Source of the DNA: a virus | Lineage: Duplodnaviria; Heunggongvirae; Uroviricota; Caudoviricetes | DNA: 29,440 nt | Direction: 5' to 3' (one strand) | IMG/VR virus record: IMGVR_UViG_3300045988_117814 | Span: 1-29,440 of that record | Shown: one piece after another, positions 1 to 29,440 of the stretch | Layout of the letters: each line of letters begins with the position of its first letter | How positions within the stretch are numbered: the stretch's first letter is position 1 | Notes under the pieces: generated by a model | Databases searched by the model: none | Told to the model about the DNA's origin: nothing | The model's input: the letters and a program-made list of their open reading frames with translations, nothing else | Program-made: the position numbers and the translations under genes

Positions 1-851
1 AGCAGTGGCGCGAAACATACGGACCTGGTAGCAACGTTGTACTGCCAGCAGAAGAAGCGGAAGAACTGGCACGAATTGCTCTGGCAGCGCTGGAAGCCGA
101 GCCGATAGGTTTCCGTTGCAGGCGCAATGATAACCTTGGTGATTGGAGTTACGTATATCATCGAGAGCCAGATGATTTTGAGCGCAAACATTTAGTGATA
201 GAGGGCATTTACGCCGCCCCTCCAGCACCAGTAGTACCGGAAGAAAAACCAATGCCTAATCCTCTTAGCATGTACGCGGTTGATGCTGTTGCCGCTATTG
301 CAGAGGTGAGAGGCTGGAACGCCTGCCGTGCCGCTATGCTTCAGTCCGGAAACTTTCGGGAAAACAAGAATTCGTCAACCAATAATTTTCGGGAAATCGC
401 GGAAACGTCAACCAACTATCCGGTAATTCCTAGTGAGGTGTTGTCCGCAATCCTGAAGGTTGCCAAGATTCGTGCCGATTTCGATGATTTTGACGGTGAC
501 AGGCGAGGTATCGGTGATTGTCTGGATGAGGCTGAGCAAGAGCTTATCGTTACCATTAACAAACATGCCAGTCAGTTGGCAGCAGGACCGATAGCGCCTA
601 ATGACGTTCGAGAGCAGACAGCCATTCCGCCAGTTCCGGTGACTCCGGATGGTTGGATAAGCTGTAGTGAGCGAATGCCGGAAGAAACGGGTGACATTAT
701 TGTTGTTTCTGATGGCATTGTAATGTCAGGGGTTTCTTATTCTCGTCGTGACGGGTTCTATATAGCCGCATTGGAGTACGACGACGATGAGCCAATTGGC
801 GGTGTAACCCACTGGATGCCTCTACCAGAACCGCCGCAGGAGGTGAAGTAA
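1..851 (+). CDS. 5'-clipped phage early-region protein with a DUF551-like C-terminal domain
   Basis: The reading frame (codons from nt 3) is open from the window edge to the stop at 849-851 with no in-frame ATG before nt 252; the ORF-track 'M' at 195 is a GTG with no SD. The C-terminus (DGWISCSERMPEE...GGVTHWMPLPEPP) matches the DUF551 pattern common in lambdoid prophages. Confidence 0.55.
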   Translation, partial: QWRETYGPGSNVVLPAEEAEELARIALAALEAEPIGFRCRRNDNLGDWSYVYHREPDDFERKHLVIEGIYAAPPAPVVPEEKPMPNPLSMYAVDAVAAIAEVRGWNACRAAMLQSGNFRENKNSSTNNFREIAETSTNYPVIPSEVLSAILKVAKIRADFDDFDGDRRGIGDCLDEAEQELIVTINKHASQLAAGPIAPNDVREQTAIPPVPVTPDGWISCSERMPEETGDIIVVSDGIVMSGVSYSRRDGFYIAALEYDDDEPIGGVTHWMPLPEPPQEVK

Positions 852-1135
852 TGGACTCCTTCGCGAAATATACGATAATTGACTGGATAGCCTTCCTTCA
901 GGTTTTGCTCATCTGGTTTTATATGGCTTACAGGAGTGGACAGTGGATTGTCAGTGTAGCCTGTAGCAAGGGATGGCGTTGGTGGAACCGAAAGAATAAA
1001 AAAGCGCTGGCATTGGATTCGTTTTACGAAGCATTCAATCTTAACAGTCTTCAGCCTGGTTCTGTCGTTGTAGTCACCACTCAAAGCGGCATGACGATAC
1101 AAATTCACAAGCCAAAGGAGGAAGGTCGTGGCTAA
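851..1135 (+). CDS. Hypothetical small protein with an N-terminal hydrophobic helix
   Basis: ATG at 851 preceded by AGGAGGTGAAG; hydrophobic segment IIDWIAFLQVLLIWFYMAY; sits in the operon with its neighbours. Confidence 0.5.
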   Translation: MDSFAKYTIIDWIAFLQVLLIWFYMAYRSGQWIVSVACSKGWRWWNRKNKKALALDSFYEAFNLNSLQPGSVVVVTTQSGMTIQIHKPKEEGRG

Positions 1136-1409
1136 CCTGCAACTTGCCGTCAAAGGTGAATACTTCGATGCCATGATTCGCGGAGAGAAAACGGAAGAGT
1201 ATCGCTTGTGTAATGACTACTGGAATAAGCGAATTATGTTCCGTAAGTATGACCGCCTGATTATCACAAAGGGATATCCGAAGCGCGACGACTTCAGTCG
1301 CAGAATTGACGTCCCGTATGACGGATATGAAATCAAGACAATCACACATCCGCACTTCGGCGATAAACAGGTAAAGGTTTACGCGATAAAGGTAAATATT
1401 GATGGCTAA
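1128..1409 (+). CDS. ASCH-like (PUA-fold) domain protein
   Basis: GTG start at 1128 behind a strong SD (AAGGAGGAAGGTC); motif YFDAMIRGEKTEEYR resembles the ASCH signature (F..I..G.KT...R, as in YqfB-type proteins). Confidence 0.55.
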   Translation: MANLQLAVKGEYFDAMIRGEKTEEYRLCNDYWNKRIMFRKYDRLIITKGYPKRDDFSRRIDVPYDGYEIKTITHPHFGDKQVKVYAIKVNIDG

Positions 1410-1740
1410 ATCAGCAGCAGAGCGCAAAGCCGCTCAGAGAGCCAGACAAGCTGCATCCGGTGTACGTAAGCTGGAGATTGTGCTGGATGCTCAGGAAATT
1501 GAAATGCTGGAGCGTAGCTGTGCCATGCGTCGCCCCGGGCGTGCACCTTACGAATTTGGTGAGTATATAGCGTTACTGATCCGCCAGGATGATGCACGCG
1601 TGCACGGGCGTATAAAATCGATCAGCAGAAAACGTTGCGGTAAGTGCGGCGAGAGAGTTCCTGTGAATTCATGCCCGTGTAATGGTGACTCGCAATGCTG
1701 GGTGACTAAAGGCTGGCATGAAACGAAATTAATAGTGTGA
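1402..1740 (+). CDS. Putative DNA-binding regulator with a C-terminal Cys-rich zinc ribbon
   Basis: First ATG at 1402 (the ORF-track start at 1399 is TTG); overlaps the previous stop. Basic N-terminus and a C-x2-C...C-x-C cluster (RKRCGKCGERVPVNSCPCNGDSQCW). Confidence 0.5.
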   Translation: MAKSAAERKAAQRARQAASGVRKLEIVLDAQEIEMLERSCAMRRPGRAPYEFGEYIALLIRQDDARVHGRIKSISRKRCGKCGERVPVNSCPCNGDSQCWVTKGWHETKLIV

Positions 1741-1757
1741 CATGTCACGAAGGTGTT

Positions 1758-1970
1758 ATGCCAAAAATACGCTACGACCTTGAAGATATGAGAGATAACT
1801 CAGCAAATTTTCCGAAAGAGGTTGAATTTCTCATGCATAAGTATGGTTGCGCCAGGAGGGATATAGTTATCGACAGTCAGCACCCTTGCGGCGAGGATGT
1901 AATTTTCATTCGCGGTAAATGGGAAGGGTATCTTGACGAGAGTTTTTACGATGAATTTGATGGACTTTGA
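1758..1970 (+). CDS. Hypothetical protein
   Basis: First in-frame ATG at 1758 with GAAGGTG upstream (the ORF-track start at 1737 is GTG); no recognisable motif. Confidence 0.4.
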   Translation: MPKIRYDLEDMRDNSANFPKEVEFLMHKYGCARRDIVIDSQHPCGEDVIFIRGKWEGYLDESFYDEFDGL

Positions 1971-2044
1971 ATACTGCCGCCAACTATGGCGGCTTTATTT
2001 TGCATGGTACTATTACCACAACGGTAACTATTACCACGGTGGTT

Positions 2045-2641
2045 ATGATGCCTGCTGAACCTAAAACCTATAAACGCAAATCAACGCAATTTAAGCCGCT
2101 CACAGCAATGCAGGAGGCTTATTGCCAGTCATACATCAAAACGCCTGAAAACCAGACTCAGGCAGCGATTAACGCAGGATTCTCCCCAAATACAGCGGCA
2201 GTTAAAGCCAGTGTCATGATGCGCGATGAACGCATTCAAAAACGGATTGCTGAGTTGATGGAGGAGCGCAACAAACGAATGCGCGTCAGTGCTGATTACG
2301 TTCTCATGCGCCTGGTGGAGATCGACCAGATGGACGTGCTCGACATCCTCAACGACGATGGGAGCCTTAAGCCAATACGCGAGTGGCCGAAAATCTGGCG
2401 CACTACGCTTAGCGGCTTTGATCTGTCATCGACCATCATGAACATGAACGAGGATTCGATAGAGACAATCCTCAAAAAAATTAAATGGCCTGACAAGGTG
2501 AAGAACCTTGAGCTGATTGGTAAGCATGTTGATGTCAACGCGTTCAAAGAACGTCTGGATGTTAATGTGAATGTGACAATTGCTGATCGCATAGCAGCAG
2601 CCAGGAAGCGACTCAAAGAACGTCAGGATGGTAATCAGTGA
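2045..2641 (+). CDS. Terminase small subunit
   Basis: Sits immediately upstream of and overlapping the large terminase gene; helix-rich, basic N-terminal region. The ORF-track start at 1967 is TTG and translates an implausible TTTVTITTV stretch; the first ATGs are at 2045/2048. Confidence 0.7.
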   Translation: MMPAEPKTYKRKSTQFKPLTAMQEAYCQSYIKTPENQTQAAINAGFSPNTAAVKASVMMRDERIQKRIAELMEERNKRMRVSADYVLMRLVEIDQMDVLDILNDDGSLKPIREWPKIWRTTLSGFDLSSTIMNMNEDSIETILKKIKWPDKVKNLELIGKHVDVNAFKERLDVNVNVTIADRIAAARKRLKERQDGNQ

Positions 2642-4113
2642 CAGATGCATCGTTATCTCCTGAAGAGCAGTTAATCGAAGATATTGCAGGGTTCACTCAC
2701 GATCCTCTTGGCTATGCCCTCTATGCGTTCCCTTGGGGGGAAGAGGGGACTGAACTGGCACATGCTATCGGTCCACGTCAGTGGCAGGCCGATGCGTTCC
2801 GAGAGATACGTGATCACCTGCAGAATCCAGAGACGCGTTATCAGCCGCTTATGCTGGCACGTGCTTCTGGTCACGGTATTGGTAAATCCGCATTCATCTC
2901 AATGCTCATCAACTGGGGCATGTCCACTTGCGAGGATTGTAAGGTCGTGGTGACCGCCAACACCGACAACCAGCTACGAACGAAGACCTGGCCGGAAATT
3001 ATCAAGTGGTCGAACCTTGCTATCACGAAAGACTGGTTTACCTGTACCGCTACCGCGATGTACAGCAATGACCCTGGGCACGACAAGCGGTGGCGGGCTG
3101 ACGCAATACCCTGGTCTGAGCACAACACTGAGGCATTCGCCGGACTACACAACGAGCGCAAACGCATCATCGTGGTATTCGATGAAGCGTCGAACATTGC
3201 GGATCTGGTGTGGGAAGTTGCTGAGGGTGCGCTTACGGACGAAGACACTGAGATTATCTGGGTGGCGTTCGGAAACCCTACACGTAACACCGGGCGTTTT
3301 CGCGAATGTTTCCGCAAATATAAACACCGCTGGAAAACTGCGCAGATTGACAGCCGGACGGTGGAAGGTACTAACAAACAGCAGTTGCAGAAATGGGTTG
3401 ATGACTACGGGGAAGACAGCGACTTCGTTAAAATCCGTGTGCGCGGCATATTCCCGGATGCATCTGAATTGCAGTTTATCCCTACCGGCCTTACTGACGA
3501 GGCAATGAAACGGGTGGTAACCGCTGCGCAGGTTGCACATGCTCCGGTGATAATCGGCGTTGACCCGGCATACTCCGGCGTTGATGACGCTGTGATATAC
3601 CTGCGGCAGGGGCTGCACAGTAAGGTGCTATGGACTGGTAACAAGACCACCGACGATCTGATTATGGCGAAGCGTATCGCTGACTTTGAAGACCAGTATC
3701 AGGCTGACGCGGTGTTCATCGACTTCGGTTATGGAACCGGTTTGAAGTCAATCGGTGATGGCTGGGGACGTACATGGCAACTTGTTCCGTTCGGCGGTGC
3801 GTCCACTGACCCGCAGATGCTTAACAAGCGTGGGGAGATGTTCAACTCATGTAAGACATGGCTGAGGCTGGGCGGCATGCTGGATGACCAGGAAACTGCA
3901 GACGACCTGTCGGCGGCAGAGTACAAAGTTCGTGTGGACGGTAAAATCGTTATCGAACCGAAGGAAGATATCAAAGAGCGTCTTGGGCGTTCTCCTGGTA
4001 AAGGCGATGCGCTACTGCTGACGTTTGCTTTCCCGGTCTCGAAACGCATAAATATACCAGGACAGCAAAGCCAGCAGGGAAGGGCCATAACGGATTATGA
4101 CCCTTATGCTTAA
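2638..4113 (+). CDS. Terminase large subunit
   Basis: 491 aa; Walker-A-like GHGIGKS; typical size and position upstream of the portal; GTG start overlapping the terS stop (GTGA). Confidence 0.85.
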   Translation: MTDASLSPEEQLIEDIAGFTHDPLGYALYAFPWGEEGTELAHAIGPRQWQADAFREIRDHLQNPETRYQPLMLARASGHGIGKSAFISMLINWGMSTCEDCKVVVTANTDNQLRTKTWPEIIKWSNLAITKDWFTCTATAMYSNDPGHDKRWRADAIPWSEHNTEAFAGLHNERKRIIVVFDEASNIADLVWEVAEGALTDEDTEIIWVAFGNPTRNTGRFRECFRKYKHRWKTAQIDSRTVEGTNKQQLQKWVDDYGEDSDFVKIRVRGIFPDASELQFIPTGLTDEAMKRVVTAAQVAHAPVIIGVDPAYSGVDDAVIYLRQGLHSKVLWTGNKTTDDLIMAKRIADFEDQYQADAVFIDFGYGTGLKSIGDGWGRTWQLVPFGGASTDPQMLNKRGEMFNSCKTWLRLGGMLDDQETADDLSAAEYKVRVDGKIVIEPKEDIKERLGRSPGKGDALLLTFAFPVSKRINIPGQQSQQGRAITDYDPYA

Positions 4114-4152
4114 TCCGCTGGTGGGGATAATGTCGTTGATATCTTCTGGTGA

Positions 4153-4183
4153 GGATAAAACAAAGCCAGCTCATAGGCTGGCT
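4153..4183 (-). terminator. Rho-independent terminator for the minus-strand moron transcript
   Basis: Hairpin AGCCAGC-tcatag-GCTGGCT (4164-4183); read on the - strand it is followed by TTGTTTTATCC, directly downstream of the stop at 4204-4206. Confidence 0.6.
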
Positions 4184-4203
4184 GTTTGTGACATGCCACG
4201 GTG

Positions 4204-4575
4204 TTATTGCTCGCTTAACTTCTGCTTCAGCAAGTAACCTTCGAGCATCCAGATTTTGTTTACAGCATTCTGCCGGGCAATCTTCCGACCAATTTCTGCA
4301 TCAAAATTTTCCGGACTTGCACAGGAACTCTCTCCGGTGACGGTGAAGCCGTTGCGCAGCACCAGGACGCAGAACGTCAGCAGAGAAAGTGATTCGTGCG
4401 GCTGGTAGTTTACCTCTCCGCCAGTATGTTTCGCTTTTATGGCTTTGCCAAAGGCACCATCTTCTGCTGTGAAATATGCCTCCTGAGCAATAATGCCTTC
4501 GATATGGTCTGGCGTAACGCGCGGTGCCGTTTTGCCTTTCTCAACGATTTCTTTTTCGATTTGCTGGTCGTTCAT
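4204..4575 (-). CDS. Hypothetical moron protein of unknown function, 123 aa
   Basis: ATG at 4575 with SD (AAGGTGAGATT-ATG on the - strand); opposite orientation to the surrounding late genes; own terminator; shares its strand with the upstream tRNA. Confidence 0.7.
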   Translation of the reverse strand: MNDQQIEKEIVEKGKTAPRVTPDHIEGIIAQEAYFTAEDGAFGKAIKAKHTGGEVNYQPHESLSLLTFCVLVLRNGFTVTGESSCASPENFDAEIGRKIARQNAVNKIWMLEGYLLKQKLSEQ

Positions 4576-4773
4576 AATCTCACCTTAAAAAAATGCCCTG
4601 CGAACCGGGCGAACTGGAAGCAATGAGTTATGCCTTCCGTGGCTGTACTGATTTACAGCATGAAGTCATCGCAATGGCGTCCTGCTGTAAAAAGAGCGGT
4701 GATAGTCCTTCAAGGGAAACCATCACCGCCAAGCCCCTGGAACTTCTGGCATCACGGTCCTTAGGCGTGATTC

Positions 4774-4850
4774 TGGCGTGGTATGCAGGATTCGAACCTG
4801 CGACCAACCGCTTAGAAGGCGGTTGCTCTGTCCAACTGAGCTAATACCAC
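4774..4850 (-). tRNA. tRNA-Arg (anticodon TCT / UCU, reads AGA)
   Basis: Reverse complement folds by hand into a canonical cloverleaf: 7-bp acceptor stem GTGGTAT/ATACCAC, D-arm GCTC/GAGC, anticodon stem ACCGC/GCGGT with loop CTTCTAA, T-arm GCAGG-TTCGAAT-CCTGC, discriminator G and encoded CCA. Confidence 0.9.
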
Positions 4851-5277
4851 AACGCTGAGAGCACTTAGCCTGTTAAGGCGCCACACTTTGTCGCGGCTCC
4901 ATAAATGCTCTCATCGTTGTACCCTCGTCTCTTCCGAGGCGTCACACCGAATCGCCGGGATGGTGAATCCCCGTGCGCGGAATAAAACCGCTCGACTTGC
5001 ACATTCCGGCTACCTGGTTCGTTTGCTCGAGCAAGGGAGGGTGCCCCTTAAACGTATCCAGACCGCTATCGGCGCATGTGCCATACGCCGTACTGCTCAA
5101 AATAAAAGCTCACTCCACCTGTTCAATTTAACGACAAGCCAGTCAGGTTAATAACCGGAATGAACTCTTTGCTTACCTGAAAGGTAATAATTCGTGCGTT
5201 AAATGTCAACTATCTACGATAAATAAATCATATGTGGTTAAATTGGTAATAATTTAATTGCGTACGGAGTCATTGAT

Positions 5278-5484
5278 ATGTGCATGGGTAGCTCACCATC
5301 AGTGCCTGCAACACCAGAAGTTCAGGCAGCACCACAGGAGCAGGATGCCGCCGTTGTTGATGCCCGCGACGAAGAAACACGTCGCCGTCGCGCTGCTGCT
5401 GGTCGTAGTTCTACGCTGCTTACCGGTTCTCAGGGCGACACATCAACCGCTAATACCAGCGGTAAAACGCTGCTTGGTCAGTAA
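5278..5484 (+). CDS. Small virion-associated protein, T7 gp6.7-like
   Basis: ATG with SD GGAGT; N-terminus MC..., Ser/Thr/Ala-rich with a basic centre, placed immediately before the portal as gp6.7 is in T7-like phages. Confidence 0.5.
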   Translation: MCMGSSPSVPATPEVQAAPQEQDAAVVDARDEETRRRRAAAGRSSTLLTGSQGDTSTANTSGKTLLGQ

Positions 5485-5498
5485 CCGGAGTCATTGAA

Positions 5499-7178
5499 AT
5501 GGCGGAAACAACTAAAGAGCGATTGAACAAACAGTTCGCACAACTTGAAAGCGAGCGTCAGTCGTTCGAGCCGCACTGGCGCGAGTTGAGTGATTACATC
5601 AACCCGCGTGGTTCCCGCTTTCTGACTTCTGAGGTCAACCGTAACGATCGACGCAATACACGCATTATTGATTCGACCGGGACTATGGCGGCGCGCACTC
5701 TCGCCAGCGGCATGATGTCAGGCATCACAAGCCCCGCGCGTCCGTGGTTTCGCCTGGCTACGCCAGATCCTGAAATGATGGATTATGGCCCTGTTAAGTT
5801 GTGGCTTGAGGCGGTGCAGAACCGCATGAACGATATGTTCAATAAGTCGAATCTCTATCAGTCGCTGCCGCAGTTATACGGAAGCCTCGGCACATACAGC
5901 ACCGGTGCAATGGCGGTACTGGAGGATGACGAGGACATCATTCGCACAATGTCATTCCCGATAGGCAGTTACTACCTGGCTAACTCACCTCGTGGCAGTG
6001 TGGACACCTGTTTTCGCAAGTTCTCTATGACTGTTCGTCAGCTTGTTCAGGAGTTCGGGCTAAATAACGTCAGCGAATCCGTAAAAAGCATGTGGGAAAG
6101 CGGCACCTACGAGAAGTGGATTGAAGTGATGCATTCGGTTTACCCGAATATTGACCGCGACACATCGAAGCTGGATAGCAAGAACAAGCCATTCAAATCG
6201 GTTTATTACGAGGTTGGTGGCGATAACGACAAGTTGTTGCGTGAGTCCGGATTCGATGAGTTTCCAATTATGGCTCCGCGCTGGGAAGTTAACGGCGAAG
6301 ATGTTTATGGATCATCATGCCCGGGTATGCTGGCGCTTGGACCTGTTAAGGCATTGCAGCTTCTCCAGAAGCGCAAGTCGCAGTTGATTGATAAAGCCAC
6401 CAATCCGCCGATGGTTGCTCCGACTTCCCTCAAGAATCAGCGCGCCTCCCTTCTTCCTGGCGACATCACGTATATCGATCAGATTACTGGTCAGGATGGC
6501 TTCAGGCCTGCTTATCTGATTAACCCCAGTACAGCAGATTTGGTGGAAGACATTCAGGACACTCGTCAAATCATTAACAGCGCCTACTTTGTCGATCTGT
6601 TCATGATGTTGCAGAACATCAATACCCGCTCGATGCCTGTTGAAGCGGTGATCGAAATGAAAGAAGAAAAACTTCTGATGTTGGGGCCGGTTCTGGAGCG
6701 TCTGAACGACGAATGTCTTAATCCTCTCATTGACCGCGCTTTCTCGATGATGGTGCGTAAAAACATGCTGCCGCCACCGCCTGACGCGATGGAAGGCATG
6801 CCCCTGAAGGTCGAATACATTTCCGTCATGGCTCAGGCGCAGAAGTCTATCGGCCTGTCCAGTCTGGCGTCCACGGTTAACTTCATTGGTCAACTTGCGC
6901 AAGCGAAACCAGAAGCTCTCGACAAACTCAACGTTGATCAGGCGATCGATGCATTCGCTGATATGTCCGGAGTGTCTCCAACCGTCATTGTTCCGCAGGA
7001 ACAGGTTGAGCAGGCTCGCCAGCAACGGGCACAGCAACAACAGCAGCAACAAATGATGGCGATGGGGATGGCGGCGGCACAGGGGGCCAAGACGCTAAGC
7101 GAAGCTAAAACTTCGGATCCGAGTGTGTTGTCAGCTATGGCGAATGCAGTTAGTGGTCAGGGTGGGCTATCACAATGA
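5499..7178 (+). CDS. Portal (head-to-tail connector) protein, T7 gp8 family
   Basis: 559 aa; the C-terminal Q/A/M-rich tail (QQQQQQMMAMGMAAAQGA...) resembles the T7 gp8 C-terminus as I remember it; lies upstream of scaffold and capsid genes. Confidence 0.85.
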   Translation: MAETTKERLNKQFAQLESERQSFEPHWRELSDYINPRGSRFLTSEVNRNDRRNTRIIDSTGTMAARTLASGMMSGITSPARPWFRLATPDPEMMDYGPVKLWLEAVQNRMNDMFNKSNLYQSLPQLYGSLGTYSTGAMAVLEDDEDIIRTMSFPIGSYYLANSPRGSVDTCFRKFSMTVRQLVQEFGLNNVSESVKSMWESGTYEKWIEVMHSVYPNIDRDTSKLDSKNKPFKSVYYEVGGDNDKLLRESGFDEFPIMAPRWEVNGEDVYGSSCPGMLALGPVKALQLLQKRKSQLIDKATNPPMVAPTSLKNQRASLLPGDITYIDQITGQDGFRPAYLINPSTADLVEDIQDTRQIINSAYFVDLFMMLQNINTRSMPVEAVIEMKEEKLLMLGPVLERLNDECLNPLIDRAFSMMVRKNMLPPPPDAMEGMPLKVEYISVMAQAQKSIGLSSLASTVNFIGQLAQAKPEALDKLNVDQAIDAFADMSGVSPTVIVPQEQVEQARQQRAQQQQQQQMMAMGMAAAQGAKTLSEAKTSDPSVLSAMANAVSGQGGLSQ

Positions 7179-7471
7179 CAGATTATGAAGACGATCAACT
7201 GAAAGAAGAAAACGCCCGTAAGCAACGTGACATGGCACAGCGTGAAATTGATGACATTCGCTTTGTCATGAGCAGTGAACAGGGGCGTCGCGTTGTCTGG
7301 TCTGTGCTGGAGAAAGGCCGTGTGTTTTCCGCTATCTCACCAATGGACGCTATGGCAATGGCATTTAATGAGGGGCAACGCAATCAGGCGCTGGAACTGT
7401 TTCAGCGCGTTATGGCGCATTGCCCTGAACAGTATTTGAAGATGGCCAAAGAGGCCAGTGAACAGGAGTGA
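7175..7471 (+). CDS. Hypothetical protein between portal and scaffold
   Basis: ATG overlapping the portal stop (ATGA); 98 aa, acidic and helical. Confidence 0.55.
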   Translation: MTDYEDDQLKEENARKQRDMAQREIDDIRFVMSSEQGRRVVWSVLEKGRVFSAISPMDAMAMAFNEGQRNQALELFQRVMAHCPEQYLKMAKEASEQE

Positions 7472-7473
7472 TC

Positions 7474-8169
7474 ATGAATTTATTTGAGCGTTTGCTGTAT
7501 CGCCGTCTTTGCAATGAGCAACCAGTCGATGGTGGAGCAGCTCCGGCTGCGTCAGAGCCGTCAGCGCCTGCAGGTGATAACCCTGCTCCAGTTGGTGATC
7601 CATCACAACAGGAAGGTGATAAGACACAACCTGTTGCTGATGGCGATAAACCTGCTGATGACAAAAAGCCTGAAAGCGATAAGCAGGGTGAAAAAAAGGA
7701 CGGCGATAAACCGGAGGGTGCGCCGGAGAAGTACGAGTTTCAGGCTGCCGAAGGCGTAGAGCTGGATACAGAAGCGTTGAAGGAATTCGAGCCGGTGGCG
7801 CGAGAACTTAACCTGACCAACGAGCAAGCGCAAAAGCTGGTTGATGCTTATCCGAAGATTCTGGCAGGTGTGCAGCAGCGTCAGGCAGAAGCCTGGCAGA
7901 AAACGACCGAGCAGTGGGCTGCTGATGTAAAAGCTGACAAAGAAATCGGTGGCGACAAGTTGATTTCTAACCTTAGCGCCGCACAGCGTGCGCTTGACCA
8001 GTTCGGGACACCCGAGCTCAAAGAATATCTGAACACCACCGGACTGGGTAATCACCCTGATCTGGTCAAAACGTTCGTGAAAATCGGAAAGGCGATGTCT
8101 GAAGATGGCATGGTCACCGGTGGTAATGAAGGCCAGCGTAGTGCGGCCGAAGTGCTCTATGGCAAATAA
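7474..8169 (+). CDS. Scaffolding protein
   Basis: Acidic, Pro/Ala/Asp/Lys-rich low-complexity N-terminal half and helical C-terminal half; immediately precedes the major capsid gene. ATG at 7474 sits behind AGGAG; 7468 is an alternative GTG start. Confidence 0.7.
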   Translation: MNLFERLLYRRLCNEQPVDGGAAPAASEPSAPAGDNPAPVGDPSQQEGDKTQPVADGDKPADDKKPESDKQGEKKDGDKPEGAPEKYEFQAAEGVELDTEALKEFEPVARELNLTNEQAQKLVDAYPKILAGVQQRQAEAWQKTTEQWAADVKADKEIGGDKLISNLSAAQRALDQFGTPELKEYLNTTGLGNHPDLVKTFVKIGKAMSEDGMVTGGNEGQRSAAEVLYGK

Positions 8170-8177
8170 GAGAGGAA

Positions 8178-9170
8178 ATGACAATGGCTGTTAAAGGCTT
8201 TACTGCGCTAACGCTGGCTGACTGGGGTAAGCGCGTCGATCCAAACGGGAAAGTCGATAAGATTATCGAGCTTCTCGGTCAAACTAACCCGATCCTTCAG
8301 GATATGCCTTTTGTCGAAGGGAACCTTCCTACCGGACACCGAACCACCATTCGTTCTGGTTTACCTTCAGCTACCTGGCGTTTGCTGAACTATGGTGTAC
8401 AGCCAAGCAAATCAACCACAGTGCAGGTCACCGATTCCGTTGGCATGCTGGAAACCTATGCTGAAGTCGATAAGTCACTGGCTGATCTGAACGGCAATAC
8501 CGCCGAGTTCCGCCTGTCTGAAGACCGCGCATTTATTGAAGCGATGAATCAGCAGATGGCGCAGACACTGTTTTATGGTGATTCCAGCGTTAACCCTCAG
8601 CAGTTTATGGGACTGTCCTCCCGCTATTCCAGCCTGTCTGCGGGTAATGCTCAGAACATCATTGATGCTGGTGGCACGGGTACAGATAACACCTCAATCT
8701 GGTTAGTGGTGTGGGGCGAAAACACCGTGCATGGCATCTTCCCGAAAGGGCAGAAGGCTGGCATCCAGATGGAAGATAAAGGCCAGGTGACACTGGAAGA
8801 TGCGAATGGCGGCAAGTACGAAGGCTACCGTACCCATTACAAATGGGACAACGGACTTGCTCTGCGTGACTGGCGTTATGTTGTTCGCATTGCAAACATC
8901 GATGTCAGCAATCTTTCAGAACCTTCCTCTGCCGCAAATATTGCGAAGTTGATGGTTAAAGCACTGCATCGCATTCCAAACCGTGGCATGGGCCGCCCGG
9001 TGTTCTACATGAACCGCACTGTAGGCCAGGCTCTTGATCTACAGTCTCTGGAGAAAACATCTCTGGCTATCAGCGTAAAAGAGACTGAAGGCGAGTGGTG
9101 GACTTCATTCCGTGGTGTACCAATTCGTGAAACTGATGCGCTTCTGGAAACAGAAGCCCGCGTGGTGTAA
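8178..9170 (+). CDS. Major capsid protein
   Basis: 330 aa; follows the scaffold gene with a strong SD (AAGAGAGGAA); a stem-loop follows the gene (9188-9203). Confidence 0.8.
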   Translation: MTMAVKGFTALTLADWGKRVDPNGKVDKIIELLGQTNPILQDMPFVEGNLPTGHRTTIRSGLPSATWRLLNYGVQPSKSTTVQVTDSVGMLETYAEVDKSLADLNGNTAEFRLSEDRAFIEAMNQQMAQTLFYGDSSVNPQQFMGLSSRYSSLSAGNAQNIIDAGGTGTDNTSIWLVVWGENTVHGIFPKGQKAGIQMEDKGQVTLEDANGGKYEGYRTHYKWDNGLALRDWRYVVRIANIDVSNLSEPSSAANIAKLMVKALHRIPNRGMGRPVFYMNRTVGQALDLQSLEKTSLAISVKETEGEWWTSFRGVPIRETDALLETEARVV

Positions 9171-9221
9171 CGCCTGTTATTAACCTGTGGGTCGTAACAG
9201 ACCCACTAATGGAGAAAGAAG

Positions 9222-9659
9222 ATGATCACCGACAAACTGTTGATGTTCTCCGAAGCTCAGGCGGTTACGAATACCGCGGCTTCTACTGACGTAATCGATC
9301 TCGGTCCAATTGACGGAAAACGTCGTGATATCGGCGTGGGTTACCCGCTTGAGTTTTGGGCGCTGGTTAACACAGCCGCCGCGGCAAGCGGTGATGCAAC
9401 TGTAAACATCCAGTTGCAGACGAGTGAGAATAACAGCTCATGGACCACTATTTATGATAGTGGCGCACTGGCAAAGACCGCCCTGACAGCAGGTAAACGA
9501 GTTGTTTCTGCAAAGGTGCCTGCCGGTGTTCAGCGATATTTGCGTGTTAACTACTCCGTCGTAACTGGCCCACTAACGGCTGGCGAATTCACTGCTGGTA
9601 TCAGTCTTGATGTTGATGCCAATACGCCGTATCCGATCCGCTCAAAAGTAACTGGTTAA
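9222..9659 (+). CDS. Putative capsid-associated / decoration protein
   Basis: SD GGAGAAAG; 145 aa, beta-rich composition; sits between the capsid and tail-tube genes. Confidence 0.5.
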   Translation: MITDKLLMFSEAQAVTNTAASTDVIDLGPIDGKRRDIGVGYPLEFWALVNTAAAASGDATVNIQLQTSENNSSWTTIYDSGALAKTALTAGKRVVSAKVPAGVQRYLRVNYSVVTGPLTAGEFTAGISLDVDANTPYPIRSKVTG

Positions 9660-9669
9660 GGTGATATCG

Positions 9670-10005
9670 ATGTCAGGTGAGAAACCAAGATACCGCGTTC
9701 TGCGCCTCTCTCATATCCATAACACACTGTGGCCTGAGGGGGCAGAAATCGAATACGAAGGTGAGCCTGGTAGCGCACTGGAACCTGTTAACGATGCAGC
9801 CAGACAGGCAAAAGCAAAAGTTGCAGGAAAGGTGTCAATGGCAACAACCAGCACCAAAATCATCAACGATGTGTCAGATGATGGTGAACTGGATAAGCTC
9901 CGTGAAGAGTACGAATTGCTCTTTAACGAGAAGCCACACCATAACGCCAAAGCCGAAACGCTCCGCGAGAAGATCGCAGATAAGCGTAAAGAACTGGGCG
10001 TGTAA
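9670..10005 (+). CDS. Hypothetical head-module protein
   Basis: ATG at 9670 behind AAGGTGA (the ORF-track start at 9661 is GTG); followed by a GGGGC-TTCG-GCCCC hairpin. Confidence 0.5.
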   Translation: MSGEKPRYRVLRLSHIHNTLWPEGAEIEYEGEPGSALEPVNDAARQAKAKVAGKVSMATTSTKIINDVSDDGELDKLREEYELLFNEKPHHNAKAETLREKIADKRKELGV

Positions 10006-10023
10006 GCCTCGCGGATCAGACAA

Positions 10024-10044
10024 GGGGCTTCGGCCCCTTTATTG
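10024..10044 (+). terminator. Intrinsic terminator / attenuator inside the late operon
   Basis: GGGGC-TTCG-GCCCC tetraloop hairpin followed by TTTATTG. Confidence 0.55.
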
Positions 10045-10055
10045 CAGGAGTGTAT

Positions 10056-10379
10056 ATGGAACTCGTAAACCTCAAAACCGGCACTGACAGCTACCAGGAT
10101 GAGAGCGGAGAAACCAGAACTCGCGATGAATACCCGTGGGGGCTGTGCATCACTCTTAATAACGACACATTGAATAAGCTGAAGGCGCAACCTCAGGGCG
10201 TCGGAACAGAAGTGATGATAACTGCAAAGGCTGTTATTCGAGGCCTGTCTGCCAGAGAAACTGACGATGGGGTTAATCGCAGCGCCGATCTGCAGATCAC
10301 TGATATGGCGATCGCTCCTGTTTCCGGGGATGTAGAAAAATCAGCGGCTGAAACCCTGTACGGCAATGGGGGTGAGTAA
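10056..10379 (+). CDS. Hypothetical virion protein
   Basis: ATG at 10056 behind CAGGAG (the ORF-track start at 10050 is GTG); 107 aa. Confidence 0.5.
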   Translation: MELVNLKTGTDSYQDESGETRTRDEYPWGLCITLNNDTLNKLKAQPQGVGTEVMITAKAVIRGLSARETDDGVNRSADLQITDMAIAPVSGDVEKSAAETLYGNGGE

Positions 10380-10984
10380 TGGCCTCTGTAGTAGAGATCT
10401 GCAATCGTGCGCTGTCCAATATTGGCAATAGCCGCAGCATTAACAGCCTGACGGAAGCCAGCAAGGAAGCGGGGGAATGTTCGCTGCACTTTGAGGCCTG
10501 CCGTGATGCTGTGCTTTCTGATTTTGACTGGAACTTTGCTACCAAACGCGTGGCGCTTGCAGATACGAGCAATCCACCGCCTGACTGGGAATATGCGTAT
10601 CAGTACCCGTCCGATTGTCTGCGCATTACTGAAATTATGCTTCCTGGTGTACGCAATCCAACAGCAGCAATGCGCGTTCAGTACGAAGTTGGTGCAGACA
10701 CCAACGGAACAGGAAAGTTGATCTACACAGACCAGCCGCAGGCATGGCTCAAGTATGTCTCTCGCGTTTCAGATGTGAACATGTTTGATGCCATTTTTAT
10801 GGAGGCGTTGGCCTGGCGTCTTGCGGCAGCTATTAACATGGCGCTGACTGGGAATGCAGACCTCGGTACGTTTGCCCTCAATATGTACAATCGCGTGATT
10901 CTTAGTGCTGGCTCGCATAGCCAGAATGAATCACAGGAACCACAGCCACCGGTTGACGAGTTTACCATTGCGAGGTTGTCCTGA
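10379..10984 (+). CDS. Tail tubular protein A / adaptor, T7 gp11-like
   Basis: About 200 aa directly preceding an ~820-aa protein, as gp11/gp12 are in T7; N-terminal pattern N.AL..IG...I..L......DFDWNF is reminiscent of gp11. Confidence 0.65.
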   Translation: MASVVEICNRALSNIGNSRSINSLTEASKEAGECSLHFEACRDAVLSDFDWNFATKRVALADTSNPPPDWEYAYQYPSDCLRITEIMLPGVRNPTAAMRVQYEVGADTNGTGKLIYTDQPQAWLKYVSRVSDVNMFDAIFMEALAWRLAAAINMALTGNADLGTFALNMYNRVILSAGSHSQNESQEPQPPVDEFTIARLS

Positions 10985-13455
10985 TGGCTATCAGTTGGAT
11001 CCAGCCCAGCTTTGCCGGTGGTGAGATTGGACCGTCGTTGTACGGGCGTATCGACATGGCGAAGTACCAGGTGGCATTGCGCAAGTGCGATAACTTTATC
11101 GTGCGGCAGTATGGCGGCGTTGAGAATCGACCTGGTACGCGTTTTGTCGGTGCCGCCAAATACCCAAATCGGAAATGCCGCCTGATCCCGTTCCAGTTCT
11201 CGACGGTTCAGACTTATGCTCTGGAGTTCGGACACCAGTACATGCGCGTTATCAAAGATGGTGCGTTGGTGCTGAACGGCAGCAATGTTATTTATGAAAT
11301 TGCCACGCCATATACTGAAGCCGATCTGTTCCGAATTAAATTCACGCAAAGCGCAGACGTGCTTACGCTGGTTCATCCGGCATACCCGCCGAAAGAGTTG
11401 CGTCGCTATGCGCATGACAACTGGCAACTGGTTGATGTGGTAACGAAGAACGGACCATTTGAAGATATCAATATTGACGAGTCAGTGACGGTTTATGCCA
11501 GCGCCAGCACCGGGACAATTACGTTAACGGCAAGCGCCTCTATTTTTGGCTCGGAGCAGGTAGGCAAATTGTTCTATCTGGAACAGCCTGCAGTGGATTC
11601 AGTGCCGGTATGGGAAACCAGTAAGAGTACGTCGATTGACGATGTTCGCCGTGCAGACAGTAACTACTATCGCGCTGTTACAGCAGGTAAAACAGGCACT
11701 TTGCGCCCTTCGCATACAGAAGGCACATCATGGGATGGTTGGGGCGGATCCGGTGATGATGATACCGGCATTGAGTGGGAATATCTGCACAGTGGTTTTG
11801 GCATTGCCCGTATCACTGCTGCAAATGGAACTACTGCAACTGCCGAGGTGATTTCCTATATCCCTTCGCAGGTCGTTGGCGAGGATAATGCCAGCTATAA
11901 ATGGGCTAAATATGCCTGGAACAGTATTAACGGTTATCCTGGCACTGTTGTTTATTATCAACAACGTCTTTACTTCGCCGCATCGACTGTGTTCCCTCAG
12001 ACTATCTGGGCCAGCCGTACTGGGGATTATAAGGATTTTGGCAAAAGCAATCCTACGCAGGATGACGACAGAATTATCTACACCTATGCCGGGCGTCAGG
12101 TTAATGAGATCCGCCACCTGATTGATGTTGGTTCGCTGGTGGCGCTGACTTCCGGAGGTGAGTACGTCATCACCGGTGACCAGAACAAAGTATTAACCCC
12201 ATCATCATTTGCATTCAGCTCTCAGGGATCAAATGGCTCGAGCAATGTCCCACCAATTGCCGTGGCGAATATTGCTCTGTTCGTCCAGGAGAAAGGCAGT
12301 GTTGTCCGTGATCTGGCCTACTCATTCGATGTTGACGGCTATCAGGGGAACGACCTGACCATCCTTGCCAATCATCTTTTTCAGAAGCACAGCATTGTTG
12401 ACTGGTGCTTCTCTATTGTCCCTTACTCCAGCGCCTTCTGCATTCGTGATGACGGTAAATTACTGGTGATGACCTATTTGCGTGATCAGCAGGTTTTTGC
12501 ATGGGCACCACAATCCAGTACCGGAAAATATGAAAGCACATGCAGTATCAGCGAAGGCAATGAAGATGCGGTGTATTTCGTCGTTAACCGAACCGTTAAC
12601 GGGCAAACAGTGAGATACATCGAGCGGCTGTCCAGCCGTTTATTTACCAGCGATGAAGATGCTTTCTTTGTTGATTCTGGCCTTAGCTATGATGGAAGAA
12701 ATACGTCTGACAGAACGATGACCATCACTGGTGGTTCTGGTGAATGGGATTACCGTGCGGAATATACAATCAGTGTTTCTGGTGGTGCGTACTTCACCAG
12801 TAGTGATGTCGGCGCGCAACTACAGTTCCCTTATACCGGAACTTATCCTAATACTGGCGATGAGGTGTCAAAAGAATTACGTTGCGACATTATTTCTGTA
12901 ACCAGCAATACCGCTGTAGTGGTTCGTGCTAACAGGAACGTCCCGCCATCCCTCAGGAATGTGGCCACCACGAACTGGCAGATGGCGCGCCGGACATTTG
13001 GAGGCCTATCTCATCTTGAAGGCCAGACCGTAAACATTCTCTCTGATGCGAACGTGGAACCACAGAAAGTGGTTTCCGGAGGTGCCGTCACGCTGGAATC
13101 TCCGGGGGCTGTAGTGCACATCGGCCTGCCAATAACTGCTGAATTCGAAACACTGGATATCAACATTAACGGACAGGAAACGCTGCTGGACAAAAAACAG
13201 GTGATCCCCTCCGTTACTCTGGTTGTGAATGCCAGTCGCGGCATCTGGGCGACTACGCCCGGCGGTAAATGGTACGAATATCCACAGCGTGAATTCGAGT
13301 TCTACGATGATCCTGTTGATGATGCTACCGGAAAAGTAGAAGTGAAACTGGACAGTAACTGGGGCAAAAACGGACGTGTAAAAATCCGTCAGCTTGATCC
13401 GTTGCCGCTGTCTGTTCTTGCCGTTATTCCTCGCCTTACTGTTGGGGGATTCTGA
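10984..13455 (+). CDS. Tail tubular protein B / nozzle, T7 gp12-like
   Basis: 823 aa, beta-rich; start overlaps the previous stop; size and position match gp12. Confidence 0.65.
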   Translation: MAISWIQPSFAGGEIGPSLYGRIDMAKYQVALRKCDNFIVRQYGGVENRPGTRFVGAAKYPNRKCRLIPFQFSTVQTYALEFGHQYMRVIKDGALVLNGSNVIYEIATPYTEADLFRIKFTQSADVLTLVHPAYPPKELRRYAHDNWQLVDVVTKNGPFEDINIDESVTVYASASTGTITLTASASIFGSEQVGKLFYLEQPAVDSVPVWETSKSTSIDDVRRADSNYYRAVTAGKTGTLRPSHTEGTSWDGWGGSGDDDTGIEWEYLHSGFGIARITAANGTTATAEVISYIPSQVVGEDNASYKWAKYAWNSINGYPGTVVYYQQRLYFAASTVFPQTIWASRTGDYKDFGKSNPTQDDDRIIYTYAGRQVNEIRHLIDVGSLVALTSGGEYVITGDQNKVLTPSSFAFSSQGSNGSSNVPPIAVANIALFVQEKGSVVRDLAYSFDVDGYQGNDLTILANHLFQKHSIVDWCFSIVPYSSAFCIRDDGKLLVMTYLRDQQVFAWAPQSSTGKYESTCSISEGNEDAVYFVVNRTVNGQTVRYIERLSSRLFTSDEDAFFVDSGLSYDGRNTSDRTMTITGGSGEWDYRAEYTISVSGGAYFTSSDVGAQLQFPYTGTYPNTGDEVSKELRCDIISVTSNTAVVVRANRNVPPSLRNVATTNWQMARRTFGGLSHLEGQTVNILSDANVEPQKVVSGGAVTLESPGAVVHIGLPITAEFETLDININGQETLLDKKQVIPSVTLVVNASRGIWATTPGGKWYEYPQREFEFYDDPVDDATGKVEVKLDSNWGKNGRVKIRQLDPLPLSVLAVIPRLTVGGF

Positions 13456-13919
13456 TGATCGATGTTCAAATTATTCCCGCAACCGAAGAGCATCTTCAGA
13501 TGATTTTGCCGGATGCTCGTCAGGCTGATATTGACGAACTGTATGCGGTATCACTGATGACTACCGAAGATGCGCTGCGTGTTGGTCTGCGTACTGCGAC
13601 TATGGCCTGGTCAGGATTTGCGAACGGAGAACTGGTAACCATGTTTGGCGTATCTCCGGCGTCAATGATCGGTGGCAATGGTACGCCCTGGCTGGTCGGA
13701 ACCAGCCGTATCGAAAAATATCAGAAGACATTTCTTCGCCACTGCCGCCCTGTATTGCAGCAGATGCTGGCAGTTTATCCGCGCCTGGAAAACTATGTCG
13801 ACGAGCGAAACCATGTTGCCAAAGCATGGCTGCACTGGCTTGGATTCAGGCTTGAAGAAGCCGCGCCTTATGGTGCTCTTGGTCTTAATTTCCACAGATT
13901 TCACATGGAGAGAAAATAA
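13455..13919 (+). CDS. Virion assembly / internal protein at the gp13-equivalent position
   Basis: ATG overlapping the upstream stop; 154 aa. Confidence 0.5.
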   Translation: MIDVQIIPATEEHLQMILPDARQADIDELYAVSLMTTEDALRVGLRTATMAWSGFANGELVTMFGVSPASMIGGNGTPWLVGTSRIEKYQKTFLRHCRPVLQQMLAVYPRLENYVDERNHVAKAWLHWLGFRLEEAAPYGALGLNFHRFHMERK

Positions 13920-14464
13920 TGTGCGATCCGGTTATTGCTGGTGGCGCAATGCTCGCCATGAGTGGCATTCAGGCATACACCCAGTACCAACAGGGAAAGT
14001 ATGCCTCGAAGGTTGCAGAAGCGAACGCAGATATAGCCACAGCTCAGGCAAATGATGCAATAAACAGAGGTAACGCTGAAGCTGAGCAACGGCGCAGAGA
14101 GACCCGACAGCGGCTTGGTACACAGGCGGCGACAATGGGGGCTACCGGCGCTGATTTATCTACAGGTAACGCGCTGGATATATTTGGCGACACTGCCCAG
14201 TTTGGCGCTCTTGATTCTCTGACGACGGTGAATAACGCGCAACGCGAGGCTTACGGTTATCAGGTTCAGGCTGCCAACTATAAAGCAGAAGCCAGTTCAG
14301 CCCGTAAACAGGGGAATGTGGGAGCAGTAACAACATTGCTCACTGCGCCTCTGAAGGCATACGGTGCGTACCAGATGTTTGGTGGGACGTGGAGTCCGTT
14401 TACTCAAAGCACCCCTGCGCCAATCGGGGCAGCAGCAGGAACCAGATTACCCGGAGGATTATAA
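13919..14464 (+). CDS. Internal virion protein, T7 gp14-like
   Basis: N-terminus MC... with a hydrophobic stretch, then an Ala/Gln-rich helical protein of ~180 aa, as in gp14. Confidence 0.65.
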   Translation: MCDPVIAGGAMLAMSGIQAYTQYQQGKYASKVAEANADIATAQANDAINRGNAEAEQRRRETRQRLGTQAATMGATGADLSTGNALDIFGDTAQFGALDSLTTVNNAQREAYGYQVQAANYKAEASSARKQGNVGAVTTLLTAPLKAYGAYQMFGGTWSPFTQSTPAPIGAAAGTRLPGGL

Positions 14465-16977
14465 TGCCAGTCGTACCAACAGTATCCGGCCGTCAGGTTC
14501 AGAGCCGTGGAGTTCAGTCAGCAGGCTTGCAGAGGTTTTCTCAGCCAGGTATTGGTGATGCTTTTGTTCGGGCAGGGACAGAGGCAATTGATGTTTTTGG
14601 TCAGGCAAAACAGCGTGCCAATATCGCTCTGGCTCAGGAGGCATCTCTTAACCTCAGTCAGATAAGCAGTGATCTGCTGAATAATCCTGAAACAGGATTG
14701 CTTAACCTGAAAGGGAAAAATGCTATTGGAAAAGGCCAGGAGTATACGCAGCAGTTTGATGCTCAGGTCGAACAACTGGCTATGTCGCTGCCGGATGAAC
14801 AGGCTCGTAATGCTTTCATGCAGCAGGCGCAGCAGCAGCGCATTCAGTTCACTACGCAGGCAGGGCGGCACGAGATAGGGCAAATAAATGCCTACGAAGA
14901 AGGCCAGTTTCAGGCTACGCTGCTGAACAATGGTAAAAATGCCGCAGCATTGTATGGCGACAACGCCGCATACGTATTGGCTAATAAGCAAACTTTCCAG
15001 CAAATTGAGGATTACGGCGTTGCACATGGCTGGAGTGACGAGCAAATCCAGGCCAAGAAAATCGAGTTTAAAGAGAAGGTTGCTGATGCTGCATTGTCCC
15101 AGTGGTCGGCAAACAATGCGACCACATTCATCCAAAGTAATGGCGAGTTAAGTGATACTGCTGCTGGAGCTCGCCGTGCTGTAGCAGATAGTGACTCTTC
15201 CGAGCGTGCCCGTGGCATACGCAACAATAACCCAGGAAATCTCGAATACAGCAAAACTAATCCGTGGGTAGGCCAGACCGGTGATGATGGTCGATTTGCT
15301 AAATTCGAAACACCTGAACACGGGATTCGTGCATTAGGGCGGAACCTGATGTCGTATCAGAGGCAGGGTATTGATACCGTCAGCGAGATAATTAATCGCT
15401 GGGCACCGCCTACTGATAAAAATGACACTATGTCGTATATCAAAGCAGTGTGCGAACAACTTGGCGTTTCTGCTGATGAGCCTCTCGATGCATCTAATCC
15501 TGATACCCTGAAGGCGCTTTGTGCAGCCATTATCCATCATGAGAACGGTAGCCAGCCATACAGTGATCAGCAGTTAACTGCTGGTGTCAGTGCAGCACTT
15601 GGTTTATCAACAATTCCAACCAACACCAAACGCTATACCGGTAATGCAGCATTCGATGCGGCATCTCCTGAGGCGCAGGCAAGTTTTATGCGACAGGCGG
15701 ATCAACTGCGTCGGCAGCAGCAGGCTGAATATAAAACGATGATTGACAGCCAGGTTCGCGATGCGACAGCTGCGTATATGCGTGGCGTTGAATTTCCTAA
15801 CCCACCTGGTGAGGCTGATTTTATTGCAGCTTATGGAGTCAGAGAAGGAAACCTGCGATATACCGAGTTCAGAAATACGCAAATCGCCGGACAGTATATA
15901 GGCTCTTTCCGCAACATGCCGACAAGCAGCATTACAGCATATGTTGAGCAATTACGCCCGGATACTGGTGAGACAGGGGAGGGTTATGCGGCACGAGCCG
16001 CTCTTTATGACAACGTTGTGTCGGCTGCAAGTCAGGTGATAAAGCAGCGACAGGCTGATCCTGTACAGTTCTCTCTTGCCGCCGGACAGGCAAAGCCTAT
16101 CGACATGAGCAATAAGGATAACTTTGGACAGAGCGTTGCCTTGCGTGCTACTCAGGTCAGTGACCTTGCTAAGTCATATGGCACTCCACTGACGTTCTTT
16201 TCCAAAGACGAGGCCAATCAGATCGGTGTTTTCTTTCGTGATGCGCCCGTTTCCCAACAGGCAGCATATCTCGATACCATCAGGCAGAGCACTGGTGGTG
16301 GGCAGGTGTATATGTCAGCACTACAGCAGATCAGTGCCAACGCTCCATCTGCTGCCGTTGCCGGGATACTGATGGATAAGCCAGGTGGTATTTTGGCAGA
16401 AAAAAACTGGTTTAATCCGGATGTTTCCGTGTCTCCTGAAACCGCTGCGCAGACAATTCTTGCTGGCGCGGCGGCTCGTAAAGGTACTGATGACGCGAAA
16501 GGTATTCCGATGCCTAAAGATGCTGATCTCCGCCTTGAGTTTTCTGACATGGTGAAGGATGCATTTGCTGGTGATGCTCAGGGGGCATCAATGGCATACG
16601 AGATCGCAAAGGACTATTACGCTGGTGTGATGGCGAAAAAAGGCGTGGTATCAGGCGAAATTGACAATGATATCTGGAAACAGGCTGTTAACGTAGCTAC
16701 AGGTGGCGTGCATGACTATAACGGAATGGGGAATGTTCTTTTGCCGTGGGGAATGTCTGCAGAGCAATTCGATAAGCAGGTTAATCAGGCTTGGAATGAA
16801 CAAGTTGTTGGCACAGGGATAAAAACACCGCCTGGTCAGTATGGTTTGCAAAGTTACGGCGATAGTCAGTACCTGGTGAAACTTGGTACTGGTTATCTGC
16901 TAAAAGATGATGGTTCTCCCGTTGTTCTTGATCTGACACAGAAGCGTCAGAGATTCTCCGGAGATATTCCGCAATGA
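14464..16977 (+). CDS. Large internal virion / ejection protein, with a candidate enzymatic domain
   Basis: ATG at 14464 overlapping the upstream stop (TAATG) behind GGAGG; the ORF-track start at 14389 would overlap the previous gene by 75 nt. Contains a conserved-looking block RNNNPGNLEYS...PEHGIRALGRNLMSYQRQG. Confidence 0.7.
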   Translation: MPVVPTVSGRQVQSRGVQSAGLQRFSQPGIGDAFVRAGTEAIDVFGQAKQRANIALAQEASLNLSQISSDLLNNPETGLLNLKGKNAIGKGQEYTQQFDAQVEQLAMSLPDEQARNAFMQQAQQQRIQFTTQAGRHEIGQINAYEEGQFQATLLNNGKNAAALYGDNAAYVLANKQTFQQIEDYGVAHGWSDEQIQAKKIEFKEKVADAALSQWSANNATTFIQSNGELSDTAAGARRAVADSDSSERARGIRNNNPGNLEYSKTNPWVGQTGDDGRFAKFETPEHGIRALGRNLMSYQRQGIDTVSEIINRWAPPTDKNDTMSYIKAVCEQLGVSADEPLDASNPDTLKALCAAIIHHENGSQPYSDQQLTAGVSAALGLSTIPTNTKRYTGNAAFDAASPEAQASFMRQADQLRRQQQAEYKTMIDSQVRDATAAYMRGVEFPNPPGEADFIAAYGVREGNLRYTEFRNTQIAGQYIGSFRNMPTSSITAYVEQLRPDTGETGEGYAARAALYDNVVSAASQVIKQRQADPVQFSLAAGQAKPIDMSNKDNFGQSVALRATQVSDLAKSYGTPLTFFSKDEANQIGVFFRDAPVSQQAAYLDTIRQSTGGGQVYMSALQQISANAPSAAVAGILMDKPGGILAEKNWFNPDVSVSPETAAQTILAGAAARKGTDDAKGIPMPKDADLRLEFSDMVKDAFAGDAQGASMAYEIAKDYYAGVMAKKGVVSGEIDNDIWKQAVNVATGGVHDYNGMGNVLLPWGMSAEQFDKQVNQAWNEQVVGTGIKTPPGQYGLQSYGDSQYLVKLGTGYLLKDDGSPVVLDLTQKRQRFSGDIPQ

Positions 16978-18776
16978 GTTACTTTGGCCTTAATCCAGTA
17001 AACCAGAATCAGCAGCTTGAAGAAGCAGCATCAAATCCAGTTGGCTTTAACAGCGATGTTGGTTTTTTCGACAATGCTGTAGGAGCGGCATTGTCTGGTT
17101 TGTACTCCGGGCTGGTGGCAAAGCCAGATCAGTTGCTCTGGGCAGGGATGGATAAAATCGTATCCCCGATTGCTCAGTTTGTTAACGAAAACACCTCGCT
17201 CAATGACACTTCAGTTTCATACATTGCCGAGCAGAGAAAACTAGCAGAGCAGCAGGTTAAGCGGCTGACGCCTGATGCGGCGACAACCGGAACAGCCGGG
17301 CAGATTCTTTATGGGTTGTTCGATATGGGCGGGCAGGCTGTTATTGGTACAACGCTCGGTGGTCCGGTCGGAGGTGCTGCGGCGGTAACTTCGCTACAGG
17401 GTTTTTCTGAGTTTGAACGGCTGACAGCACAGGGTGTTGATTTCAGGACGGCGCAGGAAGCGGGATTAGTGCAGGGTATTACTGCTGGTGCCGGAACACT
17501 GATCCCTATGAGCCTCGGGTTACGTGCTGGTGGTGCGCTGGCGGAAGGTGTGGCGGCTCAGCTTGCGCGGACGGGTGAAAGTTCAGTGCGACGCGCCGCA
17601 GCAACAGCAGTACGTGCAACGCCAGATATTGCCTATGCCGCAGGTACAAATATTGCGTTCGGTATGGCACAGCGTGGGCTTACTGCAAAAACGCTTCGTG
17701 ATGGTGGCTATAGCGAAATGGCTAACCAGTATGATGTGTTAGATCGACAGGCAATTGCTATTGATGCTGTTCTTGGGGTGGCGTTTGGTGGTGTCGGCAG
17801 ATTTATTAACTCTCGCGGCGAATCTACAAGCGCACCAAATTTTTCACCAGTTGATGTCGATGCTGCACTGGCGGCGAATGCCGCTCATCATGCTGAAATT
17901 GATATTGCTCCCGGCGTCCCGATCAACGTACTTTCGCGAAATTCTCACATTCAGGCTCTGCGAAAAGCCATGTCTGATGTTAGCCAGGCGAGACCTGTAG
18001 ACGTTGCCAGCATTGTTGAGTCTGCATCTTTCAGTGAAATTCCTGGGCGCAAGAGTCTGCTGTCTCAGGCAGTTAATGAGGCTCTGTCATCTGTAGATGA
18101 TGGAGTAACGGCGCGCGCTATAGAAAATCGGTTGCTTGAAGAACAGGCCGCGCAGCTTTTGCCGCGTGGCGATAGACAGGTTTACCAGTCTGAAATCGCT
18201 AATAGCCAACGAATTATTGAAAATCTCACTGAACAGCGCGCACAAATTCTTGCAGAAGAGCCAACCGGTAGCGGTAAGGCTTTATCTCGTGCTCGATCAG
18301 ATAAACAGGCCAGACTTCGCGATATTGACCAACGAATCCGGCAGGCACAAGAACGCCTGGAATTTTCTCGTAACGCGTTGGCACCGCATGAGCCTGGCGG
18401 TCAGTTTTTTGAAGCTCGAGCAGAACTGGCACGGCGACAGCAGGTAGAAAGTGAACTTAATGCTCAGGCTGTTTCATTCTATAAAACAGCAGAGGTCAGG
18501 ACGCCAGACGAAGTAGCTCCTTTTGAGCCTGATAAAATATTGCAACAGGCAGAACAAAAAATGATGGCATATCAGGCAGGAGATATTGACCTGCGCATAG
18601 CTGAAGACTCGCTGCTTGAATCACCTGACATGATAATCACCGTGCTGGATGATGATGGTAATCCACAATCGCGCAGTGCGCGTGAAGTACTGGATGAAGC
18701 GAACAGGGAAAGTGAGCAGGCAATACAGGATTCCAGCCTGTTTGATGTCGCTGTGGCGTGTTTCTTGAGAGGTTAA
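16974..18776 (+). CDS. Internal virion / ejection protein
   Basis: 600 aa; start overlaps the previous stop (ATGA); Ala/Gly-rich N-terminal half and coiled-coil C-terminal half. Confidence 0.65.
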   Translation: MSYFGLNPVNQNQQLEEAASNPVGFNSDVGFFDNAVGAALSGLYSGLVAKPDQLLWAGMDKIVSPIAQFVNENTSLNDTSVSYIAEQRKLAEQQVKRLTPDAATTGTAGQILYGLFDMGGQAVIGTTLGGPVGGAAAVTSLQGFSEFERLTAQGVDFRTAQEAGLVQGITAGAGTLIPMSLGLRAGGALAEGVAAQLARTGESSVRRAAATAVRATPDIAYAAGTNIAFGMAQRGLTAKTLRDGGYSEMANQYDVLDRQAIAIDAVLGVAFGGVGRFINSRGESTSAPNFSPVDVDAALAANAAHHAEIDIAPGVPINVLSRNSHIQALRKAMSDVSQARPVDVASIVESASFSEIPGRKSLLSQAVNEALSSVDDGVTARAIENRLLEEQAAQLLPRGDRQVYQSEIANSQRIIENLTEQRAQILAEEPTGSGKALSRARSDKQARLRDIDQRIRQAQERLEFSRNALAPHEPGGQFFEARAELARRQQVESELNAQAVSFYKTAEVRTPDEVAPFEPDKILQQAEQKMMAYQAGDIDLRIAEDSLLESPDMIITVLDDDGNPQSRSAREVLDEANRESEQAIQDSSLFDVAVACFLRG

Positions 18777-18781
18777 ATTAA

Positions 18782-21256
18782 ATGAGACAGGAATGTATAC
18801 AAGCGGTTCAGCAGGCGGCGCAGCGCACGTTAACGGCGCGAGAAATACAGAACATTGAAGACCGCATTTATCGAAATATGCGCTCCATTGCTCGTGATGA
18901 CCCGATGTCGTGGAGACAACTTTCCGAATCAGAGCGGCTATATCGAGCAGCACAATTGGCATCTGAAGAATTACAGCGAGAAGCGGCATTAAAGAAACGT
19001 CGTGTGGCTCTCACTATAGCCGCGCGTCAGAGATTGGATAAGTTTATCAATAGCTATCAAGGGGCTGATGGGAAACTTGGCGCTCTTAACCGTACTATTG
19101 CTTTTAATGCAGACGGTAAATCGAACTTCCTCTCTGTTGAGTCCAGAACAAAAGCCACTCGTGATTATGCATTGAGTCAATTGCAGGAGGCATTTGAAGC
19201 AGTAGATCCTCGCTTTTTTGGCCTGTTTGAAGATGAAGCGGGCGTGCGTGATCTGGTATATGAAATGCGAGGGCAAAATACTGGCAATTCTAAAGCAAGA
19301 AAAGGTGCTAAGGCGTGGAGAGAAGTGACAGAGCTACTGCGACGCCGGTTTAATGATGCTGGTGGGGACATTGGCTATCTCGAAAACTGGGGGATCCCTC
19401 AACATCATTCTATGGAAAAGGTTGGGGCGGTATCAAAGGATAAGTGGGTTAGCGATGTTATAGGTAAGCTGGATCGCAAATATTATATCCGAGCCGATGG
19501 ACAACTGATGAACGATGCCGAGTTGTCTGCATTTCTTGGAGAGGCTTATAACACGATCGCTACTGGTGGGCTGAATAAGCTTACTGATACCGGAATGCGA
19601 ATTTCCGGCTCACGTGCTAACCGTGGTAATGCATCACGACAGATACATTTCAAAGATGCAGATTCCTATCTGCAATATCAGCAACTTTATGGCGATCGCT
19701 CTCTATGGGAAATCATGGTCGGTCACTTGGAAGGTATCAGTAAAGATATTGCACTGGTGGAAACATATGGTCCAAACCCCGATCATGTTTTCCGCTCCCT
19801 TCTTGATCAGGTTAAGGCAGAAACGGCAACAGCTAACCCGAGTAAAACCGGTAGCGTCGAGCGTCTGGCGAACAAAACAGAGAACCTGTACAACTTTATT
19901 TCCGGAAAAACACAGCCTGTAGCGAATCCGCACATCGCGCGATGGTCTGACAATATCCGCAACTGGCTGGTTGCCAGCAGGCTCGGATCCGCGTTGCTGT
20001 CATCGTTCTCTGATCTTGGAACCATGTATCTGTCTGCGAAGGTTACCAACCTTCCAATGAACCAGTTATTCCGCAACCAGCTTGAAGCTATGGACCCAAC
20101 GAACCGTACAGAACTTGCGCGGGCGCGCCGCGCTGGTCTGGCGATGGAATCTCTACTTGGCAGCGTTAACCGCTGGGCGATGGATAATATGGGGCCGTCT
20201 GTGTCTCGTTGGGCGGCAACGGCGGTAATGCGTGCCAGTGGGCTTACAGCATGGTCAGATGCGCACAAGCGCGCCTATGGCGTAACCATGATGGGAAGCC
20301 TGGGAGAAGTAGTGTCACGGACACCAGACCTTCGTAGCCTCGATGACTCTGATTTTCGTATCCTGAAAAGCAAAGGGATTACTGACACAGACTGGAGCGT
20401 GTGGAAACTGGCGCAACAGGAGGACTGGGGGAACGGTAATAATACGATGCTGACACCGGAAAGCATTATGCGTATCCCTGATTCAGCAGTTAAACATCTT
20501 GGTGAGCCTGAACGCGTGAAATTTGAGGCAATGCGTAAACTGCTCGGTGCCGTAACTGAAGAAGTTGATATGGCTGTTATTACACCTGGCGCACGTGAGC
20601 AACTGATAACCGGTTCTGGTATTCAGCGTGGGACATGGAAAGGTGAATTAACGAGAAGTGTTTTCCTGTTTAAATCGTTCCCTATCTCGGTGGTTATGCG
20701 TCACTGGTCACGCGCTATGGGTATGCCGTCTGCTGGTGGGCGTGCGGCATATATTGCGACGTTTATTGCCAGTACGACCATTCTTGGCGCTTTGTCGCAG
20801 CAACTTAACGACCTTGCGTCTGGTCGTAATCCTCGCGAGATGACAGGAGAAGATGCTGCTAAATTTTGGCTTGGTGCTCTACTGAAAGGTGGTGGTCTTG
20901 GCCTTTACGGTGACTTTTTATTGTCAGATCACACTAGGTACGGAAGCGGCGCGCTGGCGTCGATGCTTGGCCCGGTAGCTGGTCTGGTTGATGACGTAGT
21001 GAAGATTGCTCAGGGCATACCGTTAAATGCTGTGGAAGGGAAGAATGAGCAGACTGGTGGTGATCTGGTTAAGCTGGGGAAAGGTCTGATGCCAGGTGCG
21101 AATCTCTGGTACTTAAAGGCGGCTCTCGATCACATGATCTTTAACCAGATGCAGGAGTATTTTTCACCAGGTTATTTGCGTAAAATGGAGCAACGTTCGA
21201 AGAAAGAGTTTAACCAGACATACTGGTGGCGACCTCAGGATGTCACTCCGCAATAA
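18782..21256 (+). CDS. Large internal virion / ejection protein
   Basis: 824 aa; SD GAGAGG; last large gene of the same-strand late operon, which ends at the terminator at 21426-21450. Confidence 0.65.
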   Translation: MRQECIQAVQQAAQRTLTAREIQNIEDRIYRNMRSIARDDPMSWRQLSESERLYRAAQLASEELQREAALKKRRVALTIAARQRLDKFINSYQGADGKLGALNRTIAFNADGKSNFLSVESRTKATRDYALSQLQEAFEAVDPRFFGLFEDEAGVRDLVYEMRGQNTGNSKARKGAKAWREVTELLRRRFNDAGGDIGYLENWGIPQHHSMEKVGAVSKDKWVSDVIGKLDRKYYIRADGQLMNDAELSAFLGEAYNTIATGGLNKLTDTGMRISGSRANRGNASRQIHFKDADSYLQYQQLYGDRSLWEIMVGHLEGISKDIALVETYGPNPDHVFRSLLDQVKAETATANPSKTGSVERLANKTENLYNFISGKTQPVANPHIARWSDNIRNWLVASRLGSALLSSFSDLGTMYLSAKVTNLPMNQLFRNQLEAMDPTNRTELARARRAGLAMESLLGSVNRWAMDNMGPSVSRWAATAVMRASGLTAWSDAHKRAYGVTMMGSLGEVVSRTPDLRSLDDSDFRILKSKGITDTDWSVWKLAQQEDWGNGNNTMLTPESIMRIPDSAVKHLGEPERVKFEAMRKLLGAVTEEVDMAVITPGAREQLITGSGIQRGTWKGELTRSVFLFKSFPISVVMRHWSRAMGMPSAGGRAAYIATFIASTTILGALSQQLNDLASGRNPREMTGEDAAKFWLGALLKGGGLGLYGDFLLSDHTRYGSGALASMLGPVAGLVDDVVKIAQGIPLNAVEGKNEQTGGDLVKLGKGLMPGANLWYLKAALDHMIFNQMQEYFSPGYLRKMEQRSKKEFNQTYWWRPQDVTPQ

Positions 21257-21265
21257 GGATGAGAA

Positions 21266-21406
21266 ATGATTGCTTTTATTCTTGTTGTGTTTGCTCTTGT
21301 TGCACTTGGCGTTATGAACCGTAAATGTATCATTGGTGATGGTGAATTTGCTGTTGCAGTTGTTTTGATATTATCTGGTGTAGCAGGGTACATAGGTTTG
21401 TCATAA
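21266..21406 (+). CDS. Small hydrophobic protein, 46 aa (below the ORF-track size cutoff)
   Basis: ATG at 21266 behind AAGGATGAG; translation MIAFILVVFALVALGVMNRKCIIGDGEFAVAVVLILSGVAGYIGLS; TAA at 21404-21406; terminator immediately after. Confidence 0.4.
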   Translation: MIAFILVVFALVALGVMNRKCIIGDGEFAVAVVLILSGVAGYIGLS

Positions 21407-21425
21407 CGTAAGCGTTACATGTCAC

Positions 21426-21450
21426 AGGCCGCTCTTGCGGCCTTTTCTTT
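21426..21450 (+). terminator. Rho-independent terminator ending the structural operon
   Basis: AGGCCGC-tctt-GCGGCCT hairpin followed by TTTCTTT. Confidence 0.65.
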
Positions 21451-21706
21451 ATGTGGTTTGTTTTCGTAATTGTTCGGCACAATAGTCGAGATGTGTTTGC
21501 AGATCCCGCATAGACATCTGTGAGCTGGTGACGTAGTTAATCAGTGCAGTCAGTTCGGCAAGTGGGCCATCGACATTAAATCCATCCTTATCGAGATCCC
21601 GGAGTAATTTCATCAAGTGCGATCCCTCCACCAGTGACCTGACGCCTCCCGGCGTGTGAATCCTTTCGGTAAATCCGTCTTCCAGTGGATAGTGATACTG
21701 CTGCAT
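21449..21706 (-). CDS. LexA-controlled small protein; candidate SOS-inducible antirepressor or regulator
   Basis: First ATG at 21706-21704 behind GGAGAAGATAAG on the - strand (the ORF-track start at 21724 is TTG); a near-consensus LexA box lies 22-37 nt upstream. Confidence 0.6.
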   Translation of the reverse strand: MQQYHYPLEDGFTERIHTPGGVRSLVEGSHLMKLLRDLDKDGFNVDGPLAELTALINYVTSSQMSMRDLQTHLDYCAEQLRKQTT

Positions 21707-21725
21707 CTTATCTTCTCCATGCAAT

Positions 21726-21745
21726 AACTGTATATTTATACAGTA
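21726..21745. promoter_or_regulatory. LexA (SOS) box
   Basis: AACTGTATATTTATACAGTA: CTGT-N8-ACAG with an AT-rich spacer, 18 of 20 matches to the consensus TACTGTATATATATACAGTA. Confidence 0.7.
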
Positions 21746-21901
21746 TCAAATAATTTGTTTGCTATCCAGCACGTTTTGCAAATCACCTGAAAGGTAATAT
21801 CTGTTTGTATTCATGGTCTATCTATCTATATATGGTTTTTCGGGTAATAGAATAATCGGATATGCGGCGCAACGGGTGCTGCGACTATCTGGAGATTTAA
21901 C

Positions 21902-24331
21902 ATGACGGTCTCAACCGAAGTTAACCACAACGAATACACCGGTAACGGCGTTACGACATCATTCCCTTATACCTTTAGGGTTTTCAATAAATCTGATTTA
22001 GTAGTGCAGGTGATTGACCTTGACGAGAATATCACTGTGCTGGATCTTGATACTGATTACACAGTCACTGGTGCGGGAGGGTATAACGGTGGCAATGTAA
22101 TTCTGTCGAAGGCACTGGCTAATGGTTATCAGATTTCCATATTGCGAGAACTATCGGTTACTCAGGAAACAGATCTTAGAAACCAGGGTAAGTTTTTTGC
22201 TGAGGTGCACGAAGACGCGTTTGATAAGCTAACGATGCTGATCCAGCAGGTAAGAAGTTGGTTTTCACTTGCTCTTCGTAAGCCATCTTTTGTGTCGAAT
22301 TATTATGACGCTATTAACAACTACATCAGAAATCTGCGAGACCCTGTGCGCCCACAGGATGCGGCAACTAAAAATTATGTCGATAAACTTGCTAATACAA
22401 ATCTAGGTCGTACTCTTAGAACGCCTGAGCCAATACCAAGTTTGCCTGATGCTGAGAATCGTAAAAACAAAGTGGTAGCGATGGATGACAATGGTAATCC
22501 TATTATGGTCCTTCCACAGTCTGGATCTGCATCCGATGTAATGATTCAGCTAGCAGCAAGTGATGGCTTAAAACTTATTGGCAATTGTGCTTCCATTTCT
22601 AATTTACGCAATATAGAACCAACAAATTTACAGCAAAGAATATATGTATTAGAGCATACTTTAGGCTCTGGTATTGGAGGTGGGTATTTTTATTATGATA
22701 GCACTGATTTAACAACAATTGATGATGATGGAATGATAATTGTGACGCCTGGTGGAAAGCGTTGGAAAAGAATCTGCAATGAAGTGTATGCTGATTATTA
22801 CGGAATTGTTCCTGATGGAGTAACGGATTGTCATGATAAATTGAACAAAGCACTGCAAGCGGCAAAAATGGCAACGGTGAAAGAGCTTATTCTTTCTGAA
22901 GGTACTTACGGGATTAACTCTGCACTGAAAGTACCATCTTACGTTAGATTGTGTGGGGTGGGGAAATTTAAGACCGTTATTCTAGCACTACCAACAATGC
23001 CGATAATTGAAAACTGTATTCAGAACGAGCTTTATGAATACAGGGTATTCAGGACAAACTACGATACTTCTATCCACATAGAAGACTTATGTGTAGATGC
23101 TAACAATCGAGCAAGAAATCCGTCAGAAACATGGATGGATGCCACACAGGGGACTACTATTTTATTTTCTACTGTCAGCCACAGTTCCATCAAAAACGTT
23201 TACTGTAAGCGTGGTTTGCAGCATGGTATAGATATTTGTGCTGGGTATTATTTCGATGATGGGAATATTAATAATAATGCAGTTGGTGGTAGCTATGACA
23301 TTGTTGTTGAAGACACTTTTGTTCAAAACAGTCAACTTGACGATCTCATTACAACGCATAATAGCAGTGATATTGTAATTAACCGCTGCCGAGTATGGAA
23401 CGATGACCCTGATATGGTATGGACAGGGAATCAGCATGGTATTGAAATTGATGAAGGAAGTTATAATGTTACCGTGATGGATTGTTATGCGGATGGGGTA
23501 ATGACTGGATTTCAGCAGAAGGGCCACTCAACAACAATGCCCGCAAGATGTGTTAAATTTTATAGATGTTATGCAAAAAATTGTGTTCATGGATTCCAAA
23601 TTGAGCACATTAATACAGCATCAATACCATCGGGGCGGCATCAAAATGCCAGGTATTCCGTTATAGCAAGTTGTACGGTTGAAAACGCAAACAACTCAAA
23701 ATACACATCAAACCATGCAAGGGTTGTTGAAATTTTAGGGTTCTACGGTATTTATATAAATGAATTAAGGGTTATCGGAGGTGCTGGTAATATATATATT
23801 AGCGGCGGAGCAAGATATATAAACATAGATGGCATTTTTTGGGATGGTGGATACTCAGGAGCTTCCGATACTGATGCCGAGGGATTGGTTCATATAGAAA
23901 CTGATTCAAGCTGTGATGACTACACGATAAATAACTTTATCTGTGAAGATAGCGTAAGTGTTCCATTGATTAGAGATTTGACAGACTCAAGAGTTCAAAG
24001 AGGAATAAGTAATATTAGAGGTTATGGTAAAAACGCAACAATACCAATGATAGCCATTGTCCCAAATGATGATGATAATATATCAAACATATCAACAGCT
24101 GGATCATGGCTTTGTGCTATTAATGATATGGCCAGAGCTCCAGGGACAGGAACATATAGTCAGAATGTTTCTTTTATACATGGTATTTCATTGATAAGCG
24201 GTTCAGGAACTCCTTACGGAGTTATTAATGGTAAGCCAGGAGGATTATATGTTGACAAAAACACAGGATACTTCTATCAATGCACAAGCGCAGGAAGTGG
24301 AGGATGGAAGGGGTTGGTAAGTAATCCTTAA
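21902..24331 (+). CDS. Tailspike (receptor-binding, probable O-antigen depolymerase)
   Basis: 809 aa; N-terminal particle-binding-type domain (EYTGNGVTTSFPYTF...) of the kind seen in many podovirus tailspikes, followed by an AT-rich body with beta-helix-like repeats; last structural gene. Confidence 0.8.
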   Translation: MTVSTEVNHNEYTGNGVTTSFPYTFRVFNKSDLVVQVIDLDENITVLDLDTDYTVTGAGGYNGGNVILSKALANGYQISILRELSVTQETDLRNQGKFFAEVHEDAFDKLTMLIQQVRSWFSLALRKPSFVSNYYDAINNYIRNLRDPVRPQDAATKNYVDKLANTNLGRTLRTPEPIPSLPDAENRKNKVVAMDDNGNPIMVLPQSGSASDVMIQLAASDGLKLIGNCASISNLRNIEPTNLQQRIYVLEHTLGSGIGGGYFYYDSTDLTTIDDDGMIIVTPGGKRWKRICNEVYADYYGIVPDGVTDCHDKLNKALQAAKMATVKELILSEGTYGINSALKVPSYVRLCGVGKFKTVILALPTMPIIENCIQNELYEYRVFRTNYDTSIHIEDLCVDANNRARNPSETWMDATQGTTILFSTVSHSSIKNVYCKRGLQHGIDICAGYYFDDGNINNNAVGGSYDIVVEDTFVQNSQLDDLITTHNSSDIVINRCRVWNDDPDMVWTGNQHGIEIDEGSYNVTVMDCYADGVMTGFQQKGHSTTMPARCVKFYRCYAKNCVHGFQIEHINTASIPSGRHQNARYSVIASCTVENANNSKYTSNHARVVEILGFYGIYINELRVIGGAGNIYISGGARYINIDGIFWDGGYSGASDTDAEGLVHIETDSSCDDYTINNFICEDSVSVPLIRDLTDSRVQRGISNIRGYGKNATIPMIAIVPNDDDNISNISTAGSWLCAINDMARAPGTGTYSQNVSFIHGISLISGSGTPYGVINGKPGGLYVDKNTGYFYQCTSAGSGGWKGLVSNP

Positions 24332-24379
24332 TAAATTTAATGCCGATAGATTGTTTAAGTATCCGTCGGCATTTTTTGT

Positions 24380-25381
24380 TTATTTTAGTTTTCTTAGAAT
24401 ATTTCTGCTTGGCTTTTCTACTAAATGAAATGTTAATATGGAAAACATCAGTGTAGATATAACCATAACAAACACATCATTTATATAACTAACATTTAAC
24501 CATTCAGTTATTGCATTCACTTCAAATATAAAATGCCTTTGTATCATCAGGTGCGTAAGGTAAATTGAAAAAGACAACTCCCCCAAATAATGAATAGGTT
24601 TTGTTGATAGTAACCATCCTGTTATTCCAGTGCTATAATAAAGCGATGATATATATAATCCGGTCAAAATAACAAAAACAATATCCATTCCTTTTGTTAG
24701 TAAACACGCTATTACTAAAGCCGCCAAAATATCTTGAGTATATGCAATAACATTAAATGTGTGTTTGTATTTATCAAATAAAACATAGCAACAACAACCT
24801 ATAGTGAAACCACAAACACCTCTCATTATTGAAGGGATTCCGCTATATATATCAAGTGGCCCGCTACTACCAGGGTTGTCAATTGTTGTAATATAAAACA
24901 ACATTGACATTGATGTGTAAATTATTATGAAACATAACCATTTCTTATCGGTTAATAAGAATATTAGAGGCGGAAATATTAAATACGCAATTAATTCAAC
25001 GCTAACAGACCATGATGCACCAACCATTCCATTATTAAATAAATTTTGCCACATCATAAAATTTATTATGAGATTTTGAGTTGATGGTGGCGATGATTGA
25101 TTTACTTGAATAATTATTGTTAATAATAAAACAAATAAATATAATGGATATATTCTTGAAAATCTATGCCAAATAAATTTTCCAAATTCACTAACAGATA
25201 TTTCTTGTGTGAAATTTTTAGAGTATACCATACACATTATAAATCCGCTTAATACGAAAAAAAGATCTACTGCTAGATATCCGTTCCATAGAAAAGGTAT
25301 TTTTGCGTTTGTAAAGTGATAAAGAACTACGTAAATTGCAGCTATTCCTCTAACACCTGTTAGTGATTTTATTTCTTTCAT
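24380..25381 (-). CDS. oac: Acyltransferase family 3 integral membrane protein; probable O-antigen O-acetyltransferase (lysogenic conversion)
   Basis: 333 aa, multi-pass membrane protein with hallmark motifs SLTGVRGIAAIYVVLYHF and VDLFFVLSGF; very AT-rich; convergent with the tailspike. Confidence 0.8.
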   Translation of the reverse strand: MKEIKSLTGVRGIAAIYVVLYHFTNAKIPFLWNGYLAVDLFFVLSGFIMCMVYSKNFTQEISVSEFGKFIWHRFSRIYPLYLFVLLLTIIIQVNQSSPPSTQNLIINFMMWQNLFNNGMVGASWSVSVELIAYLIFPPLIFLLTDKKWLCFIIIYTSMSMLFYITTIDNPGSSGPLDIYSGIPSIMRGVCGFTIGCCCYVLFDKYKHTFNVIAYTQDILAALVIACLLTKGMDIVFVILTGLYISSLYYSTGITGWLLSTKPIHYLGELSFSIYLTHLMIQRHFIFEVNAITEWLNVSYINDVFVMVISTLMFSILTFHLVEKPSRNILRKLK

Positions 25382-25616
25382 ATGTATTTATCTATATAAC
25401 AAATTAAAGTCAATGGATGCCAAACATCATATCATATTTGCAGCATTCTAGTCAGCACTTCACACATCATCCAACGGGGAGAGTCAAATGCTTTGCTGAT
25501 CTATTTCATTGAGATTAGTAGTGGACAAAGGTTTGCATCTGATTGCAAGGCGTTGTGCTATTAGCAGCGTATGCTTTTTAAGCGTTAAAATAAACCACCA
25601 CTAATCCATATAAGGT

Positions 25617-25630
25617 TCGCTGTGTATAAT
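25617..25630 (+). promoter_or_regulatory. Candidate extended -10 promoter for the lysis cassette
   Basis: TGTGTATAAT (TGn-TATAAT) about 20-35 nt upstream of the first lysis-cassette ORF. Confidence 0.35.
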
Positions 25631-25647
25631 GAACTCACTAGCTAAGA

Positions 25648-26082
25648 GTGTCATTATGCTCAAAAATGGTGGTTTTTATGTCAATACAGTTAACCAATGA
25701 ATCTTTAAATCAGTGGCTTAGCGTTGGTTCTTTAGTGTCGGTGATAGCAGGAGTTCCTCCAGAGGTCGCTTTGGGATCTTTGGCTGGTGCGGTAATTTTT
25801 GTTACCTCTGCAGTAGAATACCCAATCCGTCGTCGTGTTCTTCTGTCGATGCTCAGCTTCCTCTGCGGCCTTCTCTTTTACAAACCAGCAGCATCAATTC
25901 TTATCGGCATAGCCAGCCTGATCCCTACCATCACGCAGGACTCATTCGAGAAAGGGATTGCATTTTCTACAGGTGCGTTCGTGTCGGCAATTGTCGCCGT
26001 TCGTATTGGTATATGGCTCTATCATCGTTCTGATAATCCACGCGAGTTGATTCCTGGGAGAAAAGACGATGGTAACGCATGA
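25648..26082 (+). CDS. Multi-pass membrane protein heading the lysis cassette (holin-associated or other membrane function)
   Basis: Four or five hydrophobic helices. Start uncertain: GTG at 25648, ATG at 25666 or 25678. Confidence 0.5.
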   Translation: MSLCSKMVVFMSIQLTNESLNQWLSVGSLVSVIAGVPPEVALGSLAGAVIFVTSAVEYPIRRRVLLSMLSFLCGLLFYKPAASILIGIASLIPTITQDSFEKGIAFSTGAFVSAIVAVRIGIWLYHRSDNPRELIPGRKDDGNA

Positions 26083-26377
26083 GATTTTTTTGCTTATCAC
26101 CAATGCAGTTATTTGTACTGGCATAGCTATTCGTGTTGTTACTTTCCGGCGCAATGGATCTCAACACCGACGATGGGGTGGCTGGCTTGCTTATTTCCTG
26201 ATTGTTGCTGCGGCTAGTATTCCGGTTCGTGTCGCCTATGCAATCTGGTTCAGCATGCCAATGGCAGTGGATTTATCTGAGGTCATTATCAACGTAGTCA
26301 TGCTTGCTGCGGTTATTAAAACACGCGGTAACGTCGTTCAGATTTTCAAATTAGCGAGGTCTAAACATGGAGATTAA
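26069..26377 (+). CDS. Holin (three transmembrane segments, class I-like)
   Basis: ATG behind GGGAGAAAAG; three hydrophobic helices and a charged C-terminus; immediately upstream of the endolysin. Confidence 0.6.
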   Translation: MVTHEIFLLITNAVICTGIAIRVVTFRRNGSQHRRWGGWLAYFLIVAAASIPVRVAYAIWFSMPMAVDLSEVIINVVMLAAVIKTRGNVVQIFKLARSKHGD

Positions 26378-26996
26378 ACAATTTCAGCGAGCTGCTGGTA
26401 TCAGCGAGTCGCTGGCCGACCGCTGGTTCTCGCATATAATTTCTGCGATGAAAGAGTTTGGTATCAGCAAAACCGAAGATCAGGCAATGTTTATTGCTCA
26501 GGTCGGGCATGAGTCTGTGGGCTTCACTCGGTTGCAGGAGAATTTCAACTACAGCGTCAGCGGACTGGTTAACTTCGTTCGGGCTGGGCGTCTCACTCAG
26601 GGACAGGCCAACGTATTGGGGCGACGCGCAGGCGAACCACCATTGTCACTTGAGCGCCAGCGCGCGATCGCAAATCTGGTGTACAGCAAACGCATGGGGA
26701 ACAATGCTCCCGGCGATGGCTGGAATTACCGTGGGCGCGGACTTATCCAGATTACCGGTTTGAATAACTATCGTGACTGTGGAAACGGTCTGAAGGTTGA
26801 CCTGCTGGAGAGTCCTGAACTGCTGGCTCAGGACGAATATGCGGCTCGTAGCGCGGCGTGGTTTTTCTCCAGCAAAGGCTGCATGAAGTATACCGGCGAT
26901 ATTGCACGTGTAACTCTGATTATCAATGGTGGCCGGAACGGCATCGACGACAGGCGTGAGCGATACATCACTGCCAGTAAGGTGCTGGCGATATGA
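26367..26996 (+). CDS. Endolysin, glycoside hydrolase family 19 (chitinase-like lysozyme)
   Basis: Motifs FIAQVGHESVGF and YRGRGLIQITGLNNY typical of GH19-type phage endolysins; start overlaps the holin end. Confidence 0.8.
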   Translation: MEIKQFQRAAGISESLADRWFSHIISAMKEFGISKTEDQAMFIAQVGHESVGFTRLQENFNYSVSGLVNFVRAGRLTQGQANVLGRRAGEPPLSLERQRAIANLVYSKRMGNNAPGDGWNYRGRGLIQITGLNNYRDCGNGLKVDLLESPELLAQDEYAARSAAWFFSSKGCMKYTGDIARVTLIINGGRNGIDDRRERYITASKVLAI

Positions 26997-27475
26997 TCTT
27001 GGCATTCGTAAAAGCATACTGGAAACAGTTGGTTATCGTGGCGATGCTTGCTGTTTTGACTCTATCAGGAGTTGTTGCCTGGAATGTGCATGGTAGCCGA
27101 CAGTACGACGCCGGGTATGCACAGGCGAAGGAAGAGCGCAAAGCCGAAGATGAGAAAGTTCGTCAGCACTACGAACAGGAGAAAGCGATCAATGAACGTA
27201 AAGCGCAACAGAGGATCGACCAGGCGCGCAATGATGCTCTTGATGCTGCCGCTCGCGCTGGCCGGTTGCAGCAACAGCTCGTTGCCATCCGTGAGCAACT
27301 CAGGCAGTATAACGCCATTGTCGGCGCTGGGACGTCAGCCGCAGACACCGGAGTTTTGCTTGCCGACGTGCTCAGCAAATCTCTCGAGAGAAACAGACAA
27401 CTGGCAGAGTATGCTGACCGGGCAGCCGAAGCCGGAAGAGTCTGTGAAAAACAGTACGACACCCTGACCAGATAG
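26993..27475 (+). CDS. Rz: Rz-type inner-membrane spanin (i-spanin)
   Basis: N-terminal TM helix (LVIVAMLAVLTLSGVVAW) followed by a long charged coiled coil; ATGA overlap with the endolysin. Confidence 0.8.
   Translation: MILAFVKAYWKQLVIVAMLAVLTLSGVVAWNVHGSRQYDAGYAQAKEERKAEDEKVRQHYEQEKAINERKAQQRIDQARNDALDAAARAGRLQQQLVAIREQLRQYNAIVGAGTSAADTGVLLADVLSKSLERNRQLAEYADRAAEAGRVCEKQYDTLTR
27192..27467 (+). CDS. Rz1: Rz1-type outer-membrane lipoprotein spanin (o-spanin), embedded in the +1 frame of Rz
   Basis: Basic n-region, hydrophobic core and lipobox (MNVKRNRGSTRRAMMLLMLPLALAGC), then a Pro/Ser-rich periplasmic part; alternative ATG at 27231. Confidence 0.65.
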   Translation: MNVKRNRGSTRRAMMLLMLPLALAGCSNSSLPSVSNSGSITPLSALGRQPQTPEFCLPTCSANLSRETDNWQSMLTGQPKPEESVKNSTTP

Positions 27476-27556
27476 CATGGCATTTTTCATGGTACTGATT
27501 TCCGGTGACGGTATATAAAACGGTATGAGAAAAATGAAGTTTTGGAAAAATGTTAT

Positions 27557-27600
27557 CACTCAATTGGTTATGGTTGTCGTAAATAATTGAGTGGGAATGA
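27557..27600. other. Probable attR junction: inverted repeat overlapping a remnant of the guaA 3' end
   Basis: Inverted repeat CACTCAATT-N19-AATTGAGTG (27557-27593); ATT GAG TGG GAA TGA (27586-27600) encodes ...IEWE-stop but is preceded by an in-frame TAA. Confidence 0.4.
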
Positions 27601-27624
27601 TTTGACCCTGCACTATGAATGAAC

Positions 27625-27656
27625 AAAACCCTCTGTTACTACAGAGGGTTTTTTAT
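27625..27656. terminator. Bidirectional rho-independent terminator (chromosomal, between guaA remnant and yfgI)
   Basis: AAAACCCTCTGT-tact-ACAGAGGGTTTT hairpin flanked by an A-run and a T-run. Confidence 0.7.
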
Positions 27657-27692
27657 CTTCAAGAATTATAGGATTGAAGTTACTAACATCGA

Positions 27693-28232
27693 TTAATTAA
27701 ACCAGCTGTCCGATTTGTTCTCTTCTGCTTTGCCCACGCTTTTCATCAGATCGCGACCGCCTTCAGTCATATTTCTGTTGGCGTCAGCTTCAGATTGCAC
27801 CACATCGGTTTGCGCAGCTTTGTGCTTCAGTTCCTGATCGATAAATTCGTTTTCTCGCTTAACGCGGGCTTCTTCTTTCGCCAGCGCCAGTTTTTGTTTC
27901 TGAATCTCTAAGCTGCGTAGCTCATCTTCATAACTTTGATCGCGTTTTTTGTCCGCAGAGGCTTCGGCGTCCAGTTTATCCTGACGAGCTTTCTTATTTG
28001 CCGCTGCCGTTGCCGCTCTTTTGTTAGCGGCGGCCTGGGCATTTGCGCGACGTTGCTTCTCTTGCTGGATTTCCCTGTTGCGCTCCGCGACCCATTCGTC
28101 ATGCTGCCTTTGCTCTTCATTTTTACCTTGCTGTTCCGCTTCTGCGACAGCAGAGAGTTGATCCTGCAATGATGAGGCGATAGCCGGATAGCTTAAGGAG
28201 GCTAAGATGGCGCAAAGAAAAACTTTCTTCAT
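27693..28232 (-). CDS. yfgI: Chromosomal secreted/periplasmic protein, YfgI-like
   Basis: 179 aa; signal peptide (MKKVFLCAILASLSYPAIA) then a charged coiled coil; size and neighbour order match the E. coli yfgG-yfgH-yfgI locus as I recall it. Confidence 0.65.
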   Translation of the reverse strand: MKKVFLCAILASLSYPAIASSLQDQLSAVAEAEQQGKNEEQRQHDEWVAERNREIQQEKQRRANAQAAANKRAATAAANKKARQDKLDAEASADKKRDQSYEDELRSLEIQKQKLALAKEEARVKRENEFIDQELKHKAAQTDVVQSEADANRNMTEGGRDLMKSVGKAEENKSDSWFN

Positions 28233-28247
28233 GACTCCTCCTGATTA

Positions 28248-28766
28248 TTAGCTCTTTTCAGGACATTTGGTATTTGGCTGAATACGCGTTTCGTTATACG
28301 TCGTGGTAATAACAACGGCTAAACCTGTCGTAAACTGGCACTCTTTACCCACCTGGGTAGAGGTATACACTTTGGTGCCTTCCTTATAGGTTAAAGAAAC
28401 ACCTTCCACTAAGGTTTTATCATTCACCATAGAACCCGCTGCCGCGCCTACAGCTCCGCCGCCAACTGCACCTGCCGTCGTTCCGGAATTGCTGCCAGAC
28501 CCGACGTTGTGGCCGATAACACCGCCAGCGACTGCGCCAATAAGCGCGCCGAAGGCTTGTGCGTTCCGTTTATTTTGGGAGTTGTCTACGGCAACTTTTG
28601 CGGGAAGAATGGAAATAATATTAACGGTTTTAGTTTCTTGTTTGGTATTCAGTTGATCGGTTTGATAAACATCGGCGGCATGATCGTCAGCATTTGACTG
28701 GCATCCTGCCAGAGTGAATGACGCTAACATTGCTACAGGCAGAAGACATTTTTTAAATTTCATCAC
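28248..28766 (-). CDS. yfgH: Outer-membrane lipoprotein with a glycine-zipper segment, YfgH-like
   Basis: 172 aa; lipobox LAGC; Gly-rich stretch GALIGAVAGGVIGHNVGSG...GAVGGGAVGAAAG. Confidence 0.7.
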   Translation of the reverse strand: MMKFKKCLLPVAMLASFTLAGCQSNADDHAADVYQTDQLNTKQETKTVNIISILPAKVAVDNSQNKRNAQAFGALIGAVAGGVIGHNVGSGSNSGTTAGAVGGGAVGAAAGSMVNDKTLVEGVSLTYKEGTKVYTSTQVGKECQFTTGLAVVITTTYNETRIQPNTKCPEKS

Positions 28767-29078
28767 TATTCCTTGTTATACACATTACGAAAAATAAGAC
28801 ATTTAAGATCATCAAAAGAGGAAAGTAAATGTATTGCGTATAAAGGGATAGATTAAATTTATTAAAATTCACGCAGGGAATGATTTATAAAAATATATCA
28901 TTACAACATATATATATTAATTTTATATTTATTTCGCAGCCAAACAGGATAAACATCAGTCAGGACAAAGACGTAAAATTTAAGATGAAAGAATATCTGC
29001 CGCTTTGATAATCCCAAAGAGCAAAAGCATCCGACAGCGAAGTGCCGTTATGTTCTGTGAAAGTGGAGAAGGTAACCG

Positions 29079-29270
29079 CTAACGTTGTACCGGTGATTCG
29101 ACGGAGAGTGTGGATTGCTGAGCTTCTTTTTTGCTCTGATGGTGCTGCCAGGCACCGACGGACGAGTAGATAAAACGGCCAAAGAAGAAGATAAAGCTGA
29201 TGAGCAGTACGATACGGGTCATGCGACTGTTAAATCGGTGTCGTTTTCGCATACTGGTTGCCTGACTCAC
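29079..29270 (-). CDS. yfgG: Small membrane protein, YfgG-like
   Basis: 63 aa with a single hydrophobic helix (IVLLISFIFFFGRFIY); GTG start at 29270 (first ATG at 29252). Confidence 0.6.
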   Translation of the reverse strand: MSQATSMRKRHRFNSRMTRIVLLISFIFFFGRFIYSSVGAWQHHQSKKEAQQSTLSVESPVQR

Positions 29271-29440
29271 AAAAGGTTCCTTGAAGTATGTCCCACGCTG
29301 TGGACGGTACTTACATTAAGGCACAACAGGACAAAATGGTCAATTCTTCGTTATGTAAAAAAGCGTCAGTGGATACATATTTTAATGTTATGGAAGTTAA
29401 TTTAATTATTTACAATGATGATGTAATAATGATGAATTAA

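Follow-up and report, generated by a model that had tools for sequence, protein, structure and literature searches.

The window (the whole analysed stretch of DNA, 29,440 nt) belongs to a phiV10-like Uetakevirus, with 96.5% identity to phiV10 over 4.6 kb of this stretch. Between terL and the gp3-portal operon it carries a unit on the opposite strand, in which the following features lie in the order of transcription:

4153-5277, minus strand: the complete unit, with tRNA-Arg(UCU), a 123-aa ORF and a terminator hairpin, between terL and the gp3-portal operon
5181-5209, minus strand: candidate promoter, TTGACA (5209-5204), 17-nt spacer and TACCTT (5186-5181); across five divergent Uetakeviruses the two hexamers hardly change or do not change at all, and the spacer varies
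5173-5187, no strand assigned: palindrome TTACCTGAAAGGTAA of the form TTACC-N5-GGTAA, conserved, overlapping the minus-strand -10 hexamer, about 90 nt upstream of gp3
4851-5094, minus strand: element E, about 245 nt, a candidate structured RNA whose six helices are based on covariation (its model scores 141.8 bits at 4919-5094)
4774-4850, minus strand: tRNA-Arg(UCU), 3' CCA encoded (ARAGORN, anticodon TCT; Rfam RF00005)
4576-4773, minus strand: conserved non-coding leader of 198 nt with several hairpins, T1 and T2 included, kept even where the cargo differs
4686-4730, minus strand: T1, a terminator-like hairpin (4730-4695) with a 14-bp stem, then CTTTTTACA; -20.8 kcal/mol, z=-3.8
4587-4610, minus strand: T2, hairpin GCCCGGTTCGCAGGGC (4610-4595), then A and T7; -8.3 kcal/mol, z=-0.57; directly before the ribosome-binding site
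4579-4586, minus strand: ribosome-binding site AAGGTGAG, common to different cargo genes of relatives
4204-4575, minus strand: acb4 homologue, 123 aa, ATG start; PF13876 (Phage_gp49_66), PGAP name 'Gp49 family protein', the equivalent of phiV10p03 and epsilon15p50
4153-4183, minus strand: T3, the intrinsic terminator that ends the unit, a hairpin (4183-4164) and, after it on the minus strand, TTGTTTTATC; conserved in relatives

The gene order from terL to gp3 is the same in the annotation of phiV10, and counter-oriented units occupy the equivalent place in epsilon15, phiV10, SPN1S, Tyrion and a Klebsiella relative, which makes the unit a feature of the genus and not an insertion private to the window phage. 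The premise of the initial annotation that in epsilon15-like phages the portal region normally comes right after terL is contradicted by the same five phages. At least 80% of positions 4100-5300 is present in 223 complete E. coli genomes, where it is annotated as 'Gp49 family protein' and 'tRNA-Arg'; TL-2011b is among the matches to the window DNA. The GC fraction is 0.48-0.55 in the cassette versus 0.52-0.55 in its flanks, and the only AT-rich part is the promoter region (0.43), so a base composition distinct from that of the neighbouring genes, as used to recognise morons, was not found for the cassette. In public records the 123-aa protein is labelled hypothetical and 4851-5277 is left blank. 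The ORF phiV10p04 (4593-4844, plus strand) was taken to be spurious in view of its overlap with both the tRNA and the structured leader.

The tRNA, the 123-aa ORF and the terminator were all confirmed where the initial annotation had placed them (by ARAGORN and Rfam, by Pfam, and by hairpin scanning and folding). The T3 hairpin folds on the minus strand (-13.5 kcal/mol, z=-3.4) and on the plus strand too (z=-2.9), and in the phiV10 record it is annotated as a terminator after terL, so that T3 serves both strands.

The 123-aa protein, which had not been placed in any family by eye, is by sequence a member of the PF13876/Acb4 family. It matches PF13876 with 117.2 bits (cut-off 27, E=4.6e-34), its residues 20-120 lying on positions 1-82 of the 82 in the profile, and such an E-value rules out a chance ORF at 4204-4575. 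PF13876 corresponds to Acb4, a family of anti-CBASS sponges for cyclic dinucleotides, which in its published form is defined by 1,331 homologues (Chang et al., Table S3); the window sequence is exactly A0A383FJR8 (E. coli) of that table, in which the homologues of phiV10, epsilon15, Sf6 and N4 are found as well. Compared pairwise as a single sequence, the protein matches SPO1 Acb4 weakly (E=0.0023), and a ten-member family profile matches PDB 9E4W (SPO1 Acb4) with E=7.1e-8 over chain residues 4-82. For the alpha-beta-beta-beta-alpha core and the homotetramer of Acb4, a single-sequence AlphaFold2 prediction of the protein (pLDDT 40.9) is unusable. The assignment to the family is settled by Pfam, the PDB profile match and the published table. 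The initial guess of an anti-defence function fits this assignment.

According to the Acb4 paper, 3'3'-cGAMP is bound by SPO1 Acb4 and by all eight diverse homologues assayed, 3'3'-cAA is bound too by homologues from phages of Gram-negative hosts, and CBASS is blocked in vivo by SPO1 Acb4. The stacking and adenine-pocket residues of SPO1 Acb4 are kept in the window protein (F48=F77, F62=F91, I66=I95), other contacts are changed (E49 to T78, Y57 to A86, T70 to I99), V56 aligns with C85, and N63, whose contact is made by the backbone, with D92; K36 and K81 lie outside the alignment on which this pocket comparison is based. The window protein is 89% identical to phiV10p03, its first 16 residues being of the Sf6 gp66 type and not of the phiV10 type. 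Its top protein match (97.6%) is in a Stx2a phage, which was considered as a sign of exchange with lambdoid phages and then dropped, because that phage is an Oslovirus by taxonomy. We take TL-2011b to be a member of the genus Oslovirus.

Behind the same leader, T2 and ribosome-binding site, relatives carry either Acb4, Tad2 (PF11195, E=3e-24 and 4e-26) or other ORFs, which makes the slot a hot spot for anti-defence cargo. In some relatives it is filled by a membrane protein that has a coiled coil and a promoter of its own, and in those with the fourth type of cargo a new promoter follows T2. The earlier description of a counter-oriented accessory unit, without a role in assembly, is supported. 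The tRNA and acb4 are independent of each other in relatives, SPN1S having the tRNA without acb4 and epsilon15 having acb4 without the tRNA. The slot is a defined one in phages of the phiV10/epsilon15 type, among them Stx-converting relatives and O157 typing phages, and since sponges (Acb4, Tad2) and genes of unknown function interchange in it, the ORFs of 140 aa and 146 aa would be good new anti-defence candidates. By itself the cassette is useful and unsurprising, and element E could be of more consequence.

The tRNA scores 73.2 bits against the Rfam tRNA model RF00005 (gathering score 29, E=1e-15). A tRNA-Arg is present in phiV10 and SPN1S, and missing in epsilon15, Tyrion and the Klebsiella phage. 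The AGA codon is rare in E. coli and abundant in the tailspike, ejection-protein and acyltransferase genes of the window phage: it amounts to 6.9 per 1000 overall, makes up 16 of the 35 Arg codons of the tailspike gene and, in 24380-25381, 6 of 7. Normal tRNA processing would free the tRNA from the transcript, after which it would decode the AGA codons of late genes.

Transcription of the minus strand would start from the candidate promoter (5209-5181), with the palindrome as a putative regulator-binding site over its -10. The -10 hexamer matches at three of six positions, and the promoter scored under the threshold of a generic scan. The window has four sites of the palindrome where chance would give 0.53; the remaining ones lie before terS and the tailspike gene, and the palindrome abuts -10-like hexamers ahead of gp3 and the tailspike gene. 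The equivalent palindrome is annotated 'repressor, lysogeny' in the epsilon15 record. With the palindrome over its -10, the unit would be turned on upon infection or induction and not be held on in the lysogen. The suggestion that it could be expressed from the prophage thus appears unsupported, as judged from the sequence, since the -10 of the only conserved promoter lies in this annotated repressor site. The palindrome may, however, be a late-activator site instead of a repressor operator. Of the 'promoter region' that had been assigned to 4851-5277, the conserved promoter and palindrome (5209-5173) were retained, while most of the remainder (4851-5094) is the structured RNA E.

No promoter was found adjoining the ORF, the sole match of the generic scan being inside the ORF and the leader holding no good hexamer pair by eye. 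The nearest conserved promoter is located 600 nt upstream of the ORF, beyond E, the tRNA, T1 and T2. The claim of an own promoter and terminator is therefore borne out for the terminator (T3), but the promoter is remote, with none between T2 and the ribosome-binding site. Neither is the tRNA immediately upstream of the ORF, as had been stated, because the 198-nt conserved leader with T1 and T2 lies between them. The T1 stem covaries, GGCGGT...ACCGCC CTTTTTAC is conserved, and T1 is homologous to the hairpin that follows E in lambdoid phages. T2 is the last conserved block ahead of the variable cargo and occurs in compensatory variants (GCCCGG/CCGGGC and GCCCAC/GTGGGC); its equivalent in the epsilon15 record is annotated as a rho-independent terminator, whereas the T2 stem of the window is weakened, compared with phiV10, by a C-to-A change. 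In the absence of a promoter between T2 and the ribosome-binding site, expression of the cargo would require readthrough of both T1 and T2. The view of the tRNA and the ORF as one autonomous transcription unit becomes doubtful with two terminator-like hairpins between them and with each occurring alone in relatives.

In element E, helix P1 is a hairpin, and P2, which has a variable tip, is followed by the invariant stretch AGCCGGAAUGUGCAAG; P3 pairs up with P4 in a pseudoknot of the H type, the hairpin P5 has the loop GAAGAGA, and P6 is a long closing stem, while the tail GUUGUGG continues into the 5' end of the tRNA. In the alignment 93.9% of the cells are paired, compared to 29-48% in slid controls, and changes on both sides are seen in 12 pairs. 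The pseudoknot covaries, a 16-nt stretch is invariant across 24 lineages, and the pairing of P6 is upheld by a partner test. A small ORF was ruled out as an explanation, because copies differ by indels whose lengths are not divisible by three and the stems show compensatory substitutions.

Of 5426 complete E. coli genomes, 1840 (about a third) contain E, which also occurs in the ban operon of phage P1 and in the early-left leader of SfV/cdtI-type lambdoid phages in which the N gene is not annotated. Its orientation is always that of the neighbouring tRNAs and operons. Of the matches of a 17-mer anchor of E in contigs, 23 of 54 were confirmed by the model; many lie outside the Enterobacterales, and by our estimate approximately as many are expected by chance. 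In epsilon15, acb4 and T2 are kept, while most of E and the tRNA are lost. A search with Rfam 15 over 4560-5280 of the window and over the cdtI copy of E returned the tRNA alone, with nothing else credible up to an E-value of 10, and a full-text search found no description of E in the literature. E is left unannotated by PGAP in every match listed, from a search that was positive in 1840 genomes. In genome annotations the place of E is either blank or filled with spurious ORFs.

The surroundings of E differ between its carriers. In cdtI the cI terminator is followed by a strong promoter (TTGACA-16-CATAAT), about 50 nt, E, a T1-type hairpin and the early-left genes; the annotations of cdtI and mEp460 list no N gene. 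The model finds a single match in phage cdtI, and there is one copy of E per phage genome. In P1, E sits within the ban operon directly before ban, and the interval from E to ban holds no convincing terminator. Generic terminators were found downstream of E in 16 of 23 lineages and antisense in 15, so that their count does not discriminate. The specific T1-type hairpin is the sole recurrent partner of E.

Following these results, the transcript would run from E through the tRNA-Arg(UCU), the leader with T1 and T2 and the shared ribosome-binding site to the cargo, and end at the terminator shared with terL. Going by homology, the Acb4-family cargo would form a tetramer and sequester CBASS cyclic dinucleotides, as a result of which the host effector would never be activated. 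E itself would act in cis on the polymerase or on termination and permit the readthrough, as it would in the lambdoid early-left operon without annotated N. It seems probable, though far from certain, that the unit is a conserved accessory cassette of the Uetakeviruses for anti-defence and translation support, timed and read through in this manner. Of this, the anatomy, the family of the protein, the conservation, the exchange of cargo and the RNA fold of E are shown, and the timing of expression, the binding of ligands and the role of E are inferred. Of the roles considered for E we favour that of a cis-acting readthrough leader. The complete proposal, i.e. that E is an undescribed class of phage RNA that acts as a cis leader for readthrough of T1 and T2 and thereby times both the cargo and the lambdoid early-left operon, is tentative and may well be incorrect. 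Against a readthrough function argue epsilon15, which has acb4 and T2 without most of E, the interval between E and ban in P1, which has no convincing terminator, the occurrence of one copy per phage genome, unlike putL/putR, and the number of generic terminators downstream, which is no higher than antisense. If true, a cis-readthrough E would join nut and put as a third type of antitermination signal in phages. Should E control termination, this would explain early-gene expression in phages without annotated N, and likewise how a cargo behind two terminators is switched on. In an equally novel variant, E would work in trans, as an RNA that is the first to be made upon infection.

In a different reading of the locus, the promoter, E, the tRNA and T1 (with T2) constitute a self-contained non-coding RNA gene, E acts in trans (for instance as a decoy or partner of a host or defence protein) and acb4 is a separate gene, expressed only through terminator leak or from an unrecognised promoter. 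The recurrence of E with a T1-type hairpin as a module in both lambdoid phages and Uetakeviruses, where the stems of T1 covary, would agree with such a gene, as would the complex pseudoknotted fold of E with its invariant single-stranded stretch, which suits a binding RNA. T2 behaves as a true upstream transcript end in the relatives that have a new promoter after it, the tRNA and acb4 each occur without the other, and in epsilon15 acb4 is found without E. However, in lambdoid phages E and T1 head the early-left operon, whose genes need transcription through T1, and in P1 E lies inside the ban operon, directly before ban, with no terminator in between. We know of no target for a trans-acting E, and consider two separate genes possible but somewhat unlikely. 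That E is not an RNA at all, being either a site that works as DNA (an origin or a site of recombination, for instance) or a functionless remnant in decay, is suggested by its lack of annotation anywhere and of a known partner, and by what appears to be a remnant of a tRNA 5' end after the lambdoid copies. Its G-U pairs are strand-specific, though, being invariant or alternating with G-C and A-U (on the complementary strand they would be C-A mismatches), its orientation matches that of the flanking tRNAs and operons throughout, and the 12 double-sided changes, the covarying pseudoknot and the 16-nt stretch conserved in 24 lineages make this explanation extremely improbable.

The readings that concern the tRNA and the protein can be weighed in the same way. 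In a classical moron the two would form one autonomous unit that is on in the repressed prophage, with a fitness or exclusion benefit to the lysogen. The opposite orientation and the own terminator are in line with this, the cargo varies among relatives as in morons, and the membrane coiled-coil protein that takes the slot in some of them, where it has its own promoter, could be an exclusion protein. Conversely, the -10 lies within the palindrome that is annotated as a repressor site in epsilon15, the tRNA and the ORF are separated by two terminator-like hairpins, a sponge for immune signals serves the infecting phage rather than the lysogen, the composition equals that of the flanks and the unit is found across the genus; a classical moron is therefore very unlikely. 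For the protein, it could be that the Acb4 fold is used for another ligand (e.g. a cyclic trinucleotide) or for a role other than that of a sponge, in which case the label 'anti-CBASS' would be wrong. Of the contacts in SPO1 Acb4, those that read guanine and those to the phosphate are lost (E49 to T, Y57 to A, T70 to I), the protein has an additional N-terminal region as well as an insertion at approximately residues 38-63, and the Acb4 paper itself notes that extensions suggest added functions and that the ligand range differs with the host. Since 3'3'-cGAMP was bound by eight out of eight diverse homologues in the same paper, the core and adenine pocket are kept, and another immune-signal sponge (Tad2) is found in the same slot, a different ligand or role is unlikely. 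The tRNA, in turn, could be a counter-defence that replaces a host tRNA-Arg after cleavage or depletion, rather than mainly a supplement to codon usage. Anticodon nucleases can be bypassed by phage tRNAs, the tRNA is placed in an anti-defence locus, and through E it is connected to the rare-codon tRNA-Ile(CAU) of P1, but the enrichment of AGA in late genes is a sufficient conventional reason for its presence, so that a counter-defence tRNA is decidedly unlikely.

Returning to the cassette as favoured above, its closest counterparts are p03 and the tRNA-Arg of phiV10 and gene 50 of epsilon15, which occupy the same locus (the Uetakevirus terL-gp3 intergenic unit), with the same terminator in phiV10. 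Like the Acb4 of Bacillus phage SPO1, the window protein is small and phage-encoded, but it has 123 aa instead of 96 aa, with an insertion at about residues 38-63 and an extra N-terminal region, which are missing in shorter members. Tad2 and other phage sponges of immune signals are often fused to Acb4 or exchanged for it. Compared with these, the relation is one of position, Tad2 genes lying in exactly the same slot in relatives. Acb4-Tad2 fusions are known from the literature, whereas the window has Acb4 alone and the swapping takes place at the level of the locus, with no fusion. Like other phage tRNAs for rare codons, the tRNA of the window reads a codon that the host seldom uses and in which horizontally acquired late genes are rich. 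The ileZ-argN-argO genes of Stx phages are other phage genes for rare-codon tRNAs, and the tRNA-Ile(CAU) of P1 is likewise a rare-codon tRNA, which in P1 is directly followed by E. Different from the tRNAs of P1 and Stx phages, the window has one tRNA, joined to the 3' tail of E and with two terminator-like hairpins after it.

For E, several known RNA signals were compared. A likeness to ops/JUMPstart (RfaH) around GGTAGC and CAGTGCTCT was dropped, as only the GGTAG core matches and the flanks differ (by eye, against the consensus). The 3' strand of P6, UGCUCU(C/U)..., is similar to boxA (UGCUCUUUA), and CGCUCUUUUUACA comes after T1; in contrast to nut sites and the boxA leaders of rrn operons, however, the boxA-like stretch of E is base-paired in a covarying stem, and N is not annotated in its carriers. 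A boxA or nut site in the 3' block of E was for that reason left as a resemblance, which is possibly coincidental. The put RNAs of HK022 are about 70 nt long, with two stem-loops, and occur in two copies (putL/putR), one per early operon; their antitermination needs no factors and is sensitive to mutations in the zinc-binding domain of the RNA polymerase beta-prime subunit. E was rejected as a homologue of put, since its covariance model has no match in HK022 and the sizes and folds differ, E being a single-copy element that has six helices, a pseudoknot and a length of about 245 nt. Nevertheless, like putL, E is promoter-proximal and heads the early-left operon upstream of terminators in lambdoid phages without annotated N, a position that is not shared by the copy of E in P1.

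On sequence comparison, the window is identified as a phiV10-like Uetakevirus of the epsilon15 group (96.5% identity to phiV10 over 2600-7200). The two share the gene order terS, terL, counter-oriented unit, gp3, portal, and counter-oriented genes also lie between terL and gp3 in epsilon15, SPN1S, Tyrion and a Klebsiella relative, which contradicts the initial annotation, where terL of epsilon15-like phages was taken to abut the portal region. In 223 complete E. coli genomes, 80% or more of 4100-5300 is present (annotated there as 'Gp49 family protein' and 'tRNA-Arg'), and the GC content of the unit does not differ from that of its flanks. Judged by these comparisons the unit is not a private insertion of this phage, and its proposed inserted origin was mistaken. 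The neighbouring gp3 ORF (5278-5484, plus strand; 68 aa, starting MCMGSSPS; PHROG 831) is conserved genus-wide without a Pfam match, and its 5' untranslated region (5190-5277) is nearly invariant.

The tRNA, ORF and terminator named earlier were borne out by ARAGORN, Rfam, Pfam and hairpin folding; the tRNA, however, is not immediately upstream of the ORF, as had been stated, but separated from it by a conserved leader.

Features of the locus and related sites
4164-4183, both strands: hairpin T3, folding well both ways and ending both terL and the minus-strand unit
4204-4575, minus: 123-aa ORF, real, with a PF13876 match
4610-4587 (hairpin 4595-4610), minus: T2, a canonical terminator in relatives
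4730-4695, then CTTTTTACA, minus: T1, a strong terminator-like hairpin (-20.8 kcal/mol, z=-3.8)
between tRNA and ORF: conserved leader, 198 nt
4774-4850, minus: tRNA-Arg(UCU), from ARAGORN and the Rfam tRNA model
4851-5094, minus: element E, a structured RNA candidate of ~245 nt
TTGACA 5209-5204, 17-nt spacer, TACCTT 5186-5181, minus: promoter candidate, the sole conserved one
5173-5187: palindrome TTACCTGAAAGGTAA, containing the -10 hexamer TACCTT
2013-2027 and 2031-2045: TTACC-N5-GGTAA sites, both abutting the terS ATG
5173-5187 (the palindrome just listed) and 21783-21797: TTACC-N5-GGTAA sites before gp3 and the tailspike gene, respectively

The 123-aa protein, which had not been placed in a family by eye, matches PF13876 with 117 bits (E=4.6e-34), and its exact sequence is A0A383FJR8 in Table S3 of Chang et al., alongside the phiV10, epsilon15, Sf6 and N4 homologues. 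PF13876 was shown to be the Acb4 (anti-CBASS 4) family by Chang et al., and is treated as such in a second paper too; the SPO1 protein forms a tetramer that acts as a sponge for CBASS signals, 3'3'-cGAMP and related ones, and all eight diverse homologues assayed bound cGAMP (Chang et al.). A ten-member family profile also matches the solved structure 9E4W (E=7e-8), and family membership, as assigned from sequence, is secure. That membership does not by itself fix the ligand range; of the SPO1 ligand contacts, the equivalents of F48, F62 and I66 are retained in the alignment and those of E49, Y57 and T70 differ. Identity to phiV10p03 is 89%, with 8 of the 13 differences in the first 16 residues, which are of the Sf6 gp66 type. 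The earlier guess of an anti-defence moron was half right as regards function, and wrong as to origin and autonomy.

For the tRNA, codon supplementation would be the simplest role. AGA has a frequency of 6.9 per 1000 codons across the window's main genes and clusters in the tailspike gene (21902-24331; 16 of its 35 Arg codons), the genes for the ejection proteins and a minus-strand 333-aa gene (24380-25381; 6 of 7); acb4 has zero AGA codons. Their AGA usage suggests that the tailspike and 333-aa genes came recently from an AT-rich source and rely on the phage tRNA.

Between T2 and the ribosome-binding site there is no room for a promoter. The hexamers of the candidate upstream of E are kept, with a variable spacer, in five divergent Uetakeviruses. 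The palindrome TTACC-N5-GGTAA occurs at 4 sites in the window versus 0.53 expected by chance, and the epsilon15 record labels it a lysogeny repressor site. Lysogenic expression, as initially proposed, is therefore unsupported, and the unit is probably regulated and off in the lysogen; alternatively, the palindrome may serve a late activator. At its copies upstream of gp3 and of the tailspike gene, a -10-like hexamer follows directly, without a -35. T2 itself carries a C-to-A change (GCCCGGTTCGCAGGGC versus ...CCGGGC in relatives) that leaves a 4-bp stem (-8.3 kcal/mol, z=-0.57) in place of the 6-bp stem capped by a UUCG loop, and by this folding prediction readthrough into acb4 may be raised in this phage.

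The cassette belongs to a known type and its protein had been catalogued before; what is new here is the slot architecture, in which exchangeable sponge genes follow a common leader and ribosome-binding site. When the sequence 3' of the tRNA was aligned from 26 related loci, the leader was kept as far as the hairpin GCCCGGTTCGCCGGGC plus A and T7, followed by a common ribosome-binding site, AAGGTGAGAT, past which the genes diverge. The slot holds Acb4, Tad2 (PF11195; with or without an N-terminal extension), an uncharacterised 140-142-aa protein (L123, L011, L032), an uncharacterised 146-aa protein (L079) or, in SPN1S, a lipoprotein-like protein; a further cargo type is a membrane coiled-coil protein of 200-290 aa (L113, L009, L028, L033), which comes with its own promoter and the TTACC-N5-GGTAA palindrome. 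The 140-142-aa and 146-aa genes have no significant Pfam match and the coiled-coil matches are weak, all below cut-offs; all of these genes share the slot of Acb4 and Tad2 and are candidate new proteins for anti-defence or exclusion. The tRNA and acb4 are separable (SPN1S has the tRNA without acb4, epsilon15 the reverse).

The main novelty is element E, an RNA that lacks annotation. This GC-rich region, initially called a promoter region, is ~80% identical to stretches of unrelated phages, always oriented as the window's minus strand: downstream of cI in cdtI, mEp460 and Stx2c phages, and between tRNA-Ile(CAU) and ban in P1-like phages. Its 17-nt invariant anchor occurs in >120 viral contigs (110 unique sequences, 24 clusters). 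A covariance model found single copies in the window (141.8 bits) and in cdtI, and copies in P1, SPN1S and the Klebsiella phage; in epsilon15 it picked up only a fragment, and HK022 gave no hit. Rfam 15 gave no credible match to E, even with E-values up to 10. Of 5426 complete E. coli genomes, 1840 carry E, unannotated throughout among the matches listed; in a set of species representatives, all confirmed copies were in Enterobacterales.

In an alignment of 20 lineages, a six-helix structure with an H-type pseudoknot pairs 93.9% of cells, versus 29-48% with slid partners, and both sides changed in twelve pairs. Shuffles never reached the observed values on four of five measures (the fifth was reached by 2 of 500). 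The pseudoknot covaries (CACC/GGUG to AACC/GGUU), and P6, the long closing stem, folds best with the lineage's own partner strand in 8 of 10 cases. The G-U pairs, which are invariant or alternate, together with the constant orientation relative to tRNAs, argue that E is RNA, on the minus strand. Annotated or callable ORFs overlap such parts: phiV10p04 (4593-4844, plus strand; its own PHROG family, 4647) overlaps tRNA and leader, mEp460_037 lies at 3443-3811 of the mEp460 locus (L187), and ORFs are callable over 2479-2703 of the cdtI locus (L007). Because they overlap the tRNA or covarying RNA structure, all are probably spurious.

In cdtI, the order is cI, terminator, strong promoter (matching the consensus at 11 of 12 positions), a gap of ~50 nt, E, one hairpin, a T1-homologous long-stem hairpin and the early-left genes ending in xis, with no N gene annotated; cI followed by E recurs in other carriers with differing immunity types. 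In at least 12 of 23 lineages, E has a T1-type hairpin (GGCGGT...ACCGCC, CTTTTTAC) on its 3' side; the stems of these hairpins covary. Where the tRNA is absent (cdtI, L007 2740-2775; L089, L003 and other lambdoid or Tyrion copies), E is followed by GTGGTGAAT-GCGCAGGCTGATGCGC, which resembles the 5' acceptor strand and D-arm of tRNA-Arg, GTGGTATTA-GCTCAGTTGGACAGAGC; it could be what is left of a tRNA, or else a boxB-like hairpin. A second motif, like the E tail (GCTCTTCTCTGTTTTGTGGAGAAAC), occurs at L007 2970-3000 and, in L090 and L124, ~320 nt 3' of the anchor; in lambdoid carriers it follows the T1-type hairpin, just before the first early-left ORF.

What E does can be read in several ways. 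A cis-acting readthrough leader is our tentative preference, held with somewhat less than even confidence, and against it stand the retention of acb4 in epsilon15 though most of E is gone, the want of a clear terminator before ban in P1, and the single E copy per genome. That E is a stand-alone trans-acting RNA ending at T1/T2 is possible but rather doubtful; a riboswitch-like sensor would be improbable, and an E without RNA function highly so, with a small remainder of the probability assigned to no reading. The stronger proposition, that a hitherto undescribed E times both cargo and early-left operon as a readthrough leader, is unlikely; it ranks below the cis-acting leader as such, because it also needs E to be truly undescribed and to time both. 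In favour of the cis-acting leader, the placement of E in cdtI is similar to that of putL in HK022, and a putL-like readthrough element would account for expression of the cargo behind T1 and T2.

What the first reader, a model, noticed from the sequence alone, without database searches (positions are those of the whole stretch)
4774..4850. Phage-borne tRNA-Arg(UCU) that may serve the AT-rich accessory genes or counter tRNA-targeting defences
A hand fold gives a complete cloverleaf with anticodon UCU, which reads the rare AGA codon (the host equivalent is argU). The tailspike and acyltransferase genes are strongly AT-rich and therefore likely to be enriched in AGA/AGG. Phage tRNAs have also been shown to replace host tRNAs cleaved by anticodon nucleases.
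Basis: partly seen in the sequence, partly recalled or inferred. Interest (0 to 1): 0.45.

Follow-up and report, generated by a model that had tools for sequence, protein, structure and literature searches.

The report
Prophage tRNA-Arg in a counter-defence cassette
The tRNA-Arg(UCU) gene is real but ordinary and already annotated in related phages; what is new is its setting, inside a repressor-controlled early cassette between a widespread, unannotated structured RNA and an anti-CBASS sponge gene.

Summary
A canonical tRNA-Arg(UCU) lies at 4850..4774 on the MINUS strand (Rfam 73.2 bits against a threshold of 29). It sits about 22.7 kb inside a phiV10/epsilon15-type prophage next to host yfgI/guaA, so it is neither host argU nor an attachment-site tRNA. 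The same tRNA is annotated in O157 typing phages 9 and 10 and occurs in about 500 of 5,426 complete E. coli genomes, so it is already known.

The codon argument holds in counts. Prophage genes use AGA about 6 times more than host core genes, and the tailspike and acyltransferase are the extremes. Support from relatives is weak: epsilon15 lacks the tRNA yet carries similar AGA-rich genes, and the equally enriched ATA codon gets no tRNA.

The counter-defence idea has only contextual support. The anticodon loop is identical to argU's.

The context is the new part. The minus-strand unit runs: conserved promoter overlapped by the dispersed repressor operator, then a ~190-nt structured RNA (covariation-supported, no Rfam family), then the tRNA, then a terminator-like hairpin, then an Acb4-family (PF13876) anti-CBASS gene. 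The RNA family also occurs in phage P1 (between trnI and ban), in N-less lambdoid PL leaders, and in about a third of E. coli genomes.

The parts
4774..4850 (-). tRNA-Arg(UCU) gene with encoded CCA
   Evidence: ARAGORN; Rfam RF00005 73.2 bits; pair-preserving variation among 30 copies
4695..4730 (-). 14-bp hairpin followed by CUUUUU: terminator-like element between the tRNA and the next gene
   Evidence: own RNAfold-based scan gives -14.6 kcal/mol; its tail CACCGCTCTTTTTACA recurs downstream of the same RNA element in mEp460
4907..5107 (-). Conserved structured RNA element: hairpin P1, P2 closing a variable hairpin, invariant 19-mer GGUAGCCGGAAUGUGCAAG, variable hairpin, P4 plus pseudoknot, hairpin P5
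   Evidence: Covariance model R1 161.8 bits; 97% of cells paired, 12 pairs with changes on both sides, 0/500 shuffles reach the score; minus-strand fold z -3.2 versus -1.9 for the plus strand; no Rfam match
4851..4906 (-). Linker between the RNA element and the tRNA 5' end; homology with lambdoid phages stops within the first ~6 nt of the tRNA
5173..5209 (-). Inferred early promoter (-35 TTGACA 5209..5204, 17-nt spacer, -10 TACCTT 5186..5181) overlapped by the palindromic operator TTACC-N5-GGTAA (5173-5187)
   Evidence: Read from the sequence; the architecture is conserved in 6 relatives although spacer sequences differ; operator statistics and positions; the epsilon15 record annotates the homologous site as a repressor binding site
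4204..4575 (-). Acb4-family (PF13876, 'N4 gp49 / Sf6 gene 66') gene, predicted anti-CBASS cyclic-dinucleotide sponge
   Evidence: Pfam E 4.6e-34; PDB 9e4w Acb4 E 0.0023; PF13876 is defined as the Acb4 family in PMC11722364
4164..4183 (-). Terminator-like hairpin ending the minus-strand unit, opposite the terminase gene end
   Evidence: annotated as a terminator in phiV10
21902..24331 (+). AT-rich tailspike (GC 0.39; 16 AGA, 6 AGG, 13 CGN, 23 ATA): the main candidate client of the tRNA
24380..25381 (-). AT-rich acyltransferase (GC 0.29; 6 AGA, 1 AGG, 0 CGN, 25 ATA)
   Evidence: PF01757
27480..29440 (.). Host chromosome flank (yfgI, yfgH, yfgG), showing that the window is an integrated prophage
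   Evidence: Present in 5426/5426 E. coli genomes; Pfam DUF5384; K-12 map next to guaA

Best explanation
This is a functional, phage-encoded second copy of the AGA-reading tRNA-Arg(UCU). It keeps argU's anticodon loop, D-arm, T-arm and the ArgRS identity nucleotides, so the host should charge and modify it like argU.

It is transcribed leftward, against the structural genes. The promoter has its -10 inside the phage repressor's operator, so the tRNA should be silent in the lysogen and made early after induction or infection (inferred). The primary transcript would contain a ~190-nt structured leader RNA, then the tRNA, then a hairpin, and, if the hairpin is read through, the Acb4-family gene. 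RNase P and 3' processing would release the tRNA (inferred).

The effect is to raise the pool of the cell's scarcest Arg isoacceptor during lytic growth. The most likely benefit is faster and more accurate translation of the phage's AGA/AGG-rich genes, above all the horizontally acquired AT-rich tailspike.

Shown: the gene and its conservation, the codon bias, the cassette anatomy and the operator distribution. Inferred: expression timing, processing, and the fitness benefit.
For: The tRNA is real and under purifying selection.

It is deep inside the prophage. It sits at the same locus in E. coli, Klebsiella and Salmonella relatives and in ~501 of 5,426 E. coli genomes.

AGA is 7.28/1000 and AGG 4.14/1000 in the prophage, against 1.24 and 0.48 in 40 host core genes. 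The tailspike has 22 AGR among 35 Arg codons, while the portal and major head genes have 0-1.

The tRNA+ E. coli phages have higher AGA (6.9-7.3) than tRNA- epsilon15 (4.4).

tRNA-Arg(UCU) is a recurrent cargo of temperate coliphages, for example 933W argO and phiP27.

The promoter/operator architecture is conserved in six relatives. The operator occurs 14 times in phiV10 (0.66 expected), including both sides of the repressor gene.
Against: epsilon15, Tyrion and PAT1 lack the tRNA. epsilon15 still carries AGA-rich AT-rich conversion genes, and tRNA+ SPN1S has only 5.05 AGA/1000. The tRNA is therefore dispensable and its correlation with codon use is weak (n = 4).

ATA is as over-represented as AGA (12.2 versus 2.1/1000) but no tRNA-Ile is supplied.

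Core structural genes avoid AGR entirely.

Repressor control means the acyltransferase, which would act in the lysogen, would not benefit.

There are no expression or phenotype data.
Confidence: 0.5

Rival explanations
1. Counter-defence tRNA. The extra tRNA-Arg(UCU) is part of an early anti-defence cassette. It keeps AGA decoding alive when a host tRNA-cleaving system depletes host tRNA-Arg, either by sheer resupply or because its different anticodon stem or acceptor stem escapes recognition.
For: The next gene in the same unit is Acb4-family (anti-CBASS). The Klebsiella relative has a Tad2-like (anti-Thoeris) gene in that slot, and a P1-like subgroup has a Tad2-like gene right after the same leader RNA. 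The promoter is early and repressor-controlled. Three of the five anticodon-stem pairs and five of the seven acceptor-stem pairs differ from argU. At least one defence system (retron Eco2) cuts tRNA-Arg among other tRNAs. From my own knowledge: colicin D cleaves tRNA-Arg, and T5 tRNA-Lys neutralises PARIS.
Against: The anticodon loop CUUCUAA is identical to argU's, unlike the loop-variant escape tRNAs described elsewhere. I did not find any defence system specific for tRNA-Arg(UCU). Co-location with anti-defence genes is association, not evidence of function.
Confidence: 0.25
2. RNA-processing punctuation. The tRNA mainly serves as an RNase P / 3'-processing handle that gives the adjacent structured RNA, or the downstream mRNA, a defined end. 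Decoding is secondary.
For: The same RNA element abuts a same-strand tRNA in two unrelated phage types. tRNA-Arg lies 57 nt after the element's modelled 3' end in phiV10-type phages (30 copies). tRNA-Ile(CAU) ends 15 nt before its first hairpin in P1-type phages (17 copies).
Against: 87 of 134 copies of the element have no tRNA nearby. The tRNA retains every feature of a decoding tRNA, including an invariant anticodon arm. The two phage types carry tRNAs for two different rare codons (AGA, AUA), which fits codon supply better.
Confidence: 0.1
3. Host-derived relic or attachment-site tRNA with no function for the phage.
For: Many prophages integrate next to tRNA genes, and DLP12 sits at argU in K-12.
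Against: The tRNA is 22.7 kb from the prophage end, which abuts yfgI/guaA (attB at guaA for the relative ZX5). It differs from argU at 15 of 77 positions, with stem changes that keep pairing. It is conserved at the same internal locus across three host genera with only pair-preserving changes.
Confidence: 0.03

Closest known systems
tRNA-Arg(UCU) of phiV10-like phages (O157 typing phages 9/10, vB_EcoP_ZX5, phiv142-3) and PGAP-annotated prophage tRNA-Arg in E. coli genomes
   Same: Same gene at the same locus. The surrounding 1.1 kb is 96-99% identical and the tRNA is 97% identical to phiV10's.
   Different: The window's copy has U5-A68 where the others have C5-G68. The phiV10 RefSeq record itself does not annotate the tRNA and places a hypothetical CDS (PhiV10p04) over it. 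None of the papers read here reports a functional study of it; the ZX5 paper only notes 'one tRNA'.
E. coli argU (host tRNA-Arg UCU)
   Same: Identical anticodon loop, D-arm (except position 20a), T-arm, A20, G73 and CCA; 62/77 identical.
   Different: The acceptor stem (5 of 7 pairs), the anticodon stem (3 of 5 pairs) and the variable loop differ; the gene is carried by the phage.
argO of Stx phage 933W (ileZ-argN-argO)
   Same: A temperate-coliphage tRNA reading AGA, co-located with AT-rich accessory genes.
   Different: Only ~79% identical. In 933W it lies in the late region under Q and its own promoter, together with a tRNA-Ile for AUA. Here it is a single tRNA in an early, repressor-controlled leftward cassette.
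HK022 put RNAs (processive antiterminator RNAs), as the closest functional analogue for the upstream element
   Same: A cis-encoded structured RNA just downstream of a repressor-controlled early promoter in lambdoid phages that lack an N gene, followed by terminator-like hairpins.
   Different: About 190 nt with five helices and a pseudoknot, versus ~70 nt with two stem-loops. The covariance model finds nothing in HK022. There is one copy per genome, not a putL/putR pair.
Acb4 anti-CBASS sponge family (PF13876)
   Same: The gene after the tRNA matches PF13876 at E 4.6e-34. The family was defined from SPO1 Acb4, and 8 of 8 tested homologues bind 3'3'-cGAMP.
   Different: This homologue has not been tested. 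Direct similarity to SPO1 Acb4 is marginal (E 0.0023).

Membership tests
tRNA (Rfam RF00005), Arg isoacceptor UCU | Cloverleaf scoring above the curated covariance-model threshold | tested here: met
   73.2 bits versus gathering 29, full-length match; ARAGORN agrees
tRNA (Rfam RF00005), Arg isoacceptor UCU | Anticodon UCU plus the E. coli ArgRS identity nucleotides (A20, C35, U36; identity set taken from my own knowledge) | tested here: met
   Read from the alignment with argU: the D-loop A20 and the loop C32-U33-U34-C35-U36-A37-A38 are identical
tRNA (Rfam RF00005), Arg isoacceptor UCU | Expressed, processed and aminoacylated in vivo | not testable with these tools
   Only indirect evidence: pair-preserving substitutions and invariant functional arms in 30 copies
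Codon-compensating phage tRNA | The cognate codon is over-represented in phage genes relative to the host | tested here: met
   AGA 7.28 versus 1.24 per 1000, odds ratio 5.9, p ~1e-13
Codon-compensating phage tRNA | Presence of the tRNA tracks codon usage among close relatives | tested here: inconclusive
   tRNA+ window 7.28, phiV10 6.92, SPN1S 5.05; tRNA- epsilon15 4.38. The direction fits, but there are only four genomes and the ranges nearly touch.
Counter-defence (nuclease-escape) phage tRNA | The anticodon loop differs from the host isoacceptor so that the nuclease no longer cuts | tested here: not met
   Loop CUUCUAA is identical to argU's
Counter-defence (nuclease-escape) phage tRNA | Rescues infection in the presence of a tRNA-cleaving defence system | not testable with these tools
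   Context only: Acb4-family or Tad2-like genes lie in the same cassette
HK022 put antiterminator RNA (for the upstream element) | Sequence/structure homology to putL/putR (~70 nt, two stem-loops) | tested here: not met
   Model R1 finds nothing in HK022; the element has ~190 nt and five helices
HK022 put antiterminator RNA (for the upstream element) | Promotes read-through of downstream terminators | not testable with these tools
   Compatible anatomy only: a terminator-like hairpin downstream on the sense strand in 72/94 copies versus 27/94 on the antisense strand
Any Rfam 15 family (for the upstream element) | Match to a curated covariance model | tested here: not met
   No hit over the element at E<=10 in the window, nor at E<=5 in the P1, cdtI and SPN1S versions
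Acb4 anti-CBASS sponge (PF13876), for ORF 4575..4204 | PF13876 domain above the gathering score | tested here: met
   117.2 bits versus 27, E 4.6e-34
Acb4 anti-CBASS sponge (PF13876), for ORF 4575..4204 | Tetrameric assembly that binds 3'3'-cGAMP | not tested
   Shown for SPO1 Acb4 and eight homologues in PMC11722364, not for this protein

The most novel reading that the evidence does not exclude
The ~190-nt element immediately upstream of the tRNA (window 5107..4907, minus strand) is an undescribed class of structured phage RNA. It heads repressor-controlled early operons in three unrelated groups of enterobacterial temperate phages: epsilon15/phiV10-like phages, N-less lambdoid PL leaders, and P1 between trnI and ban.

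It would act in cis as a processive antiterminator or anti-Rho device. That would let RNA polymerase traverse long untranslated stretches (tRNAs, hairpins) to reach early accessory and counter-defence genes such as acb4 and tad2-like. The tRNA would be a cargo or processing partner of this module. Alternatively, the RNA could itself be a trans-acting early or counter-defence RNA.
Probability: 0.35. Interest if true: 0.8.

Novelty: already known. Interest (0 to 1): 0.4.

Why it matters
The tRNA by itself adds little. Phage-borne tRNA-Arg(UCU) is common, and this one is already annotated in relatives.

Two things make the locus worth a follow-up.

First, it gives a clean natural system for separating the two standing explanations for phage tRNAs, codon supply and defence evasion. 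It is a single tRNA in a small early cassette next to a known anti-CBASS family gene, and close relatives lack the tRNA.

Second, the leader RNA is a strongly conserved structured RNA supported by covariation. It is present in about a third of complete E. coli genomes and in the textbook phage P1, and it matches no Rfam family. If it is an antitermination device, it would explain how N-less lambdoid phages (cdtI, mEp460, SfV-like) drive their early-left operons, and how phages express untranslated cargo such as tRNAs.

Tried and rejected
1. Host argU or an att-site tRNA. Rejected: 15 of 77 differences from argU, 22.7 kb from the prophage end, host flank identified.

2. The leader region as protein-coding. 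Only short, unconserved ORFs are present. The CDSs annotated over it in phiV10 (p04) and mEp460 (037) lie on the opposite strand. The substitution pattern is compensatory base-pairing with G.U pairs on the minus strand.

3. Homology of the leader to HK022 put. No covariance-model hit in HK022.

4. A second, putR-like copy. There is one copy in mEp460 and one in the window.

5. A copy in K-12 CPS-53 upstream of yfdP. None found.

6. boxA following the element. Only modest enrichment (39/104 versus 16 upstream and 12 antisense), mostly from one subfamily. Not used as evidence.

7. Any Rfam family at permissive thresholds. None.

8. Literature. String searches for the invariant 19-mer found 0 papers. 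A search on processive antitermination and prophages found nothing relevant. The P1 genome paper is not held in the library, and the search for the SPC32H repressor-operator work did not return that study. The operator assignment therefore rests on the epsilon15 record's annotation and on site statistics.

9. A genome-wide scan with a 17-base anchor returned mostly chance hits from unrelated phyla. Only 15 of the 120 loci were confirmed by the model, all of them Enterobacteriaceae.

10. A sigma-70 promoter directly upstream of the tRNA or of the acb4-family gene. None passed the consensus scan.

Full report
**1. The observation.**
ARAGORN finds a single tRNA in the 29.4-kb window: tRNA-Arg with anticodon tct at 4774-4850 on the minus strand. 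The Rfam tRNA model matches it end to end at 73.2 bits (gathering score 29, E 1.9e-14).

**2. What the window is.**
The 1.1 kb around the tRNA is 96% identical to phage phiV10 and to O157 typing phages 9 and 10. It is 95-99% identical to other Uetakevirus (epsilon15-like) phages. Positions 27480-29440 are core E. coli chromosome (yfgI-yfgH-yfgG, next to guaA) and occur in all 5,426 complete genomes. The relative ZX5 integrates at the 3' end of guaA.

The window is therefore an integrated prophage, and the tRNA lies about 22.7 kb inside it. It is not host argU: 62 of 77 positions are identical.

**3. Is it a working tRNA?**
Compared with argU, the anticodon loop (CUUCUAA), the D-arm including A20, the T-arm, G73 and the encoded CCA are the same. 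The acceptor stem, anticodon stem and variable loop differ. Among 30 copies linked to the same upstream element there are nine variants. All changes keep base pairs or fall in the D-loop, variable loop or discriminator, and the anticodon arm is invariant. The window differs from phiV10 by a compensatory U5-A68 / C5-G68 exchange. This is the signature of a functional gene.

**4. How known is it?**
- The tRNA is annotated in typing phages 9 and 10 and in phiv142-3.
- It is mentioned as 'one tRNA' for ZX5.
- PGAP annotates it in E. coli genomes, and 501 of 5,426 genomes hold the whole leader+tRNA unit.
- The phiV10 reference record misses it and has a hypothetical CDS across it.
- It is present at the same locus in Klebsiella phage ST512-KPC3phi13.3 and Salmonella phage SPN1S. 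It is absent from epsilon15, Tyrion and PAT1.
- I found no functional study of it.

**5. The codon hypothesis.**
Codon usage, using annotated or homologous gene sets (per 1000 codons):

| Genome | tRNA | AGA | AGG |
|---|---|---|---|
| This prophage | + | 7.28 | 4.14 |
| 40 K-12 core genes around guaA | host | 1.24 | 0.48 |
| phiV10 | + | 6.92 | 4.50 |
| SPN1S | + | 5.05 | 3.94 |
| epsilon15 | - | 4.38 | 4.06 |

For AGA, prophage versus host gives an odds ratio of 5.9 and p ~1e-13.

- The tailspike (GC 0.39) has 16 AGA + 6 AGG against 13 CGN.
- The acyltransferase (GC 0.29) has 6 AGA + 1 AGG and no CGN.
- The portal and major head genes have 0-1 AGR codons.

Three points weaken it:
- epsilon15 has no tRNA, yet its AT-rich conversion gene gp21 has 7 AGA + 3 AGG among 12 Arg codons.
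- SPN1S has the tRNA at only 5.05/1000.
- ATA is enriched as strongly as AGA (12.2 versus 2.1/1000) without a phage tRNA-Ile.

**6. The transcription unit.**
On the minus strand the order is as follows.

*Promoter and operator.* There is a perfect -35 TTGACA (5209..5204), a 17-nt spacer, and TACCTT (5186..5181) embedded in the palindrome TTACC-N5-GGTAA (5173-5187). This architecture is conserved in six relatives from four host genera even though the spacers differ.

The palindrome occurs 14 times in phiV10 against 0.66 expected. It sits on both sides of the repressor gene and ahead of most transcription units. The epsilon15 record annotates the homologous sites as repressor binding sites. I infer that the unit is repressed in the lysogen and fires on induction. 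This is an inference, not a measurement.

*Downstream of the promoter.* A ~320-nt ORF-free leader follows, then the tRNA. Next comes a 14-bp hairpin plus CUUUUU at 4730..4695. Then comes ORF 4575..4204, for which the scan found no sigma-70 promoter of its own. A terminator at 4183..4164 ends the unit.

**7. The protein gene.**
ORF 4575..4204 matches PF13876 at E 4.6e-34. It has a marginal direct match to PDB 9e4w, 'anti-CBASS 4 (Acb4)'. The paper that describes Acb4 defines PF13876 as the Acb4 family of viral sponges. All eight homologues it tested bound 3'3'-cGAMP.

In the Klebsiella relative the gene after the tRNA is Tad2-like (PF11195, E 4e-26). A P1-like subgroup has a Tad2-like gene directly after the same leader RNA. 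The slot between terminase and portal is therefore a counter-defence slot. Against it, the anticodon loop is identical to argU's. tRNA-cleaving defences that hit tRNA-Arg do exist, for example retron Eco2.

**8.

*Distribution.*
- The 240 nt next to the tRNA are ~82% identical to a stretch just downstream of the cI-type repressor gene in the lambdoid phages cdtI and mEp460, Stx2c/Stx2k phages and others. The orientation is the same as cI, and there is no tRNA there.
- In mEp460 the order is cI stop, terminator, promoter, element, hairpin, yfdP, and no N gene is annotated.
- The same core lies between trnI and ban in phage P1 and P1-like plasmids. It is unannotated in P1's 535-feature record.

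*Collection and tRNA linkage.* An exact-match scan of viral contigs with the invariant 19-mer returned at least 120 loci. Of 134 copies:
- 30 have a same-strand tRNA-Arg(UCU) downstream;
- 17 have a same-strand tRNA(CAU) upstream;
- 87 have no tRNA nearby.

*Structure.* On 47 representatives below 93% identity (alignment A2) I tested a structure of four helices plus a pseudoknot.
- 97% of cells form standard pairs, against 28-55% when the 3' partners are slid.
- 12 pairs show changes on both sides, for example 26 A-U versus 21 G-C at one P1 pair.
- 0 of 500 shuffles reach the covariation score.
- A mutually exclusive long-range pairing of two invariant hexamers (GCACAU/AUGUGC) is also fully compatible. 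It is uninformative because neither side varies.
- The minus-strand RNA folds better than shuffles (z -3.2), while the plus strand reaches only -1.9.

*Wider searches.*
- Covariance model R1 finds one copy per phage genome, a truncated remnant in epsilon15, and nothing in HK022 or K-12 CPS-53.
- A scan of representative genomes with an independent anchor gave 15 model-confirmed copies, all in Enterobacteriaceae. The 19-mer is exact in 13 of them.
- The family occurs in 1,834 of 5,426 E. coli genomes. None of the listed matches carries an annotation for the element; one lists only the adjacent tRNA-Arg.
- No Rfam 15 family matches any version.
- I found no paper that holds the sequence.

*Context of the copies.*
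- The genes that follow are diverse: YfdP-like, Ban, Acb4-family, Tad2-like, RdgC and unknowns. They usually start 330-730 nt past the 19-mer.
- A terminator-like hairpin lies downstream on the sense strand in 72 of 94 copies, against 27 of 94 on the antisense strand.
- This anatomy fits a generic cis-acting device at the head of early operons with long untranslated stretches. Processive antitermination or Rho evasion is my leading guess. The anatomy fits equally well a discrete early non-coding RNA that ends at the hairpin. The element is not a put homologue.

**9. Mechanism and verdict.**
Most likely (about 0.5), the tRNA is a functional extra AGA decoder made early in lytic growth. Its benefit would be the translation of AGA/AGG-rich phage genes, chiefly the tailspike. 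The counter-defence reading (about 0.25) uses the same molecular act, extra tRNA-Arg(UCU), in a different selective setting, and the cassette context makes it plausible. A role as processing punctuation for the neighbouring RNA is a minor possibility (about 0.1).

The tRNA itself is already known and ordinary. The cassette anatomy, and especially the unannotated structured RNA, are what deserve follow-up.

**Caveats.**
- The copies of the RNA are related, so shuffle controls overstate significance. The slid-partner control and the number of independent pair types are the sounder measures.
- E-values from model R1 are rough.
- The viral-contig collection was anchored on the 19-mer. Its invariance is supported independently only by the 15 genome copies.
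- Promoter, operator and processing assignments are inferences from sequence.

Noticed in passing
window 4907-5107 (minus strand); also L138 1284-1490 (phage P1), L139 31167-31366 (mEp460): A ~190-nt structured RNA family, supported by covariation and including a pseudoknot and an invariant 19-mer. It has no Rfam match. It occurs in epsilon15-like phages, in N-less lambdoid PL leaders and in P1 between trnI and ban, and in 1,834 of 5,426 E. coli genomes with no annotation for it in the listed matches.
   Followed up: yes
window 4204-4575 (minus strand); L009 635-1156: The slot between terminase and portal holds counter-defence genes. Here and in phiV10/epsilon15 it is an Acb4-family (PF13876) gene. 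In Klebsiella phage ST512-KPC3phi13.3 it is Tad2-like (PF11195). SPN1S, PAT1 and Tyrion carry unrelated small ORFs there, which may be untested anti-defence candidates.
   Followed up: partly
window 5173-5187, 21783-21797, 2013-2027, 2031-2045; phiV10 L141, 14 sites: The palindrome TTACC-N5-GGTAA is dispersed in front of most transcription units (14 sites in phiV10 versus 0.66 expected), in the manner of P1's scattered C1 operators. This suggests direct repressor control of nearly all promoters in this phage group, including the structural-gene and tailspike promoters.
   Followed up: partly
window 5140-5290 and 21750-21905: The regions upstream of the portal operon and of the tailspike gene share a motif pair (ACCTGAAAGGTAATA ... 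TGGTT-N5-GGTAATA) with similar spacing. This may be a common rightward promoter/regulator layout.
   Followed up: no
L002/L141 2672-2923 (PhiV10p04); L139 31040-31408 (mEp460_037): These annotated 'hypothetical protein' CDSs lie antisense over the tRNA (phiV10) and over the structured RNA (mEp460). They are probably annotation artefacts. The phiV10 reference record lacks the tRNA feature.
   Followed up: partly
L004 1445-1551 (epsilon15 2632-2738): epsilon15 retains only a truncated remnant of the RNA element (48.5 bits) and has no tRNA. The 'RNaseIII' site annotated in the record (2720-2819) overlaps the 5' part of this remnant.
   Followed up: partly
window 4695-4730 versus L139 about 30925-30975: The hairpin after the tRNA ends in CACCGCTCTTTTTACA. 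Nearly the same tail (TACCGCTCTTTTTACA) follows a different hairpin downstream of the element in mEp460. It resembles boxA, but across all copies boxA-like strings are only weakly enriched.
   Followed up: partly
window 21256-21902 versus phiV10 19345-20996: The window lacks phiV10's p22/p23 (Bro-N antirepressor-like) genes. It carries a different, shorter tailspike (809 versus 875 aa) and a different acyltransferase allele, which suggests a different O-antigen specificity from phiV10.
   Followed up: no
L138 357-476 (P1, between upl and tciA): A sub-threshold match to the Rfam sRNA family STnc100 (33.4 bits, gathering 47) at the head of the P1 tciA-ban operon.
   Followed up: no

Follow-up and report, generated by a model that had tools for sequence, protein, structure and literature searches.

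Probable repressor operators ahead of the portal and tailspike genes of a phiV10/epsilon15-like prophage

Described repressor systems and the prophage studied here

The CI repressor of phage lambda acts from 17-bp operators (OL/OR) on both sides of the repressor gene, with long-range looping. The lambda late genes are under Q antitermination control and carry no CI operators, and CI is lost by RecA-stimulated self-cleavage, not through an antirepressor. For mycobacteriophage L5, Brown et al. 1997 reportedly described gp71 'stoperators', asymmetric, orientation-dependent 13-mers lying in transcribed regions and blocking elongation. The repressor-binding sites of Salmonella phage epsilon15 are reportedly to be credited to Kropinski et al. 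2007, and ant is said, from the work of Kim & Ryu 2013, to be repressed by LexA. The related phage SPC32H is reported to have a Rep-Ant-LexA lytic switch (Kim & Ryu 2013; Kim et al. 2016), with the structures PDB 5D50/5D4Z. SPC32H Rep binds palindromic DNA as a tetramer, which Ant, likewise a tetramer, takes apart (PMC9638917; PMC9986798).

The window, by which we mean the whole stretch of 29,440 nucleotides analysed here, is by its sequence the right-hand portion of a phiV10/epsilon15-like prophage of the genus Uetakevirus in its integrated state. Its positions 4000-8000 are 96.7% identical to Escherichia phage phiV10, whose family includes the Salmonella phages epsilon15 and SPC32H/SPN1S. 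Among complete E. coli genomes the best match is 96.8% identical. An att core, the sequence of which is shown for phiV10, epsilon15 and ZX5 (PMC9782041), marks the right end of the prophage (Table 1), so the rep gene lies to the left of the window, beyond its edge. Past the att core come host-like genes on the minus strand (27693-28766; DUF5384 and a glycine-zipper/TraT-like lipoprotein).

The window carries the same 17-bp palindrome as epsilon15, at the same positions (terS, gp3/portal and tailspike) and the same distances from the start codons (98 and 112-114 nt), but its portal and tailspike copies each have one arm mismatch and share the spacer TGAAA. The likeness to SPC32H lies in the Ant protein, in a LexA box on the ant promoter, in the Rep homologue of the near-identical phiV10 and in the same palindromes at the same places; the difference is that phiV10-type Rep is only ~42% identical to SPC32H Rep.

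With lambda the prophage family shares 17-bp operators grouped to either side of the repressor gene, operator pairs in helical phase (62 and 72-76 bp) and an oligomeric repressor able to bridge sites. It differs in its late-gene operators and its antirepressor-based inactivation, neither of which lambda has. As in L5, many repressor sites would be distributed over the genome, late regions included, and the repressor would silence the whole prophage directly. Unlike stoperators, the sites are symmetric palindromes heading transcription units, only the terS pair being in a leader or ribosome-binding-site position, and the repressor families are unrelated.

Table 1. Features of the window that bear on the palindromes; operators and promoters are putative
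Feature	Position	Strand	Sequence or elements	Remarks
Zinc-ribbon protein, 113 aa	1399-1740			phrog_536 'transcriptional regulator'; CxxC...CxC tail
Adjacent probable operator pair	2012-2028 + 2030-2046		ATTACCACAACGGTAAC + ATTACCACGGTGGTTAT	between a terminator-like hairpin (~1977-1999) and terS ATG 2048
terS	likely ATG 2048			two probable operators just ahead
gp49/Sf6-gp66-family ORF	4575-4204	-
tRNA-Arg(TCT)	4850-4774	-		Rfam match
Probable operator ahead of gp3-like ORF/portal	5172-5188		CTTACCTGAAAGGTAAT	1 mismatch; centre 98 nt before ATG 5278
Candidate leftward promoter	5209-5181	-	-35 TTGACA (perfect) 5209-5204; 17-nt spacer; -10 TACCTT 5186-5181	-10 inside operator
Late motif, gp3 copy	5229-5252	+	CATATGTGGTTAAATTGGTAATAA	candidate extended -10 TGn + TAATAA 5244-5252
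gp3-like small ORF, 68 aa	ATG 5278	+		precedes portal
Portal gene	5499-7178			start 5499
ant, small antirepressor, 85 aa	21449-21706	-		87% identical to SPC32H Ant
LexA (SOS) box	21726-21745		AACTGTATATTTATACAGTA	overlaps inferred ant promoter
Inferred ant promoter	21768-21740	-	-35 TGGATA 21768-21763; 17-nt spacer; -10 TACTGT 21745-21740
Probable operator in divergent ant-tailspike intergenic region	21782-21798		ATCACCTGAAAGGTAAT	1 mismatch; centre 112 nt before tailspike ATG
Late motif, tailspike copy	21827-21853	+	TATATATGGTTTTTCGGGTAATAGAAT	candidate -10 TAATAG 21845-21850 or TAGAAT 21848-21853
Tailspike gene	ATG 21902
Late motif, lysis copy	25607-25630	+	CATATAAGGTTCGCTGTGTATAAT	consensus TATAAT 25625-25630
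att core	27586-27602	+	ATTGAGTGGGAATGATT	right end of integrated prophage

A conserved family of 17-bp palindromes

The first-pass annotation had drawn attention to a repeated 15-mer, ACCTGAAAGGTAATA, ahead of two late units. Both copies are exact, at 5175-5189 and 21785-21799 on the plus strand, and stop 89 nt short of the gp3-like ORF's ATG and 103 nt short of that of tailspike, as had been described. It is the sole repeated 15-mer in the window. Since 30% of Markov-1 random windows of equal size hold at least one repeated 15-mer (mean 0.44), the exact repeat alone is not beyond chance. Each copy is, in fact, the core of a 17-bp palindrome of the form ATTACC-N5-GGTAAT, matched at 11 of its 12 specified bases: the gp3 copy has C for A at arm position 1, the tailspike copy C for T at arm position 3. 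The identity of the two 15-mers follows from their common spacer TGAAA; the homologous epsilon15 sites have the spacers TAAAA and TGTAA. Within one mismatch of the consensus, the window holds four sites, these two and the pair ahead of terS, against 0.07 expected, and it is therefore the palindrome family, not the 15-mer repeat, that exceeds chance.

The flanking words that had been read as shared elements fared less well. TTTGC does precede both copies, but in a different register (2 nt ahead, 5168-5172, versus 5 nt ahead, 21775-21779), while CTATCTA comes 20 nt after the first copy (5210-5216) and 18 nt after the second (21818-21824), much as stated. We rejected both as functional elements, because they vary across the five other genomes and among the close haplotypes described below. 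The common orientation of the copies is likewise correct as to strand and uninformative for a palindrome.

The complete relatives compared were epsilon15, phiV10, SPC32H, Tyrion and BUCT711. When all 5+5 palindromes are counted without bias, TTACC-N5-GGTAA comes out first in all five, with 11, 8, 10, 9 and 9 exact copies, respectively, against 3-4 for the runner-up palindrome. Near-consensus sites (at most one mismatch of 12 bases) number 8-12 per genome, where at most 0.14 are expected. They cluster around the repressor gene in all five complete relatives and in three divergent prophages, the window's own rep lying outside it. In phiV10, SPC32H, Tyrion and BUCT711 they flank rep on both sides and head the terS, gp3, tailspike, lysis and replication units. 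The motif had been presented as a mark of late units; its presence ahead of terS here, and its clustering in the complete relatives near the repressor gene as well as at early and replication operons, shows that it is not specific to them.

The epsilon15 GenBank record (AY150271.2) annotates sites of the form ATTACC-N5-GGTAAT as 'protein_bind: repressor (lysogeny)'. They stand before terS (12-27), gp3/portal (2931-2947) and tailspike (19895-19911), with three more beside the repressor gene and one before a RuvC-like gene in the replication region. The gp3 and tailspike operators of the window align positionally with 2931-2947 and 19895-19911. The epsilon15 sites may have been annotated from a bioinformatic prediction, and in the record of phiV10, the closest relative, the sites are unannotated. 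The operator finding is thus not new: what we describe are already known repressor operators, annotated at the homologous positions of epsilon15, rather than a new promoter or RNA element.

A motif search in related phages had been proposed as a check, and it found the operators at the corresponding positions with their arms kept. In six-genome alignments of both intergenic regions (portal identity down to 59%), the arms are invariant, the spacers vary and the distances to the start codons are fixed. From metagenomic viral contigs we collected 34 distinct gp3-upstream and 56 distinct tailspike-upstream haplotypes. Their arms are invariant, except for T/C at tailspike arm position 3, while spacers and flanks vary; at that position most haplotypes have the consensus ATTACC and the window carries the minority C. 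Arms and start-codon distances are also kept in Cronobacter and Serratia prophages. No distributed palindrome was found in Sodalis phiSG1 and Cobetia Carin1, more distant relatives by portal.

Two arrangements of single sites were also observed. Where operators abut a start codon, the right arm doubles as ribosome-binding site, as in GGTGGTTATgATG at terS and GAGGTAAAtcATG at phiV10 35131-35152 (operator 35131-35147). Downstream of ant, phiV10 has a 37-nt perfect palindrome (20486-20522; agtgcttata-TTTACCTTTGCGGTAAA-tataagcact) that embeds an operator-like core and is missing in the window.

Rep and the Ant/LexA module

Both copies are, very probably, operators for the CI-like prophage repressor Rep, a helix-turn-helix (HTH) protein of the SPC32H/epsilon15 gp38 family that would be encoded just left of the window. 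The earlier suggestion of a shared regulator site is in this respect supported: the 15-mer is the core of an over-represented, conserved palindrome. The likely binder is Rep, not the zinc-ribbon protein that had been put forward. phiV10 Rep (194 aa) matches the SPC32H Rep structure (PDB 5D50_A) with E = 4e-42, and the N-terminal HTH region of Rep, including NLVNRW, is invariant in five members of the genus.

A search over 5.8 billion proteins (E <= 1e-5) returned 151 Rep members, all from Enterobacterales. Among the 120 of these 151 matches that were listed, the putative recognition helix NL[VI][NS]RW is conserved, and the HTH region that contains it is nearly invariant. In the phage collection Rep homologues occur in Uetakevirus only, and all IMG/VR matches are 100% identical to phiV10 Rep. 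The most divergent members, from Cronobacter, Serratia and Enterobacter prophages, still have TTACC-N5-GGTAA as top palindrome, at the same places. This co-conservation of Rep and operators is consistent with binding of the sites by Rep; a Cro-like protein could be a co-user.

No switch of operator specificity was found among the Rep-family members examined, all of which use one half-site. Across six genera, Rep proteins only 42-45% identical to phiV10 Rep go with one operator half-site and a near-identical putative recognition helix. Immunity specificity is possibly set by the spacer and flanks, or by the Ant-binding C-terminal domain of Rep.

The near-identical phage ZX5 and phiV10 have identical repressors, and overexpression of the ZX5 repressor cuts holin and endolysin transcripts by >99.9% (PMC9782041). 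In a lysogen, tetrameric Rep would sit on the 17-bp palindromes that stand ahead of every lytic transcription unit: in the window terS, gp3/portal with the structural genes, and ant/tailspike, and in the relatives also the early-left, early-right, replication and lysis units. Late genes would then be silenced by Rep directly and not merely through the early-gene cascade. Against the repressor reading stand the distance of the operator centres from the inferred late starts and a lysis unit of the window that has no operator, both detailed in the next section.

The small Ant homologue encoded divergently from tailspike matches the 'Anti-repressor protein' of PDB 5D50 chain E with E = 4.6e-47. 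The LexA box next to it is single in the window, where 0 are expected, and is kept in the six-genome alignment of the tailspike region. With ant and tailspike facing away from each other and a LexA box over the ant promoter, this is a module of the SPC32H type. The ant promoter is putative: its hexamers were read from the sequence and from an invariant CTGGATAG. The tailspike operator lies 14 bp beyond its -35 element, with the operator centre ~57 bp ahead of the putative start of ant transcription.

On DNA damage, LexA would be inactivated at its SOS box, which lies 45-55 bp away from the tailspike operator; Ant, produced as a result, would take the Rep tetramer apart, and every operator would be vacated. 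Prophage induction thus probably runs from the SOS response through LexA to Ant, and not through RecA-stimulated cleavage of the repressor.

The inferred tailspike leader of the window holds a G+C-rich inverted repeat, GCGGCGCAACGGGTGCTGC, at 21860-21890. In its place, the leaders of epsilon15 and SPC32H have a different G+C-rich palindrome, TGCGCGCCGGGCGCA. The repeat may represent a conserved leader hairpin.

Late-promoter-like motif, operator spacing and rival readings

Downstream of the operators, by 38-50 bp, lies the true shared element of the late units, which the first-pass annotation had overlooked. The window has exactly three occurrences of the pattern CATAT-NN-GGTT-N5-(G/T)GTA(A/T)(A/T)A, where 0 are expected, all of them on the plus strand (5229-5251, 21827-21849 and 25607-25629). 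The copies directly precede gp3/portal, tailspike and the lysis cassette, and the motif is kept in all relatives. The gp3 copy is invariant in six genomes and is kept in the Cronobacter and Serratia prophages. A -35 element is absent from all three copies. We infer that they are late promoters, probably activator-dependent. Neither the motif nor late promoters of Uetakevirus are described in the literature that we searched. A sigma-54 reading of TGGTT-N5-GG was rejected by inspection, no GC element being found at the required spacing.

The gap between operator and late motif differs by unit: 50 bp at gp3, 38 bp at tailspike and, in the relatives, 41 bp at lysis. The operator centres fall ~80 bp (gp3) and ~68 bp (tailspike) upstream of the inferred late starts, so simple steric occlusion of the late promoters is unlikely. 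At lysis the window has the late motif without a Rep operator, whereas phiV10, epsilon15, SPC32H and Tyrion carry one 41 bp before the motif. The operator is lacking in the window because a different acyltransferase module lies upstream. This Acyl_transf_3 (O-antigen modification) module, at 24380-25381, supplies the DNA ahead of the lysis unit (25382-25606; compare phiV10 24653-24740).

Elsewhere, neighbouring operators are 62 bp apart, centre to centre, in 10 of 26 spacings (one of them 63), the others being 17-18 or 72-76 bp; the 62-bp pairs occur at OL and in the replication region. At gp3 a second GGTAAT (5245-5250), which overlaps the putative -10, follows the operator GGTAAT (5183-5188) by exactly 62 bp. 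This spacing is held in Cronobacter and Serratia, although the intervening sequence has diverged in Serratia. The recurrent distance suggests that one Rep tetramer may bridge two sites.

To repress the late promoters, Rep would have to act from a distance, perhaps with the other DNA-binding pair of its tetramer placed on the GGTAAT of the -10. A tentative and rather doubtful proposal is that late transcription in the genus starts from a hitherto undescribed, -35-less class of promoter in need of a phage activator, and that Rep silences it from 68-80 bp upstream by tetramer bridging, at gp3 to the GGTAAT half-site.

The gp3 operator may serve a further promoter. It overlaps the -10 of a likely leftward promoter, which may be a Rep-controlled promoter for tRNA-Arg(TCT) and the gp49/66-family ORF. 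TGTCAA (5204-5209), its -35 read on the plus strand, is invariant in the 34 haplotypes and in five of six genomes, while the 17-nt spacer varies. A consensus promoter scan made no call for this candidate.

Other readings of the palindrome were weighed against that of Rep operators. It could be the site of a late-gene activator, such as the zinc-ribbon regulator, and work on the late promoters as their upstream activating sequence. A position ~68-80 bp upstream of the inferred starts is typical of activators, the late motifs have no -35 element, and the 113-aa protein has both a regulator assignment in phrog_536 and a CxxC...CxC tail. The palindrome, however, also flanks the repressor gene and stands before terS and before early and replication units; how far it lies from the late motif changes with the unit, the lysis motif of the window has no palindrome upstream, and the epsilon15 record labels the sites as repressor sites. 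We consider an activator site improbable.

Less probable still is a reading of the palindrome not as a regulator site but as a piece of a shared sigma-70 promoter, the right arm holding a -10 of TAATAA/TAATAT. GGTAATAAT and GGTAATAT do hold -10-like hexamers, and the bases beside the right arm are invariant in the haplotypes. Yet the promoter scan calls nothing on the plus strand at either copy, there is no -35, and the DNA upstream of the palindrome is unconserved between genomes. The palindrome also abuts start codons (terS; phiV10 35131-35147) and forms tandem arrays beside rep. With a -35/-10 pair at 16-18 nt over the motif as the measure, none is found on the plus strand and only the weak candidate TTGACA-17-TACCTT on the minus strand. 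The promoter reading that had accompanied the 15-mer is thereby disfavoured, no sigma-70-like promoter being present at either copy.

An RNA or DNA hairpin (TTACC-loop-GGTAA), acting in processing, attenuation or termination in the leaders, had been offered as an alternative and is hardly credible. The inverted repeat is 5-6 bp long and minus-strand folds give z-scores of -2.6 and -1.5, but the plus-strand folds are weak (-4.2 and -2.0 kcal/mol; z = -1.2 and +0.3) and have no U-run. Over 86 family sites with highly diverse spacers, arm deviations break the pairing in 79 cases, leave G-T pairs in 11 and are compensated in 2. Rfam finds only the tRNA-Arg in the window, and nothing at the sites. 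Since it is the arm sequence and not the pairing that is conserved, and the folds are weak, the sites bear the signature of a dimeric DNA-binding protein and not of structured RNA. Lastly, that the 15-mer is a functionless coincidence, as its frequency in random windows would allow, is ruled out by the conservation data: the family is enriched >50-fold, its positions are kept across genera and its arms across 90 haplotypes.

Altogether, as repressor operators the sites involve no new principle; less ordinary are the late-promoter motif and the 62-bp phasing. The operators provide a simple motif for annotating phiV10-like prophages, a common kind in pathogenic E. coli. Bound by Rep, they would explain how the packaging, head and tail genes are silenced jointly and jointly released on SOS induction.

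Follow-up and report, generated by a model that had tools for sequence, protein, structure and literature searches.

A predicted SOS-triggered antirepressor gene in an epsilon15-like prophage of Escherichia coli, orthologous to ant of Salmonella phage SPC32H

The ant locus and the surrounding prophage

The window, which is the whole stretch of DNA analysed here (29,440 nucleotides), contains on its minus strand a small Open Reading Frame (ORF) at 21449-21706, encoding a protein of 85 aa that begins MQQYHYPLEDGF. Based on the ORF itself, the match to PDB entry 5D50_E, tblastn and synteny with the ‘ant’ gene of KC911856, this gene is listed as ant, an antirepressor gene orthologous to that of Salmonella phage SPC32H. 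The first-pass annotation of this DNA had proposed an 85-aa protein encoded opposite to the late genes, and the ORF on the minus strand confirms it. The genes preceding ant are both on the plus strand and encode an 824-aa virion protein (18782-21256) and a 46-aa membrane protein (21266-21406), and ant is transcribed divergently from the tailspike gene (21902-24331, plus strand). Just beyond the ant stop codon, a G+C-rich hairpin (21426-21443, plus strand) forms a canonical terminator of the plus-strand operon; read on the ant strand, it lacks a T-run. A rho-independent terminator is annotated at the equivalent place in the epsilon15 record.

The ORF lister gave a version of 91 aa, starting from an upstream TTG at 21724 inside the untranslated leader, and this start is supported neither by the orthologue alignment nor by the crystallised protein. 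The ATG at 21706 is the better start, because it has a GGAG 8 nt in front of it, is conserved among the orthologues and equals the start of the crystallised SPC32H protein. This Shine-Dalgarno sequence (21715-21718, minus strand) was read from the sequence, and its column is kept in 8 of 8 orthologous loci. In several records ant is called as a gene of 126-127 aa (L004:3251-3631 in phage PAS61; clusters P0014, P0017 and P0020), reading through the LexA box and the promoter; these calls with an upstream start are probably a gene-calling artefact.

The hydrophobic 46-aa protein belongs to PHROG 7892 (unknown function) and is named ‘putative integral membrane protein’ in SPC32H. The slot of its gene is replaced or expanded in relatives by other small genes or by a Bro-N cassette, and it is therefore an insertion hotspot.

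The nucleotide identity of the locus is 95-97% to phages PAS61, phiV10 and TL-2011b and about 79% to SPN1S, SPC32H and SPC32N. Judged by such comparisons, the window is from an epsilon15-like (Uetakevirus) podophage prophage of E. coli. Its modules run in the order of terminase genes and tRNA-Arg, portal and capsid genes, internal virion proteins, the 824-aa protein, the 46-aa membrane protein, the small minus-strand gene, the tailspike, an O-antigen acyltransferase and the holin/endolysin/spanin genes. In the visible part of the prophage the packaging, head, tail and lysis modules are complete and the attR core is intact. The attachment core ATTGAGTGGGAATGATT at 27586-27602, which is the published attachment core of phiV10, epsilon15 and ZX5 (PMC9782041), marks the right prophage end. 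Beyond it are the host genes yfgI and yfgH (ORFs in 27693-28766); the first ORF after the core is 99% identical to yfgI, and the next one is like yfgH in length and position only. Integration takes place at the 3' end of guaA in the relative from E. coli 2013C-4538 and in phage ZX5.

Neither rep nor int is found within the 29.4-kb window. With the attachment core and host genes at the right end, the integrase and the repressor should therefore lie to the left of the window, in agreement with the first-pass annotation, which had put the prophage repressor there. Its framing of the locus as the place of the P22 immI region did not stand: a P22-like phage with an immI region was rejected because the locus matches Uetakevirus, and what is left is an analogy of position.

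Several other features of this prophage were recorded. The tailspike has 809 aa; its N-terminus is conserved in Uetakevirus and its receptor-binding part resembles pectate lyase. Among loci with identical ant the tailspike C-termini are highly variable (endosialidase, Peptidase_S74, pectate lyase). The minus-strand Acyl_transf_3 gene after the tailspike (24380-25381) is likely a serotype-conversion gene, since it encodes a putative O-antigen acetylase. A tRNA-Arg gene (anticodon TCT; 4774-4850, minus strand) sits inside the prophage and is also present in SPC32H.

LexA box, candidate promoters and palindrome upstream of ant

The sequence AACTGTATATTTATACAGTA at 21726-21745 (no strand assigned) is a LexA (SOS) box that agrees with the consensus TACTGTATATATATACAGTA at 18 of 20 positions (2 mismatches). 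No other site in the 29.4-kb window comes within three mismatches of the LexA consensus, and none is expected (0 of 100 shuffles with a match). Its CTGT-N8-ACAG core occupies 21728-21743, that is, 22-37 nt 5' of the A of the ant ATG at 21706. The first-pass annotation had described this near-consensus box with the same score, core and distance, and every detail was recovered in the sequence.

The core CTGT-N8-ACAG alone is found in 3 copies in the window versus 0.46 expected, and the copy at 21728-21743 is the only one that has an A+T spacer together with consensus flanks. The second copy, CTGTACTGATTTACAG at 4643-4658, is located 68 nt upstream of a minus-strand gene of the Gp49/Sf6-gp66 family (4204-4575), between this gene and tRNA-Arg, and is present in close E. 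coli relatives. As an SOS box it is not credible, with 7 of 20 positions mismatched (counted by eye) and no counterpart in SPC32H. The third copy, CTGTGGGTCGTAACAG at 9185-9200, lies between the major capsid and Bbp16 genes; it is not credible as an SOS box either, having no counterpart in SPC32H, and it is probably not a LexA site because its spacer is G+C-rich.

We aligned the ant-tailspike intergenic region of 8 phage loci (mean column identity 75%). In the window, SPC32H, epsilon15, Tyrion and BUCT554, the half-sites of the box are retained equally far from the start codon. Three Klebsiella phages have ATGT-N8-ACAG, with ATGT for CTGT and the rest of the consensus perfect. In E. coli, 10 of 10 loci with identical Ant, lying in several different gene contexts, have the box 22 nt 5' of the ATG. 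The alignment shows the LexA box to be conserved along with the ant gene.

SPC32H and SPC32N differ at this site by a single G to T, which turns CTGT into CTTT in the SPC32N box; the equivalent base in the window is G21730. According to Kim and Ryu (2013, J Virol 87:11775), the two phages reportedly differ by just two nucleotides, and the change in the box is said to end LexA control, leading to constitutive Ant and lytic growth of SPC32N. We take the CTTT of the SPC32N box to be this published mutation, and the observed difference fits the published account of constitutive Ant synthesis.

A strict sigma-70 promoter scan returned no promoter on the ant strand. A permissive position weight matrix (PWM) scan was also run over the 8 orthologous regions, and its calls are candidates only. 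TGGATA-17-TACTGT ranks first in 5 of the 8 regions, and a candidate among the top four with its -10 at the same alignment column is found in all 8, the hexamers at that column being TGGAAA-17-TATATG in the three Klebsiella phages. For the window, the scan places a candidate -10 of P_ant, TACTGT, at 21740-21745 (minus strand), which coincides with the distal half of the LexA box, and a candidate -35, TGGATA, at 21763-21768 (minus strand). The latter falls within a block that all 5 non-Klebsiella sequences share as GCTGGATAG and that reads CTGGAAAAC in the 3 Klebsiella phages. TATACA/TACAGT (21734-21727) are alternative -10 candidates. The LexA box thus overlaps the putative ant promoter, through the candidate -10 alone, and the position of this candidate inside the box fits the overlap of box and ant promoter reported in the literature. 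The same permissive scan also gives a conserved candidate tailspike promoter, TCTATA-17-TAGAAT, at 21825-21853.

Between the two candidate promoters there is a 17-bp palindrome, ATCACCTGAAAGGTAAT (21782-21798, no strand assigned), resembling the Rep operator ATTACC-N5-GGTAAT. It is kept in 8 of 8 aligned loci, 37 bp beyond the LexA box, and the epsilon15 record labels the ant-proximal copy ‘protein_bind repressor’. Sites of this type number 5 in the window versus 0.81 expected, including 2012-2028, 2030-2046, 5172-5188 and the one near ant, and the palindrome also stands in front of the terminase and portal operons. SPC32H has 18 sites versus 0.92 expected; they cluster to either side of rep and precede most of the transcription units. 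The motif is a predicted Rep operator.

Such an operator next to ant raises the alternative that ant is chiefly under Rep through this palindrome, or has only lytic expression, with the LexA box not being the main control. The presence of the palindrome between ant and tailspike in every aligned locus, its clustering around rep and its label in the epsilon15 record speak for this. But it is clear of both candidate promoter cores, with 13 bp between it and the -35 of P_ant on one side and 26 bp between it and the -35 of the tailspike promoter on the other, whereas the LexA box is near-consensus, unique and positionally conserved, and a single base of the box separates SPC32N, with its reportedly constitutive Ant and lytic growth, from SPC32H. 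We therefore regard control of ant mainly through the palindrome, or expression confined to lytic growth, as very unlikely, and LexA as the probable main regulator.

The Ant protein and its predicted partner Rep

The 85-aa protein matches chain E of PDB 5D50, the ‘Anti-repressor protein’ of Salmonella phage SPC32H, with an E-value of 4.6e-47 (residues 2-85 on 3-86), and this entry is the Ant-Rep complex of SPC32H. The identity to SPC32H Ant is 86-87% (86.9% by tblastn against the annotated ant of SPC32H and SPC32N), the lengths are 85 and 86 aa, and the homology extends over the whole of a protein that stands alone at about 86 aa. Both GenBank records, of SPC32H and of SPC32N, name the syntenic gene ‘ant’, and the order and orientation of the genes in SPC32H are identical to those of the window: 824-aa protein, 46-aa membrane protein, opposite-strand ant and tailspike (SPC32H genes 018-021).

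Over 84 aa, the protein shows no difference from that of the phage records phiv142-3 and HEMP4 (100% identity), and the gene is also present in phages phiV10, TL-2011b, PAS61 and ZX5. The exact sequence was found in more than 1,700 collection blocks, and the homologue search yielded 142 clusters, essentially all from Enterobacteriaceae (E. coli, Salmonella, Citrobacter, Klebsiella and Enterobacter), with one Yersinia enterocolitica record among them. The ant locus is present in 537 of 5,426 complete E. coli genomes (about 10%), where RefSeq names the product ‘hypothetical protein’.

The Pfam, NCBIfam and PHROG scans of the protein assigned no named family, PHROG 450 being of ‘unknown function’. 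The name ‘hypothetical protein’ in RefSeq follows from this lack of a Pfam or NCBIfam model and from the PHROG 450 label. A partial match to phrog_1760 ‘anti-repressor’ was detected (E-value 6.6e-07), and a sub-threshold match to DUF724 was dismissed as chance. At E-values up to 1, Pfam gave no match to DinI, in line with the earlier observation by eye that the protein does not resemble DinI, and none to the P22-type Ant domains (P22_AR_N, ANT, AntA and Bro-N).

The family is known both genetically, from Kim and Ryu in 2013 (J Virol 87:11775), and structurally, from Kim and co-workers in 2016 (PNAS 113:E2480; PDB 5D50 and 5D4Z). By homology and synteny, the gene of the window is the E. coli counterpart of SPC32H Ant, a routine orthologue in a family already known. 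The functional guess of the first-pass annotation, a LexA-controlled small antirepressor, holds up with 87% identity to SPC32H Ant and the same box position; its suggestion that the family might be undescribed does not.

Because the window is without rep, we infer the partner of its Ant from relatives. Of the 35 phage records that contain an Ant homologue, none lacks a Rep homologue, and in the phage records every E. coli-type Ant (at least 97% identity) is accompanied by a phiV10-type Rep (at least 98.5%). A prophage of E. coli 2013C-4538, which is 97.6% identical at the locus and adjoins guaA, encodes a 194-aa helix-turn-helix (HTH) protein at the expected place of Rep (L006:9179-9763). This protein matches 5D50 chain A ‘Repressor’ with an E-value of 4e-42 and is 42% identical to SPC32H Rep. 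Only HTH domains were detected in it, with no Peptidase_S24 domain, which fits a repressor that RecA could not make self-cleave. The first-pass annotation had supposed a prophage with a non-cleavable repressor, and the domain content of this cognate Rep from a relative supports it.

Between the E. coli and Salmonella lineages, Ant is 87% identical and Rep just 42%, and for Tyrion the values are 86% for Ant and 78% for Rep. Conservation of the Ant-Rep interaction in the E. coli lineage is assumed here, since the E. coli-type Rep is 42% and Ant 87% identical to the SPC32H proteins. The immunity and ant modules seem to have had different evolutionary histories, and Ant may therefore tolerate divergent Reps.

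Another copy of the Ant domain is found in larger proteins. Residues 2-75 of Ant are 43% identical to the C-terminal 75 aa or so of Bro-N and AntA proteins of 218-231 aa, and the resemblance of these neighbouring proteins to Ant is confined to their C-terminal, non-Pfam part. The fusions are absent from the window. In many Uetakevirus prophages of E. coli (for example, L010:4641-5333, L013:4408-5064 and L026:1078-1773) they are encoded about 0.3-1.4 kb away from an identical small ant. In L010, the one locus that was read, the fusion gene is preceded by a Rep-operator-like palindrome, ATTACCTTTTCGGTAAA, and not by a LexA box.

The first-pass annotation had also considered that the small protein might be an undescribed antirepressor family or another SOS effector, for instance one acting in division inhibition or anti-defence. 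In a wider form of this alternative, which also takes in DinI-like modulators of RecA, the protein would be no antirepressor. In its favour are the database entries, with no Pfam or NCBIfam family, PHROG 450 of ‘unknown function’ and names that are nearly all ‘hypothetical protein’. However, a protein 87% identical to it was crystallised with its repressor (5D50_E, E-value 4.6e-47), Rep accompanies Ant in all 35 phage records, the Ant domain is also fused to antirepressor-type Bro-N and AntA proteins, and phrog_1760 ‘anti-repressor’ is matched while Pfam DinI is not. An undescribed family or a different kind of SOS effector is thus highly improbable, and the protein is better described as a member of the SPC32H Ant family.

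The proposed switch and related systems

From the above, we consider it very probable that the locus is the ant gene of an epsilon15-like E. coli prophage and forms an SOS-triggered antirepression switch orthologous to that of SPC32H. Homology, synteny, conservation of the box and co-occurrence with Rep were observed here, and LexA binding, SOS induction and the Ant-Rep complex would carry over from SPC32H by analogy. In the lysogen, host LexA would sit on the SOS box overlapping the ant promoter and keep ant silent. After DNA damage, activated RecA would bring about LexA self-cleavage and hence transcription of ant. The 85-aa Ant would then bind Rep, which measures about 195 aa, has two HTH regions, lacks a self-cleavage domain and is presumably encoded to the left of the window, and would split the DNA-binding Rep tetramer into dimers, so that Rep would leave its operators and the lytic genes could be expressed.

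That the gene is instead a silent remnant in a defective prophage, with no current role, is highly improbable, for although the window is part of a prophage with rep and int out of view, and some of the prophages behind the locus in about 10% of complete E. coli genomes are surely defective, the ORF, Shine-Dalgarno sequence and box are all intact, the protein is identical over 84 aa to that of phiv142-3 and HEMP4, its exact sequence recurs in more than 1,700 collection blocks, and the visible modules and the attR core are whole.

As the SPC32H switch has already been described genetically and structurally, its E. coli counterpart has little weight as a discovery and matters for annotation. There is a database gap, in which Pfam, NCBIfam and PHROGs give the gene no function and it is called ‘hypothetical protein’ almost everywhere. 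Correct naming of ant would explain how O-antigen-modifying prophages of pathogenic E. coli sense DNA damage.

A further, speculative idea starts from Ant being far more conserved than Rep, so that Ant may be broad-spectrum. A broad-spectrum Ant might cross-induce heteroimmune epsilon15-like prophages on one SOS signal, comparable to the Gifsy antirepressors, and the second copy of the Ant domain, placed behind a Rep-operator-like site in the Bro-N/AntA fusions, would give a two-stage, feed-forward induction circuit. We regard this combined proposal as possible but rather doubtful.

The closest known system, the Ant/Rep/LexA switch of SPC32H, shares with the window the orthologous Ant, the genus Uetakevirus, gene order, orientation, the distance of the box and, judged from relatives, probably a Rep of the same family encoded elsewhere in the genome. 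It differs in the host (Salmonella instead of E. coli) and in the 8-bp spacer of the box, which is ATATTTAT in the window and ATAAACAT in SPC32H. The experiments stem from SPC32H, whereas the small Ant of the E. coli lineage is annotated ‘hypothetical’ and known from sequence. In SPC32H, the Ant tetramer binds Rep and dissociates Rep tetramers (PMC9638917). SPC32H is listed in a review among Salmonella prophages induced through a LexA-controlled antirepressor, which is produced after LexA self-cleavage (PMC7380047).

Tum of coliphage 186 (Shearwin et al. 1998) and the Gifsy/Fels-2 antirepressors (Lemire et al. 2011, PMC3121763) follow the same logic: LexA represses a small antirepressor, which acts through protein-protein contact to inactivate a repressor that is not cleavable (PMC7380047). 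They belong to myo- and siphovirus prophages and, as far as a comparison through libraries goes, have no family in common with the Ant of the window in the PHROG, Pfam and NCBIfam scans. Kim and Ryu reportedly described the SPC32H class as structurally distinct from Tum and the Gifsy/Fels-2 antirepressors.

The immI Ant of P22 is also encoded by a gene adjoining the tailspike gene of a short-tailed temperate phage. It is different in size (about 300 aa) and domains (Pfam P22_AR_N/ANT). It is controlled by Mnt (immI: Mnt, Arc and sar) and not by LexA; a P22 ant mutant is still SOS-inducible (PMC7380047).

The Bro-N/AntA proteins share an Ant-like C-terminal domain with the small Ant and differ from it in their length of 218-231 aa and in the N-terminal Bro-N or AntA domain. 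One of them, the ‘ORF4 anti-repressor’ of phage ZX5 (vB_EcoP_ZX5), has 231 aa, and its C-terminal domain is 43% identical to the Ant of the window. Overexpression of ORF4 lowered lysogeny in an E. coli host (PMC9782041) carrying a Rep of the same type. It was this larger Bro-N protein that was treated as the ‘anti-repressor’ in the ZX5 study, and the small ant gene is unnamed there (PMC9782041).

Follow-up and report, generated by a model that had tools for sequence, protein, structure and literature searches.

The window, a 29,440-nt stretch of Caudoviricetes DNA (positions 1 to 29,440 of record IMGVR_UViG_3300045988_117814), carries beside its tailspike gene a gene for an intact membrane acyltransferase of the acyltransferase-3 family (AT3; Pfam PF01757, InterPro IPR002656). 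The enzyme probably acetylates the O-antigen receptor, leading to serotype conversion and to superinfection exclusion of phages with the same tailspike. It appears to have been acquired together with the receptor-binding domain (RBD) of the tailspike, as one low-GC cassette of 2.9 kb. Judging from sequence comparisons, acyltransferase and RBD are inherited together over phage backbones and host genera, and diverge together. The reading of the gene given in the first-pass annotation is thereby supported, as every point of it that can be checked by computation holds.

Results

An intact AT3 gene next to the tailspike

The phage resembles phiV10 and epsilon15 (Uetakevirus) and lies as a prophage in E. 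coli, adjoining yfgI. Its excision is suggested by contigs in which the sequence has the attP permutation (L009, L011). Its tailspike gene (21902..24331, plus strand) encodes a protein of 809 aa and is convergent with the acyltransferase gene across a 48-bp spacer. The features discussed here are collected in Table 1.

Table 1. Tailspike, acyltransferase and associated elements in the window
Feature	Position	Strand	Basis
Tailspike N-terminal particle anchor, Uetakevirus backbone, outside the cassette	21902..22581	+	phiV10 similarity
Tailspike RBD, pectate-lyase-like beta-helix	22640..24331	+	PF12708, Salmonella similarity
Hairpin and T-run, probable terminator	24339..24379 (hairpin 24339-24373)	.	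sequence, fold dG
Acyltransferase gene, AT3-only (PF01757), putative O-antigen O-acetylase	24380..25381	-	ORF, Pfam, PHROG, motifs
Acyltransferase upstream region, part of the cassette, with sigma-70-like promoter candidate	25382..25559	-	consensus scan, conservation
'Recognise-and-mask' cassette: RBD, terminator, acyltransferase, promoter region	22640..25559	.	one colinear DNA match

The acyltransferase ORF begins with ATG and encodes 333 aa. From the composition of the gene a stop would be expected about every 12 codons, and the frame is nonetheless intact. The chance of 333 stop-free codons in such AT-rich DNA is P = 4e-13, and the longest stop-free run among 1000 shuffles was 121 codons. 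The protein matched PF01757 at 90.4 bits (cut-off 31) with residues 5-317, covering profile positions 2-324 of 326, and phrog_3333 'O-acetyltransferase' at 1.3e-44. PF01757 was the sole domain in the Pfam scan, which found no SGNH domain, and the sole match in the NCBIfam scan was SucT at 22 bits, far under its curated cut-off of 1275 bits. Compared with the Salmonella homolog, dN/dS was 0.21 at dS 0.27, showing that the acyltransferase is under purifying selection. No Shine-Dalgarno sequence is visible 5' of the ATG. Some database entries for homologs are annotated as 285-aa or partial forms. We rejected the 285-aa variants as the real protein, since they start at M49 and lack R11, H22 and FFxLSG, which are invariant in the clade.

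The gene has a G+C content of 0.29 against 0.505 in the backbone, and a GC3 of 0.21 against 0.455 in one backbone structural gene. Because of this difference in GC3, the low G+C was not attributed merely to the amino-acid composition of a membrane protein.

Motifs and predicted fold

Across 48 homologs, down to 28% identity, 29 residues are invariant and all catalytic motifs are among them. The invariant positions include R11-X10-H22, F41 F42 x L44 S45 G46, R73xxR76 (R73-F-S-R76 in these proteins), W124 and E129. The R/K-X10-H motif in TM1 is essential in OafA/OafB (PMC9558356), and R11 and H22 are also kept in the alignment with Sf6 Oac and phiV10 Oac. R73 and R76 are in register with R73 and R76 of Sf6 Oac, the RXXR motif of the first cytoplasmic loop, which is critical in that enzyme (PMC3467182, PMC9558356). 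Mutagenesis of Sf6 Oac found S-G, P79 and W residues to be critical as well (PMC3467182), and these too are conserved, in register, in the acyltransferase.

The AF2 model (pLDDT 92.7, pTM 0.91) consists of helices throughout, about 10 of them long, predicting a polytopic AT3 fold of about 10 TM helices. A hydropathy scan gave 8 peak windows in six separate regions. The model is also well packed. When it was compared with the PDB by Foldseek, human HGSNAT was the sole solved relative (prob 1.00, TMq 0.54); PDB searches with the single sequence and with a profile gave no true match.

These results bear out what the first-pass annotation had said of the protein. It had described a 333-aa multi-pass membrane protein, in agreement with the ORF and the all-helical model, and had assigned it to the acyltransferase-3 family, proposing a PF01757 profile search as a check; that search matched well above the cut-off. 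The two hallmarks that it quoted are both present, VRGIAA...YH as R11-X10-H22 and VDLFFVLSGF as residues 38-47. It had likened the size to that of the Sf6 acetylase, and Sf6 Oac has exactly 333 aa too. The convergent arrangement with the adjoining tailspike gene was also correctly described.

A cassette shared with Salmonella prophages

The tailspike anchor has 72% aa identity to residues 1-326 of the phiV10 tail fiber, with no similarity past that point, and the phiV10 DNA match within the tailspike gene stops at 22581. In an Enterobacter Uetake-like prophage the likeness is confined to the anchor (60%). The RBD comprises about aa 247-809 at the DNA level, while protein similarity starts from aa 215. 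PF12708 was matched at aa 300-548, and the domain is probably polysaccharide-degrading. It has a G+C of 0.38 and a dN/dS of 0.18. Salmonella prophages have a P22-type tailspike to which it is 78% identical in amino acids over aa 215-809. Among sequenced phages, its best matches were Bacillus and Staphylococcus phage appendage proteins, at 26% identity.

A stretch of 2.92 kb, from 22640 to 25559, is 83.3% identical in nucleotides to DNA of P22-like prophages and remnants in Salmonella enterica (L003, L006 and L007). The Salmonella homology runs to 25559, and phiV10-type backbone homology restarts at 25606. The low G+C had been taken in the first-pass annotation to indicate a separate origin of the gene; this holds, with the refinement that the foreign DNA is the entire cassette. 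Five further E. coli contigs carry exact copies, and a 99% copy is present in an IMG/VR contig. Among the assemblies with the cassette are GCA_041344215.1 and GCA_012529275.1 from E. coli, and GCA_017944985.1, GCA_050564265.1, GCA_006453955.1, GCA_050232995.1 and GCA_002060875.1 from Salmonella. With a 1.7-kb region as query, megablast matched none of 50,697 phage records and none of 5,426 complete E. coli genomes. The organisms of the cluster members are Escherichia coli and Salmonella enterica, with one 'subsp. diarizonae'.

The spacer hairpin has a dG of -16.9 kcal/mol (z = -5.45; 0/200 shuffles as stable). No other part of the cassette is as well conserved, its identity to Salmonella being 95-98%. 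The hairpin is probably the terminator of the tailspike/late transcript and possibly terminates the acyltransferase transcript as well. On the other side of the gene, a candidate promoter at 25455..25426 (CTGACT-18-TATGAT, extended -10 TG) has both hexamers conserved in the Salmonella cassette; the number of promoter-like consensus sites upstream of the acyltransferase is not above shuffle expectation. We infer that this element could serve as the acyltransferase promoter. Together, terminator hairpin and conserved promoter-like element would fit an independently expressed moron. DNA of 29% G+C is a typical H-NS target, so the level of acyltransferase expression is uncertain. Phase variation of the Dam/OxyR type, as in gtr and oafB, was without support, as the 180-bp upstream region holds one GATC. 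An Rfam scan of 21000-27700 gave no structured RNA family.

Linkage of acyltransferase and RBD

We defined a subclade of acyltransferases with at least about 35% identity, of which 14 members had readable downstream sequence. Of these, 13 are intact; assemblies supplied 6 and IMG/VR 7, possibly with some phages in both sets. Every intact gene faces a tailspike gene in convergent orientation, over three backbone types. The 14th member lies in the same slot and is truncated by an IS that displaced the tailspike. AT3 and RBD identities fall together (99%/99.8%, 89%/78% and 46%/33%), and RBD similarity is absent where AT3 identity is 44% or lower. RBD similarity thus tracks acyltransferase similarity irrespective of the phage backbone. 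This co-inheritance and co-divergence strengthen the reading that the prophage modifies its own receptor, as an acyltransferase whose modification is matched to the RBD would be expected to diverge with it.

Discussion

We propose that the acyltransferase is an inner-membrane enzyme of about 10 helices, which the lysogen would produce from the gene's own promoter. If it works like Sf6 Oac, phiV10 Oac and the structurally related HGSNAT, acetyl-CoA would be bound on the cytoplasmic face via R11-X10-H22 and R73xxR76. The acetyl group would then cross the membrane and be attached, at the periplasmic face, to a hydroxyl of a sugar in the O-antigen repeat unit. O-acetylated O-antigen would be neither bound nor cleaved by the beta-helix tailspike encoded just upstream, and virions of the same phage, or of others with that tailspike type, would fail to adsorb to the lysogen. 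The outcome would be serotype conversion and superinfection exclusion. In this model we infer that the lysogen expresses the gene, that the acyl group is acetyl and its acceptor the O-antigen, and that adsorption is blocked. The enzyme would have come with the RBD as one cassette that also circulates in Salmonella P22-like prophages.

The acylated glycan could instead be a polymer other than O-antigen, such as a group 1/4 or O-antigen capsule, colanic acid, ECA (cf. WecH) or LPS core, with a tailspike that targets that polymer or has no functional tie to the acyltransferase gene. AT3 proteins do act on many glycans; their substrates include capsule, ECA, peptidoglycan, Nod factors and antibiotics, and the group transferred may be succinyl or a longer acyl chain (PMC9558356). 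Tailspikes with a pectate-lyase fold can act as depolymerases of capsule. Moreover, the best phage tblastn matches of the acyltransferase are in Klebsiella phages (33.7%), and putative acetyltransferases of Klebsiella prophages associate with capsule type (PMC13123978). We nevertheless consider this alternative unlikely. The single RBP of E. coli and Salmonella Uetake- and Lederbergviruses follows the O-serogroup of the host, and O-antigen modification is the role described for the gene that lies behind it (PMC10408124). The two characterised genes in this kind of slot, phiV10 oac and Sf6 oac, both act on O-antigen (PMC11854483, PMC9558356), and the tight co-inheritance with the RBD argues for a target shared by acyltransferase and tailspike.

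Even if the O-antigen is acetylated, the benefit under selection could be something other than self-exclusion: evasion of immunity or serum by the host, its fitness in colonisation, defence against unrelated phages that depend on O-antigen, or less trapping of progeny virions on cell debris. The Kapi1 study ties O-antigen-modifying prophage genes to host competitiveness (PMC8787464), and the BTP1 study ties gtrC to O-antigen length and immune interactions (PMC4413052). Our computed results do not discriminate among these benefits. In both tested analogues, though, it is the carrying phage that the modification shuts out (PMC11854483, PMC9558356), and the observed co-divergence is what an RBD-matched modification would produce. 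The benefits are not mutually exclusive, and we give another benefit in place of self-exclusion slightly less credence than a different glycan. The least plausible reading is that the acyltransferase is a silent or decaying passenger, hitch-hiking with the RBD and with no current function. The extremely low G+C makes H-NS silencing likely, no Shine-Dalgarno sequence is obvious, one homolog is IS-truncated and some database entries are shortened or partial. Against this stand the open frame in spite of its composition, the low dN/dS over a dS of 0.27, the invariant residues with their catalytic motifs, the conserved upstream region and the confident, well-packed model. Acetylation of the O-antigen receptor with exclusion of same-tailspike phages is the reading that we retain.

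Enterobacterial temperate podoviruses commonly carry an O-antigen-modifying gene behind the tailspike, phiV10 and Sf6 being the textbook cases. As a single gene, the acyltransferase is therefore an expected feature, and receptor masking is already known from Sf6 and phiV10. It is tempting to go further and propose that RBD and receptor-masking enzyme form one mobile cassette, with a shared terminator and its own promoter, that moves as a unit between unrelated podovirus lineages; we see the case for and against this as evenly balanced. The lineages would be Uetakevirus, P22-like Lederbergvirus and a third type with a PF18668 tailspike N-terminus, in Salmonella and E. coli. If this is true, a single recombination would give a temperate phage a new host range together with the matching self-exclusion, and the E. 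coli and Salmonella hosts would display the same or a very similar O-antigen. RBD swapping and modification genes 'behind the RBP' have been noted (PMC10408124), and in a limited literature search we found no statement of co-transfer and co-divergence of RBD and modification gene. Such co-transfer and co-divergence would be a modest, testable generalisation on the joint evolution of host range and superinfection exclusion.

In carriers of the cassette, in-silico prediction of the serogroup from prophage tailspikes and serotyping from the O-antigen cluster would be confounded. Phages for detection or therapy that rely on the present tailspike type would fail on lysogens. The cassette also offers a clean, uncharacterised and rare RBD/acetylase pair in which to study the acceptor specificity of AT3-only enzymes without an SGNH partner, which is listed as an open question (PMC9558356).

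Comparison with known systems

Orthology to a characterised O-acetylase was not found. Because similarity to Sf6 Oac is low and to phiV10 Oac undetectable by BLASTP, the functional assignment rests on family, synteny and linkage and not on orthology. Phage AT3-only O-antigen acetylases are grouped by what they do and where they are encoded and are not monophyletic, so that this failure of orthology lowers certainty on the substrate and not on the mechanism.

HGSNAT (PDB 8vlv, 8vly, 8vlg) is the human lysosomal transmembrane acetyl-CoA:alpha-glucosaminide N-acetyltransferase. It has the same fold and alike chemistry, with acetyl-CoA on the cytosolic side and the sugar acceptor across the membrane. 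It differs in being eukaryotic, in its length of about 500-540 residues, in performing N- and not O-acetylation and in its 14-16% identity. We take it as an analogue in mechanism and draw no family assignment from it. Salmonella OafA/OafB, which are AT3-SGNH fusions, have the AT3 domain and R/K-X10-H in common with the present enzyme, which is without SGNH. Another AT3-SGNH fusion, the 'O-antigen acetylase' of Escherichia phage PAS61 (618 aa), is encoded in a Uetakevirus at the corresponding position behind the tailspike. In PAS61 this gene and the tailspike gene share one strand, whereas the acyltransferase gene here is opposite, and their identity is 27.7%; for the TL-2011b and PAS61 genes taken together the range is 26-28%.

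The pairs in Salmonella enterica P22-like prophages and remnants (P0002-P0005; L003-L007) have 89% aa identity in the acyltransferase and 78% in the RBD, the same 48-bp spacer and a conserved promoter-like region. Their tailspike N-terminus is the P22 head-binding domain (PF09008) in place of the Uetakevirus anchor, the pair lies between int and tailspike (the Sf6/P22 conversion slot) and the host genus is another. The Salmonella acyltransferase is uncharacterised and is annotated in databases just as 'acyltransferase family protein'.

The Oac of phiV10 (PhiV10p26, YP_512280.1; Uetakevirus) shares the backbone, at ~98% nt identity over structural genes, and also the slot and orientation: tail fiber (+), acyltransferase (-), then membrane protein, holin, endolysin and spanin genes. 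It is likewise a PF01757, AT3-only protein (338 vs 333 aa; G+C 0.31 vs 0.29), annotated for host O-antigen acetylation and superinfection immunity. It modifies the O157 antigen and, when expressed alone, abolishes phiV10 binding and plaques (PMC11854483). The proteins themselves differ, with no detectable BLASTP similarity (E = 2) and 14% identity in a multiple alignment. The phiV10 tailspike RBD is unrelated to the present one, and thus a different glycan, not O157, is expected here. Relative to phiV10, the whole unit of RBD and acetylase has undergone non-orthologous replacement.

Sf6 Oac (Sf6p15, NP_958191.1; Shigella phage Sf6), the most thoroughly studied of the AT3-only O-antigen acetylases, is equal in length. 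In P22-like Sf6, oac is flanked by the tailspike gene and int; the present gene is flanked by the tailspike gene and the Uetakevirus lysis genes. The two proteins have 20% identity (pairwise E = 7e-7), and R75 (Ser here), FPV282-284 and D333 of Sf6 Oac are not conserved. In register are R11/H22, S-G, R73, R76, P79 and the W of the WT/WS motif. The layout of tailspike (+), terminator, oac (-) and promoter is the same, with an annotated terminator at the same place, and acetylation by Sf6 Oac blocks the Sf6 tailspike endorhamnosidase (PMC9558356). The present gene thus has the layout of phage AT3-only acetylases: it lies in a temperate phage, directly after the tailspike and on the opposite strand, as a predicted separate unit.

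Results

The first 20 kb of the window are ~98% identical to the Uetakeviruses phiV10, O157 typing phages 9 and 10, PAS61, ZX5 and phiv142-3, and its right end holds E. coli yfgI/yfgH/yfgG, matched in 5,426/5,426 complete genomes. The match to phiV10, and to contigs in the attP permutation, ends at 27602, and these host genes follow. With Uetakevirus sequence on the left and yfgI/yfgH/yfgG on the right, the window is thus part of a phiV10-like E. coli prophage, namely its late-gene half and its right end. No integrase was found at this right prophage end, and therefore int must lie at the opposite one. Two Logan contigs, L009 (ERR3332767_222) and L011 (ERR13195393_25193), hold the same phage, with an identical tailspike-acyltransferase cassette and with int directly after the spanin gene, a circular or attP permutation; the arrangement suggests that the prophage excises or replicates in those samples. 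A second variable spot lies between the gene of an 824-aa virion protein and the tailspike. There, phiV10 (its locus L001:5346-6996) carries a Bro-N antirepressor-like gene and small ORFs, and the window keeps only an epsilon15 gp19-like ORF.

Features of the window around the acyltransferase gene
Feature	Position (strand)	Description
tRNA-Arg	4774-4850 (-)	phage-borne; anticodon TCT, reads AGA
Second variable spot	21257-21901	
gp19-like ORF	21449..21724 (-)	
Tailspike gene	21902..24331 (+)	809 aa
Receptor-binding domain (RBD)	22547-24331	aa 215-809 aligned to Salmonella
Cassette	22640-25559	RBD, spacer, acyltransferase gene and 178 bp upstream; colinear Salmonella match
Spacer hairpin with U-run	24339-24373	dG -16.9 kcal/mol, z = -5.45
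Acyltransferase gene	24380..25381 (-)	333 aa, ATG start
Sigma-70-like element (putative promoter)	25455..25426	CTGACT-18-TATGAT, TG upstream; 45 bp upstream of acyltransferase ATG
Terminator-like hairpin with T-run	25550-25580 (+)	exactly at cassette right boundary, just upstream of first holin-like gene
Lysis genes		after acyltransferase; Phage_holin_8, Phage_holin_3_7, GH19 endolysin, DUF2514 spanin (Pfam profile search)
E. coli yfgI/yfgH/yfgG	27450-29440	phage/host junction ~27602

The acyltransferase ORF was recovered exactly as the first-pass annotation had placed it, and the AT3 hallmark motifs quoted there were found in its translation. The base frequencies of this segment (A 0.34, T 0.37, G 0.16, C 0.13) predict one stop per ~12 codons. 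The ORF is not due to chance: the probability of 333 codons without a stop is 4e-13, and 1000 shuffles yielded no stop-free run beyond 121 codons. The low G+C that had been claimed also holds: the gene has 0.29 (GC3 0.21) and the window's first 21 kb have 0.505, with GC3 0.455 in one backbone structural gene. AGA and AGG make up 7/7 Arg codons in the acyltransferase gene, 17/24 in the RBD and 33/238 in six backbone structural genes. From this codon usage, the phage tRNA-Arg may aid translation of the low-GC cassette.

PF01757 (Acyl_transf_3) matched at 90.4 bits (cut-off 31) over the whole domain, as had been anticipated, and the Pfam profile search gave no second domain; the protein is AT3-only. 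Its best PHROG was phrog_3333, 'O-acetyltransferase' (1.3e-44). R11-X10-H22, R73-x-x-R76, F41 F42 x L44 S45 G46, W124 and E129 are invariant in both alignments made, one with 13 homologs and one with 47. R-X10-H and R-x-x-R are motifs named essential to AT3 function (PMC9558356). Sf6 Oac R11/H22, S52-G53, R73, R76, P79 and W141 are in register with the conserved motifs of the window protein, and several of these are critical by mutagenesis (PMC3467182); Sf6 R75, FPV282-284 and D333 are not conserved in it. The AlphaFold2 model (48-sequence alignment) is all-helical with pLDDT 92.7 and pTM 0.91. Sequence and profile searches of the PDB gave no match, and a fold search with the model gave human HGSNAT as sole significant match (prob 1.00, TMq 0.54). 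This transmembrane enzyme uses acetyl-CoA from the cytosolic side to acetylate a sugar across the membrane. The predicted likeness fits the way in which AT3-only enzymes are generally proposed to work (PMC9558356).

As had been noted, the gene is convergent with the tailspike gene; 48 bp separate the two stop codons. Identical copies of the protein are few, 14 cluster members, and come from E. coli assemblies and from metagenome contigs. Salmonella enterica proteins, including subsp. diarizonae, are 86-89% identical, and there too the acyltransferase is convergent with a tailspike across a 48-bp gap. The Salmonella tailspike bears the P22 head-binding domain (PF09008), and the pair lies between the integrase and the remainder of a P22-like prophage or, otherwise, in an int-acyltransferase-tailspike remnant adjoining pgtE. 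This position is the Sf6/P22 conversion slot. The window RBD is 78% identical to aa 116-710 of the Salmonella tailspike; no sequenced phage searched carried it. The cassette forms one colinear DNA segment 83.3% identical to the Salmonella loci, and the phiV10-type backbone match ends at 22581 and resumes at 25606. The separate origin proposed for the gene is thereby borne out and extends past it into the RBD. Identity within the cassette is mosaic (61-98%). Its most conserved stretch, 24075-24700 (95-98%), runs from the tailspike 3' end through the spacer and across the acyltransferase gene's 3' third, so this junction is inherited as a unit.

In Sf6 a terminator is annotated at the place of the spacer hairpin. 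The sigma-70-like element is conserved in the Salmonella cassette; the promoter scan overall showed no enrichment above shuffles, so that the element is a putative promoter. Rfam gave no family match in the cassette region. No Shine-Dalgarno sequence was found before the acyltransferase ATG (25382-25415; TTGACTTTAATTTGTTATATAGATAAATACAT-ATG), and this upstream stretch is nearly identical in Salmonella. It is conceivable that the 5' UTR is very short or that the transcript is leaderless.

Relatives of the acyltransferase and their surroundings
Relative	AT3 identity	Context
P0008 (Scandinavium)	46%	adjoins tailspike with PF18668 N-terminus
P0009 (metagenome)	44%	adjoins tailspike with PF18668 N-terminus
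P0014 (L025:6001-7916)	44%	Uetake-like prophage; cut to 245 aa by IS (rve transposase)
P0019 (E. coli)	41%	P22-like prophage, flanked by int and tailspike
P0016 (Enterobacter hormaechei)	37%	Uetake-like prophage, slot as in window
P0035 (about 370 aa)	35%	ordinary chromosomal gene
P0043 (about 370 aa)	34%	ordinary chromosomal gene

Among IMG/VR contigs, some of which may derive from phages already represented by the assembly loci, all 7 assessable ones with AT3 identity of at least 34.6% carry an ORF of 664 aa or more that converges on the acyltransferase gene and ends near its stop, with Uetake-type or PF18668-type anchors. Below ~30% identity, tailspike association is sporadic. RBD likeness follows AT3 likeness whatever the backbone, in a small sample uncorrected for phylogeny: RBD identity is 99.8%, 78% and 33% at AT3 identities of 99%, 89% and 46%, with no RBD similarity detected at 44% or less. 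The anchor follows the backbone: in Uetake-like phages it is 60-76% identical where acyltransferase identity is just 37%. In L025 the IS occupies the place of the displaced tailspike 3' end, an example of module decay.

Discussion

The acyltransferase gene could be a decaying passenger, but three results together exclude this: dN/dS of 0.21 against the Salmonella homolog (dN = 0.058, dS = 0.27), motif invariance and a model of high confidence. For the RBD dN/dS is 0.18. Several entries in the window and Salmonella protein clusters (P0001, P0002) are partial or 285 aa long (start M49). Since neither TM1, with R11/H22, nor the FFxLSG motif would be present in such proteins, gene callers probably misplaced the start codon in this very AT-rich DNA. 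Between the cassette and its Salmonella counterpart L003, dS differs three-fold (0.27 acyltransferase, 0.91 RBD). Together with the mosaic identity, this indicates either that more recombination took place inside the cassette or that the AT-rich gene is strongly constrained in its composition.

The overall interpretation of the first-pass annotation, O-antigen acetylation leading to serotype conversion and superinfection exclusion, is supported, and we consider it likely that the acyltransferase acetylates the tailspike receptor. Co-divergence of RBD and AT3 is what is expected if both products act on the same glycan. Joint transfer and divergence of the RBD and its matching acetylase, as a single cassette moving between phage genera and between host genera, is the one element of which we found no statement in the accessible literature; we hold it to be an even proposition.

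Gene order and orientations are those of phiV10: tail fiber (+), oac (-), membrane protein, holin, endolysin, spanin. The phiV10 oac is annotated for host O-antigen acetylation and superinfection immunity; expressed alone, it modified the O157 antigen and abolished phiV10 binding and plaques, according to PMC11854483 (citing Perry et al. 2009) and PMC9558356. BLASTP found no similarity between phiV10 Oac and the window acyltransferase (E = 2); Sf6 Oac is 20% identical (E = 7e-7) and the TL-2011b and PAS61 genes 26-28%. By these comparisons, the window acyltransferase is not an ortholog of known phage acetylases. The tailspike is 72% identical to that of phiV10 in the N-terminal anchor (phiV10 aa 1-326) and unrelated further on; therefore, the recognition and modification unit was replaced whole. 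In Lederberg- and Uetakeviruses the single RBP tracks the host O-serogroup (PMC10408124). In the close Uetakevirus PAS61, the post-tailspike slot (L002:5977-7833) is occupied by an AT3-SGNH fusion of 618 aa encoded on the tailspike strand, whereas in phiV10 and the window it holds an AT3-only gene on the opposite strand, and in epsilon15 inhibitors of acetylation (PMC9558356). The slot takes architecturally different O-antigen modifiers, a well-known type of which the window gene is a further, uncharacterised case.

Follow-up and report, generated by a model that had tools for sequence, protein, structure and literature searches.

The right attachment junction (attR) of a phiV10/epsilon15-type prophage in the last codons of Escherichia coli guaA

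The locus described here raises the question of where a prophage ends and its host chromosome begins, and of how the boundary between them was formed. The window (i.e., the whole 29,440-nt stretch of DNA that was analysed, positions 1 to 29,440 of IMG/VR record IMGVR_UViG_3300045988_117814) carries phage genes that end with a pair of spanins, after which a few bases read I-E-W-E-stop and chromosomal genes follow. A preliminary description took these bases for the last codons of guaA (GMP synthase), preserved at a prophage-chromosome junction. We conclude with very high confidence that positions 27476-27660 represent the attR (P-O-B') of a phiV10/epsilon15-type (Uetakevirus) prophage that entered the final codons of E. 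coli guaA by site-specific recombination. The name attR follows from the P-O-B' order under the lambda convention and from the usage for phage ZX5. This att site, known from a well-studied phage group, has already been published: for vB_EcoP_ZX5, a core attgagtgggaatgatt with attB at the guaA 3' end was reported, and attB, attL and attR were established by PCR and Sanger sequencing (PMC9782041). A passage of the same paper, which cites Perry 2009 and Kropinski 2007, gives the same sequence for the attP sites of phiV10 and epsilon15.

Identity of the junction and extent of the att core

In a megablast comparison of window positions 27300-28300 with 5,426 complete E. coli genomes, prophage-free strains, numbering in the thousands, matched from exactly 27586 onward with up to 100% identity, K-12 BW25113 and BL21 being 100% identical from this base through yfgI and yfgH (the minus-strand gene order to the right of the junction is yfgI, yfgH, yfgG). 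In K-12, guaA is convergent with yfgI, and the bases from 27586 are the final codons of the annotated guaA gene, so the GuaA C-terminus had been recognised correctly, and the uninterrupted guaA-yfgI locus does hold this sequence at the corresponding position. Read side by side, attB has the form ...GCTACC / ATTGAGTGGGAATGATT / TGACCC..., attL of the related PSS-13 prophage has the form ...GCTACC / ATTGAGTGGGAATGATT / AACAGC..., and attR of the window has the form ...GTAAATA / ATTGAGTGGGAATGATT / TGACCC.... Since the same 17 bp are found at attB, attL and attR with divergence at their edges, the duplicated core is 17 bp long and occupies 27586-27602, which fixes the right prophage boundary at 27585/27586-27602 (Table 1). 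The published attP/attB core (PMC9782041) is identical to these window positions. In the free phages phiV10 and epsilon15, the segment between Rz and int consists of a P arm, an identical 17-bp core and a P' arm, and alignment of the P arm demonstrates its conservation in epsilon15, SPN1S, BUCT554, TL-2011b and one Klebsiella prophage. The proposal that integration at the guaA 3' end is of the kind known in epsilon15-like phages therefore agrees with both the three-way att comparison and the published core.

The string ATT GAG TGG GAA TGA is present at 27586-27600 as described, preceded by the in-frame TAA (27580-27582) and then ATA, and the Rz-like DUF2514 spanin ends at 27475, ahead of the junction. 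Two parts of the preliminary description need to be amended. The I-E-W-E-stop codons indeed belong to guaA, but the shared segment comprises 17 bp rather than 15 and extends two bases beyond the stop codon. Likewise, the last guaA codons are preserved at attR, but only as a non-coding duplicate, guaA itself being kept at attL. The ORF list contains no plus-strand ORF of at least 30 aa over the I-E-W-E-stop remnant. An Rfam scan of 27300-27800 (E<=1) returned only sub-threshold noise, and a promoter scan of 27300-27900 identified no promoters.

Table 1. Features of the attR junction and its surroundings (window coordinates)
Feature	Position	Strand	Basis
Rz-like inner-membrane spanin (DUF2514), last prophage gene before the junction	26993..27475	+	Pfam E=4.6e-43; annotated Rz-like in phiV10 and epsilon15
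Embedded Rz1-like outer-membrane lipoprotein spanin, lipobox LALAGC	27192..27467	+	Coordinate transfer from phiV10 Rz1 (L004 2693-2968)
P arm of attR, phage-derived, left of the core	27476..27585		phiV10 attP has a near-identical left half; no counterpart in prophage-free E. coli
Arm-type integrase-binding motif GTGACGGTAT, 10 bp, predicted	27505..27514	+	Conservation, P' repeat, epsilon15 annotation
Shorter second arm-type repeat AACGGTAT, putative binding site	27519..27526	+	Read from the sequence; ACGGTA in 7/7 P arms
Predicted IHF-consensus site	27554..27576	+	Near-consensus matches at 27554 and 27558; epsilon15 IHF feature L003 3055-3077
Second predicted IHF-like site, with ACTCAATTATTTA at 27580-27592	27574..27596	-	Consensus match; epsilon15 IHF feature L003 3075-3097
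Common att core ATTGAGTGGGAATGATT, 17 bp	27586..27602		Same in attB (K-12), attL (PSS-13), attR (window) and attP (phiV10, epsilon15); flanks diverge at once
Strand-exchange interval ATTGAGTGGGA, 11 bp	27586..27596		Klebsiella lysogen, attL versus attR
Duplicate of the last four guaA codons and stop (I-E-W-E-stop), non-coding here	27586..27600	+	Sequence; K-12 comparison; in-frame TAA at 27580-27582
B' host flank, guaA-yfgI intergenic region	27603..27692		100% identity to K-12 and BL21
Host bidirectional intrinsic terminator common to convergent guaA and yfgI	27625..27652		Terminator scan and folding
yfgI, DUF5384, 179 aa, first host gene past the prophage	27693..28232	-	ORF; K-12 alignment

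The left junction in related prophages

The edge of the window lies about 10 kb short of the left junction, and attL (intact guaA, core, P' arm, epsilon15-type integrase) was read in the PSS-13 prophage and in a Klebsiella prophage record. The right junction of PSS-13 is 99.8% identical to that of the window, and in PSS-13 guaB and intact guaA are followed by a tyrosine integrase gene and some 38 kb of phage genes, the last of which form the matching lysis cassette, and then by yfgI. At its left junction, intact guaA is followed by the core, the P' arm and the integrase, so that the matching core called for at the left prophage end is found in this relative. The guaA protein of PSS-13 has the same accession as that of K-12 (WP_000138270.1). 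In these sequences, the guaA frame stays intact at attL, with phage DNA supplying or duplicating the end of the gene. Junctions of this kind are common: 544 of the 5,426 complete E. coli genomes have an attR-type junction and 568 have an attL-type junction. The guaA 3' end is thus an often-used insertion site, such junctions occurring in roughly one tenth of the complete E. coli genomes.

Two of the records used for comparison include host DNA. The 'complete phage genome' record JQ011317.1 (TL-2011b, L008) is a prophage excerpt with ORFs at the positions of yfgI and yfgH, and MK422448.1 (L005/L009) is a prophage excerpt that includes host xseA, guaB and guaA. The ends of these records are therefore not phage termini, a caveat when they are used as phage references.

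The prophage and its relatives

The element is syntenic with phiV10 and epsilon15 from the terminase through portal, capsid, tailspike, holin, endolysin and spanins. The genes ahead of the Rz-like spanin are a holin pair and a family-19 glycoside hydrolase endolysin, and the Rz1 frame with its lipobox is visible in the translation of ORF 27072-27467. In the phage database, the segment comprising the lysis cassette and P arm (26300-27602) demonstrates 93.9% identity to phiV10 and 81.6% identity to epsilon15. When positions 21000-27700 were compared with the 5,426 complete E. coli genomes, none reached at least 80% coverage, the best covering 58%.

Part of this segment is occupied by a tailspike (809 aa, with a pectate-lyase-like domain) and a divergent Acyl_transf_3 acyltransferase (333 aa), located at 21902-25381; the tailspike/acyltransferase module has no match among the same 5,426 genomes. 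By analogy with Oac of phiV10, the acyltransferase probably performs O-antigen acetylation, and the module probably represents a serotype-specific receptor-binding and conversion cassette. A prophage-borne tRNA-Arg gene (anticodon TCT) is located at 4774-4850 on the minus strand, between the terminase and portal regions, and the annotation of the PSS-13 prophage has a tRNA-Arg in the equivalent position.

A genuine junction may also be left behind by a defective or cryptic prophage that is unable to excise, in which case attR would be a fossil. The left third of the element (int, an excisionase candidate and the repressor) lies beyond the window, and the exact prophage is present in none of the complete E. 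coli genomes, as would suit such a relic. However, the P arm, arm-type site, IHF-like sites and core within the window are all intact relative to phiV10 attP, the large ORFs are uninterrupted and match the structural genes of PSS-13 in order and size, and related lysogens release phage spontaneously (ZX5, PMC9782041). We consider a defective prophage unlikely.

Limits of the strand exchange

The Klebsiella phage ST512-KPC3phi13.3 record (MK422448.1) holds both junctions of one lysogen (L009 5999-6015 and L005 1987-2003). Its attL reads ATTGAGTGGGA-ATGATT, which is of the phage type, and its attR reads ATTGAGTGGGA-GTAATC, which is of the host type. Only the 11 bp ATTGAGTGGGA are duplicated, and consequently both strand exchanges in that lysogen fell within ATTGAGTGGGA. 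In the same lysogen, the last guaA codon has changed from GAG to GAA, a synonymous replacement, and the stop codon has changed from TAA to TGA, which is direct evidence that the phage supplies the end of guaA at attL. A crossover at the same guaA end was reported for GIsul2 at GAGTGGGA (PMC9376610), which agrees with the 11-bp interval and falls inside it.

Candidate integrase- and IHF-binding motifs

The integrase gene itself lies outside the window, and its domains were taken from the protein of the related PSS-13 prophage, where Pfam recognises Arm-DNA-bind_3 (E=4e-20), Phage_int_M and Phage_integrase. This composition points to a heterobivalent integrase, as in lambda-type integrases. The predicted arm-type motif GTGACGGTAT occurs as a single exact copy in the window, at 27505-27514, and is conserved in every one of the seven P arms compared, from phages and prophages alike; the phages that retain it come from four host genera, namely Escherichia, Salmonella, Enterobacter and Klebsiella. 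The P' arm of attL and attP has it again, together with an inverted copy ATACCGTCA, and the epsilon15 record (AY150271.2) has an integrase protein_bind feature annotated at the homologous position (L003 3006-3015).

Between the arm-type motifs and the core, the string ACTCAATTGGTTA at 27558-27570 matches the IHF consensus WATCAANNNNTTR at 12 of 13 positions. One-mismatch matches to this consensus number 31 in the window, three of them beside the core (27554, 27558 and, on the minus strand, 27580), and these three coincide with the two predicted epsilon15 IHF features when the latter are transferred to 27554-27576 and 27574-96. Every consensus-specified base of the left site (27554-27576) is invariant in the seven phage sequences. 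The proposed binding of Int and IHF to the motifs named here, like the placement of the cleavage sites, is drawn from consensus matches, conservation and database annotation.

The inverted repeat beside the core

The preliminary description had also pointed to a 9-bp inverted repeat with a 19-nt spacer. It is present: CACTCAATT at 27557-27565 and AATTGAGTG at 27585-27593 are perfectly complementary and 19 nt apart, and the left and right arms overlap the predicted IHF sites at 27554-27576 and 27574-27596, respectively, the latter site also covering the start of the core. The further claim that the repeat straddles the crossover does not hold. The 19-nt spacer (27566-27584) consists solely of phage DNA and is unlike attB, so no exchange is possible there.

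The repeat might nevertheless be functional in itself, as a pair of core-type integrase sites around the crossover or as a hairpin or cruciform recognised in recombination. Its perfect 9 bp extend, in a repeat search, to 14-nt arms with 86% complementarity. Among six relatives, drawn from four host genera, the left arm is complementary at eight or nine of nine positions in five, where it reads CACTCAATT or CAGTCAATT. The CACTCAAT motif is also present in the P-like arm of another element at the guaA site (L041, see below). Against these observations stand the phage-only spacer, which makes exchange between the arms impossible, and its length, since 19 nt is far above the 6-8 bp overlap of tyrosine recombinases. 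The left arm of epsilon15, AATTCAATA, is identical at only five of nine positions. The sole variable base of the left arm, 27559 (C, G or T), varies where the repeat needs C and is also the sole mismatch to the IHF consensus, whereas the IHF-consensus positions are all invariant. Similar repeats are not rare: the window has eight perfect 9-mer inverted seeds with a gap of 5-40 nt, compared with 3.9 +/- 2.3 in shuffled sequences, and the inverted repeat by itself is statistically unremarkable. Moreover, a relaxase island on the same core lacks the repeat. With its phage-only and overly wide spacer, its degeneracy in epsilon15 and no enrichment over chance, the repeat was rejected as a pair of core-type Int sites, and a function of the repeat as such is improbable. 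In our reading, the left arm is instead an IHF site, and the complementarity of its TCAAT core to ATTGA in the att core is fortuitous, although the arm may serve as an extra Int-binding copy.

A second copy of the core start

The first 13 nt of the core (ATTGAGTGGGAAT) recur exactly at 11770-11782, in the same orientation and in frame (I-E-W-E-Y), within the gene of an 823-aa virion protein (10984-13455); the expected number of such matches in a window is about 0.001. We considered this copy as a secondary att site and rejected it, because it is not kept in the PSS-13 prophage and is thus probably due to chance. The notion that the I-E-W-E-stop match at the junction is itself coincidental and that the boundary lies elsewhere (e.g., for an element inserted between guaA and yfgI, with no duplication and the end of guaA upstream of the whole prophage) draws on the weakness of fifteen bases alone as an identifier and on this unrelated copy, which arose by apparent chance, but its probability is negligible, the comparison of host, attL and attR having already refuted it with the same 17 bp at all three sites, divergence exactly at their edges and equality with the published core.

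Terminators at the two junctions and the origin of attP

The strong bidirectional terminator followed by yfgI, as previously noted to the right of the junction, was recovered at 27625-27652 by both scanning and folding. Its hairpin has a folding energy of -20.1 kcal/mol on the plus strand and -20.5 kcal/mol on the minus strand (z about -6; 0 of 200 shuffled sequences were as good), with U-rich tracts next to it on both strands. A related hairpin is carried by the phage itself. The P' arm contains CCCTCTGT-TTTT-ACAGAGGG (-15.9 kcal/mol, z -5.3), and the host guaA/yfgI terminator, CCCTCTGT-TACT-ACAGAGGG, shares all 8 bp of this stem. The phage hairpin is located at L002 8079-8105 in attL of PSS-13 and at about 3148-3180 in phiV10 (L004) and epsilon15 (L003). 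When attB and six P' arms were aligned, only one base of the hairpin varied, an A or G in its 3' arm.

A pattern scan of genome contigs for such loci returned 98 matches, about three quarters of which were chance occurrences in unrelated phyla, and only the 23 with the full hairpin were used. The guaA 3' end was also recognised by tblastn at 21 of these 23 loci (native loci L013-L108), which belong to Escherichia, Klebsiella, Raoultella, Citrobacter, Enterobacter, Pluralibacter, Buttiauxella, Pseudescherichia, Rouxiella, Dryocola and others. No integrase match was found at any of the 23 full-hairpin loci, and the arm-type motif was absent from all eight of them that were checked. Many native guaA loci have the exact TTTT loop of the phage, and over the 24 nt that follow the core, the P' arm of Enterobacter phage BUCT554 agrees at 22 positions with the sequence that natively flanks guaA in Enterobacter sp. 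R1(2018) (L039). These similarities suggest, with an even chance in our estimate, that phage attP is a diverged and portable copy of the whole enterobacterial guaA 3' end, comprising the last codons, the spacer and the terminator. One possible scenario is that an ancestral phage took the segment from an Enterobacter-like host, whereby it would re-terminate guaA and insulate int. It is also possible that recombination between phage and host hairpins deletes prophages, in which case phage-type flanks in host chromosomes would be scars.

Proposed integration mechanism

The relationships among the att sites, the integrase domains and the conservation of motifs come from this analysis, and integration and excision at the core were established by others. 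On this combined basis, we propose that a heterobivalent tyrosine integrase, with an N-terminal arm-binding domain and a catalytic domain, would bind the core and, in both the P and the P' arm, repeats of the arm type (GTGACGGTAT), probably assisted by IHF, which would bend the DNA beside the core. Strand exchange between attP and attB would take place inside ATTGAGTGGGAATGATT, most likely within ATTGAGTGGGA. One product, attL, has in the relatives the order guaA-core-P'-int, with the GuaA protein sequence unchanged and a phage-borne terminator after the gene; for the prophage of the window, the expected sequence is guaA-ATTGAGTGGGAATGATT-AACAGCTAACTCAT...-int. The other product, attR, has the order Rz-P-core-B', in which the non-coding duplicate of the guaA end precedes the original guaA/yfgI terminator. 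After integration, a terminator would thus stand to the right of the core at both junctions: the phage P' terminator would end guaA transcription and shield int, and the host terminator at 27625-27652 would end the prophage lysis-gene transcript in the lysogen.

Comparison with known systems and other elements at the guaA site

The closest known systems are the Uetakevirus phages phiV10, epsilon15 and vB_EcoP_ZX5, with which the window shares the 17-bp core ATTGAGTGGGAATGATT, the chromosomal target and the flanking host genes. Its P arm is homologous to those of phiV10 (near-identical) and epsilon15 (conserved), the gene order Rz-attP-int is alike, and the att site of the window differs from those of the group by a few P-arm substitutions only. 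Beyond the att site, no complete E. coli genome searched has a tailspike C-terminal part or an acyltransferase module like those of the window. Phage TL-2011b was also reported to be inserted in guaA (PMC3293862).

The same guaA end is used by GIsul2, CMGI-3 and related islands. One published survey of tyrosine recombinases groups the epsilon15 integrase with CMGI-3 and related elements in a single cluster that targets the guaA 3' flank, and the integrases of GIsul2/CMGI-3-type islands fall into this 'epsilon15 cluster' (PMC8138268). Such islands carry conjugation, mobilisation or resistance genes, whereas the element in the window is a complete-looking podovirus prophage; an assignment to the GIsul2/CMGI-3 type was rejected on the basis of its phage gene content, syntenic with phiV10 and epsilon15.

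Two further elements were observed at this site. In E. coli SCPM-O-B-7615 (NZ_CP144926.1, L010 1-4020), a non-phage element encoding a TraI/MobA relaxase and a P-loop NTPase abuts yfgI at the core ATTGAGTGGGAATGATT, and its arm contains ATGGTATTTTTCATGGT, shared with the phage P arm sequence ATGGCATTTTTCATGGT (window 27477-27493). The presence of a relaxase island at an identical core indicates that the guaA 3' end is common to several types of elements. A Pseudescherichia metagenome-assembled genome (L041, about 606-800, minus orientation) has a P-like arm with CACACTCAATC about 35 nt left of the core, after which come ATTGAGTGGGAATGATG and a host-like flank in which the terminator hairpin is again present. 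This locus has no guaA upstream and therefore looks like the attR of a distinct element.

In comparison with lambda attP, the likeness consists of a separate arm-binding domain, arm-type motifs in both arms, predicted IHF sites adjacent to the core and int beside attP. The family represented in the window differs from lambda in its P4/SXT-like integrase subfamily, in its core, and in a target within a gene end rather than in an intergenic region. Phage 21 and e14 are reported by Campbell and co-workers to integrate into icd with a phage-borne substitute 3' end. As with these elements, the prophage enters an essential or housekeeping gene inside its 3' end and brings a replacement end that keeps the gene functional. 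In contrast to phage 21 and e14, only four codons and the stop are concerned here, the protein is unchanged in E. coli, and phages of the window type add a terminator that matches the host one throughout its stem.

Outside correct annotation, the junction has little significance. Its core is also the site of at least one unrelated island. What is added here to the published att site is the 11-bp limit of the crossover, the reading of the inverted repeat as an IHF site and the phage-borne copy of the guaA terminator, which may aid the engineering of integrases and att sites or the tracing of the origin of attP. For the lysogens themselves, the arrangement means that guaA is left undisrupted.
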